Shown here: positions 1 to 64,000 of the stretch, piece after piece | Numbering within the stretch: the stretch's first letter is position 1 | Layout of the letters: each line of letters begins with the position of its first letter | DNA from: Rhodosorus marinus CCMP1338 | Taxonomy: Eukaryota; Plantae; Rhodophyta | Length of the DNA stretch: 64,000 nt | Assembly (NCBI GenBank): GCA_029953675.1 | Contig: JAMWBK010000009.1 | Coordinates: 620,001-684,000 of the forward strand | Direction of reading: 5' to 3' | Notes under the pieces: generated by a model | The model's input: the letters and a program-made list of their open reading frames with translations, nothing else | The model's database searches: none | Told to the model about the DNA's origin: nothing | Made by a program: the position numbers and the translations under genes

Positions 1-1173
1 CGTTACTCCGCTTGTTCTTAGGACTTCCAGAAGGTCTTCAACCACTACATCGTCTTGAAGCGATTCCATTTCCAGTGCCCGGCTACCTTTTACCCAAAAT
101 TCGACAGTGTCGTGGTACGTTCCACCGCTGTAGAGGAAACTGTTCTGCATCCAGGTCGGTGCGGAACTATCGCAAGCAATTACTCGTGAATTGTAGCCGA
201 AGTCATAATCCACCTGAAGTATCACCTTGTCCACCACTCCAAACCCGGCTGACTGGATGGCTTTGGCTTTGGCTTCAGACACGGCTGGGTCGAAGAACGA
301 GTGGACGGTTTGCTTCAGGAAGCCAAGAGGCAGTGTGACAATCACATAATCACTAGAGTAGGAACCATTGCCTCTCGTGACGATGTTAACACCGGAAGTG
401 CCCCATTGGATCTTAACTACTTCTTTCTGGTACAGAATGGGGCATGTGGGAGCGACGAGCTTCTCCATCCCCCCTGGTGCTGGAGTATTCTCTCCATCTA
501 ACTCGTCGTACCCATCAAAATGACGTGCACTAACCTGCAATCAAACGTGTCAGATTTCTTCGCAGCCAGCGAAACTCCAACGTCGGCGCTTCACGGCCAT
601 GTCGCTCACCTCGTTGAGATCATCGCAACCGGATATGCCACATTCAAGTTCCTTCCTTGCCTGGAAGATAAGCTCATCGAATGGACCAATTGAAGAGGCA
701 TTCTCCTGCCATCTCTGATCCAGGTATTCGCCAACAGAGCTCGGAAGGCTCGACTTCGCTCCGTCATCCTTCAGCTCGTTCAGAAAGCTCCTAAAGAGTT
801 TCATCACGCGCCGAACGTCGTCTGCTGGCAGAAGTGTCCCATCAGATCGAACGTATTTCAAAAGGCCCCAGTAGTCGTTGTCTTCATTCCTATCCACATC
901 TTCTGGGTCTCTCTCATCCGGTCGGGGAAGAATCCCCAGCTTCTCCGCGCGCTTAAAGAGAGGATTTCCTGCCTTTCCATGCAGCCATGTTGCTCCCAGC
1001 TCAACTGCTCTACCCGACGCATCACGTTCAGTCCAAATTCGACCTCCAAAGCGCTCGCTGGCCTCTATGATCGTGACGTCGTAGCCATCTGCTTGCAGTT
1101 CGTTCGCTGCGGTCACCCCAGCCAAGCCCGCTCCAACTACGAATACCTTCACGTCACTTCGATCTTCGCCCAT
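1..1173 (-). CDS. Flavin-containing amine oxidase (polyamine oxidase-like), 3' end runs off the window; intron near 535-610
   Basis: N-terminal FAD-binding motif VFVVGAGLAGVTAA...IIEASERFGGRIWT...VELGATWLHG. The downstream exon continues with family-typical YVIVT/LPLGFLK and GFGVVDKVIL. ATG at 1173 (MGEDRS). Confidence 0.82.
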
Positions 1174-3891
1174 CGTGTGGACTGGCAGAGTGCAGCGCTC
1201 TGCTCCGTGATAGTTGACTCTCACTGAGCCACGCCGAGCGAGCCACAGCTGGTTTCCAACACAACGTCTGGAAAGAAAAGGTAAAAGGATGCCGTTCAGG
1301 CTCTGAAGTAAGCCACCCAACTTGGACGGCCACGTTCCGGGTACTTACCCAACTTTGCAAAGTCCATGCTGGAACACAAACCCGCACCGCATGGAGTCAC
1401 TCTGACCCCGATCAGAACTTTGATAAGCTCTCGGATACGTTACCGTTGCTCTTCTCGTTGTGTGCCCACTTTTGTATGCGCTCTGTCTTAACTCCCGACA
1501 TCAATCTGAAGTTACCATCTTGTCGATCCATTGCTGGATCTGATGGCCATACACGCGTTCGAAAGTATCCGAGAACATAAGTAAATTGATCAATAGTCTG
1601 CACAGTCATGGGAGGTCAGTGGAGAGTGCTTCACGGCGAATGCCTGGAAGTTTGTAAAACCTGAGAACGATGATCTACCGGAACCCCGAAGTTAGCAGGT
1701 ACTCTATCCTGATCCGGTAAACTTCTGGCGCTTGCGGACTAGGGATGAAGTAGAAGTTTCATGTCATGAAAGGATCGATCGGTACCTAACAGGCTTTTTC
1801 TCTTGGTTGAGGTTTCAAAAGTCCCCGAAGTAGCTGGTTCTTGTTGCTCTCCTACATGCCTGCAGGGGACAGCCTGCAACCCTCTCCTGACACTGATGAG
1901 TAGAAGGCAGAGGCAGCTTTGTTGGGAAACTGCACTAGGACGTTGGCAGGGTGTTCAGAGCATGTACCCTTTATGGGTGATAAGCATATGACCATAATCT
2001 GACGACGATGCTTCCAGTACTCCTGTGAACCCAGCCGTTCTGCGACATTGCTTCGGTCTACTTCTTGTCAAGCCCGTGGCGAATCTGTGCGTATCTTCTT
2101 CCAGACCGATCCAGTAGGTGAGTGGTCATCGCTACAAAGGGGTGATGATCGAAGAAGCTGAGAAGCTGGCAAGCTGCTACGCTGTCCAAAGAATAATCCG
2201 TGCCCAATTCGGCCCAAGTTCACCCTTCTCTCACGGAGGTCGTCCACGTCTTAGAATCCTTGTAGTAGTTCTTGCTTTTCTTGTTCCGCTTCACTTCTTT
2301 TCGTTCTCATGGGCAGACAAGGGAAGAGACAGCGGTGGCACAGGGGTGTAATTGGCGCGGGGCGGCAATACCACGGCAGTCAGATCATCCCTATAAGGCC
2401 CAACCTCCGTGGGCAGCTGAAGTCCTGTCGCTGCTTGTCGCGTGAAGTCAGTGGCGATGAGTTCGGGGGTATAATCAATGCCGTGGTGTTGTTGGTTCTG
2501 TCAGGAGTCGCAGATTTTCATCAACAGCGAATCACCCATCGGCACCCGGCTGGAAATGTCCAACGAGCCAGGATGCCAAGTCGCCAACAAGAAATGGGAA
2601 AAGCGGACGTTTTCCATAAATCAATCATTATTCTATACTGATGGAATACCGATTCAGGCGCTTTCTGCTTTAGTATTTAGTGGTTTTTGAGAATCCCGTC
2701 ATTTTCCGTGTCAAAACCATTCTCATCGCGGCCGTGGGGAAAAGGGCACTGGAAAAAGGGATCATGTTTTTTCCTTTTTTTGGGACCTGGATAATTTGTA
2801 GGCGTTCCTTCTTGCCCGGTATTTTTGTGAGTTTCATATTTTTCAAAAAGGTGATTTTTCGTTTCCCAATCCGTTCTTTTTCAACGCTGTACCCGAACAA
2901 TCTCAGGCTACAGGGGGGTTCGGAAGATTTTCGTCTCGCCCGTTTTCGGTTTTTCGGCTCATAGTGTGCCTTTTTAAAAGCGTGGAGAATTGATCGATTA
3001 CGAGGATCAATCTATTTATATACTTTCACGATTTTTATTGGATAGTATGTATTTAATTATTTAATAACAAGCGTTTCCTCGTCACCGGGGGAGCCAGTTG
3101 AATTCTAATCGATGCCGTTGAATTTGACGCTTGAGTTTTGTAGGGGTATTACTGTTTTCACACATCGATAGTTTTTATGAAATATAATCTCATATTTTCA
3201 TAATTTAGAAATACAGCACCCTCCTCTCGTAACTATAGCTCCGGCCTTCAACGTCCATTCGCCGGATCGTACAAAACAACCAGGTAGTAAATCAAAAATA
3301 TCCAACAACGAATTAAAATAAATAATCTAAACAAATCAATCACCTTAGAACCAAAAATACAGAAAGTATATTCCATTATCCATAATCTACATAATAATAT
3401 TAAAATAAACTTGCCTTTTTAATTATTTTGCGAAAATATATCAAACTATTGTTCACAATCATCTAAAAAATTTAAACAAGCATACCGTTCCTCATTGGTC
3501 TAGAACGAAAAACCCTGTTTAAATTTTCGGGTTTTCCTTTTGCTCATCATTATTTATTTATATTATGATTATGTTTCTGGCGATTCATAAAAACAGCGAA
3601 ACAGGACAGAAAAGGGAACTTGCTTTTTGGGCATGGCTTTATTGGACAAGAAAGCGATCGTAGAAGACCATTTTGACGGCCCGCAGCAGCGCGGGGCCGT
3701 ACCCCAACTGGGAGGCTTATGGGAAAATGTTTTTTTTTTTTGCATAAGTAAAAAGGGCTTCTGTATTGGTAGCGAAGGCGTGGTGGAGTTTGAAGAGGTA
3801 AGGGGCTGTTAAGGGATAGAGAGGTAGGAAAAGAGTTGCTTTAGTTGAGTGGAGGGGTGGTTGTTGGGGAGGAGGGGGGAAGAAGTGAAGA

Positions 3892-4362
3892 ATGAGTGAC
3901 GAGATCGAGGCTGCTGGAGACTCCGGGTCGTCTGATACGATCCCGGTTCAGGCTGGTGCACTGAAGAAAGGTGCCCATGTTGTGATTAAGGGGTTTCCCT
4001 GCAAGATCGTAGACTATTCTACTTCGAAGACGGGAAAGCATGGACATGCCAAGGCCAATATTACGGGTATTGATATTTTTACCGGGAAGAAGTATGAAGA
4101 TATTTCGCCCACGTCGCACAACATGCTGCAGCCGATCGTGTCTCGTCGTGATTTTCAGTTGATTGATATTGATGATGAGGGATTCATTACGGTCATGGAT
4201 GACAAGACGAATGAGACTCGTTCGGACCTCCGCATTGAGACTGACAAGGAAGACGTCCACAAGAAGCTGAAGGAGGAGTTCGATGAGGGCAAAGATCTCG
4301 CTGTTACGGTGCTCAGCGCTATGAAGATTGAGAAAGTTGTTACCTACAAGATGATAACGTAA
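3892..4362 (+). CDS. eIF5A: Eukaryotic translation initiation factor 5A
   Basis: Intronless ORF with the hypusination motif STSKTGKHGHAK and GIDIFTGKKYED. Confidence 0.97.
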   Translation: MSDEIEAAGDSGSSDTIPVQAGALKKGAHVVIKGFPCKIVDYSTSKTGKHGHAKANITGIDIFTGKKYEDISPTSHNMLQPIVSRRDFQLIDIDDEGFITVMDDKTNETRSDLRIETDKEDVHKKLKEEFDEGKDLAVTVLSAMKIEKVVTYKMIT

Positions 4363-4988
4363 AAAAATGATTTGATCTCTAATTTTTTTGTTATTGAGCG
4401 AGAGCGAGGGCTCCGAACCACTTTTGTTTTGCCTCTCAATCGCGAAGATGCATTCCAATCACCCTGGAAAGAAACTAAACGCAAAGATTTAAGTTCTTAA
4501 GCGATGCAATATTAACCCTGTCCATACTTCTTCAACTCAAAGGGACCCATCGACAAGATCCCTCGCTGGAACAAGCGCTAGCGCCGGGTTGCATATTGTC
4601 AAAGGCACGGCCTCGGTGGTTGAGAGCCGCAGTTGGAGTACTTCCATTCCTCACCGCCGAGGAATCCTTCAGCCGGAAAAGATTCTCTGGGACCTTGCTA
4701 TCCAACATTCACGTAGCGCGTAGCGGCCTAGACTCTGTTCTGGTCGTTTTGGTATACCTTTGGGTGATTTCGCGTGAATCACAAGGCCGAGCTCTTCTGT
4801 AACAACTCTTCTGATGATTTTCAGAGCGAATGTCGTGGAAGAAAAGCGAAGAAATCGCTAGACTCCCGAAGTCCGCCTTGGGACAGTCCCCCCCAAGAGC
4901 AACTCAGTGAACAAAACTGAAACAGCCGCATGTAACATTTCTGATAGACAAGTCGCTCTTCTTTAGTGCTAACAACAAAACAAATAAT

Positions 4989-5628
4989 CTAAGCCTTCTT
5001 CTTGCTCACACCGACGGTTCGTCCCCTTCTTCCGGTGGTCTTTGTACGCTGTCCACGGACACGGAGACCCCAGTAATGTCGGAGACCTCTGTGGCACTTA
5101 ATCTTTCTCATTCTGTCGAGATCCTCCCTAAGCTTGAAGTCAAGCTGATTGGAAATCAGCTGGCTATACGTTCCCTCCTTGAAATCCTTCTGTCTATTGA
5201 GGAACCAGTTCGGAATCTTATACTGACTAGGATTCTGCATGATCTGTACAATGCGATCAATCTCCTCATTGCTCAATTCCCCGGCCCGCTTATTAAGATC
5301 CACATCGGCCTTCTTCAGAACAAGATTCGAGTACCGTCTACCCACTCCCTTGATTGCCGTCAGCGCAAACATAATCTTGTGTCTACCATCGATGTTGGTG
5401 TTCATCACACGCAGAATGTGCTGAAACTCGCCCTGGTTCATAATAACCGACTAGTTTTCCAGAAAATACAAAGAAAACAACCTTCAGAGCCCGCTAAACT
5501 TCCACAAACCTCATTCCCACGATCCTTCCCCCCCTTTGCAGACGCGGCCGTCGGGAAGGAACTCCACAACATCCAACAAACCCAACCAAAACATCAAAAA
5601 AGCAGCTTTGTTTGCGTCCACTTACCAT
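4989..5628 (-). CDS. RPS18: 40S ribosomal protein S18 (uS13); exon 1 is the ATG only (5628-5626), intron 5625-5451
   Basis: [14 protein letters not shown]...[24 protein letters not shown]. The minus strand reads ATG|GTAAGT...CTAG|TCG GTT ATT ATG AAC, giving [10 protein letters not shown]. Confidence 0.96.
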
Positions 5629-6989
5629 GTTTACAAACTCCTAGAAAGTGAGCAGTACAAATCTACCACTCCGCTCCACAGTAATATGTTCTCTTCCCCT
5701 CAACCCAAGCCGAAAGCAACCGTTCTCACTCCCGGCCCTACCTCCTCATCAACCCCTCCCCTTCCTCCCTTTTTCATAAAATCCGTCCCACGTCCATCCG
5801 CAAAAGAAAAAATCATCCTCACCCCTCTGCGTATCCGCATAAAACAATACTATTTTGTATCAGCCCCTCTAGTTTACCCTAAAAAATTTCAAGCTCTCAA
5901 TTAAACTACTTAAAAACAGAAAATACCATATTTTAGTACGGGGTTTTCTTATGTGAATATATACCCCTGGATAGTTCTTTTGGCCGACGAGGATGCATGA
6001 GGAAATCCAAACATCTAGGGGGTACGGCGGCGTCGTGAGATCAGTCTTTTAGCGTACCTTCAGTCGAAATTGAGTTTGTTGATTGAACAACCGATCATCT
6101 GTTTTGGGTTTGGGTTGGACGGGGAGGGGGGGCTGGGGTGTCATGTCTCTCTCTCTGTGACGCATTCTAGCATTCGCGACTCGTTTGATCGTAAGCCGAG
6201 TCGCGAAGGGTAGAATGCGTCCCAGAATTGACTGCTTTGGCCTTCTGGATATGTGCATACTGGCTTGTCTAGGCCCCGTTCGTGCACAACCCAGTATGTC
6301 ATGATCACCTTCCTCACGGAGCTGTGAATTGGCCCTCTCGCCTTCTAACGCTGTTTTGTTGTTGAGAGCGCGTTATCAGGATGCGCGGATTCAGCTACGC
6401 TCATTGTCAATGGTCAAAAGTTCTGTGCTCGTGCGTGCCGATACTGTGTTTTTTTAGTGGGCAGTGCGTGCATATCTCCCCATTCGGCGTTCTCTGGCTA
6501 GCGTCCTTTGCTGGAGGGCGTTTTGATCTTGCCTCCCGTCCGTCCCCTTTCTCATCCCAGAAACCGTTCGGTAATTGGCTACTCACTGTGTCCAGTATTG
6601 CCTCATCACTCATGCGAATAACGGGGTGGGTTGCTCGAGCTGAACTCGCCTGGGTTTTAGTTGTCTTATTCAGCTGGACGGCTCCAGGTCCTTCCCCACA
6701 GAACATCCTAGCATCGCTTAGCCCTTCCTTGAAATCCTTCGCACAAACAAGCAGAAAAGCTCTCCATGAGGGCTCTTGAATAGGCGCTCTTGATCGGAAT
6801 GTCTGCTGATCAAATTCAAGAATCCGTTGGGCAATAAAACTTCACTTATTCTATCCATTGTTTTGTAAGTCATCACATCGTTGGGGGATGCTCATGAACG
6901 TGACTCGTTGCTCGTTCCAGAGACCCGTTGGGCAGAATGGGTTTCTGATCGATGCTTAAGGAGGGCTGAAAGGTATTTTCTGAGCCAAC

Positions 6990-8149
6990 ATGCAAGATGC
7001 TGGTAAGGACTACATAGCTGGGGTGCTCGCTGGATCGGCGGGCATGATTGCTGGGTACCCTTTCGACACGGTCAAGGTACGACTTCAGAGCGTGAGCGGA
7101 TCACAGTATCGTGGACCACTGCATTGTACGGTTTCTATTCTGCGAACTGAAGGCGTAAGTATGTCCTAATATGTTTTCGACGAGGATCATCCGTTAAGCA
7201 TAATCTTGTTTGCTGCTTCATCATCGCAACAGATCGGAGGCTTCTTCCGTGGTCTCACTGCTCCCCTCGTCGGTGGGGCTTTGGAAACTGGACTGAACTA
7301 CTTTCTCTTTGAACGGGCGCTTGAGTATACAAAAAAATCTGGCTGGCTGGGATTGTCTCGATTCCAGGGCGTTTTTATCTCCGGCTGCGCGGCTGGGGTT
7401 GGGATCGCTGTGGTTCTGACGCCTGTCGAACTCGTGAAGTGTAGGATGCAAGTAGACGTGAAGCAGATGTACAGGGTAAGAAATGGATCATCATCCCATG
7501 GATCTTGCAATGTTTACCCTATCTCCTGCTCACGTCAATCCTCGGCGTACTCTGTAGAGCGCATGGGATTGCTATAGGGACGTACTGAAACGGGACGGCT
7601 TGCGCGGCCTGATGCGAGGTTTCGCAGCGACGGAGGCCAGAGAAATCATTGGCAATGGTCTGTACTTTTGGTCTTATGCCCTTGCGAAGGACAAGTTGGA
7701 GCAACACCAAGAAGGCGAAACTCCCTCGGGGCTACACAAGGTGGGAATATCAATACTCGCGGGGGGTTTGGCTGGGATGTTGTTCTGGGCAGTCGTGCTC
7801 CCAATTGATGTGGTAAAAACAAATATGCAAGTCAGCACCGGGAGCTATCAGAGTATGACGAAATCAACTGTACAAATATTGAAGCAGAGGGGGATAAGGG
7901 GATTTTACGCAGGCCTGGGAACAAGCCTTGTAAGGTGAGTCAGATTCCTTACTCAGCTCGTTGAGCAACAGCGTTGAATTCGCTTTCACAGATCAGTAGG
8001 CACCCCGTGAGATAGAAGGGTTCAGTTGGCTGATGCTCCCGTTGTCTCACGTCAGGGCGTTTCCCGCCAACGCGGCTGTTTGGGTTGCTTGGGAGTTGGC
8101 CAGCTCCTATTTGAAGTCAAGTTCCAAGATGCACAGTACAGCAAACTGA
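6990..8149 (+). CDS. Mitochondrial carrier family protein (SLC25; basic amino acid/carnitine carrier-like), multi-exon
   Basis: Three carrier repeats with Px[D/E]xxKxxxQ signatures: PFDTVKVRLQ, PVELVKCRMQ, PIDVVKTNMQ. Ends RAFPANAAVWVAWE...*. GT-AG introns join the ORF fragments. Confidence 0.9.
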
Positions 8150-9197
8150 AACATATGTGAAAATTCCGATCATGAGCTGTTAACAACACGTTGCAACTAG
8201 AAGCAGCAAAAACGCCGTATTACCCATCATGAAAAGGACTAGTAGCAGCACTCCAAAAAAACGACGAGGTTGAGCTTCGGAGACAGGGCACTGACTCTCC
8301 ACATTGGAACACATTGGTGCGCCCGGCCTTGGGCGCGCCAGTCCGGGGCTTCAGGACAGAGGGCGTTTGCCCATAACGTGCGAACCTCACAATCATACCC
8401 AGAGTTTCGTTTTCTATGGCGTAGTCAGGCGCGACTCACCACGCGCTTTGCCGACAGCAGCAGAGGGTTCTAACAACAAACACGCCTAACCTTCATTTTT
8501 ATGCTTCAGGGTGACCACCAAAATCTGATCGAAAAAGGCCATGCATACCAAAAAAAATGAAACCCCGAAAAATCCCCAATGGCATTCAGTCCAACCGTTA
8601 CGCTCCAAACAGCCTATAAAATTTAAAAAAAGATTCATTCGGTCAAGAACTTTTATTTTAAAAATTCAGGCTGATGGGAAGTTTTAAATTTCGGCGAAAA
8701 TTCAATAGCGTTTTGGTACTCCCAACCCCGAAAAATCTCATCTCAGATACGCTTCAATCATTATCGACCTCAAATAAGTCATTTTTACTGTAATATGTGT
8801 TTTAATTGGCTACGATGGATAAATACCTTTTTTTATTTTGTTAGTTTAAGAAAAGCTCGACCGGAGGTGGGGATGAGGAGCCAGAAAAATAAAAAAAGGC
8901 ACTAAACGAAGGCGGGCGCGGCAGCTGCTCGGAGATGGTGCCGGAAGGTTAAAAAAGGAAGCAGAAGGCTCCAACAGGTGGTAGGATATTGGAGTCGGGA
9001 AGGTTGGGATGGGTGAACGTGGCGGAGGAGCAGGCGGGGCAAGCTGGTATTTTTTTTCTGTGAAGAAAGTTGGATAGGGTATTTTTTTTGGAGGGGGCGG
9101 GGGAAGGGGTTTGTTTGTTAGGAGAAAGCTTGTGAAGGGTGGTGTGAACATTATTGTGGGGTGGGTTGGGTTGAGTTTTTGAGACGTAGAGAGAAGG

Positions 9198-10437
9198 ATG
9201 GATCCACCTCCACCACCGTCACCGTCTACTGGGATGGCTGGTCTGGAGGTTCCTGCGCCGCCACCGCCACCACCACCACCACCACCACCGCCGATGGCGC
9301 CCGTAGATGAGGGTGCACTGTCTCCGCCGCCTCCGCCAGCAGCAGGTTTTGAGGAAACCGCGGTGGAGACTGTGGAGGAGACGATGCCTGGTGAGGATGT
9401 TGTGGCTGATGCTATTGTGGAGGAGATGGTTGAAGGTGAAGTTGTGGAGGAGGTCATGGAAGAGGTAGTGGAAGAGGAGGTTGAACGGGAAATTGTCGAT
9501 TCCGATATTGAGGAAGTCATTGAGGAGACTGTTGAAATAGAGGAGATCGTTGATGATGATTATGAAGAGGTACCCCCAGCTGTCGCAGTACTTGATGAAG
9601 AACCACCAGCTGTTGCCGAACTGGGTGAAGAGCCGCCTGTTGCTGCCGTACTTGATGAAGAGCCGCCAGTTGCTGCCGTACTTGATGAAGAGCCGCCTCC
9701 TGTTGAAGCCTTCGAGCCCATGCCGGTTGCAGCCGCGGTAGCAGGTACCACCGCCGCAGTGGGTGCTACCGCGGGTATTTCTGCTGCCTCCGCCAAAGAG
9801 TGAGTAACAGTTGATCTACGCGCCCGGTGAGCTCTGAACTCCGTGCATTGATCTGATCTGACCACGCCTGGTTTCTATGGCACCGTTTTCAGTCCGTCTC
9901 TTGCTGTTGTAGATCCCGAAGAGTCAATTTCTCCAGACGTTCAGTGGATTAAGGCGGAAGTTGTATGGATGGATGGAGCCGACAACGATGTCAAGCTCTG
10001 CCCATCTTGGGTGGGATGGCAGCCAGTCCAGATGAAGAAGGAGCCAGGTAATAATGTTTTCATCTTTGTTCTCAGCAAGTTATCGCTGAGAAAAACGCTG
10101 TGGAAAGGGCGGGATACTCCTCGTAACACCTCGTGTACTGATTTACAGTCGCTTTTTTCTGGTCTCGGAATTCTGTTTCCATTTGGGTCCATGCACAGAT
10201 GGAGTCTGGTCTGTGATAACCCGCTGTCCTGTCGGTGAGCGTGCTTTCCTTTTTATTGTCGATGGAGAGTGGAAAGTGAGCAGTCGTCATGCTATTGCTC
10301 AAGATACGACCGGGGCAAAGGTGAACACAAGGGTTTTCAAGGCACCTATCAAGGCCGTTGAGCCTGAAGATGAGGAAGAATCTAACCCGATCGAGGAGGA
10401 GGAAGAGAAGAAGGGCCTCCTCGCGTGTATGTGCTGA
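9198..10437 (+). CDS. Pro/Glu-rich protein with C-terminal AMPK-beta-type glycogen/starch-binding domain (CBM48-like) and terminal CxC
   Basis: Spliced reading: poly-Pro and acidic N-terminus, then VVWMDGADNDVKLCPSWVGW..MKK..DGVWSV..CPVGERAFLFIVDGEW..DTTGAKVNT (FIVDGEW-type CBM48 motif), ending KKGLLACMC*. Introns at about 9800-9892 and 10050-10198. Confidence 0.72.
9582..9700 (+). repeat. Coding minisatellite, four ~27-30 bp units encoding (V)AAVLDEEPP
   Basis: gttgctgccgtacttgatgaagagccgcc and variants occur in tandem inside the CDS. Confidence 0.85.
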
Positions 10438-12699
10438 TAGCGCGTACTTGGACGGGATTTTTGTTTTGTTTTTGAGGAGGGTTTGGGAAAATTTTCACGG
10501 ATTGAGGTGGGACGAAGTGCTCATATATCTCTCGACGTGGTTGTATTTCCCCTAACCACCCGCTTTTATTGTAGCTCGGACGGAATATTTTGTACCCCGC
10601 ATTTGGCGCAGTGATCGTGCCGGAGTCGAATCCCAGTAACAGAAGAACTTTTTGGCTCTTGTTTTTGGCTCTTGTGGATCTCTTTTTCTTTGTGGTTGAC
10701 TTCGCTTGGCGAAGAGCAACTAGCATTCTCCGGAAAAGCAGCACTCCGCACACTCTGCGCGGACGTTTAGAAGAAATGATTTGCTTACAAAAACAATCGC
10801 TTGCAAAGGTTCGCACCGAATTTAGTATTGAGAGAGGCAATGGATGGAAAAGCCGGGTATCAAAGCGATACGTGGGACTTGTCTTCACACGGTTTTTTCA
10901 ATACGACGCGTATTTTGGGTCGGCAGTACCTCCAGTTCTTCGAAGCACTGAGAAACTGTTGGCGCACCATCCAGCTATCACCATACAACACTCTCGAGCT
11001 CAGATCGAAAGTTATCAGGGACACAGACACGCAAAGCTGCATTGTTGCCAAAATGCCGAGCTGCTAAAAGACGGCAAAGTTTCTGTGATCTTTCCCCATA
11101 CAAAGGAACCTATCGGAAGCATCCGCCCGACCCACTCGAGAGTACCTTTGGGATATGTAACCCACGATCTGTCCGATGTGGGAAGGGGGACATCAACAAT
11201 CAATTGGATTCATCTTGTCCTTGCCGGTACATCCACATGACCAATCACCCCAACCACGTTATGGCACCCCATATGTCCACAACCATCCTTAAAACCCAAC
11301 CAAAAGAAACTACTCCAATTCCATCTAATTTATATCTATTTATTATATTTATTTAGCCAATCATGATTATTCAGTTTCTAGTGTACACTACTAGGTCATT
11401 TTCGTTGGGTGGAATGGGGCAACCGGCAAACCTCTCAATAATCAGAGAGTTGAATTGCTTCCTTTTGTTTGAGCTTTTCATGCAAATCTATGCTGAAAAT
11501 TCAAAAAACTTAAAGAGACGATGATTATTGTAATGATTTTCAAGTTTAGAAGATAGGCGAGCTTTGAGCAAAAACCAGATTCGTCATCTTTCGACTATAT
11601 ACATTTGACTGTGAAAAGAGGAGGGGAGGGGGTGGTAAATATAGCTCACGAACGAAAAGTTGTTTTTGCCGATTATCTACAAAATTTTAGTTCGACAGAA
11701 GGTGGAGAAAGTTGAATTATGAAAGTTTTCCGGAAGGCCACTTTCATTTAGGATCATTAAGTGTTTGAGATCTAGATGCTGATTCATAATCTGGAAATCT
11801 TATTTAGGATATTTTCACCAGATGTAATTAATATCTTGACCTGGATTGGATGAATTCTAGTTTTCGTATTTTTAAGTTTGTAAGGACCCGTTATTCATGT
11901 GGATCTGGTGGTTGGGTTTGGTTAGGACATTGGGGAACATGTAGGGTCTCCCCGTAAGCCTTTAATCGACAGCTACCCACCGCAGCGCAAACGAAAACTC
12001 GCTCAAGGCGCTCTAAACGTAAATACGCAAACTCCGTGTGCGGGGATCTCATCTAAAAGGCAAAGTCTTTTCTGAGGGAAAGATCGGCGAGATCGTCGCG
12101 CGATCCTTCTCTATCGCAGACGTGCCAAGTTGGGCATTGCGTTGCCCCGCCCTTCACGCAATTTTTGTTTTGCACGGGATTCGTTTGTTTCTCACTAGCT
12201 ATTCTCGTTTGCTGGCGAATGAACGGAGAGGAGTCGCATGGATGAGCGATGGCTTGGTTCGGCAGCCTTTTGCATGAAGACATATGACTTTCGTAAAAGA
12301 GTCTGACAGAGCAGCGCCTTCTTCATCAGAGATTGACAAGCTTCGCTTTGATTTGCTGATTTTTTTTTTTAGTGCACTAGTCTGGAGCATGCGCAGGAGC
12401 TACTAGGATTGGGCCTGTTACGACCAATCCATTGAGAGCATCCCAGCCTCGTACAGAGAGCCAAGTACTACATTGCCGACATCGCGAGCGGCAGAATAAC
12501 TGTGCCAGTATCAGGGATTGTTCGTGCTCTGTGCAAGTTACCGTTATGATTCGTGACGCTACTGAAGCAGATAGTGTTGATATTCCAGGAAAGGGGCATG
12601 ACTTACCACCTTGCCGCTCAACGTTGACATGGTTCCGGCCACCACAAGCTCGAGCGCGAATCGATATCATGATCCGATGATTGGGATCAAACCCTAACA

Positions 12700-13980
12700 C
12701 CCCTCCTAAGATGCACAACTAGGATACTTATCGTCCATAAAAAAAGCTTCATACAAAGTATGCTTCTGCTAGCCGAGAAAACCAGAAGGGGTTAAAAAAT
12801 GGTTCGAAATATTCCCCCAAGCTGCTTTGCAACAATATACAAAATACACACCCGACAATCTCTACCCCCCGCCCAAACCAAATTATCACAGAGAAGAAGC
12901 AATTGTACCTACCCTTCAAATAATTCAGAAAATCAAAAAGGTTCTAATTAAATTTGAAAAACGATAAGAACTACAGCACTAGAACAATTTTTAAGCCGTA
13001 ATCACCACCCCTAAAATAAAACTTCTCCCAATCCGCCCACCTTGAAACAAGGGCTCAAAAATTACAATCAGCAAGGTACCGATAACACCCTCCGATGTAT
13101 GTAGGACCTCTAAGAACTCATCCTTTTTCTTTTTTGGTAGAATATTAACCACCGTGAAATTTTCAACAAGTCCAAAGATCGTGCTAGAAAACTATGGAAA
13201 AAGATCAAAGAAAACAGAGGGAGGGGTGGGGGGAAGATTGGGGAATCTCGGCTATATGATTGTATTCTTAATGTTTTCAAAGGGCAGCTACGGTTTTTGG
13301 AAAATTGTCTAACGAAGAAATGTGGAAAGGGTTTGACTTGTTTGGGGGTAAATAGGAGAATTACAAAATGGATGGGATTTTATTACTTTTTTTTTTGGGG
13401 GGGGGGGGAGAGAATTGGATGTTGCGTTTTTGGTGGTTTTCGGGTAGCGTGGTAATGGGGAAAGGAAGGGGGAGGGGTGGGAGAGCGATGAGAGGACGGG
13501 GAGGAAAGAGGAGGGGAAGGGATAGTTAGTTGGTGTTTTATGTGTTTTTGGAGGGGGAATGGCGATGGTGGAGGGGGCTAAGAACTTATCATTCTAGCGG
13601 TGGCGGAACCCAAAAGGAGGATGATTTTGGGGAAGATGAAGGTGTGGTGTGGTTGGTTGGGATGAGGATGGGGTTTGCGGGGCTGAACTGGAGGAGGAGC
13701 GGGATCACTTTGGGTGGACAGTTTTCTTTTTTTTCCTCATGAGTGAGTAGGGTTGAGGATGGAGAGACCGAGGGCACTGCTGCCTGAGGGGTTGGTGGTT
13801 GTCATGTTGAGCTTGCGTTGGCGAGGCTGATACCTGTCTGTGGGCCATGCTTTTTGTTGAAAGGGTGGTTTCGTTGGGTGTTTTTTTGCGGGCTTTGCTT
13901 TTTAAGCAAGTCGAGCTTGGTTTTTAGCTTTGGTTTGTGTCTTGGTGTTGACTATTGTGATTTTTGCCTTGTGGGCGTGA
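12700..13980. promoter_or_regulatory. Intergenic skew-switch module (C/A-rich, AT-rich core, G/T-rich); clearest example of a recurring unit
   Basis: Directly visible composition: G-poor left flank (cccccgcccaaaccaaa), AT core, C-poor right flank with G-runs leading into the kinase ATG. The promoter or origin role is inferred. Confidence 0.5.
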
Positions 13981-16900
13981 TGGACGAGGGCCGAGGGACA
14001 GATGAGGACAGCTTGAAGAACCATAAAACCCTTTCTAGCAATATTTTTGAACCTTTCAGAAAGCTGTCCCTTGATCAAACTGCTTTGGGTCGTGGGAAAC
14101 GGGCAGGATCCACTGGGGTTGATAGTCAGACAAAAACTGACGAACATTCAAGAAGCGTGAGTGGTACCGACACGAAGCAACCTGTCGAAGGAAAAAGAAG
14201 GGAATCTACACGTGTAGCGGGTCCCAAGCGAGCTGTTGGCGGACGTAGGCGAGGAGGAAGAGGCAGCAGGAATGAGACAGGACGTCAAGAACCAAAGAGA
14301 GGACGGACCGAACGGGCTAGGGCAAGTCGAACTCAGCCCGAAGATGAGGGTATCGCGGCTCAATCAAGCGAGCCTGAGAGCGATGCGCTAAGACTTGGCA
14401 CTGTTGTCACTACGAGTGATCTAGCGACTGCCAATGTCAACTCCCAAGCCTATGATGCAGACCTGAGCGGGGAGTCGGACGTGGAGGAAGAATACGCGAC
14501 TCCTTTGGAGACACGCTCCCCGTTGGATTCGAGACCAGCTCTATCTGCGAATGCCTCTGAAAGCTCCATTTTTTCGGGAAGCTTTATTCACATCAGTTCT
14601 CCAGCTGCTGACGATAGGGATGAAACGGAGGACGTCTCGAAGGCATTGACTGCGGAAAGTAACGAAGATAGAAAAGACGGCAGCACGGTTCAAAAGCAGG
14701 ACGAAGATAGCTCTCGCCGAAGAGGTTTTGGCGACCTTGGCCTGAAGGGGGGTGAAATTGACATTCGAAAAACTGGGAGTGAACCGGATATATCTGAGAT
14801 ACTGCTTCGAACCGGGGGAGCAACTGCTGATGAGGGAGTGGCAGACGCTGAAGTTGATGATCTTGGTATTTTTCGAGGAGCCCACAAGCAAGTAGCGTGG
14901 AGCTCTGAATCTGCTAGCTATATTCCAACTCCGGATGCACGTAGCGAGGCAGACTCTACCCGTGAAGGCTCGAAGCTTTCTCTACCGAAGAGCAAAACTG
15001 CAAATGGCAGGCTCATGGCAGGTGAAAAGACCGCATCATCGCAGTTGCAGAATCTCCTCCCGCAAAACGAATCCCCTCGATTACGCAGGGGAAAGAAGGC
15101 GGAGAGAATCGAGGTAATAGAGGACGGATCGAGGATTATTGTGGCGAGACAGAATTCTAGAAGCGCCCACGGCAAAGGTAATATCTCTAGGAGAGCGCAG
15201 CATACGAAGAGCGTTGACAGAAACTTTCTGCGGAGTGGAATGAACAGTACTCGACAGATTTCGTCCAAATTTCTCAAGGGGAAACCTGCGTTTGCTCCTG
15301 GGAAGCAGATCCACTCGGGAAATGTCTCGGAGGACTCTGAATACTACGATGATGATGAGTATGAGTATGAAGAATCAGACTTCGAAGACGATGACAGTTT
15401 GGCCAACTTCCAAGTCCGACTGGAGGATGGATCCCTCTCCGAGGGCTCGTTTGTCCGAGTAGCGTCGGAGTACGAACTTGAGGACAACCTGTTTTTCGAA
15501 AACTCAGAACCGGAGCCTAAAGTGGATAGCAAAATAGCCGACAAGACCAGTCCATTTCCGCACAAAGCATCTCGTATGCTGTCGCATATGGAGAGGATAA
15601 CTACTCTGGACTGTATCGTCAGACTCCTGGCTGGAACGAAAGTCACGAAACGCCTGCGTTTTAAGAGGTTAGGTGAGAGGTGGATTTACCTAGGAAATGA
15701 TCTCGCGACCCTGAACTGGCGGTCGTCCAAGAGGAGCAAAGACATCGAGTGCCTGATACTTAAGAGAGTGAGGAAACTGCAGATTCGAGACAGGCTCCTG
15801 AAAATTTCAACTCGGACATATAGCTTAAAGGTCCTTCTGGAGACTCGTGATGAGGCCAAGACGTGGTTGACAGGTCTGGTTCGAGTGATTCCGAGTTCTG
15901 TTGAAGTGCTGGATGGCAGAATGTTGGTAGCGATGCCGTCGGCCTACGATCCGCTGAAGGATTCCTGGAGGGGAAAGGCGCTGAAGGATTGCAAGCGCAT
16001 TAACGAATATGTACTGCTTGGGAATATTGGACATGGAAGTTTTGGAAAGGTCAAGCTGGCACTGTCGGTCAAGGACAAAAAGTTTTTTGCCGTGAAGGTA
16101 GGCAAGTAGGGCCATTAGGCCTGCACTGGATTCTGGCACGTTTCTAAACCAGTTTTTTTGTTCCGTTGGCGCAGATTATCGCGAACCCGACCAAGCTTAA
16201 GCGGCTACTTCTACCTTCGGAGAAGGAGGCCGCGGCACGTCTGAAGAGGCTGTCGCATGCAAATATTGTAAAGCATAAGGACATTTTGTATCACGAGGAA
16301 AAGCAGAAGATTGTGTTCGTATTGGAGTATATGTCGCGTGGTGTTCTGCAGGATTGTAGCAAACTGGAGCACAACAAACCTATGAGCGAGGACCAAGTGC
16401 GGGAGCAAGTACGAGACGTCGTAAGTGGACTGCTGTACTTGCACAAGCAGGGCATTGTCCATCGAGACATTAAGCCAGCAAACTTGTTAAGGTCGGGCGA
16501 TGGCCGTGTAAAAATAAGCGATTTCGGTAGGTTTATGATCAAGGATCGTTGGGGAGGTTGACGCGAGGAACCCAATTTGCATGGGGCTTCTCGCTAAGCT
16601 GACCCTTCTCCTCCGTTTCATTGGCAACAACAGGAGAAGCGAAGTACTACAATCTGAAGTCCAAGGAGGACAAGGAGAACACTGGGGTCCCTGGAACGCC
16701 GGCATTCCTCGCCCCGGAATTCTGTGTATCTGCACATTGCCCGAGAGGAAACGCCAGTCAGTATGCGGTGGACGTGTGGTCACTTGGGGCTTCTATTTAC
16801 TATCTTGTTTTTGGCTCTGTGCCGTTTATTGCGAAGAGCATCCTTGCCATGTACGATGCTATATGTACAGAGGAGTTGAAGTTTCCAGAAGAGCCGAAAG

Positions 16901-17100
16901 TTACGAGAGCGCTGAAGGACCTCCTGAAGGCCATGCTAACTAAAAGTCCACAGAAGCGGGTTGACATGCAGGGGGTCTCAGAGCACCCATGGTTTGGATC
17001 GCTCAGGCCTACCGCACCGAGCGCTCCCATCGTGCAGGTTTCGGATGAAGAAGTCAGAAACGCAGTGAGTGAGGCGCACTGGATTTATCCGGAAAGGTAA
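13980..17100 (+). CDS. Ser/Thr protein kinase, CaMKK/SAK1/GRIK-like, with long disordered N-terminus and PH-like domain; 3' end uncertain (may extend to ~17450)
   Basis: [38 protein letters not shown] and DVWSLG across GT-AG introns. First ATG MDEGRG at 13980. Confidence 0.88.
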
Positions 17101-17869
17101 CCCGTCGCTACTTGTAGTCAAAAGGTATGTCAATACGACTGGCGAGCCGAACTCTTTAGCGATCTCTTTGGAGGCGAAAAGTGGGTGCCTTGTCAGTGCG
17201 CCGGTAGAATCGGACGATTATTCCAGATTACGAAGAACGGGGTATGAGTTCCTGGACTGAGTCAGCTGTATGTGTGCAGAACAGGATGGAGCTGCTCTTG
17301 GATGGTTGACGGCATCTTGTGCTTCCAGAGCTCAGTTGAGTCCAGAGATGACGTGATTTGGTCTGGCTGTTCGCCAGAATTTAGTGCCTCCGATGGCAGA
17401 AGCTTCAGACGTCGTCATTCTGTTGCTTTCTTCTCTTTGTAAAAAGGATATTGCTGCTGTTCTGCCTTTGTTGAACGGGCTTGTGCGAAGGCAAGAGAAC
17501 AGCGGTGGGGATGTAGTTCACGTGTATAAAAACAAATTCGACCTTGACATGTGCGGGTTAAGACTGGAGTTTCAATCTTGAGTCGCGCGTTCGGCCCGGG
17601 AAGGGGAGATCCACTTTCCCTAGTTTGAGGGGCCTGGATTATGAGTGCGGTCCTCTGCATTTCTATTTCCGTAGTTGAACGTGGAGACGAGTTGGTTTGT
17701 GTGTCAACCAGTTCTGTTCATTTCCGCGGAACATTCATTCTCATTCCTGGACTCGTTTCGCCCGCCCTGCTCGCTAAAATACCGTTAATCGCTGGGTAGG
17801 AGAACCTTAAAATCCCCGAGTTGAGCCTTGAATTATCATCGCAATGGCCGTACACAGTAGCTTCTTAGG

Positions 17870-18933
17870 AAAGAACCTACTTCTTGCGACGAAGCATTCG
17901 CAGTCTTGAGCACGAGCGCAGAACTCCGAATTGTTGCAGAACAACAGCCTCCTCTTGCTTGGGAATCCGTACGCGTGGTCGCGCGGACTTGAAGCACTAG
18001 TTCCTTGTACATCCAAAAAGGTCGTAGTTCCGCTCTTTTCAAGCAATAGTTCCCCTCTCGAATCTCCCCCGCTCAGGGAGTGGATCGCATCGGTAGGTCC
18101 TTTTCTCATTGACTCAAGGTTGCCGCATGGATTGTGTTTGCTAGGTACAATCGCGCATGTCTTTGGCCGCGGGCATGTGTCCTCTGTTTCCTCTGGGCAC
18201 TGTAGCGGATCAAGACGTCTCGGCGGTGCCGAAACTGGGGCATGGTCCCCTGGTAACAAATTTGACCGGTAGCATCGCACCTGCACTGGTTGCACCCGGC
18301 GTAAAACAGCTGGCAGCCTTCGAAACATCTTTCGTGGCAAATTCAAAACCGAAGCATATGCACAGTGGTTCCGACGCAGTAAAGCCAATGGGTTCTACAC
18401 CCATTGCACCACAAAGCACATCCTTTGACTGAGCATGGCGTGAAGTCGAGACCTAGACATCCGGGGAGATGCGTGGAAGTTAGCGCCAGATGTGCTGAGA
18501 GTAGAAATTCCCTTGTTGCCAGCTCCCGGTTGGCTTCGCTCCTTTATCCTTACCTGGGGTCTCGTTGGTAGAGAGGAGGACTGGCGAGTCGCAGCTGGTG
18601 ATTTTGGCGTGTACAGAAGTGTCATGCTACCAATGTAGTCACCTTGCTGATACTTCGATCGCTTGAAAACGACAATCAAGGCAGGAGCCCCCCAAGCGAG
18701 CGGTGCTGAGAGAACGATCCTATGGAGAAAAGTGCGGTTTCTCCTCTACGCTCATCGGGCACCTGATCACCTGCCCAAAGTCTCCGCCGGAAAAGAACCG
18801 AACACTCTGCTCTCCGTAACCAGGAAAGAATAAGCTCATTCTTTCCTCTTGAGGCTGTCACTAGGAGACTCAGGAATGCACGTACACAGCAGCGCAATAC
18901 CTGCAAGGTAGGCCATCAACACGAGACCTTCAT
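17870..18933 (-). pseudogene. Pseudogenised copy of the TIMP-like/pacifastin-like Cys-rich gene
   Basis: CTCIP after a hydrophobic leader; in-frame TGA at 18838-18836 where two paralogues have Trp (KE*AYSFLV vs QDWAYTVLV). Homologous blocks ITSCDSPVLLSTNETPG, LDFTPCS, CFEGCQLFYAGCNQCRC and TYRCDPL lie in shifted frames, and the C..L..G.VY.VGG segment is deleted. Confidence 0.8.
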
Positions 18934-20160
18934 CCTTCGCAAGCTTCCAAAGCAAAACCCACTCATCTGAACTAGAAACCAAAGCAAAGACTCGCAATCT
19001 CTTTCACCCACAGACCAGAAGCTCAACTAGCAACTCCCGGAACCCTTACAGACGTTCGCTTCTACAGAAACTACCTCCCTAAATACTCAAAAAGATTACC
19101 ACAACCCAAAAAAAAGTCCCCACTCCCAGAAAACACTGCATCTCGTTTGCGGTTTCTCTGGGAAGCCCAACAACCCATCCACCTAGTCACCCACAAAGGG
19201 TTCCCTTGAGCCAAATCAGATCGCTCCAGTTCCCACCCATACCATGCCTTTGTAAATACGCCTGGAATCCGTACTGCTCTGTCTTCCACTCTCCCGAGGA
19301 TAGAGTAGGGCAAGGATTCCGTCTTCCTCTTCTCAAACTATGAGATGAGACCCTGGGCGGCAGTCCTCCACCCAAACCCCTCTAGCAAAACCGTTAACGC
19401 AAGAAACATAGAGTTTTGATACAAATTGGATATATTTTTGATTTTCGTCTATTTTTATTTAAAATACATACACCGGAAACAAACAATAAATGACAATTTC
19501 AATTAAAAAATAGTCAGCTGTCGGATGTTGCTGAAAATATTACTCATACAATGGTGTACGGCCATATTTTGTTTTCATATTATTTTGAAACGTTTCCGGC
19601 ATTTCGGAAGGGAGTCAGCATCACACTCTCTTTGCTCGGGGAGGGAAGGAGGGGGGAACTATGCTCATCAACATATAAAAAGCGAAATTATTTTAAAATA
19701 TAAGTTTTGAAGGGATATCGCGTTTTAAAGAGGGGTATGAAATATTAGAAATAGGGTAAGAAATTGTATTATAATAAAATTCAGTAAAATATTCTCCCTC
19801 CGGGTTAATTTTATGAATATTATGAGAGATAGAAATTACCGCTTCGTATATTTCCTGAATATGAGAATGAAAAAAAGGTCGATATTTAAACAACGAGTCG
19901 AATTATGGCAATCTTTTTTTAATAGATTTCATAGCGGTGGTAGAGTTTGTACTGTTTTTTGGGGGAATTCGTGCAAGTTTTTACTAGAGGAGGGATGGGA
20001 TCCGATTTGTTGTCTGATATTTTCGGTTTGGGTTGGTGTGTTGGTCTATAGTCTGGTGATAGACTCTAGCTTGGGATAGGTATGTGGTAAATGGGGACAG
20101 GAAGATCATAGGGTTGAAAATGTTGAAACGTCGTTTCCGAGTAGGAATAAAGGGTGGTCT
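18900..20160. promoter_or_regulatory. Intergenic skew-switch module between two co-oriented minus-strand genes
   Basis: C/A-rich 18900-19400, AT core about 19400-19950, G/T-rich 19980-20130. No plus-strand gene starts on the right side. Confidence 0.45.
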
Positions 20161-20325
20161 CTGCCGAGTGCCTTGACGGCACGGGCTGCTCTTGTGAAAA
20201 GCCGGTTTCCTTTATTACTAAGTTGGATGTATTCTATTCGTGGCTACCTCGTGATTATCTGCTTAGATGTGCTTACACGTGCTAAGAGACGGGCTACGCG
20301 AAATCGACTAAGGGATGGACTACTT

Positions 20326-21473
20326 TCAAGCGAACTTGCACTTAAGGCAAAAATTGGACGTATTACAGTACTTCCGCTTTTTCCAGCCCTGAAATCCAGG
20401 CGGAGAAAGCGCGCAGCACTCGTGCCAGAGACATCCCAGTTCATCGTAGTTATCAGCCTTTTGCAGACAATTCTTTCTCTCCCACTCGCTCCATTCGGAA
20501 AGCGGATCACATTTGTAAGTCTGGCCCCACACAACTACGAGCTTGCCACACGGGTTATGCTTGCTTCTCACGATCTTGCACTTCTTTCCATGTGGGCAGA
20601 ATTGCCGCGGACAACCCTCCGGCTCAATACACCTCGGCGTCTTCATGGCCCCGGGGAAACAAAACTTTTTCGTACAACTTTCGAATTTGCCGTTACTTTT
20701 ACAAGTGCACACGTTACAGCCATCGAAGAATCGCTTGCACCCTTTGAAGCATTTGTTTCTCGCATATTCGAATTTTGTACTCTTACAACGAGGTTCGTTT
20801 TGTTTGGATGGTACTCCCGGCAGTTTTTTGATGAAATTCTGGTTAACGTCGCAATGGTAGTCGTTAAATCCATTGTTCCAAATCGAGCATCCAATAACAG
20901 AGCACGGCTTGAAATTGATACCTGAGTACAAGAAAGCATAAACATTTAGAACAGGTATTGGAGGGCGATGGTTGTGCTCCGATTTTCACAAGCGCACCTG
21001 GGTTTTTGTTCGTAGACAGTAATACAGGGTAGCTACAACTAATAAAGGATTTAAGTTGCCGGTTTACAACGTTCCCACCGACAGTGTAGACTTTCCCAGA
21101 GCTCAAGGTGGCCTTACAGAAGTGGGGGTTGTATATGAAAGTTTTTGCGCCGATGAAGTCCCGCCCGAAATAGACCGAACGTTTTTGAATCCCTTGGATG
21201 TGTACTTCATACCTACATTATCAAAAAATCACCAAAGGAGGAACTAGTTAGCAAAGAGAAGATCTATCGCACGGGCAGCTCGGTTTTCCAGATCCCTTAC
21301 GCATCCACTTGGCCCATCCCTGGTTTGTGAATTCCGCGGTAGACCCTGCTGACCAAGACTGTGTACGCCCAATCTTGCATCTCTAATCGCTCCAGAGTTG
21401 TTCGTTCTAAACATATGCACCCCATAGAAGCACCAAAGAAGCAGGTAAACAACAGAAACCATTTCCCAGACAT
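20326..21473 (-). CDS. Secreted Cys-rich protein: TIMP/NTR-like N-domain plus pacifastin-like module(s) plus Cys-rich tail (3 exons)
   Basis: Signal peptide MSGKWFLLFTCFFGASMG then CIC; YEVHIQG..TFIY..C..LSSGKVYTVGG..FISC; CFKGCKRFFDGCNVCTCKSNGKFESCTKKFC. Confidence 0.82.
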
Positions 21474-24439
21474 TCTCAGATCTAGCAGACAAACCAATAA
21501 TCACTTCAACCGAAGAAAGAGGCCTTGATAGCTCTTCCAAACCAAAGAGTACTGACAACGTAGACCTTCGAACCTTAGAAACATCTAACCACGAACTCCT
21601 CCCCTATTTGTATCCATTGCGATCCGACGTAGCACAGCACAACTGCAACAATTCTCATCAACCAGCTTCAGCCATCCCAAAACTCCTGCCAATGAGAAAT
21701 GGTGTATAAGTTAAACCAAACAATATAATTGTCAAACGGCCAATGACAATACGTTTCCAATCCAATTCGTTCGATTTCACCGTAAAACGATCAATAATTT
21801 CAATTTATGAATATTTTATTATCAGTTGCTTGCCATTTTCATTATCATCTGACACTTCAAAAAAACCAATTGAAAAATTAGAAATTTACTCCAAAAGGGC
21901 TCCCCATGTTCTTCCAGATCGTTGTTGATATTGATTGGTTGAAGTTTCAGCGAATTAGATCGTGTTGATGGACCATCCGGAATATTTACTGATTTTAATA
22001 CGTTCACCACAAGCTGCTTATGATTTCGTTTTGTTTTTGCAAAGATACAGTAAGAAGTAACTGAGTTTTTCACTCATGTTTGTGGTCGGCCACTTCTCAA
22101 AGCGGATTTTTGTGGTCCAAAGTTTGGAGATCGATGCTGTTGAATTTGGCCGGAGAAGGGCGTTTAAGGCGTTTCGTCATCACGACACCACGTAATTCTT
22201 CATCTGGGAGAGGATGAGGGTTGTGGTAGGTTCCTGTGTTGATAGGCTGAGCCCATCTGAGGTAGCTAGTGGGAACTCAGGAGAGGTAGTATTAGTCGAT
22301 TGAGAATTTTCGGTGAGGCAGACGTAGGCTTGAGGATTTCGGATCGGGCACAAATCTTCGACGAGGGATTTGCACTGCTCCCATTCAACAATCCGAATCT
22401 ACGGGAAAGGGCTTGAATTCTTTTGATAAGATGCCATAGACGCAAAAGAGGCGAACCTCCTAGGGCAAGACAATAACCATCTCCAGGTACTGGAAGGCAG
22501 CGCAGTCAGAAATCCTCTTGCAAATCTTCAAAAATAGATTCTTGAAGTCCATTCTAGACTCGAAATTTCTTCAGGTTCCTTTTGCCACCCTCAGTCGGAA
22601 ACATCCTGTTCCTTACCGCCCTCTTTGTTCTCCTGGCTAACCTCTCGCGTAGTCATCCAAAGTAGAATATCTCACGCTCTTGATGGTTAAAAATTAATTT
22701 TCACACGCCATTCCATAGTACCTTTTTATTAAATGTTTCCCTAGATATCAAGTAACCCCCCCCCCATCCCTCTGTTTTTAAATATATTTACAACGATTAT
22801 CAGTTTTTTAGAATAACATCTGATTCTGATATCAATAAATATGTATTATGTTAATTTAATGAGCATTCTGTAGTTTTCAGCGAAGTGAAATAAATATTTC
22901 TTATTATCAAAGTTTTCTAGAGCTAGGGATACCCTCAAGTTTTTTATTTTAAAAATATTGGATTCTTTCCAAGGCGGTTCCATTTTCGGTTTACCGTTTC
23001 GTGTGCTTTACAGGTAACGACTGACTGCTCGTGGCGCTTAGTAATCGCTTTGGCGCTTGGCGCTTGGCGTACGGGCTCAAGAAACCCTCGTAATGAGCTT
23101 ACAATGTGATACGAATCCAGGTACTGGCTCGTAGGTAAGGGCAACCTGGACGGAAGGGTTTTACGACGATGTTCATCTAGCTTAGCGCTGGCTGGATAAT
23201 CCGCTGGAGCGCATGACGTCGCCAAAAAGACCCCAACTGGACGGGCTGGACGTTGGATTTCCCAGAAATAACGGTATTAGAGAACGTCATGGGATACGGG
23301 GAACTAGAACCATGGCCGGTTGTATTCGAAATGCCGTATTGGGGGGTTTGGTAAACGGGAACCTTAACTTTTCAGCTACATGCTGCAGCGGAACGCTAAT
23401 TGTATCACTAGATAAGGAAAATTCGGCATAGCCCCGGGGACCGGGGTCTAGCTACGTAGAGGCAGAAAAATAGGCAATCCGCGGATTATCCAACTGATCC
23501 CCACTCAGACGGCGAAGGCGAGCTCCGCGCTAAATTCCTAGTGCGTCCTGTTTATCTGAGCTCGTACGTCCCTGAGCTAGTAGTTCTTGGTGAACATATG
23601 ACAGCATCCTTCTCGTAGAAATTCCTGATTGATCTGTCTGATACTTCCAAAGGTTTACCACCGCCATGGGGATGAGTTCGTCACCCGGGTGCTTGGCCGC
23701 CATCTTTTGCCCCCGATTATTTCGCAAATTTCCGCTCTGCGTATGCTTAGCGGCTTAGTCATTATTGTTCCGGCTCAGGCTAACCGTTCACAGACTTCTG
23801 AAGACTGAATCTTTGCATCCGGGATCCTTATGGAACTCATCCAGAGCTCCACACTTGCAAAAGGTCACCTCTGCAAAGAATTTGAAATGCCAGATTGCTT
23901 TGCTGCGTGCAATAGGATGCTGGGCGATGCTATGGACCTGTGATGTCCAGTCGGGAATATCTGTATATATAAATGCTGGGTTCGGATCGACTGCTGATAA
24001 TCATGGATTCCTGTCCTATGCAGGTGTTCTGAACTATGACCCCTCCCTGCTCTAGTGGAGAGTCTTGTTCTGACAGTTTCAGCTCTAGCTGGGTTTTTGG
24101 AATTTTCAGGCGTTCTGGTTTCGGGGTGGCCAGTGCGCTCTGGACCGATGGAAACAAGTATGAAGCCTCGCACGTGCATTCAGACTGGCGTGAACAACTT
24201 TTTTTTTTTTTGTTGGCCGGTGAACTTCCTCGTGGGTGCGTGGGCGCGCCCGCGAGAGGCTGCTTTCCGGAAAACTGTAGGGAAAGAATCTCCGGAGCCC
24301 GCAAACACCTCTCTTGATCATCTATGCTGGAAGAGATATAGTCCAGTCCCATTTTTTTCTTTGTTTATTCGTTCGCTTTTTATCAACCCATTGATCCCTT
24401 CGGGACATGACTTCGCTCTTCTCCCTTCTCCAGAATATT

Positions 24440-25607
24440 CTAGAACGTGCTGAGTCTAACACCGCACTTACAGAAGTCCGATTGGTTGCAATAGTTTTGC
24501 CTCTTAACTCCTCCAGGACCAGAGCCGCGCTTCGAGCAGCAAATGCTCCTGATGCATCCAAGCGTGTCGTAATTGTTATTCTTGAGACATTCCTTTCTTT
24601 CAAGCTTGGACCACTCCGACAAGGGATCACACCGGTATGTCGATCCCGCAAGCACTTTGAACTTTCCGCAACCATTGGTTGGTTTCGGGACAAGTTCACA
24701 CGTCTTGCCAGCAGGACATTCGTGATGAGGGCATTCCTCCGGATCAAGGCACCTCGGTTGTGCTTTCCGAAGGCATGCTAGCCTCGTACACCCGAGGAAC
24801 GAACCGTTATTGGCACACCTGCAAGTGTTGCAACCGTCGTAAAATATCTTACAGCCCTTGAAGCATCTATCGCACCGGAAATCCGAGAATTCTGTGCTTT
24901 CGCAGAATGGTTCCCCCCTGTTCCTTTTGTCCGTGTTTATGACATTCCCCTTCAGATCGCAAAAATGGACAGTTCCATATCCGTCGTTCCATGCAGCACA
25001 TCCACGAGCAGAGCATGGGGAAAAGTCCAGGCCTAGGAGAGCCCTCCCACCAAGCGGAGAAGTTTAGACCAGTGCACCATCAAAGCAACATTCTTTTAGA
25101 GAAGGATTTGTAGACTCAGTCCAGCTTACCGGGTTGCTGATTTGTGGAGAGGAGTACCGGAAAGTCACAGCTGATGAAGTTCTTCTTTCCGTCGATAATC
25201 GATCCTCCCACAACGTACACTTTTCCAACCTCCAAGTACCCTTGACATGAGTTTTTGCCAGTATAAATCCAAGTCTTACCGCCTATGTAATCGTAAGGAA
25301 ACTTCCCAGATCGCCTCAACACCCCTTGAATAACAATCTCGTACCTGTTCGAGGACACGATTGGAGTCAACAAACCACACGCAGGTCGAGCCTCAAACGA
25401 AGACCCCTCCAAAAGTTTTATTCTGAAGAGGCTCAAATCTCACCTTTTCTCTAGGGCCTTATCATCTGACTCTTCTCTCACCACCAAAGCAGAATATACC
25501 CACTTCTGCCTCCAAAACCTCGCCCTAGGCGTTGAAGGAAAGCAACTACACGCAATTCCTGCTCCGACCAGACAGAACAGCAGCACGAAACTCTTGCCAA
25601 ACTTCAT
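24440..25607 (-). CDS. Secreted TIMP-like/pacifastin-like protein, paralogue (3 exons)
   Basis: MKFGKSFVLLFCLVGAGIA then CSCFP; YEIVIQG..TWIYTGKNSCQGYLEVGKVYVVGG; CFKGCKIFYDGCNTCRCANNGSFLGCTRLAC; TYRCDPLSEW. The frame is continuous after splicing. Confidence 0.82.
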
Positions 25608-25747
25608 ACTGTAGACCCAGAAACAGAAAGACCAAACAGAACCAACACAAACCCCAGCTATACTTTCACAAGATCCTCACCTTTCCATCCCCAACCCCAA
25701 CCCAACCCCCAAACTCCCGAACCCATTCACTTCGTTATGTACACATT

Positions 25748-25893
25748 AAAAAGGAGTTTCCCGTCGGACAGCGGACTACCCCTCTGGCCGCCACCTGGAC
25801 AAAAAGGAGTTCTCCCGTCAGACAGTGGACTACCCTCTAGCCAGCTGGAAAAAGGAGTTTTCTCGTCAGACAGTGGACTCCCCTGTAGCCAGC
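25748..25893. repeat. Three tandem ~48-53 bp imperfect repeats immediately upstream of the third TIMP-like gene
   Basis: aaaaggagtt(t)(c/t)ccgtc(a/g)gacag(t/c)ggact(a)cccct..gcc units start at about 25748, 25801 and 25849. Confidence 0.85.
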
Positions 25894-26728
25894 CCGATAG
25901 GTCTTTCACATCAAAAACAAATATTACTTTCCCAAGAAAAAAACCCACAAAACAACGTTAAAAAACGACGATCCTAAGGTGATATTCGGGGCAAAAAATT
26001 AAAATCAAAACAGTGAATAAAATTATCATAATATAATATTAAGGCGGCCACCTTTGGGAACCGATTTGAATACAAATTCGTTTAAAAATAAGCTGATCCT
26101 AAAAACGACTGGCTAACACACAAAAAACAATTCAAAAAGGTAGAAAAGTAGTATGGGGAATCTTTCTTATTTAAGAATGATATGGGGACAAATGATGCCT
26201 AATTTTCGAAAATGTCTTCGTTTTAGATAAATTAATGGGTATTAGTTCTAGAGTTTGCAATATTCTAGGGATGTTCATTAATTTATGAAAAACGAAAAAC
26301 AATGAGGAGAACACAACGATGTTGTTAAGAAAACGTGAACATCGGATGGAAAGGGAATATGCACTTGTTTCGGGGGGGTTGGATTTGATGGCGGGCGTTT
26401 GTTTGGTTACTGGTCCTGTATCAAACGTTTTCTGATCCTTATTTTGAACTTTACTAGCATCAAAAGACTAGAATACTGAAGTTTTAACCGACTGGGCAGC
26501 AAGGAGTTAATCTCTTCTCTGTAGGACATAGTGAGCGCTGATGGAAAGGTGATTGTGAACCACGAGCCTGGCTTTCGGGGGTTCGAGAGGAGGGACAGTA
26601 ATAGATTCAGATGAAGAGAGGGGAAGTCTATACGTGGAATGAAGAGTCCAAGCTCTGAAAGCGACGAGGGGTGGTTCTGTCTTGAAAATTCCGTTTATTT
26701 TCTTGTTGGATAGAGTTCTTCGCACACG

Positions 26729-27875
26729 TTATGGACATATGGGCCCAGCAAAACCCGTGTTCAGTGAGCAAAAAGAAGAATGTCTGCAGTAGTAGAGTTT
26801 CTTCTGCCCTCCAAAGGGAATATTTCTAGTTGCGCAACACTGGCTCTTGATGCATCCTAGCTCTGCCATACTCCGCCCATCTTTAAGGCAGTTGTTCTGT
26901 TCCCATTTCCTCCACTCTGATAGGGGATCACATTTGTAGGTAGACTTCATCTTCACCAGCTTACCGCAAGGGTTGTCTTTTTTTTGAATGAACTTGCACC
27001 TCTTCCCTTCCGGACACTTCAGCTTCTGGCACTTACTCGGCGATAAGCATTTGGGTTCGCCGTAGTTGGAGCAGAGTCTCTTTGTACAGCTTTTGAACTC
27101 GCCGTTTGCTTTACATGAGCAGGTGTTGCATCCATCGAAGAAAGTTTTGCATCCCTTCCAACAGGTGTCCGATGCCCAGTAGTTTTTCGTTGACGTGCAC
27201 TTCGGAGCTCCGCGGAGCAGACAGCTCTTAATATGAGCGAAGCCCGGAACACCATCTATGGAGCAGTGCCACTTGCTGCAGCCGTCTGTCCACACTCTGC
27301 AACCAAGGACCGAGCATGGTGTAAAATCAATGCCTATGTAAGGTGAAGAAACCAGAGACAGGTAAGCACACTCTCCTGTGGGCGAACGTGATGGTCTCCT
27401 GCACGTACCAGGCTGAAAGTTTGTAGATAAGAGAGTCGGATAGCTGCACTTGCTGATTGTTTTCTTGTTGTCTTCACCAGACCAATACCCTCCTACGACA
27501 TAAACTCTCCCAACTTCCAATTTCAAGCCGCAAGCATTAGATGCTGTGTACAGCGTTGTCCTCATACCGATGTATTCATACTTGTGTTTGGCGGACCTCT
27601 TCGGAATCCCTTGGATAATCACCTTGTAACTGTAGAAAAACCAGTCGCAATAGTTTAGCGGTAAGCTTGTCTCTCATTCAATGGCAATTGTCAGCCTTGG
27701 GGGCATCATCAACTTACTGAACTAGGCCATTGATGATTCTTTGCTCTCTACCAGCCACGAGAACCGTATAAACAAACTTATGGGACTTCAGCCTCTGATC
27801 TTCGGTATTTGGAACACAGAAGCATCCCAAGCAGGCTCCAACGAGAGCGAACAGTATTAGCAGATATTTGGACAT
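26729..27875 (-). CDS. Secreted TIMP-like/pacifastin-like protein, paralogue (3 exons)
   Basis: MSKYLLILFALVGACLG then CFCVP; LYTASNACGLKLEVGRVYVVGG..ISKCSYP; CWKGCKTFFDGCNTCSCKANGEFKSCTKRLC; TYKCDPLSEW. A 75-nt in-frame intron (GTACGT...CATAG) is read through by the ORF track. Confidence 0.85.
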
Positions 27876-28207
27876 TATCCTCTTCCAAACCGATCCAAAC
27901 TCTTATTCCTGCACCTATGCTCAGCTCTCCGTACTGGACGCCAGTAATCTACTCTACCAATGAATCCCTCTCACTCCTCCTCAGTCCTAGGTCAAGCAAG
28001 CTCAAGACTTTATACGCACCGTTGCATCCCATCGAACCAAAAAAGGAGAAAAAAAACACCCACACATATAGCTACACTCCCGAAATGAAGCGTCCTCACC
28101 TGAACCCTCACCTGAACTCCCTATGGCTCGCCAATGCCATCACCTGGATTTTCCCTCCGGCTGGCTTTGGTTTTTTTTTTTTGGATACACCCATTGAGAT
28201 CCTGCTC

Positions 28208-28238
28208 CTCTCGCTCTATCTCTCTCTCTCTCTCTCTC
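28208..28238. repeat. (CT)n microsatellite
   Basis: Visible dinucleotide run. Confidence 0.8.
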
Positions 28239-28886
28239 ATCCCTGAAACCTGTCAGTGCTACTGAGTCATAATCCTGCATACGACTCTCTACTGTGGCTA
28301 CCAAATTACTTCAACAAACAAGAAAACTAATTTGCCCTCACCGGGTTGGCCATAACTAAATTCCCTTAAAACCCCCCCGAATTACCCAAATCTGTTTGCT
28401 AGCCACTTGAAGACAGCCATTGGCTGACAATCTATTAAATTGACTGAAAAACAGTCAATTTTTTCGCTTCTGGCTCGAAGAGCTGCAAGACATCTAAGTT
28501 GAATGCAGGAAGGCGCTCACTGGATGTTTGGGAGCTCTTAACTGGAGCTGAGTCACTCTTCGGTACAAAGGCTAGGTGTAGGACAATATCAGTTTTCTTG
28601 TATTGATTAAGGATTAGCCACGATTAAGGAGCTCTCACCAGTCTTGGTCTCCAACAGTGTTGTTGTGTCGGATTGATGGGAGACCCTGGAGCCACATGGA
28701 TCCATGGATTTCAGTAACGTCCGAAAAAAACCTCTCGAATTACTCCGTAGCACATCCAACGTACAGGTTAGCATCGCTTTATTTTGCAGACATAGTCACG
28801 CACAGAGGAATCCCCACGGAAAGATGAGTGTAACTGCGCTCCAAATCCAGTAGGTCATGCTTGTGGCTATTCGTGAATTGAAGCAC

Positions 28887-29182
28887 TGGTCAGTCTTGGA
28901 CACGACGTCTGCGTGGAGTACACTGCGTTTCCTTGCATTGATTACACATATCAAGGGGAGGTGCCTTGCGAGTGTTGACCTTGGCGCTCGGCAGTGGGGA
29001 TCACGAGATGATATTCGCCTAAGGCCAAAGTGCACGAATCACGTGGTCAGTCTTGGACACAACGTATGCGTCATTGATTACACATATCAAGGGGAGGTGC
29101 CTTGCGAGTGCTGACCTTGGCGCTCGGCAGTGGGGATCACGAGATGATATTCGCCTAAGGCCAAAGTGCACCTATCACGTGG
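28887..29182. repeat. Tandem duplication of a ~140-157 bp unit (two copies)
   Basis: tggtcagtcttggacac...cattgattacacatatcaaggggaggtgccttgcgagtg...aaggccaaagtgcac occurs twice at near identity; the second copy lacks about 20 bp. Confidence 0.9.
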
Positions 29183-30241
29183 CCGTGATTGGTGTCCAGA
29201 GACGAATGAACAGCTTGTTGGACAACAAAAATATTATAAATGACGAGATGTGGTACCAAGCAGAGAGTTTGACGCGTTTGAAAAGAGGCATATCCATCCG
29301 AGCAAACTCTGAACAAAGCCGCGTCCCATCCAGTATTCCTTCCTTCTAGCGAGTACCAAAGCACGGTTTTTCAAGATAAGCTGATTTGGACGACTGTCCC
29401 CGAGCAAAATTAGAGCGCCTTATAGATCCTTTGTACAAAACAAGGTTACAAAAAAATTTGCTCAGCCGCACACACTTCCCCGGGTTCTCCCGCGCCTAGT
29501 CGGAGTCACACCAGCCGTCTGCTGCCTGACCGCAGCGATGCCGCTTCTCTTCCGTCCCCCGTCCATTTTAGCATACTAGATTCTTCCAACACTGTCCACA
29601 TTCGAATTTTCACTCTCCCTCACCCAATCTCTTGATCCAACGGGTCCAAGATCACCCAACCCCTGCACACCCGTTAGTACTAAAAACACAGAAAATAAAA
29701 TTTTCACTTTTTCAAATACATTTACTAATAAATACTAACAAACGTAGCAAAGTCTAAAACCCCCCCAGTCACATTCCGCCAAAATATAGTAGTACGTTTT
29801 AGTACGAGATATTATATTAATATTTTAATGCAAAATTATGTATGTACACTATTAATACTATACAACATCGAACTTACCCCTGGGTAACTTAAACAAGTGT
29901 ATCTTCCGTTGAGATTTTCTTCTTTTTGAGGAAGTTTTTTTTGGGTAGTAACGTCGTTACCCGTCCATTTTCGAAACCCCTCTTCGAGGGTTTCGAAGAT
30001 GGCGGAGGACGCCGTTAATTGGAAAAAGGTAGTCGGTAAGTGCTATGTGTGGGAAAGGAGGGAGGGAAAGTGGTTGAGGGTTGAGATTGGGAAGAAGTGG
30101 TATCTATATGTTATATATATATATGTAGATTAGAGGGTGGAAGTGTTGGAGAAGGGTTGATTGAGGGAGGGAGGGAGAGGGAGGAGCTGTTTTTATTTTT
30201 TGTTGTTTTGTGTGTGGGTTTTTGGGGGTGTGTGGAAACTG

Positions 30242-32038
30242 ATGAGCATGATGGGGTTTGTTGAGAGGGGTTGTAGTGGTCTATGTTTTGTACTTTCTGG
30301 CGGTTTTGGAGTTGCGCGGAAGGAGAAGGCTTTGTGTTCTAGGAGGAGTGGGTTTGAGAATCATCGGGCTATAGGTCGTCGGTCGGTGGTGGTTTGTGCT
30401 GAGAAGTCGAAGGATAATGGGGACGGTGGATTCTTTTCGAAGGTCGGGTTTCAGTCTCTAGGGTTGAGCAATGAACTTGCGGCTGCTTTGGAAGATGTCG
30501 GAATACTTAGACCGACGAATGTTCAGACAAAGTCTATTCCTGCCATATCCGGCGGAGCGGACGTCGTTGTTGGTGCTGCGACGGGCTCCGGAAAGACTTT
30601 TTCCTACTTGCTTCCTGTCCTGCAGAAGATGAAAGACCAGGAGCAACTCCAAGATTTTAACAGAGTCCCCCGCCGACCCAGAGCTGTTCTACTCGTCCCA
30701 ACGAGGGAGCTCGCAGAGCAGGTATGCTCAGTTCCCAAGCGCATTTCGTGCTGCTTTCTGCTCTCTGAACACCTCTGTGCTGTCATCAGGTGTTGCGGGT
30801 GTCGAAGGCGCTCTCGCACAACTTCAAATTCAGAGCCGTGGCCCTTGTCGGTGGCAATTCGAGCTTGAAGAAGCAAAAAGAAGCCCTCTCGTCTCCCGTT
30901 GATTTGGTCATAGCAACCGCGGGGAGACTCATGCAGCATGTCAAGGCGTTCAACGTTGACTTTCTTGATCTACAGTACATCATTCTGGACGAAGTAGACA
31001 CCCTGTTCGAAGGCGGGTTTGCCAACGATTTGGAGAGCATAGTGAAGCAGGTCCACAAGAGAAAGGGCGACGATTGTGCTCTCCAATTTATTGCTGCTGG
31101 GGTGAGACCGAGCCGGCAATGCTTCGCTTTATTTTTCTCGTTAGAGGAACGTAGATCTTGTGGCTGATCGACAGCCCCCTCTTTTGACTTTTAACAGGCG
31201 ACTCATCCTACATCTGCCAGGCAGCTCTACACGAAGCTTATGCCATCTGCGAAATATATCAACGTCGACCTGCACAAAGCCCCTCCGGGGCTGACCCAGC
31301 GGTTCATACATACGACGCCGGGAGAAAAAACGCGGGAGCTTACTGCCCTTCTTGGAGATGCTGAGAACGATGGCACCCTGAGAGGCGGACGTATCATTAT
31401 CTTCACGAATACCACGGAGTCTTGCAGATTTCTCGATCACTTCCTGAATGAAACGGATTATTCGACGTCGTGTATTCACGGGGAAATGCCACGCGATAGG
31501 CGTGGAGTGGAATTTAAAAAGTTTGCGGACCAGAAGACCCAGGTTGGCTGCCGCTGCACTCTGTCAAAGTCGTGTTTGACCGTAACGGCTGAGGAACCAC
31601 TTTTTCCCCGTTTTTCTTTAGCTCCTTGTTGGAACAGATATCGCTGCTCGAGGTCTTGATAACCTCGCAGTAGACCATGTGATACTCTTTGACTTTCCCG
31701 CGTCTCCTGTGGACTACATTCACAGAGCGGGTCGTACAGCAAGAGCAGGTGCGAAGGGTAGAGTATCCAGCTTTGTCACCAAGAAGGACAGGACTCTTGC
31801 AGAAGCTATTGAACAAGCGAACAATGACGAAACTGACGCCCTGGCCCAGGCTCACCAGAAACGACTCGAGTCGGATAGGATAAAGGCCGAAAAGGAGCGA
31901 CTCAGGAAACTTGCCAGGGCACGGATGGAAAAGGAGAAGGGCAATCAAGGCTACGGAAAGAATACCCCTGACGGCAAGGACCGCCGCCAAGGCAAAGGAA
32001 GAATTCTGAAGACCAAGCTATCCCCGAAACGACGGTGA
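30242..32038 (+). CDS. DEAD-box RNA helicase with N-terminal organellar transit peptide (plastid RH39/RH50-like), multi-exon
   Basis: Q motif FQSLGLS...[39 protein letters not shown]; GT-AG introns. Confidence 0.9.
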
Positions 32039-32585
32039 CGCTCCCGCCTGGAGCTTAGTTCTAATCGGGCACAAGTCTATTTATTGCCGCCCCCTGTGGC
32101 GAAAGCTCGACAACAAGGCAGAAACGTAGTAAACACAGTTGTTCTAACCTTGTTCGCGGTACTACGTAGATCAAGGGGACATAGATCAAGGGCCGGGCTG
32201 GACCCTGCCAAAGAACTCTCGCACAGAAGCTCTGATCTCCGCCGCGCAAAGATTCCCATTCCATCTATATCCGACCTATCTTCTTGCTGTGGGTGCGCAC
32301 CAATTCGCGTCTTCAGGCACTTGCTAGATCAGGCACAAGTTCATGGCATATCGCTTCGCAAACGCTGAGCGCATTTGAGCTGGGTTTGTTCGACGCGCGG
32401 TTCTCCGCAACTATCTAACAAGGAAAACTGGGCAACGCGGAATTGAGTCTGTGGTTACGTTTGCCTGGGGACACGTTTCTTGAATAGTTTCTGGGCTCAG
32501 TTTTACGTTAAGACTGATTTTGCGGAAGATCTATTGTTTTTCAGATGCTACTCTGCAACAACCTGGTATCAACGGTGAAAAACAT

Positions 32586-33921
32586 TTAAACAGGTGTGAT
32601 GGAGCAAATCTTTCCACCGTTCCGGGTGATCTCCTGGAACTTCTTGTTCAGCTCGTCCTTGGAGCAGACAATAGCCTTGCTGGAGCGGGAGAAGGTGGAG
32701 TAGCCATTGGGGCGGGAGTACAGCTTGCCGACGCCCGAAACTCCAGACCTGCCACGGGCAGCAGTCTGTGCGAGTCCAGTGATCTCAATGCGGTAGAGGG
32801 GTCCCGGCGTGGCACCGAACTTGGAAGCCGGCGCAGAGTTGGTCGAGTTCCCTGATGCTCCCGGGGCAACGAAGCCCTCCACGAACACGGACCTTCCGGG
32901 CTCTATAACTGGGATCGGGATGGATCTGATTCCCTTGGAGTTCAGTGGGATTGGGTTGGTGATCGAGCCCTTGTCCGAGGTGGATCCACCACGCACAACC
33001 TACAGCCAGATTGTCCATTCCATCAGTCACCGTATTTGAGAAGTGAAAGCATGAGTAGAGGTCATACCTTGAAAAAGTGTGTGAACGAAGCCATGGATAG
33101 GTTGCACTCGGTCTTGTATCCTCTGTAGAAAGGCACCATCCAGTCTCCGAAGGCAAGGTCGTACTCTCCGTCATCAAAGAAGGCCTCGACAAACTTGTCG
33201 TAACCCTTGGCATCATACACGGCACTCTTGGCCCTGTACTGCTCAAGGCCGTCCGGGGTACGTCCAAGGAAATGCTTGAAGTTCATCTCGATGGCACCGT
33301 ACAATGGGCGGTTGTCAAAGAATCGCCTCTGGTATTCCTCGGTCTTGGCAAGCGCCACCACGAATTCCTTAACGGACAACTCTCCGAGCTTGAACTGGGA
33401 CTCGGGGACGGCCATCTCGGCCCTCTCAGATTCCATAATGTAAGCGTTGGCGAAGACATGATGGTAGATTGCATCAATGACCCTCTGGTAGTCAGTCGGA
33501 GAGACCTGGTTCATCGGGACTCCAGTGACCATGTACTTGTCCATGAACTTGTCGAGTCCAAGGCTTCCAAGGGCCTGGTTTCCAATTCCCATCATGATGG
33601 TGGCCTTACCCTTCGGGGCGGCCGACGAGATGGCAGCGCCAGTAAAGCCTAACGACGAAGAACAAAGAGCGCCTGAGTTAGTACCTCAGCTGAAAACTCG
33701 AATGCAGACTCAGAGCTAAAGCCCGACACATCTCCAATCCACTCTACAACCCTCGCACCCTATCCACAAGGCTACCTTGTGGATAGGGTTTTCGGATATT
33801 CCAAACGCCCCTCCGTCTCCCAGAAGAGCTCTGATCTACTTTCTTGACCAACTAACTTACCACTGCACTTGGCACCGGCGACATGGCCAGTCAAACTTCC
33901 AACACTCGACACGAACGCCAT
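32586..33921 (-). CDS. Nucleus-encoded phycobilisome rod linker polypeptide (PBS linker domain plus CpcD-like C-terminus), 3 exons
   Basis: Transit peptide MAFVSSVGSLTGHVAGAKCS|; linker domain YHHVFANAYIMESER..ESQFKLGELSVKEFV..LAKTEEY..FKHFLGRTP; C-terminal LYRIEITG...ITRNGGKICSITPV. Confidence 0.93.
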
Positions 33922-35868
33922 TTTTCTCGCAAAAACTATTAGACACACCCCCGGCCTTTAAAACAGGAATCTAGTTTCTCAGTCCAAACTTCCCCTCACA
34001 AATGATTCCCCTCTCCAAACAACACAAAATCCACACCACCACTCCCACACCAGAAACTCTCTTCTCACGTTCCTTCCCCTCCGGACATCTGCAAATCCTC
34101 AAGCCCTATTTAATCCTGCAAAGTCACACACAATAAAGCCTACCCTTTTGGGGTTACACCACCCATCAAGAATACTCTCAAAAAAGTATTTACCAATAAA
34201 ACCTTTGAAGAATTACAAAAAACAAAAGGAAAACAATACCTCCCATAATACACTCTCACTACCCCCTCCCACTGGCTCTTGTTGACGGCCAGAACTCGAA
34301 AATTAATATATATTATCTAATAAATTTGAGGGGTTTCATGGAAACTGACCCATAACGCGATCTCGAAGTCTATACTTCCCTACGGGTTTTTGGGCTTTCT
34401 GAGAACGCCATCGAGCTCTCAGGGATCTCTCGGAGAAGCTTAGTGAGGAGGAAAAGTCGCCCCCCATATACCTCCATGCAAAGAACCGTACTCCAGCCCA
34501 ATAAATGATCCTTTTTTTTAAGAATACAAATTATGGACTTTTATGGATGGTTCCCTTAAGGGGAGGAATAATTCATGGATAAGTCTATGACCACAAGCCT
34601 TATCTATTCCGCGCACCCCCTTCCCCCTTCAGCTCAACTATTATTGTTCCATAATCTCTCCTGCCTTCTTGAATAAATCTAACGCGAACCCCCCGTTGCG
34701 GCGCTTCAAACCTCCCCCTTTGTTGGAGAATATCTCCACCGGAGCCTAATTTATTCATGGTTCAAGATTATATATAATGAATAAACCAAATAAAAACGCA
34801 CGTATACGTTATTATTGGATAAATTGGGTAAATATCCTTCCGCCGTCTACCCCCCCACCTCTTCTCATCTGTCCTGAGGGAGGACAGAAAATAATTACCC
34901 CAGTTATTGATCGGTGAGCATCCTACACCCCCTCACCCCTTTTTTTATGACCTGGGTCGGTGCTAGACTCTTGTTTATTTAAAAATATTTGGAGGGTGCG
35001 GAGACCGAGTGCAATCAAAGTTCGCAATCGGGAGTGCACCCGCACGAGGACAAGAACCCCCAACCAGGCTGAATCTATAATGACTGAATTCGGAGATTGT
35101 GAGTATTTTCTTTTCCAAAAAAATTTGAACCTCCGGCCGGGCGGGGGGTAAGAAGGAATTTCGAGGGTCGGGCAAGTGCCGATCGGTGGTGTGAAGAAAA
35201 TTCAAATAAACCACAAAACTCTTTTGCGAGGGAAGTCATGGTCGATCTCCTTCCCCCTCCCCCACCCTCCGCAGCTAAAAGCCGGCGTTTTTACTTTCTC
35301 CCTTCCAGATTGTTGTGAGGAACGAGATCCTGAGATATTTGTTGACTGATATCCTTTTCAATAATTTCAGACTTAAGGGAAAGAAAATGACTGAATGGTC
35401 CGATTTGCCAGGGGTCGGGTTTCTAGAGGATTGGTATGTTTGATCTGGAGCGCTAGTTCATACTCTGGAATATGCCTCTAAATATCTTGAAATACGAAGT
35501 TTACAATCTTCACTAGATACTCCGTTTTAGATTTTGGACGAGACCAGAAGTTGTTTTTGGATTAAAAATTGCATATGGAGCGCGGAAAAGCACTCCGAAA
35601 CGAACCCGAGTCTTTGGGCAAACTATTCATACGGAATAGTTCTTGTTCGGACTTTCAATGTCTGTGGTCGTCGTTGTGGGCTATGACGCTCTGGTTTTCA
35701 ATGCATTAGCCGCAGATCAAACGCATCTGAAGCTATCAGCATGCACGTGTGATGAAACGGATTCGTCTCCAGGCATTGGGTGTTCAAACGAGAAATTGTA
35801 CAACAGAAATGGTCTTGTTACTAAGCTGCTGGTGGACAGCTGTATGTGGGCAGGTTTTATTCCTGACG

Positions 35869-36036
35869 AAATTAGCTCCAGCATCGTATTTTGCATGGGG
35901 AGGCTTCAGGGTTGTGGTGGACACAAATTAGCTCCAGCATCGTATTTTGCATCAAGGCTTCAGGGTTGTGATGGACACAAACTAGCTCCAGCATCGTATT
36001 TTGCATGCAGGCTTCTCAGGGTTGTTGTGGACACAA
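35869..36036. repeat. Three tandem ~54 bp repeats
   Basis: aa(t/c)tagctccagcatcgtattttgcat..ggcttcagggttgt(g/t)(g/a)tggacacaa repeated three times, without unique spacers. Confidence 0.88.
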
Positions 36037-37525
36037 CACATTTGGGCGTGTATCAAGTTGTCAATGTTCCCATCCTAGGTGATGTGCAAGTTGGGTTCGG
36101 TAGGTAAGACTGTTCAGTCTTTAGTATCGGAACGGTATCGAGATTTGTCTATAGCCGGATCCGAAGCTTGGTAGACAGGAGCAAACCGCGCTTGAATACC
36201 TTCGCAGAACGGGAAGCTAGCACGTACGCAGTGAACAAGCCTTTCGTAGCACTGTGCTTCTAACTGAAGCTCAAAAAGCAAGCTTCTTGTTCTTGAAGCC
36301 TGCATAACGATGGCTCCACCGCGGGCTTTTAACGTCCCCCCGCTTAAGGTCTTCCAGAGGTTCGCTCTTAGCTTCAGATTGATCCCAAAGTAGAGGAACA
36401 ACCTAGACCTTTATTGCGCAATGTGTGGGCGACAACAACGGTGGAGACGAAATTATAGGGTTTTCTGATATAGGGCCAATTGTACCCGCGCATCCCACTA
36501 CTGGTCAACCTGATCTGGGCAGCCCAGCGAGGTTTCCATGCCTAGCTTTGCTCAAGTTCGCAATTCTGGGAAGCATTTGACTGCATGGCGATAATGTCAA
36601 TTTCAATACTGCAACAATTGTCCTACCATTATCGACAGGAAGCCTCTTGCCTCTGCCGCGGCAGGAGCACAGTTTCTCCTTATCAACGCAAACACTAACC
36701 CTTGGCTATTGACTTTTCGGACCCGATATGTTCCCAGTCATCGCGCGCAACCTTCGACAAAACCGTGACAAGAAAGCGGGATGACTGGTTTGTCGCAGGA
36801 AGCAGAAACGGACAAAATTTAAGCGAATCTCTTCTGCTTCCAATCAAAACCTTTGGCAAAACGGAACGCGAAGCAAATGCCATACGAACTTTATACTATA
36901 TGGTCTGCACTACTACGTGTTGACGAAAGCTCTTTTCATCGGCCACGGATTAGAAATCCCTATTTCTCGGTTTGGACGGAGGAGGACACAGCGCCTTCTT
37001 TTGGGCCGAAAGGTTCAGAGATAATCAAGTCGAGGAGCACACCACCACGAGCTGGGAGTATCAGCCAGCAGACAATAACGAGTTCAATACCAGGAGAGCA
37101 TTTGCAACACCCGGAAATCTTCACAGCCTAATCCGCTACTGCTCCAAGCTAGCAGCTGCCAGCCCGTATTGAAACGTCGTCACCATCCTAGCGCCTTCAG
37201 CTTCACACTAAATCTCTGAAACCAATCGAAATCTCGTACAAACCCAATCCGTTTCGGGTTTTAAGTGCGCTAAAATATCCAGTCATTTTTAAAGATATAT
37301 ATCTCCCATAAAACTTATTTCGGGAACATTTAGGAGGTTGTGATCTAAATTTGGTTATATATAGAAAATATGTATCCATCAAGTACGACTTTAGAAAGTC
37401 GGTTGGACATATGACATTGGCTAGGCGGTTGCTCCACGTGCGCGGGAAGCGGATGAGTGTTTGCCACTAGGGGCCCCAGAGGAATCACTCGAGCCATTGA
37501 ATGACCAGGCTTGGATATAACCAGT

Positions 37526-38931
37526 ATGCCTGCCTTCGTATTCTCGCCTTTGTTGTCGAGCAACTCTGGCCGTCGGCGCGGGGCTTCAGTTACTGAGCTG
37601 ACCGAGGGTGAGGACGGTGAGGTTTCGAAAGAGATCGAGCGATATGTTTTGCGTCAGGTTAGAGAGAAGGTCTTGGAGAGCGGTAGGAGCGCTCTTGAAG
37701 AAAGCATCTACCTGGCCGGTAATGTTCTCGGCAAGGCGCCGTCAACGCAGCGAAAGCTCAAGAAACCAGAGGAACTGGCCGATGGAGATTCTGTTTTCGT
37801 CAAGGCGGGGTCTCCGCCAATGAGAGTCCATTGTAAGCTCTGCGAAGCTGTAGAGGAAAGGTAGGCAATGCAGCAACGCGGTTATAGCATTATTTCACCA
37901 ACGGCCTGAAAGTCTCTCGTCCATTGCTCCAACGAACACTGTAGTGCGTGCGGTTGGGATGGTTTGATGTTGCATGGGATGCTTGGCAGCACCTTCACGT
38001 ACCGGAGAATTCAGCCTCTCCTAGCTTCAAGAATGGGTGGGAAACTGGCGAGCATGGACTTGCCGGGTTTTGGCTTGACTGAGAGACCGAACTTATTGGC
38101 TTGGAGGCTGCTATCAAAGGATTCCCCGTACACACCTCGTCACGCGGAGGAGCTGACCCGGCAGGTTTGACAAGTAGAAGTCTCCTGCTAGTCCTTGAGA
38201 AGTTTCCAAGCTCACCTTTTCCCTACTTGATCACGGCAGGTTATGGCCAAGTTGAAGCTCAAAAACTCTGTACTCTTTGGGCATAGCATGGGTGCACCGG
38301 TTGCCCTGTCTGCAGCGCTGAATGGAGCACCAATATCCGGGCTTGTTCTGTTCTCCCCAGCGGTGAAGATTCAACAGGTGCCTTTCATGAAACAGTTCAT
38401 GAATACTTTCCTCACAGTCCCATGGGTCGGGAGGCGGGCAGTTCGGAAAAGCATGGAGAAGGCTGTCGAAGGCGATCGCGTCTACCATATGATCAAGAGA
38501 AACTTTCATGATCTCAGCAAAATCCCTTTGGAGGAGACGATTGATGGATACACGCAGCCATTGCGCGTTCAGGATTGGGACTCTGGACTTCAACACTACT
38601 ACTTGAACTTCGACGGATTCAACCTTTTGCAGGATTCTCGGATAAAGAGGCTTAATATTCCCGTCCTGGTGAGAGAAAATCCATCGGTACACGCGTACAG
38701 GATAATCTGTTCAGTGCTGATATGAGCGTCTCTCGTACGTTTCTGTAGATCATCTCAGGCGAACATGACAGGGTCCTGCATACAAGTGACATGAAGGCCC
38801 TGAGCAAAGCACTGCCCAACTCAAAGTTCCACGTTCTTCCCGATTGTGGACACATTCCGCAGGAGGAGAAGCCGGTCGAGACCTACAGTGTCATCGCAAA
38901 ATGGTTAGAATCGCTGCCAGCTCCGCGCTAG
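37526..38931 (+). CDS. Alpha/beta hydrolase fold protein (Abhydrolase_6-like), multi-exon; start approximate
   Basis: LHGMLGS, DLPGFGLT, nucleophile elbow GHSMG, ISGEHD, CGHIPQEEKP. Confidence 0.88.
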
Positions 38932-40720
38932 GATCCTAACAGCAATAACAATCCAACTACTTAAGCTACTTTTAGGAAAGACAGAATTAAAGAGAACGTA
39001 GGCATTCTCTATAGTTAATCAAGTACTGTTCAGACGCGTCCAAACTGACCTACCTCCGCAAAGCAGTATGACTAGAGCGAATCCCTCCTCAACCCCACCC
39101 TTCTTCGCAACTTTCAGCACGCGATATTGTGATCTCTGTTCAAGCTGTGCCACGCGATGATAAAAAGCACCAAAAGCAATCAAAGTCATCTAGATAACCA
39201 AAAAGAGGGATAAAGATAGGTTTTACTTTCGAAACTTTGAAAGGAGGGGTTACGTTAGTCTGGGGTTATCCCAGGGTGGCCCCTGGCAGCTCCACACTCA
39301 GACCCGCAGAGGAATCCCCCGACTTCGCTTAGCTATCTTGACCCCATGTCGGCTTGCGGTCGGACCCCCTCAAGATCACAAGACCCAGATTCTATGTACC
39401 TTTGAGCTCGGAGCGATGGCGCTTAGACTTCGTTCTCGTCCCAGGTACGTGCGTGCCTGGATCATATTTTCCAAGCATCATCGACGGTGTACAGCGAGAT
39501 CGATCCAAGCGCTTTCGAACCCTCGGTTGCCACACATGGCAGCGGGACTTCAGGTCTGTATATAGCCCGTCAGACTACGTTGGCTACTGAAGTCAACCCT
39601 TCCAGTCACAAACTGTCCAGCGGAGCTCGGCACCCCAAGCTCGGTCCTGGTCAATACAGCAAGCCATTCCTCCATTCCCCAATCCGCAAAATTTCTTCAA
39701 AAACAAACCCCCCAATCTATCTAAAACAATTACCAATTATCTCGAAATTATCTATAAAACTAATTATACGAAAGAACATCATTCCATAGTCACCCCCCCT
39801 CCCTGACACAATGCACTGGTTTCGAAACTTTTTTCCTCAATGATCAAATACTATTGAATTTACGAAAAATAATTCCACAAGAGAATCGCCTGCCCACTTC
39901 GTAGGGCAAAAACAGGGCTACCCTAAAAAATAGAAATAATCAATATCTGCTTCCTGAACGAAAGATATTGACTGTTTACTATATTTTAAAGTAAACAAAT
40001 TTGAGTAGCAGTCAATTTAAGTCACGATTTTGACTGAAGTAATAGAAGGATGGCGTCTGGTACCCGGAAAGTGGAGTAAGTTTTTCTGTTTTTGGTGACC
40101 AGATTATCAGGAGATAGAAAGTTGCCTTTTTATCCAGAAAAAGAGGGAGCAGGGGGGGGAGAGATTGTTGGAAGGTATTTAGAAAACTAAGTACCTTGAT
40201 TTGGATAGATATGGTATTGAAAATAGTTGGAGAGGACAAAAAAATTAAATTATAAGCAAATAACTTCCATATTATGTCAGATATTTGTCAAAGAAACTAA
40301 TTTAGGAGTGTTTAGGAAGGGGGGCCCGGAGGGTGGGGGGGAAAGGGGGGGAGGGTGGGGTGCGATCGGAGAGGTTTAAGAGAGAATGTGGACCGTATAA
40401 GAATGGTAGCAATGGCATGAAAGATAGGGATTTGGTTGTGTCCATTTACTTCATCTAGCGAGTGACAGTGGTAAGGAGAAGGAAGGAGGGAAGTAAGCCA
40501 GGCTTAAAGAGGAGACTCCAGAACGGGGTGAAGACTGGGATTTGGTTGAGGAGGTCGTGATGAGGTAGAGGTTTGGTGGATTTGGAGATTGATTTTTTGG
40601 GGGTTGGTGGGGCGCTGAGGTAGTCGGGATTCGTAGTCTGGGTAAGGAGGAGCGAAGGGAGATTGTGGAGGAAGGGTGACCAAGATTTTCGGTTTCTTGG
40701 TTTTGTTGGTGTTTTTGACG

Positions 40721-43700
40721 ATGGTGGGTAGGACGGGATTTATCCTGCCCGGGCTGAATTTGGGTAGGAGGGTAGTGGCAGGTAATGTTTCGAGGGGAGT
40801 CGTTGTGTACTCGTCGATGAGATCTGCTGGTGGGCGGTCAGTATGGAGGCCGAGCGAAGGTACTTGTAGTTTTCCTTCTCTGGTTCAGGGTTTCTATTTG
40901 CTCCTGTTCGATCTGGTTTGGGGATATGTGTCTGAATCCTGACGGTGAATGTCCGTAGCAGGTTCAAGATCTTTGTCCAGAACGACCATGACCGCGACTA
41001 GTGTTCCCGTTAAGGAGGAGAAGTCTCTGCCTCCTGTGAAGTATCTGAAAGACTACGCTCCACCAGCCTACCTTGTGGAATCCGTAGATCTGACTTTCGA
41101 GCTAGACGATCCGGAAACTGTGGTTAAGAGCAAATTAGTGCTGGCCCTTAATCCAAAAGGAACAGCTGGCGACAGGAGTATTGTACTCGATGGCGATAAG
41201 GTATGAAATTGATAAAGAATCCTTCCCCCCTCTCGGCGTGTAGACTGAAACGCAACCGAGTTGTTCCCTAGGGATTGGAACTCGTAGAAGACTCCCTAAC
41301 GGTCGACGGCAAGGTTGTCCCAAGCTCTCAGTTTGAACTTACGGACAGTGGTCTCACGGTCTTTGAATCAGCGCTTCCAGAGTCGTCGGAGTCCCTGACT
41401 ATCGAATGTTCCGTCAAGAGCAACCCAGCTGCGAATAAGGCATTGGAAGGGCTTTACAAGAGTGGGGGAAACTTTTGCACACAGTGTGAGGCAGAAGGTT
41501 TCAGGCGCATTACGTTTTACCCCGATAGACCAGACGTTATGTCCGTTTTCACGACAACGATTGTCGCTGACAAGGAGAAATACCCGGTAGGATCATACCT
41601 TCTTTCATGTGAAGACCGTACAACAGCCTGCAGAGACTGAATCTGAATTGTCAAAACGACTTGTGGTGCAGGTATTACTGTCTAACGGCAACAAAGTGGA
41701 AGAAGGAGATGCTGAGGATGGCAAGCACTATGCAAAGTACGTTGACCCGCACCGAAAGCCCAGCTACTTGTTCGCGCTCGTGGCGGGTGACTTGGTCTGC
41801 AGTGAAGATACTTTTGAAACCATGAGCGGAAGAACTGTGGACCTGAAGATATTCGTCAGAGAGGGAGACGTTCAGAAGACTAAGCATGCCATGGAGTCCT
41901 TGAAGAGGTTGCACTCCTAACAAGCCTGGGCTTTTTTTTTTCCGCGCTCCAGTGCTGAACGAATCAAACACACGTTGCCTGTTATCCTGTCCAGATCCAT
42001 GCGGTGGGACGAGGAAACCTACGGGCGTGAATACGATCTAGACATTTTCAACGTCGTAGCGGTGGATGACTTCAATATGGGTGCGATGGAGAACAAGTCC
42101 CTGAACATCTTCAATTCTCGCTTCGTGCTCGTGAGTCCGGACACTGCCACCGATGCGGATTACAACAACGTTGAGGGTATTATTGCCCACGAATACTTTC
42201 ACAACTGGACTGGAAACCGCGTCACCTGCCGTGACTGGTTCCAACTCTCCCTGAAGGAGGGGCTCACAGTGTTTAGGGACCAGACCTTCAGTGCCGATAT
42301 GGTTAGTATTTTGCCGGCAGTGTGGAAACGAAGGATAGCGACTAACTCCTGGCTCTAAATTCGAATTCTTTTGCCATCTGGTGCAAGAGCTCGAAGGGCG
42401 TGAAGAGAATCAGTGATGTTGTCAGGCTTCGAGGGGCTCAGTTTCCTGAGGATGCGGGACCAATGGCGCATCCCATACGCCCGGAGTCCTTCATAGAGAT
42501 CAACAATTTCTACACTCAGACAGTCTATCAGAAGGGTGCCGAAGTGATCCGAATGCTGCACACAATTCTAGGACCGAAAGGTTTCCGCAAGGTCTGCCGA
42601 CGCTGAATGCTTCTTCTCTGTTTTCCCAGATTACCTGAAAGTGTTTTTTTTGTTGAACACCCGAAAACCCCCAGGGAACGGATTTGTACTTTGAAAGGCA
42701 TGATGGACAGGCCGTAACCTGCGAGGATTGGGTCCAGGCACTTCAAGACGCAAACCCGGAGATCGACCTTACTCAGTTCAGACGGTGGTATTCCCAGATC
42801 GGGACTCCGGTTGTGTCGTGCTCTACTGAGTACGACGAAAGCGAATCAACCCTAACGCTGAATTTGGAGCAGTCTAATCCTCAGCCAGACAGTGAAGAGA
42901 CCGGCGAGCCCCTGCTCATTCCAATTCGGATGGGATTGCTAGACTCGACAGGTACGGATGGGATTGATGGCCTCGACCCCTAAAACTTTCGGTTCAAGCA
43001 CAGCGGAGAAGACATCTCAAAATTTCTCATCTGAATTGTCTACAGGTCTCTCAATCCCCGTCGATATTGGCGACGGGCTTGTCGAAAACGACAAGGTGCT
43101 GAGTTTGACGAAGGCGAAGGAGACCTTTACCTTGAAGAATGTTCCCAAAGGTTCAGTTGCGTCCCTCTTTAGGGACTTTTCCGCGCCGATTAGGCTAGAG
43201 TACTCCGGTTAGTGAAAGCAGCACGTTCGAGCAGGTCACTTGCACAAGCTTATTCCGGATATCAATGTTTACTTGAAACCGGATGTGATTCTTTCTTGTT
43301 TTCTTCCAGATGGTCAAAGTACGGAAGAGCTTGCATTCCTTCTGGCGAACGAGACAAATGACTTCTCAAGGTGGGAAGCAGGCCAGAAGCTAGCGGCGAA
43401 TACAGTCCTTGGCTTCCTCGCTCGCGACGACGATGGTAGGCATTGCAAGCGCTGAGTAACGCGAGATTTGTAATTTAAAGCCCGGACTGAAGCCTAGCTC
43501 CGATTTCAATATTCACAGAGTATCCGGAGATAAGCGATAAGGTTGTGGAAGCGTACCGTGCGGTTCTACGGGATGAAAAGACCGATAAGGCTTTGGTCGC
43601 AGCGCTCCTGGCGATTCCGTCCAATCGCTTCATTGCTGACCTGATGAAGGTACCGCTATCAATTTTTAGAAATCTAAGCCAAGATCGAGCAACCTAATCG

Positions 43701-44695
43701 CTTCTGTATGGAATTTCTCAACGCTTAGGAGAATGACCCAATCCCCATTTTCAAAGCGAGAAGCCATTTGAAGAAAACCTTGGCGAAAGTGCTGAAAACA
43801 GAATTTGAGGACGTGCTCAAGGCGACTGAGGATCTAGGAGAGTACAGCATCGATCTGAAGGCTCAAGGCAAGCGGGCTCTTCACAACAGCGCGCTTGACT
43901 ATCTTGGCAGTCTCAGGGAGCCTGAGGTGATGAAGCAATGTCTTGAAACGGTACGGTGCAGGGCAGACAAGGAACAGCCACGATCCGTGTTTCCAATTCT
44001 CTAAGTTTTGGTTAAATCCCGTATCATGTCTCCATTGAAGGTGAGAGAGGGGAGAAACATGACGGAAGTCCTTGCCGCACTGAATGTACTGGCCGCCACG
44101 GATTCGGAGGAGCGTGATCTAGCATTGGCCACGTTTTATGACAAGTGGAAGGAGAACAATCTCGGTAGGTTCTTTCGAAGACTACAAACCGTGGGAAGTC
44201 CGGAACACACGCAATCTGACTTTTAAGTTATGGCTTGCGCTTGCAGTCATTTTGAAGTGGCTCGGTATTCAGGCCACAGCACCGAGGGAAGATGCGCTGC
44301 AGATTGTTAAGTCTCTCATGGAGCACGAGTCATTCGATATGACTGTTCCCAACAAGGTACGTCTGTGCACGGTCGGAGCCGCTGCATTCAAGATTCCTGA
44401 CCCATAGAGCTGTGATAACGTCTAGGTATACGCTGTTCTTGGTGGACTTAGTGCCAACGACTTCGGATACCACATAGGTGGTCAGGAGAGCTACGATTTT
44501 ATGGCCGACCAAATCATGCGGTTGGACGAGCTCAACCCACAGGTCGCTTCTAGAATGGCGAAATCTCTCTCTCTCTGGCGGCAGTACAAACCCGAAATCC
44601 AGGAGATGATATGCTCGGCTCTGAAGCGAATCGCGGACAAGGAGAACCTCTCATCTGATGTTTACGAGGTGGTTTCAAGGAGCCTTTCAGCATAG
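40721..44695 (+). CDS. pepN: Aminopeptidase N (M1 family, PepN type) with putative transit peptide, many introns
   Basis: [44 protein letters not shown], zinc motif [44 protein letters not shown]. Confidence 0.95.
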
Positions 44696-45121
44696 GTGAA
44701 AATGAGTTCCGCTTTTTTTTTCTGAAGTCGTCGTCCCAGCGTCAATGAGAGCTGTTCAGATTGATCTGTAGCCTCGGGGAAAGTCTTCTCACCGTTGAAA
44801 GGAGTAACATACCAAAGGCCGGCGTCGTGACTTCTCCGTGCTAAAGCGCGATTGAAGATGAGAGCGTTATCCAATCCGGAAATCCGATGGCCTTTGCAAT
44901 TCTAAGTCTTCTGATCGGACTTGCACCGTTGGACTTTCGCGGCTTGCGAACTGGCCAGCTGACAATGTCAGTGCTTGTCGATTGTCACTAACGGGAAGGG
45001 CTGCAGGCTAGCTAGGGACTCGAAACCGGCCTTTGATTAGGTAACATCGAGAGCGTAGCGACTTTTGGGAGGAGACAACTGATTTATCTATTCCCTGGTT
45101 TGTTTTGGTGTGTTTGGTTTT

Positions 45122-46086
45122 TCAGTGTTCTTCTTGATGGGAAATTGTGGTGAAGATCAACGTCCAGACGAAAGCGACAAGGTTGGCGAACAAGACTCTG
45201 TAACTGAGTGGAACTACGGAGAAGTTGACGAGCTGTGCAATCGGCCATAGCTTCCAGTTGGCAATTATCACCGTGACGATCTGATCCTTAATTTTCTTCA
45301 GGGCCGCCTTCACGTCGAATGTTTCAAGAAAAGTCATTCCGAACATCATCTGAGCGTTGAAAAATACTGCCCAAAGTAACTGTACAAGCACGAGAAGGAA
45401 AAGGGGAAAAATTGAGCAGATAGCCCACCGCACAAACCGCGATGCCCTTACGAGCGTCTCGAGTACCTGGTCAATGGCCATCTGCTTGACCGCTTTGAGA
45501 GCCACCATCCCTGGGAAAATCCGTTCCAGAAAACCAAACCACCCGTGTAGAAGTGGTGTTCCCACAAGGGTAAACCAGGCTGTAAGAGATGCCAGCCTTC
45601 TCAAGTCCAAGTCCTTCTCGGGGTCATCCTTCATCTCAATCCATTGTGCCATGTAGTCAGCGAGGGCCGTAAGTATCCCACCTGTGATCATCTTCGTTGT
45701 AAGCGGACCCCTCGCCAATAACTTTGCATCAGTAAAACCCACAAACCCAAAAAAAACACCACACTCCTCATCAGTTAGTCAATGAGACGACAAAAGCGGT
45801 GATTCAGCTCGCCAAGAAAAAGAAGATCTCAGCGTACCTTCCCATAGAGCGCCAGCAAGTTCCAATCCCAGGAGCTATCACCATCCTCATCAAACTCATC
45901 CCATTCGCCTTCATCGTAGAAACCACCAGGAGGCACAGGCGGATTGCCCTCAAAGTTCACCCGCACTAAATCAGACCTCCTGATAGCTACTCCACTCCCT
46001 CTTCGAGGTCGAATCTCTCTACCAACATTACTACCTCCTACTCTCAGACATGACTTATCAACACCCAAATTGATAAATCCATACAT
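45122..46086 (-). CDS. Mpv17/PMP22 family membrane protein with N-terminal transit peptide-like extension
   Basis: Exon 1 MYGFINLG...NLLALYGK| joins LLARGPLTTKMITGG; KMAIDQ, NWKLWPIAQLVNFSVVPLSYRVLFANLVAFVW. Confidence 0.88.
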
Positions 46087-46824
46087 CACGAACAAAAAAA
46101 CCACCTCAATAAAAAGTAGTCTGACCGACTTTCAGAACCAAAATCCACCGAGTAGACAAGACGTTGGGGTTTTTTATACACGTCCCAATTACGAAACGGG
46201 CTTCAAAGTCTACCTATTCCTACAGAACTCATTCACCTTTGGTGACCTTTCCCTCCCCACTCCCTTTCCCACCATTTGGAAACAAACCCTTCCTCTGTTC
46301 TCTTATCCACGCCGGTGACACCCGGTGAAGCCTCCTCTTCTACTCTCGAGCCTCCACCTAACCGAATAAGAACGGCCCAGCTCCAGATACCGGAGATCCT
46401 TGTCCCAACTGTCCCAGCTGTCCCATTATGAAAGTGGTGACGAGGGCTGCGTCCAGGAGTTTTCGGATGGTACTAATGGTGAGTTTCACCTTTAGTTGTT
46501 TGTTGTTTTTGATTGTGGTGGAAACGGTTAGAGAGACTTACGAGGAGGATGGATCAGCTGGGACAGACCTAAGCGCGGCTCGAGCTGGTCCTTAGATATT
46601 GGAGATCTGTCCCACAGACTGTCTCACTGTTGCACTAAGAACTGACGCGTCCTGGAGTTTTCCGATGATTGAGTTTCAGCATTGGTTGTTTGTTGCTTTT
46701 GCTTGCGCGTAGATCCAAGAGAATACTCTATAGACCATAGTATCATTTAGTATGGATTAGGTAACGATAGACCTGCCGATCTTAGCAGCAGATCTTCCAG
46801 CACAGGGAGTATCAGGGGTACCAG

Positions 46825-46963
46825 TAGGGTTGTGCGAAGTGGGTCGGCTTTTTCGCTGTTTACGACCTCCCTCCCCCCGGCTCCTAAACCCCCTTGTTTT
46901 CGCGGGTTTAACCACTTCTGGGTCGTAAACAGCGAAAAACCCAACCCACTTGGCACAACCCTA
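46825..46963. mobile_element. MITE-like element with ~42-bp terminal inverted repeats (TAGGG...CCCTA, hAT-like ends)
   Basis: Left tagggttgtgcgaagtgggtcggctttttcgctgtttacgac is the reverse complement of right gtcgtaaacagcgaaaaacccaacccacttggcacaacccta, with few mismatches. A second copy lies at 59684. Confidence 0.8.
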
Positions 46964-47003
46964 GTATTAGTGAACTAAGACTGAACTCTATTAGTTGTAA
47001 GAG

Positions 47004-49200
47004 TTAAGCTGGGAAGTAGAACAAGAAGTTCGGGATGTAGGGAGCGTGCGAGATTTCGTTATGCGCCATGTAGCCGTAATTGCCTTCTTTCTTCCGCAGT
47101 AACGGGAACTCATCAGCAACTACGGCTACATCGCGCATAACGAAATCTCGCACGCTCCCTACATCCCGAACTTCAAAATTCCCATTTTCAAAACATTTCA
47201 ATAAAATGTATTCCTTGGTGACCACATCCAGCTTGTTGCGCTTAGCAGCCGGTACGTATCCGATCACGCGGCAACCAAACGGATACAGGTTGTTCAAAGT
47301 ATCTCTTTCCCAGAACGCAATCTCTACAGGACTTGCGCTCTGTCCTCTCCGGGTCCGTGAGTTTATAATCCTCTCCACGAGCTGAACGGTGTGCGGCCAA
47401 CTTGCGTGCGACGCTCCAGCGTCGCACAACATCGACCTCATTAACTGTAATATTGTCGAATTTACCAGTTCTGCAATACCATTGCACTCTGGCGAATGAG
47501 GTGGCGCTGGATCCCATTCTACCCCTATTTTTCTCAACAATGGCTTCAACTTCTCGAACTCCCCACCGTTGTCACAATGTAGAACCTTCACAAAACGCCC
47601 GGTCTTCCTCTGGAACCAATTGCAATAATCTAGGAAAGTATCCTCAACGTCGCTCTTCTTCACGATTGGAAAAACTCTCAGATGCCTCGATTTCTCATCG
47701 GTGAAAGTCACGAATTGAGAGAAGTTTCCCGTGCCTGATAGCGGTAAAGCCCCACAGACATCGCTGTTTGTTATGTCTGCAACCTCCAGCGCATGCATCA
47801 ACCTGCCCCTGCGCGGCTTTCTTTTCATCTTTGTCCTCAGACAAGTGAGACATTTCGCGCCTGCATCTAACGTCCTTTTGGCCGTTTGGTCTTCCGTGTG
47901 GCCGGTGTGAAAATGGGCATCCGATAGAAAATGACAAACATGTTCTTCTAGTGTTATATCTCTGTCTAAGATATAACCCCGTTTGCTGTTCACTATCCTC
48001 GCGAGCATTCCACCTGTCTTATCATCAACGCGTCCACCTTTCCGATCGAAAGTGACTCGGCACCCCTTTTCTGTCGGCTGCATCAGGGACACATAATTGC
48101 CAGTCAGTTCCGAAGAATATTTGACCCTTGACAAACCCAACTTCCGAACTCCCACATCCGTTACTACCTGGAACGATACGGTTCCCTCGTGGGTGCACGA
48201 GATTTCACGCCTATCCGCCAACACGACCTTGGACTCCATCACCGGATCCAGGTTATCGAAGAACTCTCGCTCCCCGAATATGTGTGCGGATGCTCCACTG
48301 TCAACCACTAAGTCATTCTTGTCAGTAGGGCCTCCAATGGCTAGGAGTGTGAATTTCTCCCTGCTCCCACTTGCATTAAATTTTGTAGGGCCGTTGTGGC
48401 CCGTCGACTGCTTCCCCCTCTTGTTCCGATGCTGTTTCAGTTGATGACAATTTCGCTTAAAATGCCCGACCCTCCCACAGCCGAAGCACGTCTTACAGTC
48501 CCGAAGTAGATATCCTTCGCGTCGACATTTGTGGCACGCTCATTCGCTCTCCCTCACCCTCATGTAGAGCAGAGTTGGCGTCCTTTCCGCGTTAGAATCC
48601 GGGTCTACGTCAATCGCCGCTTCTCCCTTGTGCCTGGACTGGATAATCTCCCAGGTCAAGTCGTCCTCTGGCTGCGCTGAAGACTGGCTGGTCCTGCGAC
48701 CGATCCCGCAACACATTCTGTACGTGTATTAATCGGTCGCTGGCGTCGTACGTTGTCCCTGCAATGGAATAGAGCTCGGCGTACCGTGCCTCCAACCATT
48801 GGAAAACATCGTACAATGATTCTACTAACTTTGCTTTCCTATGGTACAGTTGGAAAGAAAGTTGGGCTTCGTTCGTCCGCGTCCGATTGGTATATGTTTT
48901 CTCGAACTTTTCCCATATCATCCTGGGGTCTGTCTCTTCAGCCACCGTTAGTTGTTGTGTGACCCCAAGCGTGAGTTTTATACACGCTCCGACTAGTGAC
49001 AACCGATCCTTATCAGCAATCTCCTCCTCGTCCCTAAAAACCAGTTTCGTCAACCGACAAGCGTGACTTGACATGAGTTGCCTTCGTGCGACCCTAGCTG
49101 GGGGGGACAATCCCCAGCATTTCCCTCCATGATTCCTCCTTACAACTACAAATATCAACACCTGTCCTCTACACAGCTCCAACGTGAGCTGGGCTCATAA
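47004..49200 (-). mobile_element. Ty1/copia retrotransposon remnant: disrupted gag (two zinc knuckles), protease and integrase; truncated before RT
   Basis: CHKCRREGYLLRDC/CFGCGRVGHFKRNC, VDSGASAHI, integrase SDVCG..FVTFTDEKSR..LHCDNGGEF..APPHSPECNGIAE. Copia-type gttatgagcccag leader near 49200. Confidence 0.93.
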
Positions 49201-49944
49201 CATGTTAAACAAAACTAGGTCTATGAGTCTTGTATCGTCGGCTCATCCAACAATCCAACCCCCCGTTCTCATGTACACGCGAGGATCCTTTTTCAGCTGC
49301 TGGAAACCCTTATTCTGCAGGTCTTTTGTAAGTTGATCGTGCCAGGTCCTAGCAGACTGCTTCAGTCCGTATAATCCCTTCCGCACTTACACACACATCC
49401 TTGTGCACCCTCATATCCGTGTAGCGGTTCCAAGTATACATCATCATGCAACTGGCTGTAGAGGTATGCCGTCTAATTATCAAAACTGTAGTACTTCCCA
49501 GTTATATATCTATTTCGTAATTGTAGTACCTCACAGTGATATTTTGATGTTGAGACGGCATACCTCTACGTCCAGTTGCACGATGACGTATACGTTGAAC
49601 CGCCACAAGTCGGATGGATCGATGGTAGCAGGTAGATATCAGGGTGCACAAGGATTTGTATGCAAATTGCGGAAGCAATTATATGCGGACTGAAGCAGTC
49701 TGCTAGGACACGGCACGATCAACTTACAAAAGACCTGCGGAATAAGGGTTTCCAAAGAGCTGAAAAAGGATCCTTGTGTGTACATGAGAACGGGGGTTGT
49801 ATTTGTTGGATGAGCTGACGATATACACTCATAGACCTAGTTTTGTTTAACATGTTATGAGCCCAGCTCACGGTTGAGCTGTGTAGAAGACAGGTGTTGA
49901 TATTTGTAGCTGTAAGGAGGAATCATGGAAGGAGATGCTGGGGA
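49111..49944. repeat. ~830-bp fold-back (long inverted repeat) made of a copia RT fragment joined to the PBS/gag start
   Basis: 49111-~49495 is the reverse complement of ~49530-49944, with scattered mismatches and one ~25-bp indel. The right arm encodes FDVETAYL..., GLKQSART and EKDPCVY..ADD. Confidence 0.9.
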
Positions 49945-50899
49945 TCGCTTGATGGGTGGTTGTGTCCCGCTCTAGGCAACATTACAGTTTGTGTGGGAAT
50001 AGTTAGAGACATACGAGGATAGTGGATCACCTGGGAAAAGACCTAGCCCAACATGCCCAGCTCCAGCTGGTCTTTAGATATTGGATATCAGTCCCCAATG
50101 TCGCACGCCGACAGAACTGATCGTGTGAAAGTCCGTGAACTCGGCATCTCATCCCCCGTCCGGATATGTGATAACGGATACCATAGGGTTTATAGTTTAC
50201 TGGGAAGTAGATAGGAAAGGCAGAGGAAGTAGAGAGTGGAGCCAAGATTAGAGTTTTCCAAGGTTGCAAATTGTGATAGTGGGTCGAATCCCCGCGTCTA
50301 GTTTACCAGCGTAGACACAGTGGGTTCTCAACCCCCGCGATCTTTTGCGAGTGATGACCTTTTAGAGTGGCTATAGCCCGCTCTAGGTCACTCCTATAGC
50401 CGGGTGAGAAGGAGAGAAGGGCTAGAGTCGTTTACAGATCGATTCTCGAGCCCTCTCGAGTTTTTAAGAGGGTTCTGTTGTTTGTGTGATATGGTATCGT
50501 TGGAGGTAGATATATTAGGCTGATGGACTGCATCGGGTAAACCTAGCCCGGAGTATCCGTATCAGGCTCTTCCACGAGATACCGGAGACCTGTCGCTTGT
50601 GCCGCGGAATGAGAACTGATCGAATTGTTAGCTTTCGGACAGTACCGAGCCCGCGGCGGATTGTAGCGTGAGAAAGGAGGCTATAAGTTGGATAGCGACA
50701 ACAAAGTTCGCTGCTCCTCGCCTGTCCTGATACCGGGCCAGATTTATGTCTAGCTTGCCAAGGATTCCCAACAGCGGATTTGACAGGCAGCATAGTTGAG
50801 ATCTATCCAGTGCCATCAGAAAGAAGAAGATCGAAGCCCGAGAAGCGAGGAGTTGGGAATGATTCCTGTACAGGTTTATTCGACTTGTGGACTTACTAT

Positions 50900-53800
50900 C
50901 AACAATCATGGGTTCATTTCTGGGTGATCCCTTTTTCAGACGTCTGCGCCCCACCGTTGGAACTTCTTTCCTATAGGTCTCGGCTTTGGAACCTTGCTGA
51001 GTTCCGTCGATGTACTCTCAATCCAACTTGGCCTGCTAAGCAGCGCTTGTCTTACTTGCTGCTTCCAGGAAGTTACACGTTTCCCACCGCCAATATTGTT
51101 CTTGTAAAATCCTATCCCGAGCATTTCAGCACATTCTCATTGAGCTTTGTGTTCTGGTGCTCGCAAGAGACTGGTTGCCCTCGTCCCTACCTGAGTCAAC
51201 CAACGGCAGCGGATTTAAGAGAGTTTCCAGAACCGCGTTGGAATCCACGTCTTTGTGGAATAGTCTCTCTTTGGTAAAGTCCTTCACAGTACGCAAACGA
51301 ACTGGTTTTCCCTCTGGCGTTCGTGTGTACGCCGTGCGGGACCTCATCGCGCTTACCTCGTCGATGTGCTTTAGACCGTGCTTGAGTACCAGCGTCATCA
51401 GTGCGCTTACGCGAAGGTAGACACCAACCAAACGTCGGACCTCGTACCGATTCTCGCAGGGAGCATACAGTTTGTCAATTTCATCCTGGAGTATTCTGAA
51501 CCATCCAACAATAACATGATCTTCGTATTTGGTCATCCATTCCACCCCGGTTGGGCCTCCGTCTTTCCACATCCCCAGATACTCAAGGGTGGGCTCCAAC
51601 AAAAGCTCCACAGGCGCGAGGAAGTTTATCTGGGGCGCCAAGTACACTCGTTCATCGATGACCTCCGTCCCGTCCAGCTCTTCATCAAATTCCCAACTAC
51701 TGTCCTCCTTCCAATCTCCGGCTCGATTCTTCCATTCAAAGATTGCTTGCCTCGCCCGATCGACAGCCTCCTGTACTTCCAGAGGAATCTGAAAGTAGAA
51801 AACGGATGTCCAGAAGAAGGGATCTTGTAAAGATCAGCTGACTCTGTATGCGGCATACTCCTCAGCTTGACTGCGACGCTATTCCGATTCCTTACCTTTC
51901 CCCAATCGACGTTTTTTTCCATCGCGTCGACGAAACCTAACAAGTTGTCACGAACCAAGTTTTCCAGTTCGGGATCAATTCTCCCAAAGATCTGCTGGTC
52001 GCTTAAGCGTTCAGCAACGTCCGCAGGGCCTCGGAGTTTCTTCGGCATGTCCATGAACATAAGATCTAATTGGGTCCTCGAGAATGTCAGCAAAAGGTGC
52101 TGTAGAGGAAACAGAAGATGGGATAAGCCTTTTACGCATACCTGACCTATAGCCGCCTAAACTCTCTGTACCATCGCCGTTCACAATCCTGTCCACCTCC
52201 AGTCTAAAGCGTTCTTCGTGGTCCAAACCAGGAATCCAGTCAGCGTCAGTGGATGTGCGTGGGTTGGATATCTCATCCTTCCCACCAGTGTGACGGGATA
52301 CAGAATTTACGAGTGCTCTCGTCAGCGACCATTTTGTCTGGTTTCGAAGAGCAGAGCAGCCACATCTAGTTTAGAGACTAGGTCCTGGGCCTTATTTGAT
52401 GACTCCCGGAAGCAGAAGCCTTCTGTATCACCTACCAGAGAGTTCAGCATAGTGTTCACGCCAAACTTTCGATCGGATTGAAGAAGCCGATGGGAGCGCA
52501 ACCGCCTCTGACTTGATTCCTTGGCTTTCCGTCTCCAGCTTTGCTCTTCCACGTTGTGAACCATCGTATACAGAATAACGTTGTTGAACATGATCGAATC
52601 ACTCTGGATGTGATGCGTCTCTGGCAGTCTACAACCTAAGCGCAAAGCCTCAGCAAGGAACCAGAGGCCGGTTCAGTTCAACCCGGGGAACGAATCGAAG
52701 TATGGCGTTTCCCACCTTGTAGACCCAAATTGAAGGTAAGAAAGTCATTGATGTCATCGCGGAAACCTATCGCAAGGCTTTGATGCCCAGCGATGCCCGC
52801 GAGGATCTCGTCTCCCGTTCGAACGTATCGGATTCGGACAAACTCAGATTTCCGTTCGCCAGGTTCGGATGAATTGGTCGCGTCCTTCTCGCAGTACTCG
52901 CCTAGCTTTCGAGCTTCGACATCGACCTGGTGAAGGTATATATTGCGCAGCAGTCGCGCGAGGCCATTTCCTCTGATCTCGTCCGTGCACAGTCCTTTTC
53001 TTACGTAGTCGAGCAGCATGGCTGTGACTAACTCGTCGTGAATCACAGTTCCTAAAAAGCACCAACGAGACGATCGGGTGTTATCCTCTCGGAAGTTTCC
53101 GCATTCTCTTCACGCAGACGGAGAGCCGGGCAGATCATGTCTTCCGCAACCGCGCGAGCAAAGCGTTATGCTCACGAAAGGCAGGCGGATGAACACTGTG
53201 TCAATGGTACTGGAGACTGGGGACGTAGTAAAAAGTCAACTCCTCAGCCGCATAGGCTGCATGAGACATGTCATTTTGACAGACCACTGGCCAAGAGTTG
53301 AGTTCTGAATACGTGCTCCTCACGTACAAATGACCGTTGCGTTCGTATCCAACTTGAACTCTGAGCTGGACGTAACCCCATGGTTCGCGAGGGGATTCTT
53401 ACCCAGTGCAGATTCTAAGACAGACTCCTTCATGTCACGGAAGAAGTGAGATGACAAATTCCACTTGATCATCCAGTACACTCCGGTCCAAGAATGCCTG
53501 ATCTGGAAAAGCCCGGCATGGGTACCATAACCTGGTCTGTCACCGCACGAAGTATCCTCAAAAGTGGGGTCGAAGATCCCGCAGAGGACCTGGGCGGGAA
53601 CAGCAAGAACGATGCAATATCTTGAGCTCTCCATTCTGGAGCACGCGAGTCTCCAACGGGGTCCATTCAGGGGGTTGCTTCTCCATATTATTGCTTTGAA
53701 CATGAGATTACCTCTCGAAGAGCCTCAGCGACAACCAAATCCTCGTGTTCAATGACAGCTTCTTCCAAGAAGTCATAGTCAGAAAGGTCAAGAACGGATG

Positions 53801-54524
53801 GTACCTGGATCAAGCTGGGTTCAGAGAATTCGTAGCCGCCGCTTTGTATCCTTTCTGAAAGCTTGAGAAGCTTCTTCTCAAGGGATAGAAGTGCTGCTTC
53901 ATCCAATACCTTGCTATAGAACAGGAAGTCATTTCAACATGAGCGTAGAATCATTCTTCTAAGCAGAGATCCAGCAGACTTACTCCTCTCTCAGCTTGAG
54001 GCGCTCTAAAGCTCTTTTCAAGGCTTGCTCATCCAACTGTGATAGAACATTTGCATACTTTCCATTGTCCAGTAGAGTGTAGTCGTATGGGTACCTTGGC
54101 TCTTCAGGCAACGCTTCCTTTAACTTTGAGAATTCCAGCTCCCGGGCGCGATTCTTTCTCTCAACTTGCTTCCAGTTCTCAACGAGCAGCTCGAGATCCT
54201 CGCTTAAGAGAAAAAAACGTTTGAAACGAAACAGAGAGTAGTTCCTGTTTAAGGGTCTCGGTCTCGTTGTTGGATGATCGGATCCGCAAATCTCGAGAAC
54301 GAGAAAAATAAATATACCAACCTCACTCGCTCCCGAGCTTCACGAGAAGCATTTGGTACCCGAATCCTTCCAGCCAAAGCCTCGATGGATTCAGGGAGCG
54401 GAATCTGCTTTGGTGCTGGTTCTAGAACACGTCGTTGATATGGTCTAGCGGGTGTTTTTGAGCTTCCGCGTGATATCTGACTCAATCCTCGGACCAGACG
54501 AGGCAACCGAGTTCCAGTTCTCAT
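50900..54524 (-). CDS. Nucleus-encoded group II intron maturase (RT0-7 plus domain X), split by about 8 or more spliceosomal introns; 3' end approximate
   Basis: NGKYANVL (RT0); LLKLSERIQSGGYEF; ALRE|VLCGIFDPTFEDTSCGDRPGYGTHAGLFQIRHSW (RT2); LARLLRNIYLHQVD; IRYVRTGDEILAGIAG (RT5, YADD lost); domain X INFLAP..IVGWF..YLRVSALMTLVLKH. In-frame GT-AG introns at 53983-53914, 53711-53590 and 51895-51789. Confidence 0.85.
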
Positions 54525-55289
54525 TAGACGACGTTGCCTTTAACGCCTCATCACAAAAATCTGCAGATCCTACGCGAGACACTCTGCAATGGGGGGAATG
54601 AAGAGCACAGTGCTTTTTTTTTTTTGCTGACGTGCAGCCGATAAGCAGAATTCTTCATCCTCTTCTTTCCCGTCCTTCATTCCATGCCAATGCCGTCATC
54701 GATCTGAAGAACCCTGAGCCTATATCAAAACTCGTTGCCTTCCCAATCACTTTCAAAAACTATCTCCAACAGACCCAGATTACTTGTCACTTCCTGTCAC
54801 CAACTTTCCGCTCGGTCAGTCATTCTCGATGAGCACTCTCTTTACTACGCGCCATGGTTTCAACAGTACGCTACCCACAAGGCGGAGAATTCGTGTAAAG
54901 AGATCGGCTGGGGTAAAACCAGACTAGAGGTTCAGCTGTACAACGCATCCCAAAGCGAAAACTTGACTCCTAATGAGCACGAAGAAGTAACCCTTGTCTG
55001 CTAACTATTGTGTTGTGGAGAGTTGAGAGGTGTTGGCCAAAGCGGGTAGATGTTTTAAGGGGCATTGAAAGACAATAAGACAATAGCGAGGAGAGGAGTC
55101 AAACACCTCTTTACTGAGTTTGAAGCTCCAAACCAAAACTAGAGGCGCAGTCTTACACAGTACATCCCAAACCGAACACTCTGCTCCTCTTGAACATGGA
55201 TAGAAGGGCACCGAAGTCTCTGAAAAGGGTTGTGTGGAGGCTTGAGAGGAGGTGATAGTAAAGGGGGTAGATGCTTTGCTAGCAAAATC

Positions 55290-55700
55290 TCAGTACAGTG
55301 TATCATCCGCAGACGGATGGGCAGACTGAGCGTATGAACCAGACCTTGGAGACTTACCTACGACGCAACTCAACAACGAGTTGGGCGGAAGACCTTCCTG
55401 TAGCAGAATTGGCATGCAACCGGCAGATTTCGGAGGCAACCCAAGTTTCTCCGTTTGAGCTGCTCTATGGGAAGAATCCGGCCTTACCACATGACCTCAA
55501 CTTATCTGACAACAGCAATACCAGGACTCCATTACCCGAAGCGGCAAAAATACTTCTACGACGTCAGAAAGACCAACAAGCCTTAGTCCAGGGTAGCCTA
55601 CGCTATGCCCAAGAACGCCAACGCTTCCACTATGATCGAGGAAAGAAGGACCTTCACTTCAACGCGTGGACTGGTTACTGGATTCACAGCGAAAAAAAAG
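55290..55700 (+). mobile_element. Ty3/gypsy integrase C-terminal remnant
   Basis: YHPQTDGQTERMNQTLETYLR..W..LP.AE...SPFELLYG. Confidence 0.9.
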
Positions 55701-55724
55701 AAGAAAAGACCGATAGTTCAGTTA

Positions 55725-55976
55725 TCACTTCAAACCGGGTGAATATGTGCTTCTGTCAACACAAAAAACACACTTCTTGCAGTACAATTTGTGTTCTCGT
55801 ACTTTTGTGAAGACGAGATCCAGGTGCTTCCAATGCGCGTTCAGGTTCGGGGAGTAGACTATAATGTCATGAAAAAAGATGCAACAAAAACCCCTAGCTC
55901 CTCGAAAAATGAGTCTTTCAGAAGTCTGGTAAATACCGTCGATGCATTTGTGAGGCCAAACGGCATAACGAGCCAT
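55725..55976 (-). mobile_element. Ty3/gypsy reverse transcriptase remnant (opposite orientation to the adjacent integrase piece)
   Basis: FFHDIIVYSPNLNAHWKHLDLVF...LYCKKCVF resembles YLDDILIYS...H..HL..V...L...KC.F. Confidence 0.75.
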
Positions 55977-56315
55977 TCATACAGTCATGTTCGCAGTGTC
56001 TGGTGATGTCTTGGTGTTCGCGATTGTGGTGGCTGAGTATGACGCCATTCGCGTATACGGGCCATGTGGGATGGGGACTATACGAGCTTCAACAACTCGT
56101 TCGTTGGCCAAGAGATTCGGAAGGGAGATTGCTACAGGGCATCCAATCCGGATCCGGTGAAACCATCACAGGTTTTCGTTCGGTCACCTTACCAGAACTA
56201 TGCTCAACTTGTTGATAGGTGGACAAGGCACGGCTGGGTTTGCACTTGATACTTGATGTTTGAAACAATACTATTCAAGAAATAATGAAAAGGAAACCGA
56301 AACAGGGCTTGAAAG

Positions 56316-57478
56316 TCAGATTCCAGACGTGATCCCTTCCTCTCCTCGGGAAACTGCCCATGGCATGTGAGGAGTTGTAAACTCGTGAGCCACCGAACCG
56401 TCAGGACCGATAATGATTAGCCCGCCTTCACCTCCAGTTTTGGATTTCATTTCTCGAAGGGCTGCGGAAGCTGCCTCCTTTGGCGCCATCCCGTTTTCCA
56501 TATTGAAGAGCGCCCTTCGGGACAGGACAAGCTGGACAGAATCGACGTGAAAACAACTAGTCAGAAACGCCAGCAATGCTAATCACCCGTTTGGTGTGCT
56601 TACCTTCATGATGCTTTCTCCATGACCAGTTGTCGACGCTGCGCCCAGACCATCCTCGCAGTATGCACCGCATCCGATCAACGGGGAATCACCCACTCTT
56701 CCCACTCTCTTGCGAGTAATTCCTCCTGTGCTCGTACCGCATGCGAAGTGGCCGTCTCGAGTGAGGACAACGCAACCGACTGTATCGTGTGAATGTCCCA
56801 TGAAGTGATCGGCGATTACACTCTCATAGCTGTCATGCCTGCAGTAGGGAGTCAAAAACATGAATTAGATCTCTCCCACCACAGCAAAACTTGAACTTTG
56901 AGAGAACGGCTGCTCACTTCTCCCAGTCTCGTACGGCATCCTCGCTCACAAGCTTCTCGGGATCCACTTCAGGGACTCCCATTTCCCTCGCGAACTTATC
57001 TGCACCTTCGCCAACAAGAAGACAGTGACTTGTATCCAAAACCATTCTCGCCAATGAAACTGGGTTTCTGATATTCTTTACCGCGGCAACGGCTCCTGAA
57101 GAAACGAACAGGGTCAACAATCACTTAGCGTCACAGTGTACACACGCTATAGCACAATGGAGACCCACGAAAAGCTCCAGAGGGGGAGTGCTTACCTGTC
57201 TTCAGGGTACTTCCGTCCATAAGAATAGCGTCCATTTCAACGCTCCTGTCCGCAGTCAAACAGGAGCCCGTGCCCGCGTCGAAGCATGGATCGTCCTCCA
57301 ATACCTTGACCGCCGCCTCTACAGCCGCCAGCGCATCATTCGGGCTCTTCCGCAAGGACTCCATACCGGCAGCCACGGCCCTCCTCGCTCCCTCCTCGGA
57401 TCCAGCTCGAAGTCTTTCGGGAATATTCCACGCGCCACCGTGTACCACAACCACAGGCAAATACCCACTCGCTCCCAT
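56316..57478 (-). CDS. Isoaspartyl peptidase/L-asparaginase (Ntn hydrolase, type 2 asparaginase), 4 exons
   Basis: [25 protein letters not shown], nucleophile [36 protein letters not shown]. Confidence 0.95.
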
Positions 57479-58599
57479 CTCTCACTAAGCAAAACAGCCA
57501 AAAAAACAAAAAGAAAACACTCCCCTCCACCCCCCCAAAAAAATCAAAAAACCAACCAAACACACACAACAAAAAAAAAAGCAGTAAAAAAATCTTAAAA
57601 CAGACAAAAAACACCCAAACACTTTTTTTTGTTTATTACCACCAACCTACAAGACACATCCATTCAACAGATTCATCATCCTCTCCCAAACCCTCGCACC
57701 CTTTCCCACTCCATCTCCCTCCCCTTAATAACTATCCCGTCCCCCGCCTCCCTCGGTCCCTCGCTCCCCCGCTCTCGTCCGCGAAAACTTGCGACTCTGC
57801 TTCCCAATTGAATGAATTTATTTCCCAATTAGGGTTTTTGCAGCTGCTCCATTCAAAAGGAAAAAAAATCCATCTTAATAACAAATACGCATATAAAATT
57901 ACTTAAATTAATGTATTATGTTAAAATATTGTGAAATGAGAGTATTTCGACGGTTGCGGATCGATGGCAGCCTCGGGAAGTGCTGTTTTTTCTTTTTTTT
58001 GGGTGGTGGTGGTGGTGATTGATTAAGTGTGTGGGAGAATGGGAGTGGGTGAGAGAAAGGGGTCGGATCGCCGCTGATTTGCTGCTTTTGGATGATTGTT
58101 GGAAGACGCGGTGGAAGAGGGCAACTCTGTTTGGATGGATCAATCGGATTTAGGAATATTCATGTAAACTTTACTGGGCCTAATGCAGCCCAACACTAGT
58201 TCTATCACTGCCTGGGGAAAATCAGCCCAGAAGATCGTTGCTGTATCACGGTAGCGCTACCTGCCTTTGGTTGTTTAGACGGTGTGTTGCTTTCTCGCTG
58301 GCTTCTTTGTGTGTTTCGCAAATGCCGCCGGCAGCCTTGACAGCCTCGTCACGGAGCTGCGGCTCGCTCTCTGGTGTTTGAACGCTGCTTTGTTGTCGGA
58401 GCGCGCATCAGCAACCCCCTCTACGCTCCTCAGGGTAGATAGGTTCTGAGTATACTGATTAATATCAACAAGCGTTAAGGAAATAATTGGCTATTGTTTC
58501 GCTAGGGAACTGACGGATCTGTGATAAGCCAATCGTTTCCATATCCTCACAGGCAGTCGCTACGGCGGAATCAGATGTACCGTAGGCTAAGTGAAAGGT

Positions 58600-58980
58600 C
58601 CGTCGTCTCCCGTACAGCATCTCACTCCAGCATTCCATCCGTGTTCAGATGCACTCCTGTAACCATTCCATCGCCAGGGTATAGCACCACTCGATTGCGC
58701 CTCAGTTATGGAAGACCTGGAATAGTATCTGTGCCTCTTTCGGTAACTCTAATTGCCTCGTGGACGTCTGTGGTGCAAGTTCTACCTGCACCCCTCACCC
58801 CCACAACAACAAAATCGTTGAAAGCAGACTTCACAGTCTCCTTTGTGCCTGTCAGCGCTAGTCCCAATCTTTGGGCCACCACCTCTAGCAGAACGTTTTC
58901 CTGAGCTCCACCATCGACTACCATCGTCATTCGTTGTTCCCCCATTGCCGGAAGCTGTATAAGGGTTGACAAATATCCCA
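58600..58980 (-). mobile_element. Ty3/gypsy aspartic protease remnant
   Basis: MVVDGGAQENVL..VAQRLGL resembles the retropepsin L.DSGA..N.I....A..LGL; stops and frameshifts follow. Confidence 0.65.
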
Positions 58981-59683
58981 GAGCCCAGAGCCGGAGGGAG
59001 TCCGTGAGTCCGTGCGTCCGTCAACAAAAATACCGACGGGGGACATCCGAAAAGAGCTGTTCACCCGCTCCACAAAACTCCACAAGAGTGTCCCTCAAGC
59101 ACATCCCTCAACTAAAAACAAAAGTGAGTGAGGTCGAGAGTACTTGCCTATCGCCAGGCGCTAAAATTCTTCGTCAATTTATATTACAAAAGGAAATGGA
59201 AACTGGGCTAGACAGACCGGCCGATCTGACGCTCCGCACCGCTCCGAACGTATTTTCTCTACTATAAAAACAATAATAAACCGATAAAACTATATAGATT
59301 TCAAAAAGAAACTTTTTAGTAAAAAAAAGAAGATATCGGGAAATGGTAGATTTTTAAGGGTTCTCGATTTGGTCTTAGAAAAAAAAAAGGAGGATCGTTT
59401 TCTACGGGATTATATGGTGGAAAGTACGGATATATGAAATATTTGAATAGATTAACTTCTCGAAGTAGTATGTCGGCTACAGGAAACGGCCATGCGTTTT
59501 CCGCCTTGAAAAAGAAAAAAAGCATTTGGATGTCGTTAGGCACCCTCCCTATAGACAAGTGTTTGAATACGAAAGAATTGAATAACAGTATTTTAATTGA
59601 ATAAGAGAATAAAAGATCTTTGGAATCTGGTGGGGTAGGTTGTACTCGAAAAGGCTGACGACCAATGGTTATACCAAAAGTAA

Positions 59684-59822
59684 TAGGGTGCCAAGTGGAT
59701 CGGGTTTTTCGCTGTTTACGAGGTGTAAGTGGTTAAACCCTGGAAAACAAGGGGGTTTAGAGTGGTAAACAGTGAAAAACACGACCTACCCGTCAAAAAC
59801 CCGACCCACTTGGCACAAACCT
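59684..59822. mobile_element. Second, inverted and more diverged copy of the 46825 MITE
   Basis: Same TIR core (gtgccaagtgg.tcgggtttttcgctgtttacga ... cccgacccacttggcac). Internal aagtggttaaaccc..gaaaacaagggggtttag is the reverse complement of the first copy's interior. Confidence 0.78.
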
Positions 59823-61462
59823 TCCAAAACTATCTTGTATTGTAAAATAAATATAATTGGATTGAAGTCGATATGGGGAAAACTATAAACTATACCGTAG
59901 ACAATAGTATAAGGAAACAAGATATAATTGGTTGATAACTTTGGAACTACACTCTGATTTGTTTATCAATTGTTTTCTTGCAGGAAATTTTGGGAATGCA
60001 TGGATACTGATGGGTTGTAGTTGGTGGAAACAATGAAAAAGATTGAATAATAACGAATTTCATTTTTCTGGCAGTGGAATGAAACGAACATGTTTAATCC
60101 GCGGACTGAAAGAAGAAACCGGCGAGGGGAAAAAAACAGACTAGGGCGGCGAAGATGAAGATCCGTTTATTCAGAGGCTAACTACCGCGAAGATCGTGCG
60201 CCTCCAACATCGAAGCAGCGTTCATACGCCACAGAAAGAAACTTAAACGGGATAACAACGAGGACAGACGGTCAGGGAGGGCCTTCGCTGAACAATTCCC
60301 GAAGCCAACGAGAACCAACCGAATCCATAAACCCAAAGCACTCAATTACCAGAGGTACAAGGCGATGAGCCGAAGCACGAATACCTTGGGAAGACAAAGC
60401 CCCCCGCATTTTTCAACTCTTTGCGACGTCTCATACTGGCGGCGGCAAATCCACGGCGCTTTTCTGCAGTGGAATAGGGCTTTGCATATTGACCTCTTTG
60501 TGTGACAGGTCCTCGTCTTTAAGTGGAGTTCTACAGAGGACGATTCGAAAGCCAATGGTTTCATTCAGGATGAAATATCCTACTTTTGAAAATCTAACCC
60601 AAAATACCTACAAGCCCGAACTGACTACCCTCCCTCTTTGGACCTCACCCAACTTTTTTGCCCAGGACATGTCTTCCGAGTGTTGTCGAGTTTTCTAGAT
60701 GCCCATTGCCATCAAATTTTACTCCTGTGCAATTCTGAACCGTGTATGTACAGTACCACTGAGACAGAACACCGTCATCTATGTAAACTGAAGGGTACAC
60801 ACAACATTTGACATTCGGGTCGCTTTACAGGAATCCTCAACGGACAAGCTTCCAAAAGCAAGATCGAGTGTTTCCCTAATACACGTTACCACGTCCATTT
60901 CTAGGCTTCAAATTCATGTTTATCACGACTCCTGACACATGCTCATTGTCACCTGCGTACCATTTGAAATGTGTTGTATCAATAAGACCGATTCTCGGCT
61001 ATACGTCATACAAAACGTCCCATCAGCTGCTCAGCATCCATCCTGCGCTTCCGTTGAGCCATCGGGTTTCGCCGCGATTCCATCGAACGCATCGGATACC
61101 GTCTGTGACACCAAGAGAAACCTCCTCTGCCGTGATTAAATCTCCTCCACATCTACTGCTCCTTTCGGAGCACGTAGATTGAACATTGCCGCGTGCGATC
61201 CTCCATCTCGGCCTTGGTTTGCCGAATAGACGCGTCAAAGGATGAGAGACTTCCTACGTTTTTCCATAATTCAATACGCAAATAAATACTCGTCCTCACT
61301 CACTCTCCGTCCGACCACAATTCTCGTGGAATCGCAAGACCCGCGTCCGTCGTGCGCAAATACATGGGCTGATCTCGAGCATGGCTGTGAGCTCACGATC
61401 AATACTGATACCGACTTTCATGGTTGACTCGTACTCTCCTTCCATGCAACTGGCTGCGCTTA

Positions 61463-63178
61463 CTATGGATCTGGTTCTCCTTTGCGTATATCCGACGTGC
61501 ATTTGCTAACAACCTGCTTAAGTTTCCTCTTGCTTAGAGAAACGCTCCTTACGGAAGCAATGACCTCGTCATTGTTCTCGTACATCGGATACTTTGTCAA
61601 GAGATGCAGGCACTCGTCCTGATTGCACCTGTGAAGACAGCAGGTTAGCATTGTTTATCAGTTACAGAGACAAGAGATCCATCTTCAACCTTATTGCGAC
61701 TTGGCCTGTTCTTCTTGAACTAGTTTTCTCACCGGCATCAAGTTGGCGACGCTTACCTCGTGAAAACCTTAGCGATATGCTTGATCAAACCCAGCGCTAT
61801 TCTGAATATACCAACATCTCCATCCAGCAAAAGTACATCCCAGAGTCGGCACGTCAACTCCAACGGAGTAGTCTTGCTGAAGAGGGACATCACCCAGTTG
61901 ATCATGTACAGATCCGGGTTGACCTTGTGCTGCTTGAAATGGTAGTAGACATCGGGAATCTCCGCTTGCAGTAGAGAGCTGTGGACGTTCATATAGACTC
62001 TCACCTATTGTTTCCAAAAGCACACAAGGGGTTCAACAACAGGAACAAAAAGTGGGTCAACGCAAGGGTTCGGGTTGACTCTTGACTCCTCTGTGCTCAT
62101 CACACGAGACACTTGAACAAAGACCAACCGGCCCCAACCGATATGAAAGAGCTGTCTATAGTGGTTGTTCCATACCTGAGACATTTTCATTACGTAGAAG
62201 TCTCTCAGGATTGTAGTTTCAACAATAGAAGCAAACGCTCGAAACGCAGAGTATGGGTCCATATGCAGTGTAAACATAGCTGCTATGAAGGACATCCCTT
62301 GTGCATAGCCAACCTCTGGACGAAAAAGAGCATATTTTTCAAGTAGACAGCCGAGCTCGTCTCGAGAACTGTGAGAACGGGCGAGAAATCAGAAGAGGCG
62401 CTGTTCAGGAACGGATGATCTATGGGACTCCTTCTCCTGCGTAGGCTATCCTTGTTCTTTTTTTTTTCTGCCGTGGCTGGTTTCGATATGGACTCACTTT
62501 AGATCTCCCTCATGAAGAAACTCGAGGTCCGTAAAAGTTCTCGGAACGTCGAGCGCTATAGAGTTTGATGCGGTGTTTATCCTTGAAACCCCATCTGTAA
62601 CATCACCGTGGGAGTTCCTAAGAAGGTCGGCCTCGTTTTGCGTGACACGCTCCGTCAGAACCTTCTGAAGCTCGTCATTTAGCTGAAGGGGATTCCCCAG
62701 GGATTCACTCCATACTGCTCCACGCAGCACGACAGGAACACCCATAAAGCAAAGCTCACGACGTCGTTTGCTAGATTCTCGATTTTCTTCCGTTTGCCAC
62801 ATTTCCTGTAGCACTTGATCCCTTTGCAGTTGGTCCATTGCAAGTACCGCAGAGATTTCCCTCTTCGCACTGCTCTTTCGCACGCTCAACTTCCGGGAGG
62901 ATGAGCCTCTCTCAAGCTTGGCCTGCACAACTTCACTGGAATCGAGCTTCCCGTTTCCTTGAGTGTTTGCGGAGTTCTTTAGCATTCGGAGCTGGCTTTT
63001 TAAACTCGCCTCAAACTGAGCATTGAGGTTGGAACAGTTACCAATAATCTCCCTGACAGGCTCGGATCGCTTCGCGATCAGAATGTCCTCCAATTTCGTC
63101 ACGCCCGCATCGTGTGGGCCTTGCTCCACGGGCTCCAACATTCTCAACGTGACGCCTAGCGTAGTTGGCGAACTATCC
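61463..63178 (-). CDS. TBC-domain Rab GTPase-activating protein, multi-exon; 5' exons probably extend beyond 63178
   Basis: GVPVVLRGAVW, IALDVPRTF (IxxDxxR arginine finger), YAQGMSFIAA (glutamine finger), WVMSLFS..PLELTCRLWDVLLLDG. Confidence 0.9.
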
Positions 63179-64000
63179 TACGCCAAGCATAACTCACGAC
63201 TCCCTACCAGTCCAAAGCTCCTTCTGCAATAAGCACTCAGCTGGTCCCTACGCAAACTACGCAACCCCGTTATTGTGCACTCCAGATTCGGTGTGCAGAG
63301 GGCGCCACAACGTGAAAGCTGGTCGAGATCCTTTGGCCTGGGAGTCCAGCTTGAGTGAGTCACCAGGCCCTCTGTCAAGGCATTCTCCTCTACTGCTGAG
63401 CGTGAGCTGAACTTATGGCTGTTCGGACGTGGTTTGAAGTTGGGAACCTCAGGCTCGAGGTGCTTCAAGCACCTCGGTTCCGAGCTCCCAGAATTTTTTT
63501 TTTTGGTTTTAGACTCTTCGTTAATAATATTCTGAGCTACCCGTCAACGAGTCTGTCCTGGCTCTTATGCAACGAAATTCGAAATCGAATGCTTCATCGA
63601 TGTTGCAATCCAGGGAAAGCGATATAGACATCCAACGCGTTGACGTTCTCGCTCAGGGGAGTTAGTTTCTCACCCAACTACTACCTTCACACCTATTCAC
63701 TACCTGACAATCGAGTCTGGACTCAACCTGAGCGGTTTCAAATCCAGGACAAAGTCAGCTCAAACAGCGATTGTCGTCGGCAGCTCTAGAAAGGCGCTGG
63801 CCATATCGTCGGGTAAGCCGTGCAAAAAGTCAGTATGGTTCTCATAGATACACCCAGACAAACCACCAGGCAGTGCCCGGTCGAAGATCTGCCAACATCA
63901 ACCCCCCTCACCACATATCGCCATGCGATACGACGCAGTGCGCGTCCCTAACCCATCTGGAGGGGGAAGGCCCCGCGCCCGTGCCTTACACGCAGTAGAG

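What the first reader, a model, noticed from the sequence alone, without database searches (positions are those of the whole stretch)
50900..54524. Domesticated nuclear group II intron maturase gene with spliceosomal introns, dead RT site and mitochondrial-type presequence
Seen in sequence: scattered minus-strand ORF pieces join through in-frame GT-AG introns (e.g. 53983-53914, 53711-53590, 51895-51789) into one protein. It has the ordered group II intron-encoded-protein motifs RT0-RT7 and domain X. The catalytic YADD reads TGDE and the PQG motif is lost, while RNA-binding domain X is kept. The first ~33 residues (MRTGTRLPRLVRGLSQISRGSSKTPARPYQRRV) are Arg/Ser-rich with no acidic residues. No group II intron RNA ends were recognised around it. 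Established: land plants have nucleus-encoded maturases (nMAT1-4) that splice mitochondrial group II introns in trans, and several unicellular red algal organelle genomes are rich in group II introns. Inference: this is an independently or anciently transferred maturase acting as a trans splicing factor in a red alga. Spliceosomal introns and an acquired targeting peptide argue against a NUMT or other dead insertion. I know of no characterised red algal equivalent but cannot check the literature here.
Basis: partly seen in the sequence, partly recalled or inferred. Interest (0 to 1): 0.88.

Follow-up and report, generated by a model that had tools for sequence, protein, structure and literature searches.

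The report
Nuclear dead-RT maturase gene, red alga
A nuclear gene of the red alga Rhodosorus marinus encodes an expressed, selectively maintained relative of group II intron maturases with a degenerate reverse-transcriptase active site; it probably helps splice organelle introns, a job so far described only for plant nuclear maturases.

Summary
Window 54524-50936 (minus strand) is a 10-exon, 9-intron gene. Its translation equals the R. marinus protein KAJ8902244.1 (NDN08_006651, "hypothetical protein", 828 aa). A fully spliced transcript from another strain confirms every junction and the N-terminal presequence.

Pfam does not detect the protein, but it is a group II intron-encoded-protein homologue. 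Profile comparison to mitochondrial intron proteins gives probability 100%, E 1.7e-47, spanning RT0 to domain X. The predicted fold matches LtrA and bacterial maturases.

YADD reads TGDE, PQG reads RGNG, the RT3 Asp is Asn, and there is no endonuclease domain. No group II intron RNA lies nearby.

Against another strain dN/dS is 0.35 overall and 0.19 in domain X. Exons are 91% identical, introns 79%. Orthologues at about 36-38% identity occur in two unidentified eukaryotes and share an identical phase-0 intron.

It is not an nMAT3 orthologue. The closest named relatives are streptophyte mitochondrial intron proteins. Mitochondrial targeting and a trans-splicing role are inferred, not shown. One caveat: the protein is acidic (pI 6.0), unlike basic maturases. 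I found no paper describing a red-algal nuclear maturase. Verdict: a new member of a known kind, of moderate to high interest.

The parts
50936..54524 (-). Whole coding region (ATG to stop) of the nuclear maturase-like gene NDN08_006651. It has 10 exons and 9 GT-AG introns and encodes 828 aa.
   Evidence: The spliced translation is identical to KAJ8902244.1. All junctions are confirmed by transcript-derived protein P0007.
54322..54524 (-). Exon 1. It holds the presequence-like N-terminus, residues 1-34 at 54524-54423 (MRTGTRLPRLVRGLSQISRGSSKTPARPYQRRVL), with no acidic residue, 10 K/R in the first 40 residues and an amphipathic stretch at residues 9-19.
   Evidence: Composition and hydrophobic moment 0.93, reached by 1.4% of shuffles. 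The N-terminus is conserved in the other strain and is presequence-like in orthologue P0164.
52553..54078 (-). Region coding for the RT-like fingers/palm (residues 110-410, RT0-RT7). It is spread over exons 2-6 and interrupted by introns 2-5.
   Evidence: hhalign to mitochondrial intron proteins. phmmer to LtrA gives 4e-8. AlphaFold2 pLDDT is mostly above 85 here, and Foldseek TM is 0.76 to bacterial maturase RT domains.
53458..53460 (-). Codon for Asn252, at the position of the catalytic Asp of RT3 (WNLS versus consensus F/EFDI).
   Evidence: hhalign columns. The sequence was read directly.
52963..52974 (-). RGNG at the position of the RT4 motif PQG(S).
   Evidence: hhalign columns. The sequence was read directly.
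52807..52818 (-). TGDE at the position of the catalytic YADD (RT5), in the context FVRIRYVRTGDEILAGIAG versus mitochondrial YV+VRYVRYADDFLLGI.
   Evidence: The orthologues read NGPE (P0164) and NGGE (L001).
51282..51644 (-). Domain X (thumb/maturase domain), residues 620-740, in exon 9. It is the most conserved part of the protein.
   Evidence: hhalign. Orthologue fragment P0017 passes the Pfam Intron_maturas2 gathering score, 28.2 against 20.8 bits. Between strains it is 93% identical with dN/dS 0.19.
51789..51895 (-). Intron 8 (phase 0, between K571 and I572). Its position and phase are shared with the orthologues in L001 and L003.
51112..51190 (-). Intron 9 (phase 1). It was missing from my first model and is retained in frame in some transcript isoforms of the other strain.
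54203..54321 (-). Intron 1 (GTTGGT...AAG, phase 2). It is retained in some transcript isoforms, which then start at an internal Met.

Best explanation
This is a domesticated, nucleus-encoded descendant of a mitochondrial-type group II intron-encoded protein (RT/maturase). The gene was transferred to the nucleus long ago. It gained nine spliceosomal introns and an N-terminal organelle presequence, lost its endonuclease domain and its polymerase active-site residues, and kept the RT-like fingers/palm scaffold and domain X. The most likely mechanism (inferred) is as follows. The protein is imported into the mitochondrion. There it acts in trans as a splicing cofactor for the few ORF-less, and possibly trans-spliced (nad5), group II introns of the Rhodosorus minicircular mitochondrial genome, as plant nMAT1-4 do. 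Shown here: gene structure, expression, homology, loss of catalytic residues, purifying selection, conservation in at least two other eukaryotes with shared intron positions, and absence of a flanking intron RNA. Inferred: the import compartment, RNA binding and the splicing role.
For: Gene model and identity: the spliced ORF equals KAJ8902244.1 on a 1.83 Mb R. marinus contig. Expression and splicing: MMETSP isoform P0007 confirms all 9 junctions. Homology: hhalign probability 100%, E 1.7e-47, over residues 110-756 against mitochondrial intron proteins that themselves hit RVT_1 and Intron_maturas2; PDB phmmer to LtrA gives 4e-8; the Foldseek top match is LtrA in its RNP, and maturase RT domains match with TM 0.76. 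Degenerate site: TGDE, RGNG and N252, with NGPE and NGGE in the orthologues. No endonuclease domain: the C-terminal tail 757-828 is unaligned and has no Cys. No intron RNA. Selection: against genomic contigs of another strain, exons are 91.2% and introns 79.2% identical, indels are almost all in introns, no stops occur, and dN/dS is 0.35 over 660 codons (X 0.19, RT 0.32). Age: orthologues at 36-38% identity in two other taxa share an identical phase-0 intron 8, and L001 also shares the phases of introns 5, 6 and 7. Mitochondrial affinity: the best named relatives are the Coleochaete and Pellia mitochondrial intron proteins. The presequence features are as described. Context: R. marinus mitochondrial minicircles carry a handful of introns with no intron ORFs, and nad5 trans-splicing is suspected (PMC10250338).
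Against: No localisation predictor or experiment was available. The presequence inference rests on composition and amphipathicity only. Stylonematophyceae plastid genomes hold 38-65 mostly group II introns (PMC5010701), so a plastid role is a real alternative. The protein is acidic (pI 6.0, net charge -11; RT region -17; insert 471-619 -18). Canonical mitochondrial intron proteins have pI about 10 (net about +50) and plant nMAT3 has pI 8.9, which is unexpected for a classical RNA-binding maturase. Pfam RVT_1 and Intron_maturas2 do not detect the protein itself even at E<=1. The introns of R. marinus organelles could not be inspected here.
Confidence: 0.6

Rival explanations
1. The protein is the same domesticated maturase but is imported into the plastid. 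There it serves the many plastid group II introns of Stylonematophyceae, possibly with dual targeting.
For: Stylonematophyceae plastid genomes are intron-rich, with 38-65 mostly group II introns (PMC5010701). Mitochondrial-type intron proteins also occur in some red-algal plastids (PMC8742464). The N-terminus is Ser/Thr- and Arg-rich, which also fits transit peptides.
Against: There is no Phe in the first 40 residues of the two Rhodosorus proteins. From my own knowledge, red-algal transit peptides usually carry an N-proximal Phe. A strongly amphipathic basic stretch lies at residues 6-19. The nearest named relatives are mitochondrion-encoded. All four plant nuclear maturases act in mitochondria (PMC10012718).
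Confidence: 0.2
2. A maturase-derived protein has been recruited to a job other than classical intron binding. It might be a protein scaffold in an RNA-processing complex, or take part in minicircle RNA or DNA metabolism, with RNA contact limited to domain X and the basic helix 411-470.
For: The net charge is acidic, and a family-specific acidic insert lies between RT7 and X. The sequence is so diverged that Pfam misses it. Constraint persists on the catalytically dead RT scaffold, with dN/dS 0.32.
Against: Domain X, the maturase domain, is the most constrained part (dN/dS 0.19) and keeps the conserved pattern of intron maturases. Plant nMATs and MatK also have degenerate RT domains yet act in splicing (named knowledge; PMC8393795).
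Confidence: 0.15
3. A recent organelle-to-nucleus DNA insertion (NUMT/NUPT), a decaying pseudogene, or an annotation artefact.
For: R. marinus has abundant NUMTs (PMC10250338). Pfam finds nothing in the protein.
Against: Nine GT-AG introns are removed in transcripts. The 828-codon ORF is intact in three strains. dN/dS is 0.35 and exons are more conserved than introns. Orthologues share intron positions in other taxa. The CDS G+C of 0.505 is like the nuclear surroundings.
Confidence: 0.02
4. An active or recently active mobile group II intron, or another retroelement, in the nucleus.
For: LTR-retrotransposon remnants flank the gene on both sides.
Against: No group II intron RNA domains are present. 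Catalytic residues are replaced and there is no endonuclease domain. Only one gene family member was seen for Rhodosorus in the exhaustive search.
Confidence: 0.01

Closest known systems
Land-plant nuclear-encoded maturases nMAT1-4 (Arabidopsis At1g30010, At5g46920, At5g04050, At1g74350)
   Same: They are nuclear genes derived from mitochondrial-type group II intron proteins. They have an N-terminal presequence, a degenerate RT active site and a retained domain X, and they stand free of any intron RNA. They act in trans on several mitochondrial introns, including trans-spliced nad1 (PMC10012718, PMC8393795).
   Different: The Rhodosorus protein is not an nMAT3 orthologue. An nMAT3 representative scores only E 4e-9 at 25% identity, against 6e-29 for a Coleochaete mitochondrial intron protein, and it sits elsewhere in the NJ tree. 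nMAT1, 2 and 4 were not compared. The Rhodosorus protein is acidic (pI 6.0 against 8.9 for nMAT3). It is invisible to Pfam, whereas nMAT3 hits Intron_maturas2 and, in most cases, RVT_1. It carries nine spliceosomal introns and a roughly 150-residue acidic insert before domain X. It comes from a different eukaryotic lineage, Rhodophyta.
Mitochondrion-encoded group II intron proteins of streptophytes (e.g. Coleochaete scutata YP_009710072, Pellia epiphylla maturase-like protein, MatR)
   Same: These are the best named sequence relatives. The RT0-RT7 and X order is the same, and they share the signature +VRYVR....L.GI.G around RT5 and a long linker between RT7 and X.
   Different: They are encoded inside organellar introns and are very basic. 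Most keep YADD and PQG, and many keep the D/En domain. The Rhodosorus gene is nuclear, intron-split and catalytically degenerate, and it lacks En.
LtrA of the Lactococcus lactis Ll.LtrB intron (PDB 5g2x, 8h2h) and bacterial maturase RT domains (5hhl, 5irg)
   Same: Sequence match of 4e-8. It is also the best fold match for the whole model, and the RT domain matches with TM 0.76 and rmsd about 3.3-3.6 A.
   Different: LtrA is an active RT with DNA-binding and endonuclease domains, bound to its own intron. Identity to the Rhodosorus protein is only 12-20%.
Plastid MatK
   Same: It is a degenerate-RT maturase that retains domain X and serves several introns in trans.
   Different: MatK is organelle-encoded, lies inside the trnK intron and belongs to the chloroplast lineage. 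It was not found among the relatives examined here.

Membership tests
Group II intron-encoded protein (RT/maturase) superfamily | Ordered RT0-RT7 blocks with the group II-type N-terminal extension | tested here: met
   hhalign probability 100%, E 1.7e-47, residues 110-756. phmmer to LtrA 4e-8. Foldseek matches to maturase RT domains.
Group II intron-encoded protein (RT/maturase) superfamily | Domain X (Pfam Intron_maturas2) | tested here: met
   Residues about 620-740 align to domain X of the mitochondrial intron proteins. Orthologue fragment P0017 scores 28.2 bits against a cut-off of 20.8. The Rhodosorus protein itself does not reach Pfam detection.
Group II intron-encoded protein (RT/maturase) superfamily | Catalytic carboxylates (RT3 Asp, YADD) and the PQG dNTP-binding motif | tested here: not met
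   N252, TGDE and RGNG in this protein. The orthologues read NGPE and NGGE.
Group II intron-encoded protein (RT/maturase) superfamily | Encoded within domain IV of a group II intron RNA | tested here: not met
   No Rfam group II family match in the window. The ORF is split by nine spliceosomal introns.
Group II intron-encoded protein (RT/maturase) superfamily | C-terminal DNA-binding / HNH endonuclease domain (present in mobile members) | tested here: not met
   The alignment ends at residue 756. The tail 757-828 has no Cys and no HNH pattern.
Nuclear-encoded organellar maturases (functional kind; plant nMATs) | Nuclear, expressed, free-standing gene under selection | tested here: met
   The contig is 1.83 Mb. 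Spliced transcripts exist. dN/dS is 0.35.
Nuclear-encoded organellar maturases (functional kind; plant nMATs) | N-terminal mitochondrial targeting presequence and import | tested here: inconclusive
   Composition and amphipathicity fit. No predictor or localisation data were available.
Nuclear-encoded organellar maturases (functional kind; plant nMATs) | Required for splicing of organellar group II introns | not testable with these tools
   Only context is available: ORF-less mitochondrial introns and suspected nad5 trans-splicing in R. marinus (PMC10250338).
Plant nMAT clades (orthology) | Groups with nMAT3/nMAT4 or nMAT1/nMAT2 in a phylogeny | tested here: not met
   Tested for nMAT3 only. 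nMAT3 is a distant hit (E 4e-9) and is separate in the NJ tree, though deep bootstraps are below 40. nMAT1, 2 and 4 were not available, so they were not tested.
NUMT/NUPT pseudogene | Near identity to organelle DNA, neutral evolution and no processing | tested here: not met
   Introns, transcripts, dN/dS 0.35 and orthologues at 36-38% identity. Direct comparison with R. marinus organelle DNA was not possible.

The most novel reading that the evidence does not exclude
Red algae independently domesticated mitochondrial-type maturases into a small nuclear family; one unidentified eukaryote expresses two such genes. The Rhodosorus-type member, now acidic and catalytically dead, may no longer work as a one-intron RNA chaperone. 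Instead it may act as a Prp8-like protein scaffold of a trans-acting organellar splicing complex. That complex would assemble ORF-less and fragmented (trans-spliced nad5) group II introns transcribed from separate mitochondrial minicircles. This would be a second, independent natural experiment in the path from a self-contained group II intron to splicing machinery supplied in trans.
Probability: 0.12. Interest if true: 0.85.

Novelty: new member of a known kind. Interest (0 to 1): 0.62.

Why it matters
Nucleus-encoded maturases are the textbook case of a selfish intron's protein becoming a host splicing factor. So far they are documented only in the green lineage. A separately derived, ancient and constrained equivalent in red algae would show that this path is repeatable. 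It would also give the Stylonematophyceae, whose mitochondrial minicircles carry ORF-less introns and a split nad5, a concrete candidate for the missing splicing cofactor. The protein escapes Pfam and is annotated only as hypothetical, so similar genes are probably being missed in other algal genomes. The family profile built here could be used to find them.

Tried and rejected
- Pfam on the spliced protein and on orthologue P0164 found no family, even at E<=1. Homology had to be shown by phmmer against PDB, the exhaustive HMMER search, hhalign and fold comparison.
- The word-indexed homologue search found only Rhodosorus proteins. Run with the family alignment, it added only weak bacterial RTs and missed the known orthologues.
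- My first gene model lacked the last intron. It was corrected from the annotated and transcript proteins.
- P0002 could not be located on any contig.
- A metagenome scan with the family alignment gave 192 pattern matches, none confirmed.
- The taxa behind JGI sample 3300016877 (P0164, P0177) and Logan runs SRR22824290/82 (P0017) could not be identified. A paper search for the run prefix returned an unrelated paper.
- The first tree script timed out. The NJ re-run resolves only the family itself; deep nodes have under 40% support.
- The exact boundaries of the L001 equivalent of intron 4 stayed ambiguous.
- The supplements of the genome paper mention neither this gene nor any maturase.
- NUMT, pseudogene and mobile-element readings were considered and rejected on introns, transcripts, selection and the absence of intron RNA.
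Full report
**1. What is in the sequence**

The scattered minus-strand ORF pieces between 54524 and 50936 join through canonical GT-AG introns. My first nine-exon model was 99% identical to the protein that the word-indexed search returned: NCBI KAJ8902244.1, "hypothetical protein NDN08_006651 [Rhodosorus marinus]", 828 aa, on a 1.83 Mb contig. That protein showed one further 3' intron.

The corrected model has ten exons: 54524-54322, 54202-53984, 53913-53712, 53589-53403, 53051-52716, 52635-52436, 52337-52142, 52065-51896, 51788-51191 and 51111-50936. It translates exactly to the deposited protein.

The window is therefore nuclear DNA of the unicellular red alga R. marinus, whose chromosome-level assembly is described in PMC10250338. 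The CDS G+C is 0.505, like its surroundings.

**2. Expression and splicing**

The 90% cluster of the second hit holds 13 transcriptome-derived proteins (MMETSP) of another R. marinus strain.

- Isoform P0007 (829 aa, 87% identical) aligns without gaps across all nine junctions and begins with the same presequence.
- Other isoforms retain intron 1, and so start at an internal Met, or retain intron 9 in frame.

The "no spliced transcript" refutation criterion is therefore not met.

**3. Homology**

Pfam finds nothing in the protein, even at E<=1. Other methods give clear results.

- phmmer against PDB sequences gives LtrA at 4e-8 and GsI-IIC RT at 4e-6, over residues 143-332.
- The exhaustive HMMER search of 1.84 billion representatives gives 728 hits at E<=1e-3.
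- Outside Rhodosorus, the best full-length named hits are mitochondrion-encoded intron proteins: Coleochaete scutata (YP_009710072 at E 6e-29, and YP_009710066, whose cluster includes "maturase R"), a Zygnema "maturase-related" protein, and the Pellia epiphylla maturase-like protein.
- A profile of the red-algal-type family (A3) against a profile of twelve such proteins (A5) gives hhalign probability 100%, E 1.7e-47, with 552 aligned columns over residues 110-756, from RT0 through domain X. Two A5 members that were scanned hit Pfam Intron_maturas2 above its cut-off; P0019 also hits RVT_1, while P0032 falls just below the RVT_1 cut-off.
- An AlphaFold2 model built on a 100-sequence alignment has mean pLDDT 69.9, mostly above 85 for residues 110-410 and 620-740.
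- Its best Foldseek match is LtrA in its intron RNP (8h2h_D, E 1.9e-11, 761 columns). Next come the RT domains of Eubacterium rectale and Roseburia intestinalis maturases (TM 0.73-0.77, rmsd 3.1-4.6 A).

**4. State of the motifs**

All of the following are read.

| Motif | Consensus | This protein |
|---|---|---|
| RT1 | IPK | VPS |
| RT3 | (E)FDI | WNLS (catalytic Asp becomes Asn252) |
| RT4 | GVPQGSVLSPLL | IRGNGLARLL |
| RT5 | RYVRYADDFLLGI | RYVRTGDEILAGI |
| RT7 | FLG | FNN |

- Domain X keeps its pattern: APxxxI..., WF/WY, ...LY/YY.C.N...V..LV.Y.R.SA..TL..KH.
- The alignment stops at residue 756. The tail 757-828 has no Cys or His-rich motif, so there is no D/En domain.
- The orthologues read NGPE (P0164) and NGGE (L001) at the YADD position. 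The loss of the polymerase site is therefore old and shared.

**5. No intron RNA**

Rfam finds nothing in the 64 kb window at gathering thresholds. At E<=5 across 48-58 kb it finds no group II family either.

**6. Selection**

Two short genomic contigs from Logan assemblies (SRR32518362 and SRR32518360; L005 and L006) belong to the other Rhodosorus strain. They cover window 54583-53409 and 52901-51360.

- Exons are 91.2% identical and introns 79.2%.
- There are 16 gap columns in introns, against one 3-base indel in exons. No stop codons occur.
- Nei-Gojobori dN/dS is 0.35 over 660 codons (dS 0.19).
- By region, dN/dS is 0.19 for domain X, 0.32 for RT, 0.41 for the linker and 0.50 for the presequence.

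The "dN/dS near 1" criterion is therefore not met. Domain X is the most constrained part, and the dead RT scaffold is still constrained.

**7. Relatives with the same architecture**

- P0164 (823 aa) is a complete MMETSP transcript. Its JGI copy L003 comes from sample 3300016877. It is 36% identical over the full length and has a presequence-like N-terminus.
- P0017 is an exon of a genomic contig (L001, Logan SRR22824290) of a third organism, 38% identical.
- All three genes carry a phase-0 intron at the identical alignment position...W(G/T)(K/E) | (I/L/V)P.E(V). It is intron 8 here, a retained GT...AG intron in L003, and GTGAGA...ATAG in L001.
- L001 also matches the phases of introns 5, 6 and 7.
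- The nuclear gene with its introns therefore predates the split of these lineages.
- The taxa of L001 and L003 could not be determined. L003 and L004 have G+C 0.54-0.55 and GC3 about 0.64, so they are nuclear transcripts.
- The same sample expresses a second maturase-like protein, P0177 (710 aa). It hits Intron_maturas2 at 1e-15, reads FAED at the YADD position, and has a basic N-terminus.

**8. Relation to plant nMATs**

Hit P0126 of the exhaustive search was used as a query. It proved to be plant "nuclear intron maturase 3, mitochondrial".

- Against the Rhodosorus protein it scores only E 4e-9 at 25% identity, far below the mitochondrial intron proteins.
- In a bootstrapped NJ tree (469 columns), Rhodosorus plus P0164 form a clade with 100% support. 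P0177 joins it with 37% support.
- The group sits among mitochondrial-type intron proteins, and nMAT3 lies elsewhere. All deep nodes have support below 40%.
- The gene is thus not an nMAT3 orthologue. An independent transfer is favoured but not proven. nMAT1, 2 and 4 could not be retrieved.

**9. Targeting**

- Residues 1-34 have no acidic residue. The probability of that, given the protein's composition, is 0.003.
- Ten of the first 40 residues are K or R.
- The stretch at residues 9-19 has a helical hydrophobic moment of 0.93, reached by 1.4% of shuffles.
- The other strain and P0164 look similar, as does plant nMAT3.
- This fits a mitochondrial presequence but is not a localisation test.

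**10. Biological context**

PMC10250338 reports that Stylonematophyceae mitochondrial genomes are minicircles with "only a handful of introns" and no intron ORFs. It also reports that nad5 is split between two minicircles, with transcript evidence for trans-splicing that PCR did not confirm.

Neither that paper nor its supplements mention this gene or any maturase. Stylonematophyceae plastid genomes carry 38-65 mostly group II introns (PMC5010701), so a plastid role remains possible.

**11. An unexpected feature**

| Protein or region | pI | Net charge |
|---|---|---|
| This protein, whole | 6.0 | -11 |
| RT region | | -17 |
| Family-specific insert 471-619 | | -18 |
| Presequence (1-60) | | +9 |
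| Helix 411-470 | | +9 |
| Domain X | | +2 |
| C-terminal tail (741-828) | | +6 |
| Mitochondrial intron proteins compared | about 10 | +52 to +80 |
| Plant nMAT3 | 8.9 | +13 to +15 |

This is the main internal argument against a classical maturase mode of RNA binding. It motivates the alternative of a scaffold-like role.

**12. Literature**

Full-text searches found nuclear-encoded maturases described only for Viridiplantae (PMC10012718, PMC8393795, PMC8742464).

PMC8742464 reports no nuclear hits for intron proteins in Porphyridium at 1e-5. I found no description of a red-algal nuclear maturase, within the limits of the library searched.

**13. Verdict**

The gene is a real, ancient, constrained, nucleus-encoded maturase homologue with a degenerate RT site. 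It is a new member, probably independently derived, of the kind exemplified by plant nMATs.

Its compartment and its splicing function remain inferences. I put about 0.6 on a mitochondrial splicing cofactor and about 0.2 on a plastid one.

Noticed in passing
window 47004-49182 (-): Remnants of a copia-type LTR retrotransposon lie just downstream of the gene. One 434-aa ORF hits Pol_BBD, integrase core (rve) and the retroviral SH3-like domain. A 190-aa ORF gives a weak copia gag hit.
   Followed up: partly
window 49260-49796: A roughly 540-bp nested palindrome: four concentric inverted-repeat pairs, 85-95% complementary, centred near 49514. It produced spurious MIR847 hits on both strands in the relaxed Rfam search. 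Its nature is unknown.
   Followed up: partly
window 55298-55810 (+): This ORF starts with ...HPQTDGQTERMNQTLETYLR, the motif typical of the C-terminal part of Ty3/gypsy-type integrase cores (my own knowledge). It gave no Pfam hit at 1e-3. It is probably a retrotransposon fragment just upstream of the maturase gene.
   Followed up: partly
window 45122-45742 (-): A 206-aa ORF of the Mpv17/PMP22 family (Pfam E 5.7e-20). It is probably an ordinary neighbouring gene or exon.
   Followed up: no
L004 1-3486 (JGI 3300016877): The unidentified organism that has the orthologue P0164 also expresses a second, basic maturase-like protein (P0177/P0023; Intron_maturas2 1e-15, no RVT_1 hit, FAED at the YADD position). 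The same transcript contig carries a downstream ORF with a sub-threshold Tim17-family hit (24.3 bits against a cut-off of 32.7). This suggests a small nuclear maturase family in that lineage.
   Followed up: partly
protein P0192/P0042 (Logan contigs, not in the window): This is another presequence-bearing maturase-like protein from an unknown eukaryote. It has a degenerate site (YADE, PRGS for PQG) and an acidic N-terminal region with repeated SNWRAAW motifs. Nuclear maturase-like genes may be more widespread among protists than is documented.
   Followed up: no
window 54203-54321 and 51112-51190 (introns 1 and 9): Transcript isoforms of the other strain retain intron 1 (giving an N-terminally truncated ORF without the presequence) or intron 9 (in frame in that strain, but with a stop codon in the window's allele). 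This could be assembly noise or regulated intron retention.
   Followed up: partly
window 53052-53402 (intron 4): Intron 4 is 351 nt long, three to five times the length of the other eight introns (70-122 nt). The Logan contigs do not cover it, so its conservation is unknown.
   Followed up: no
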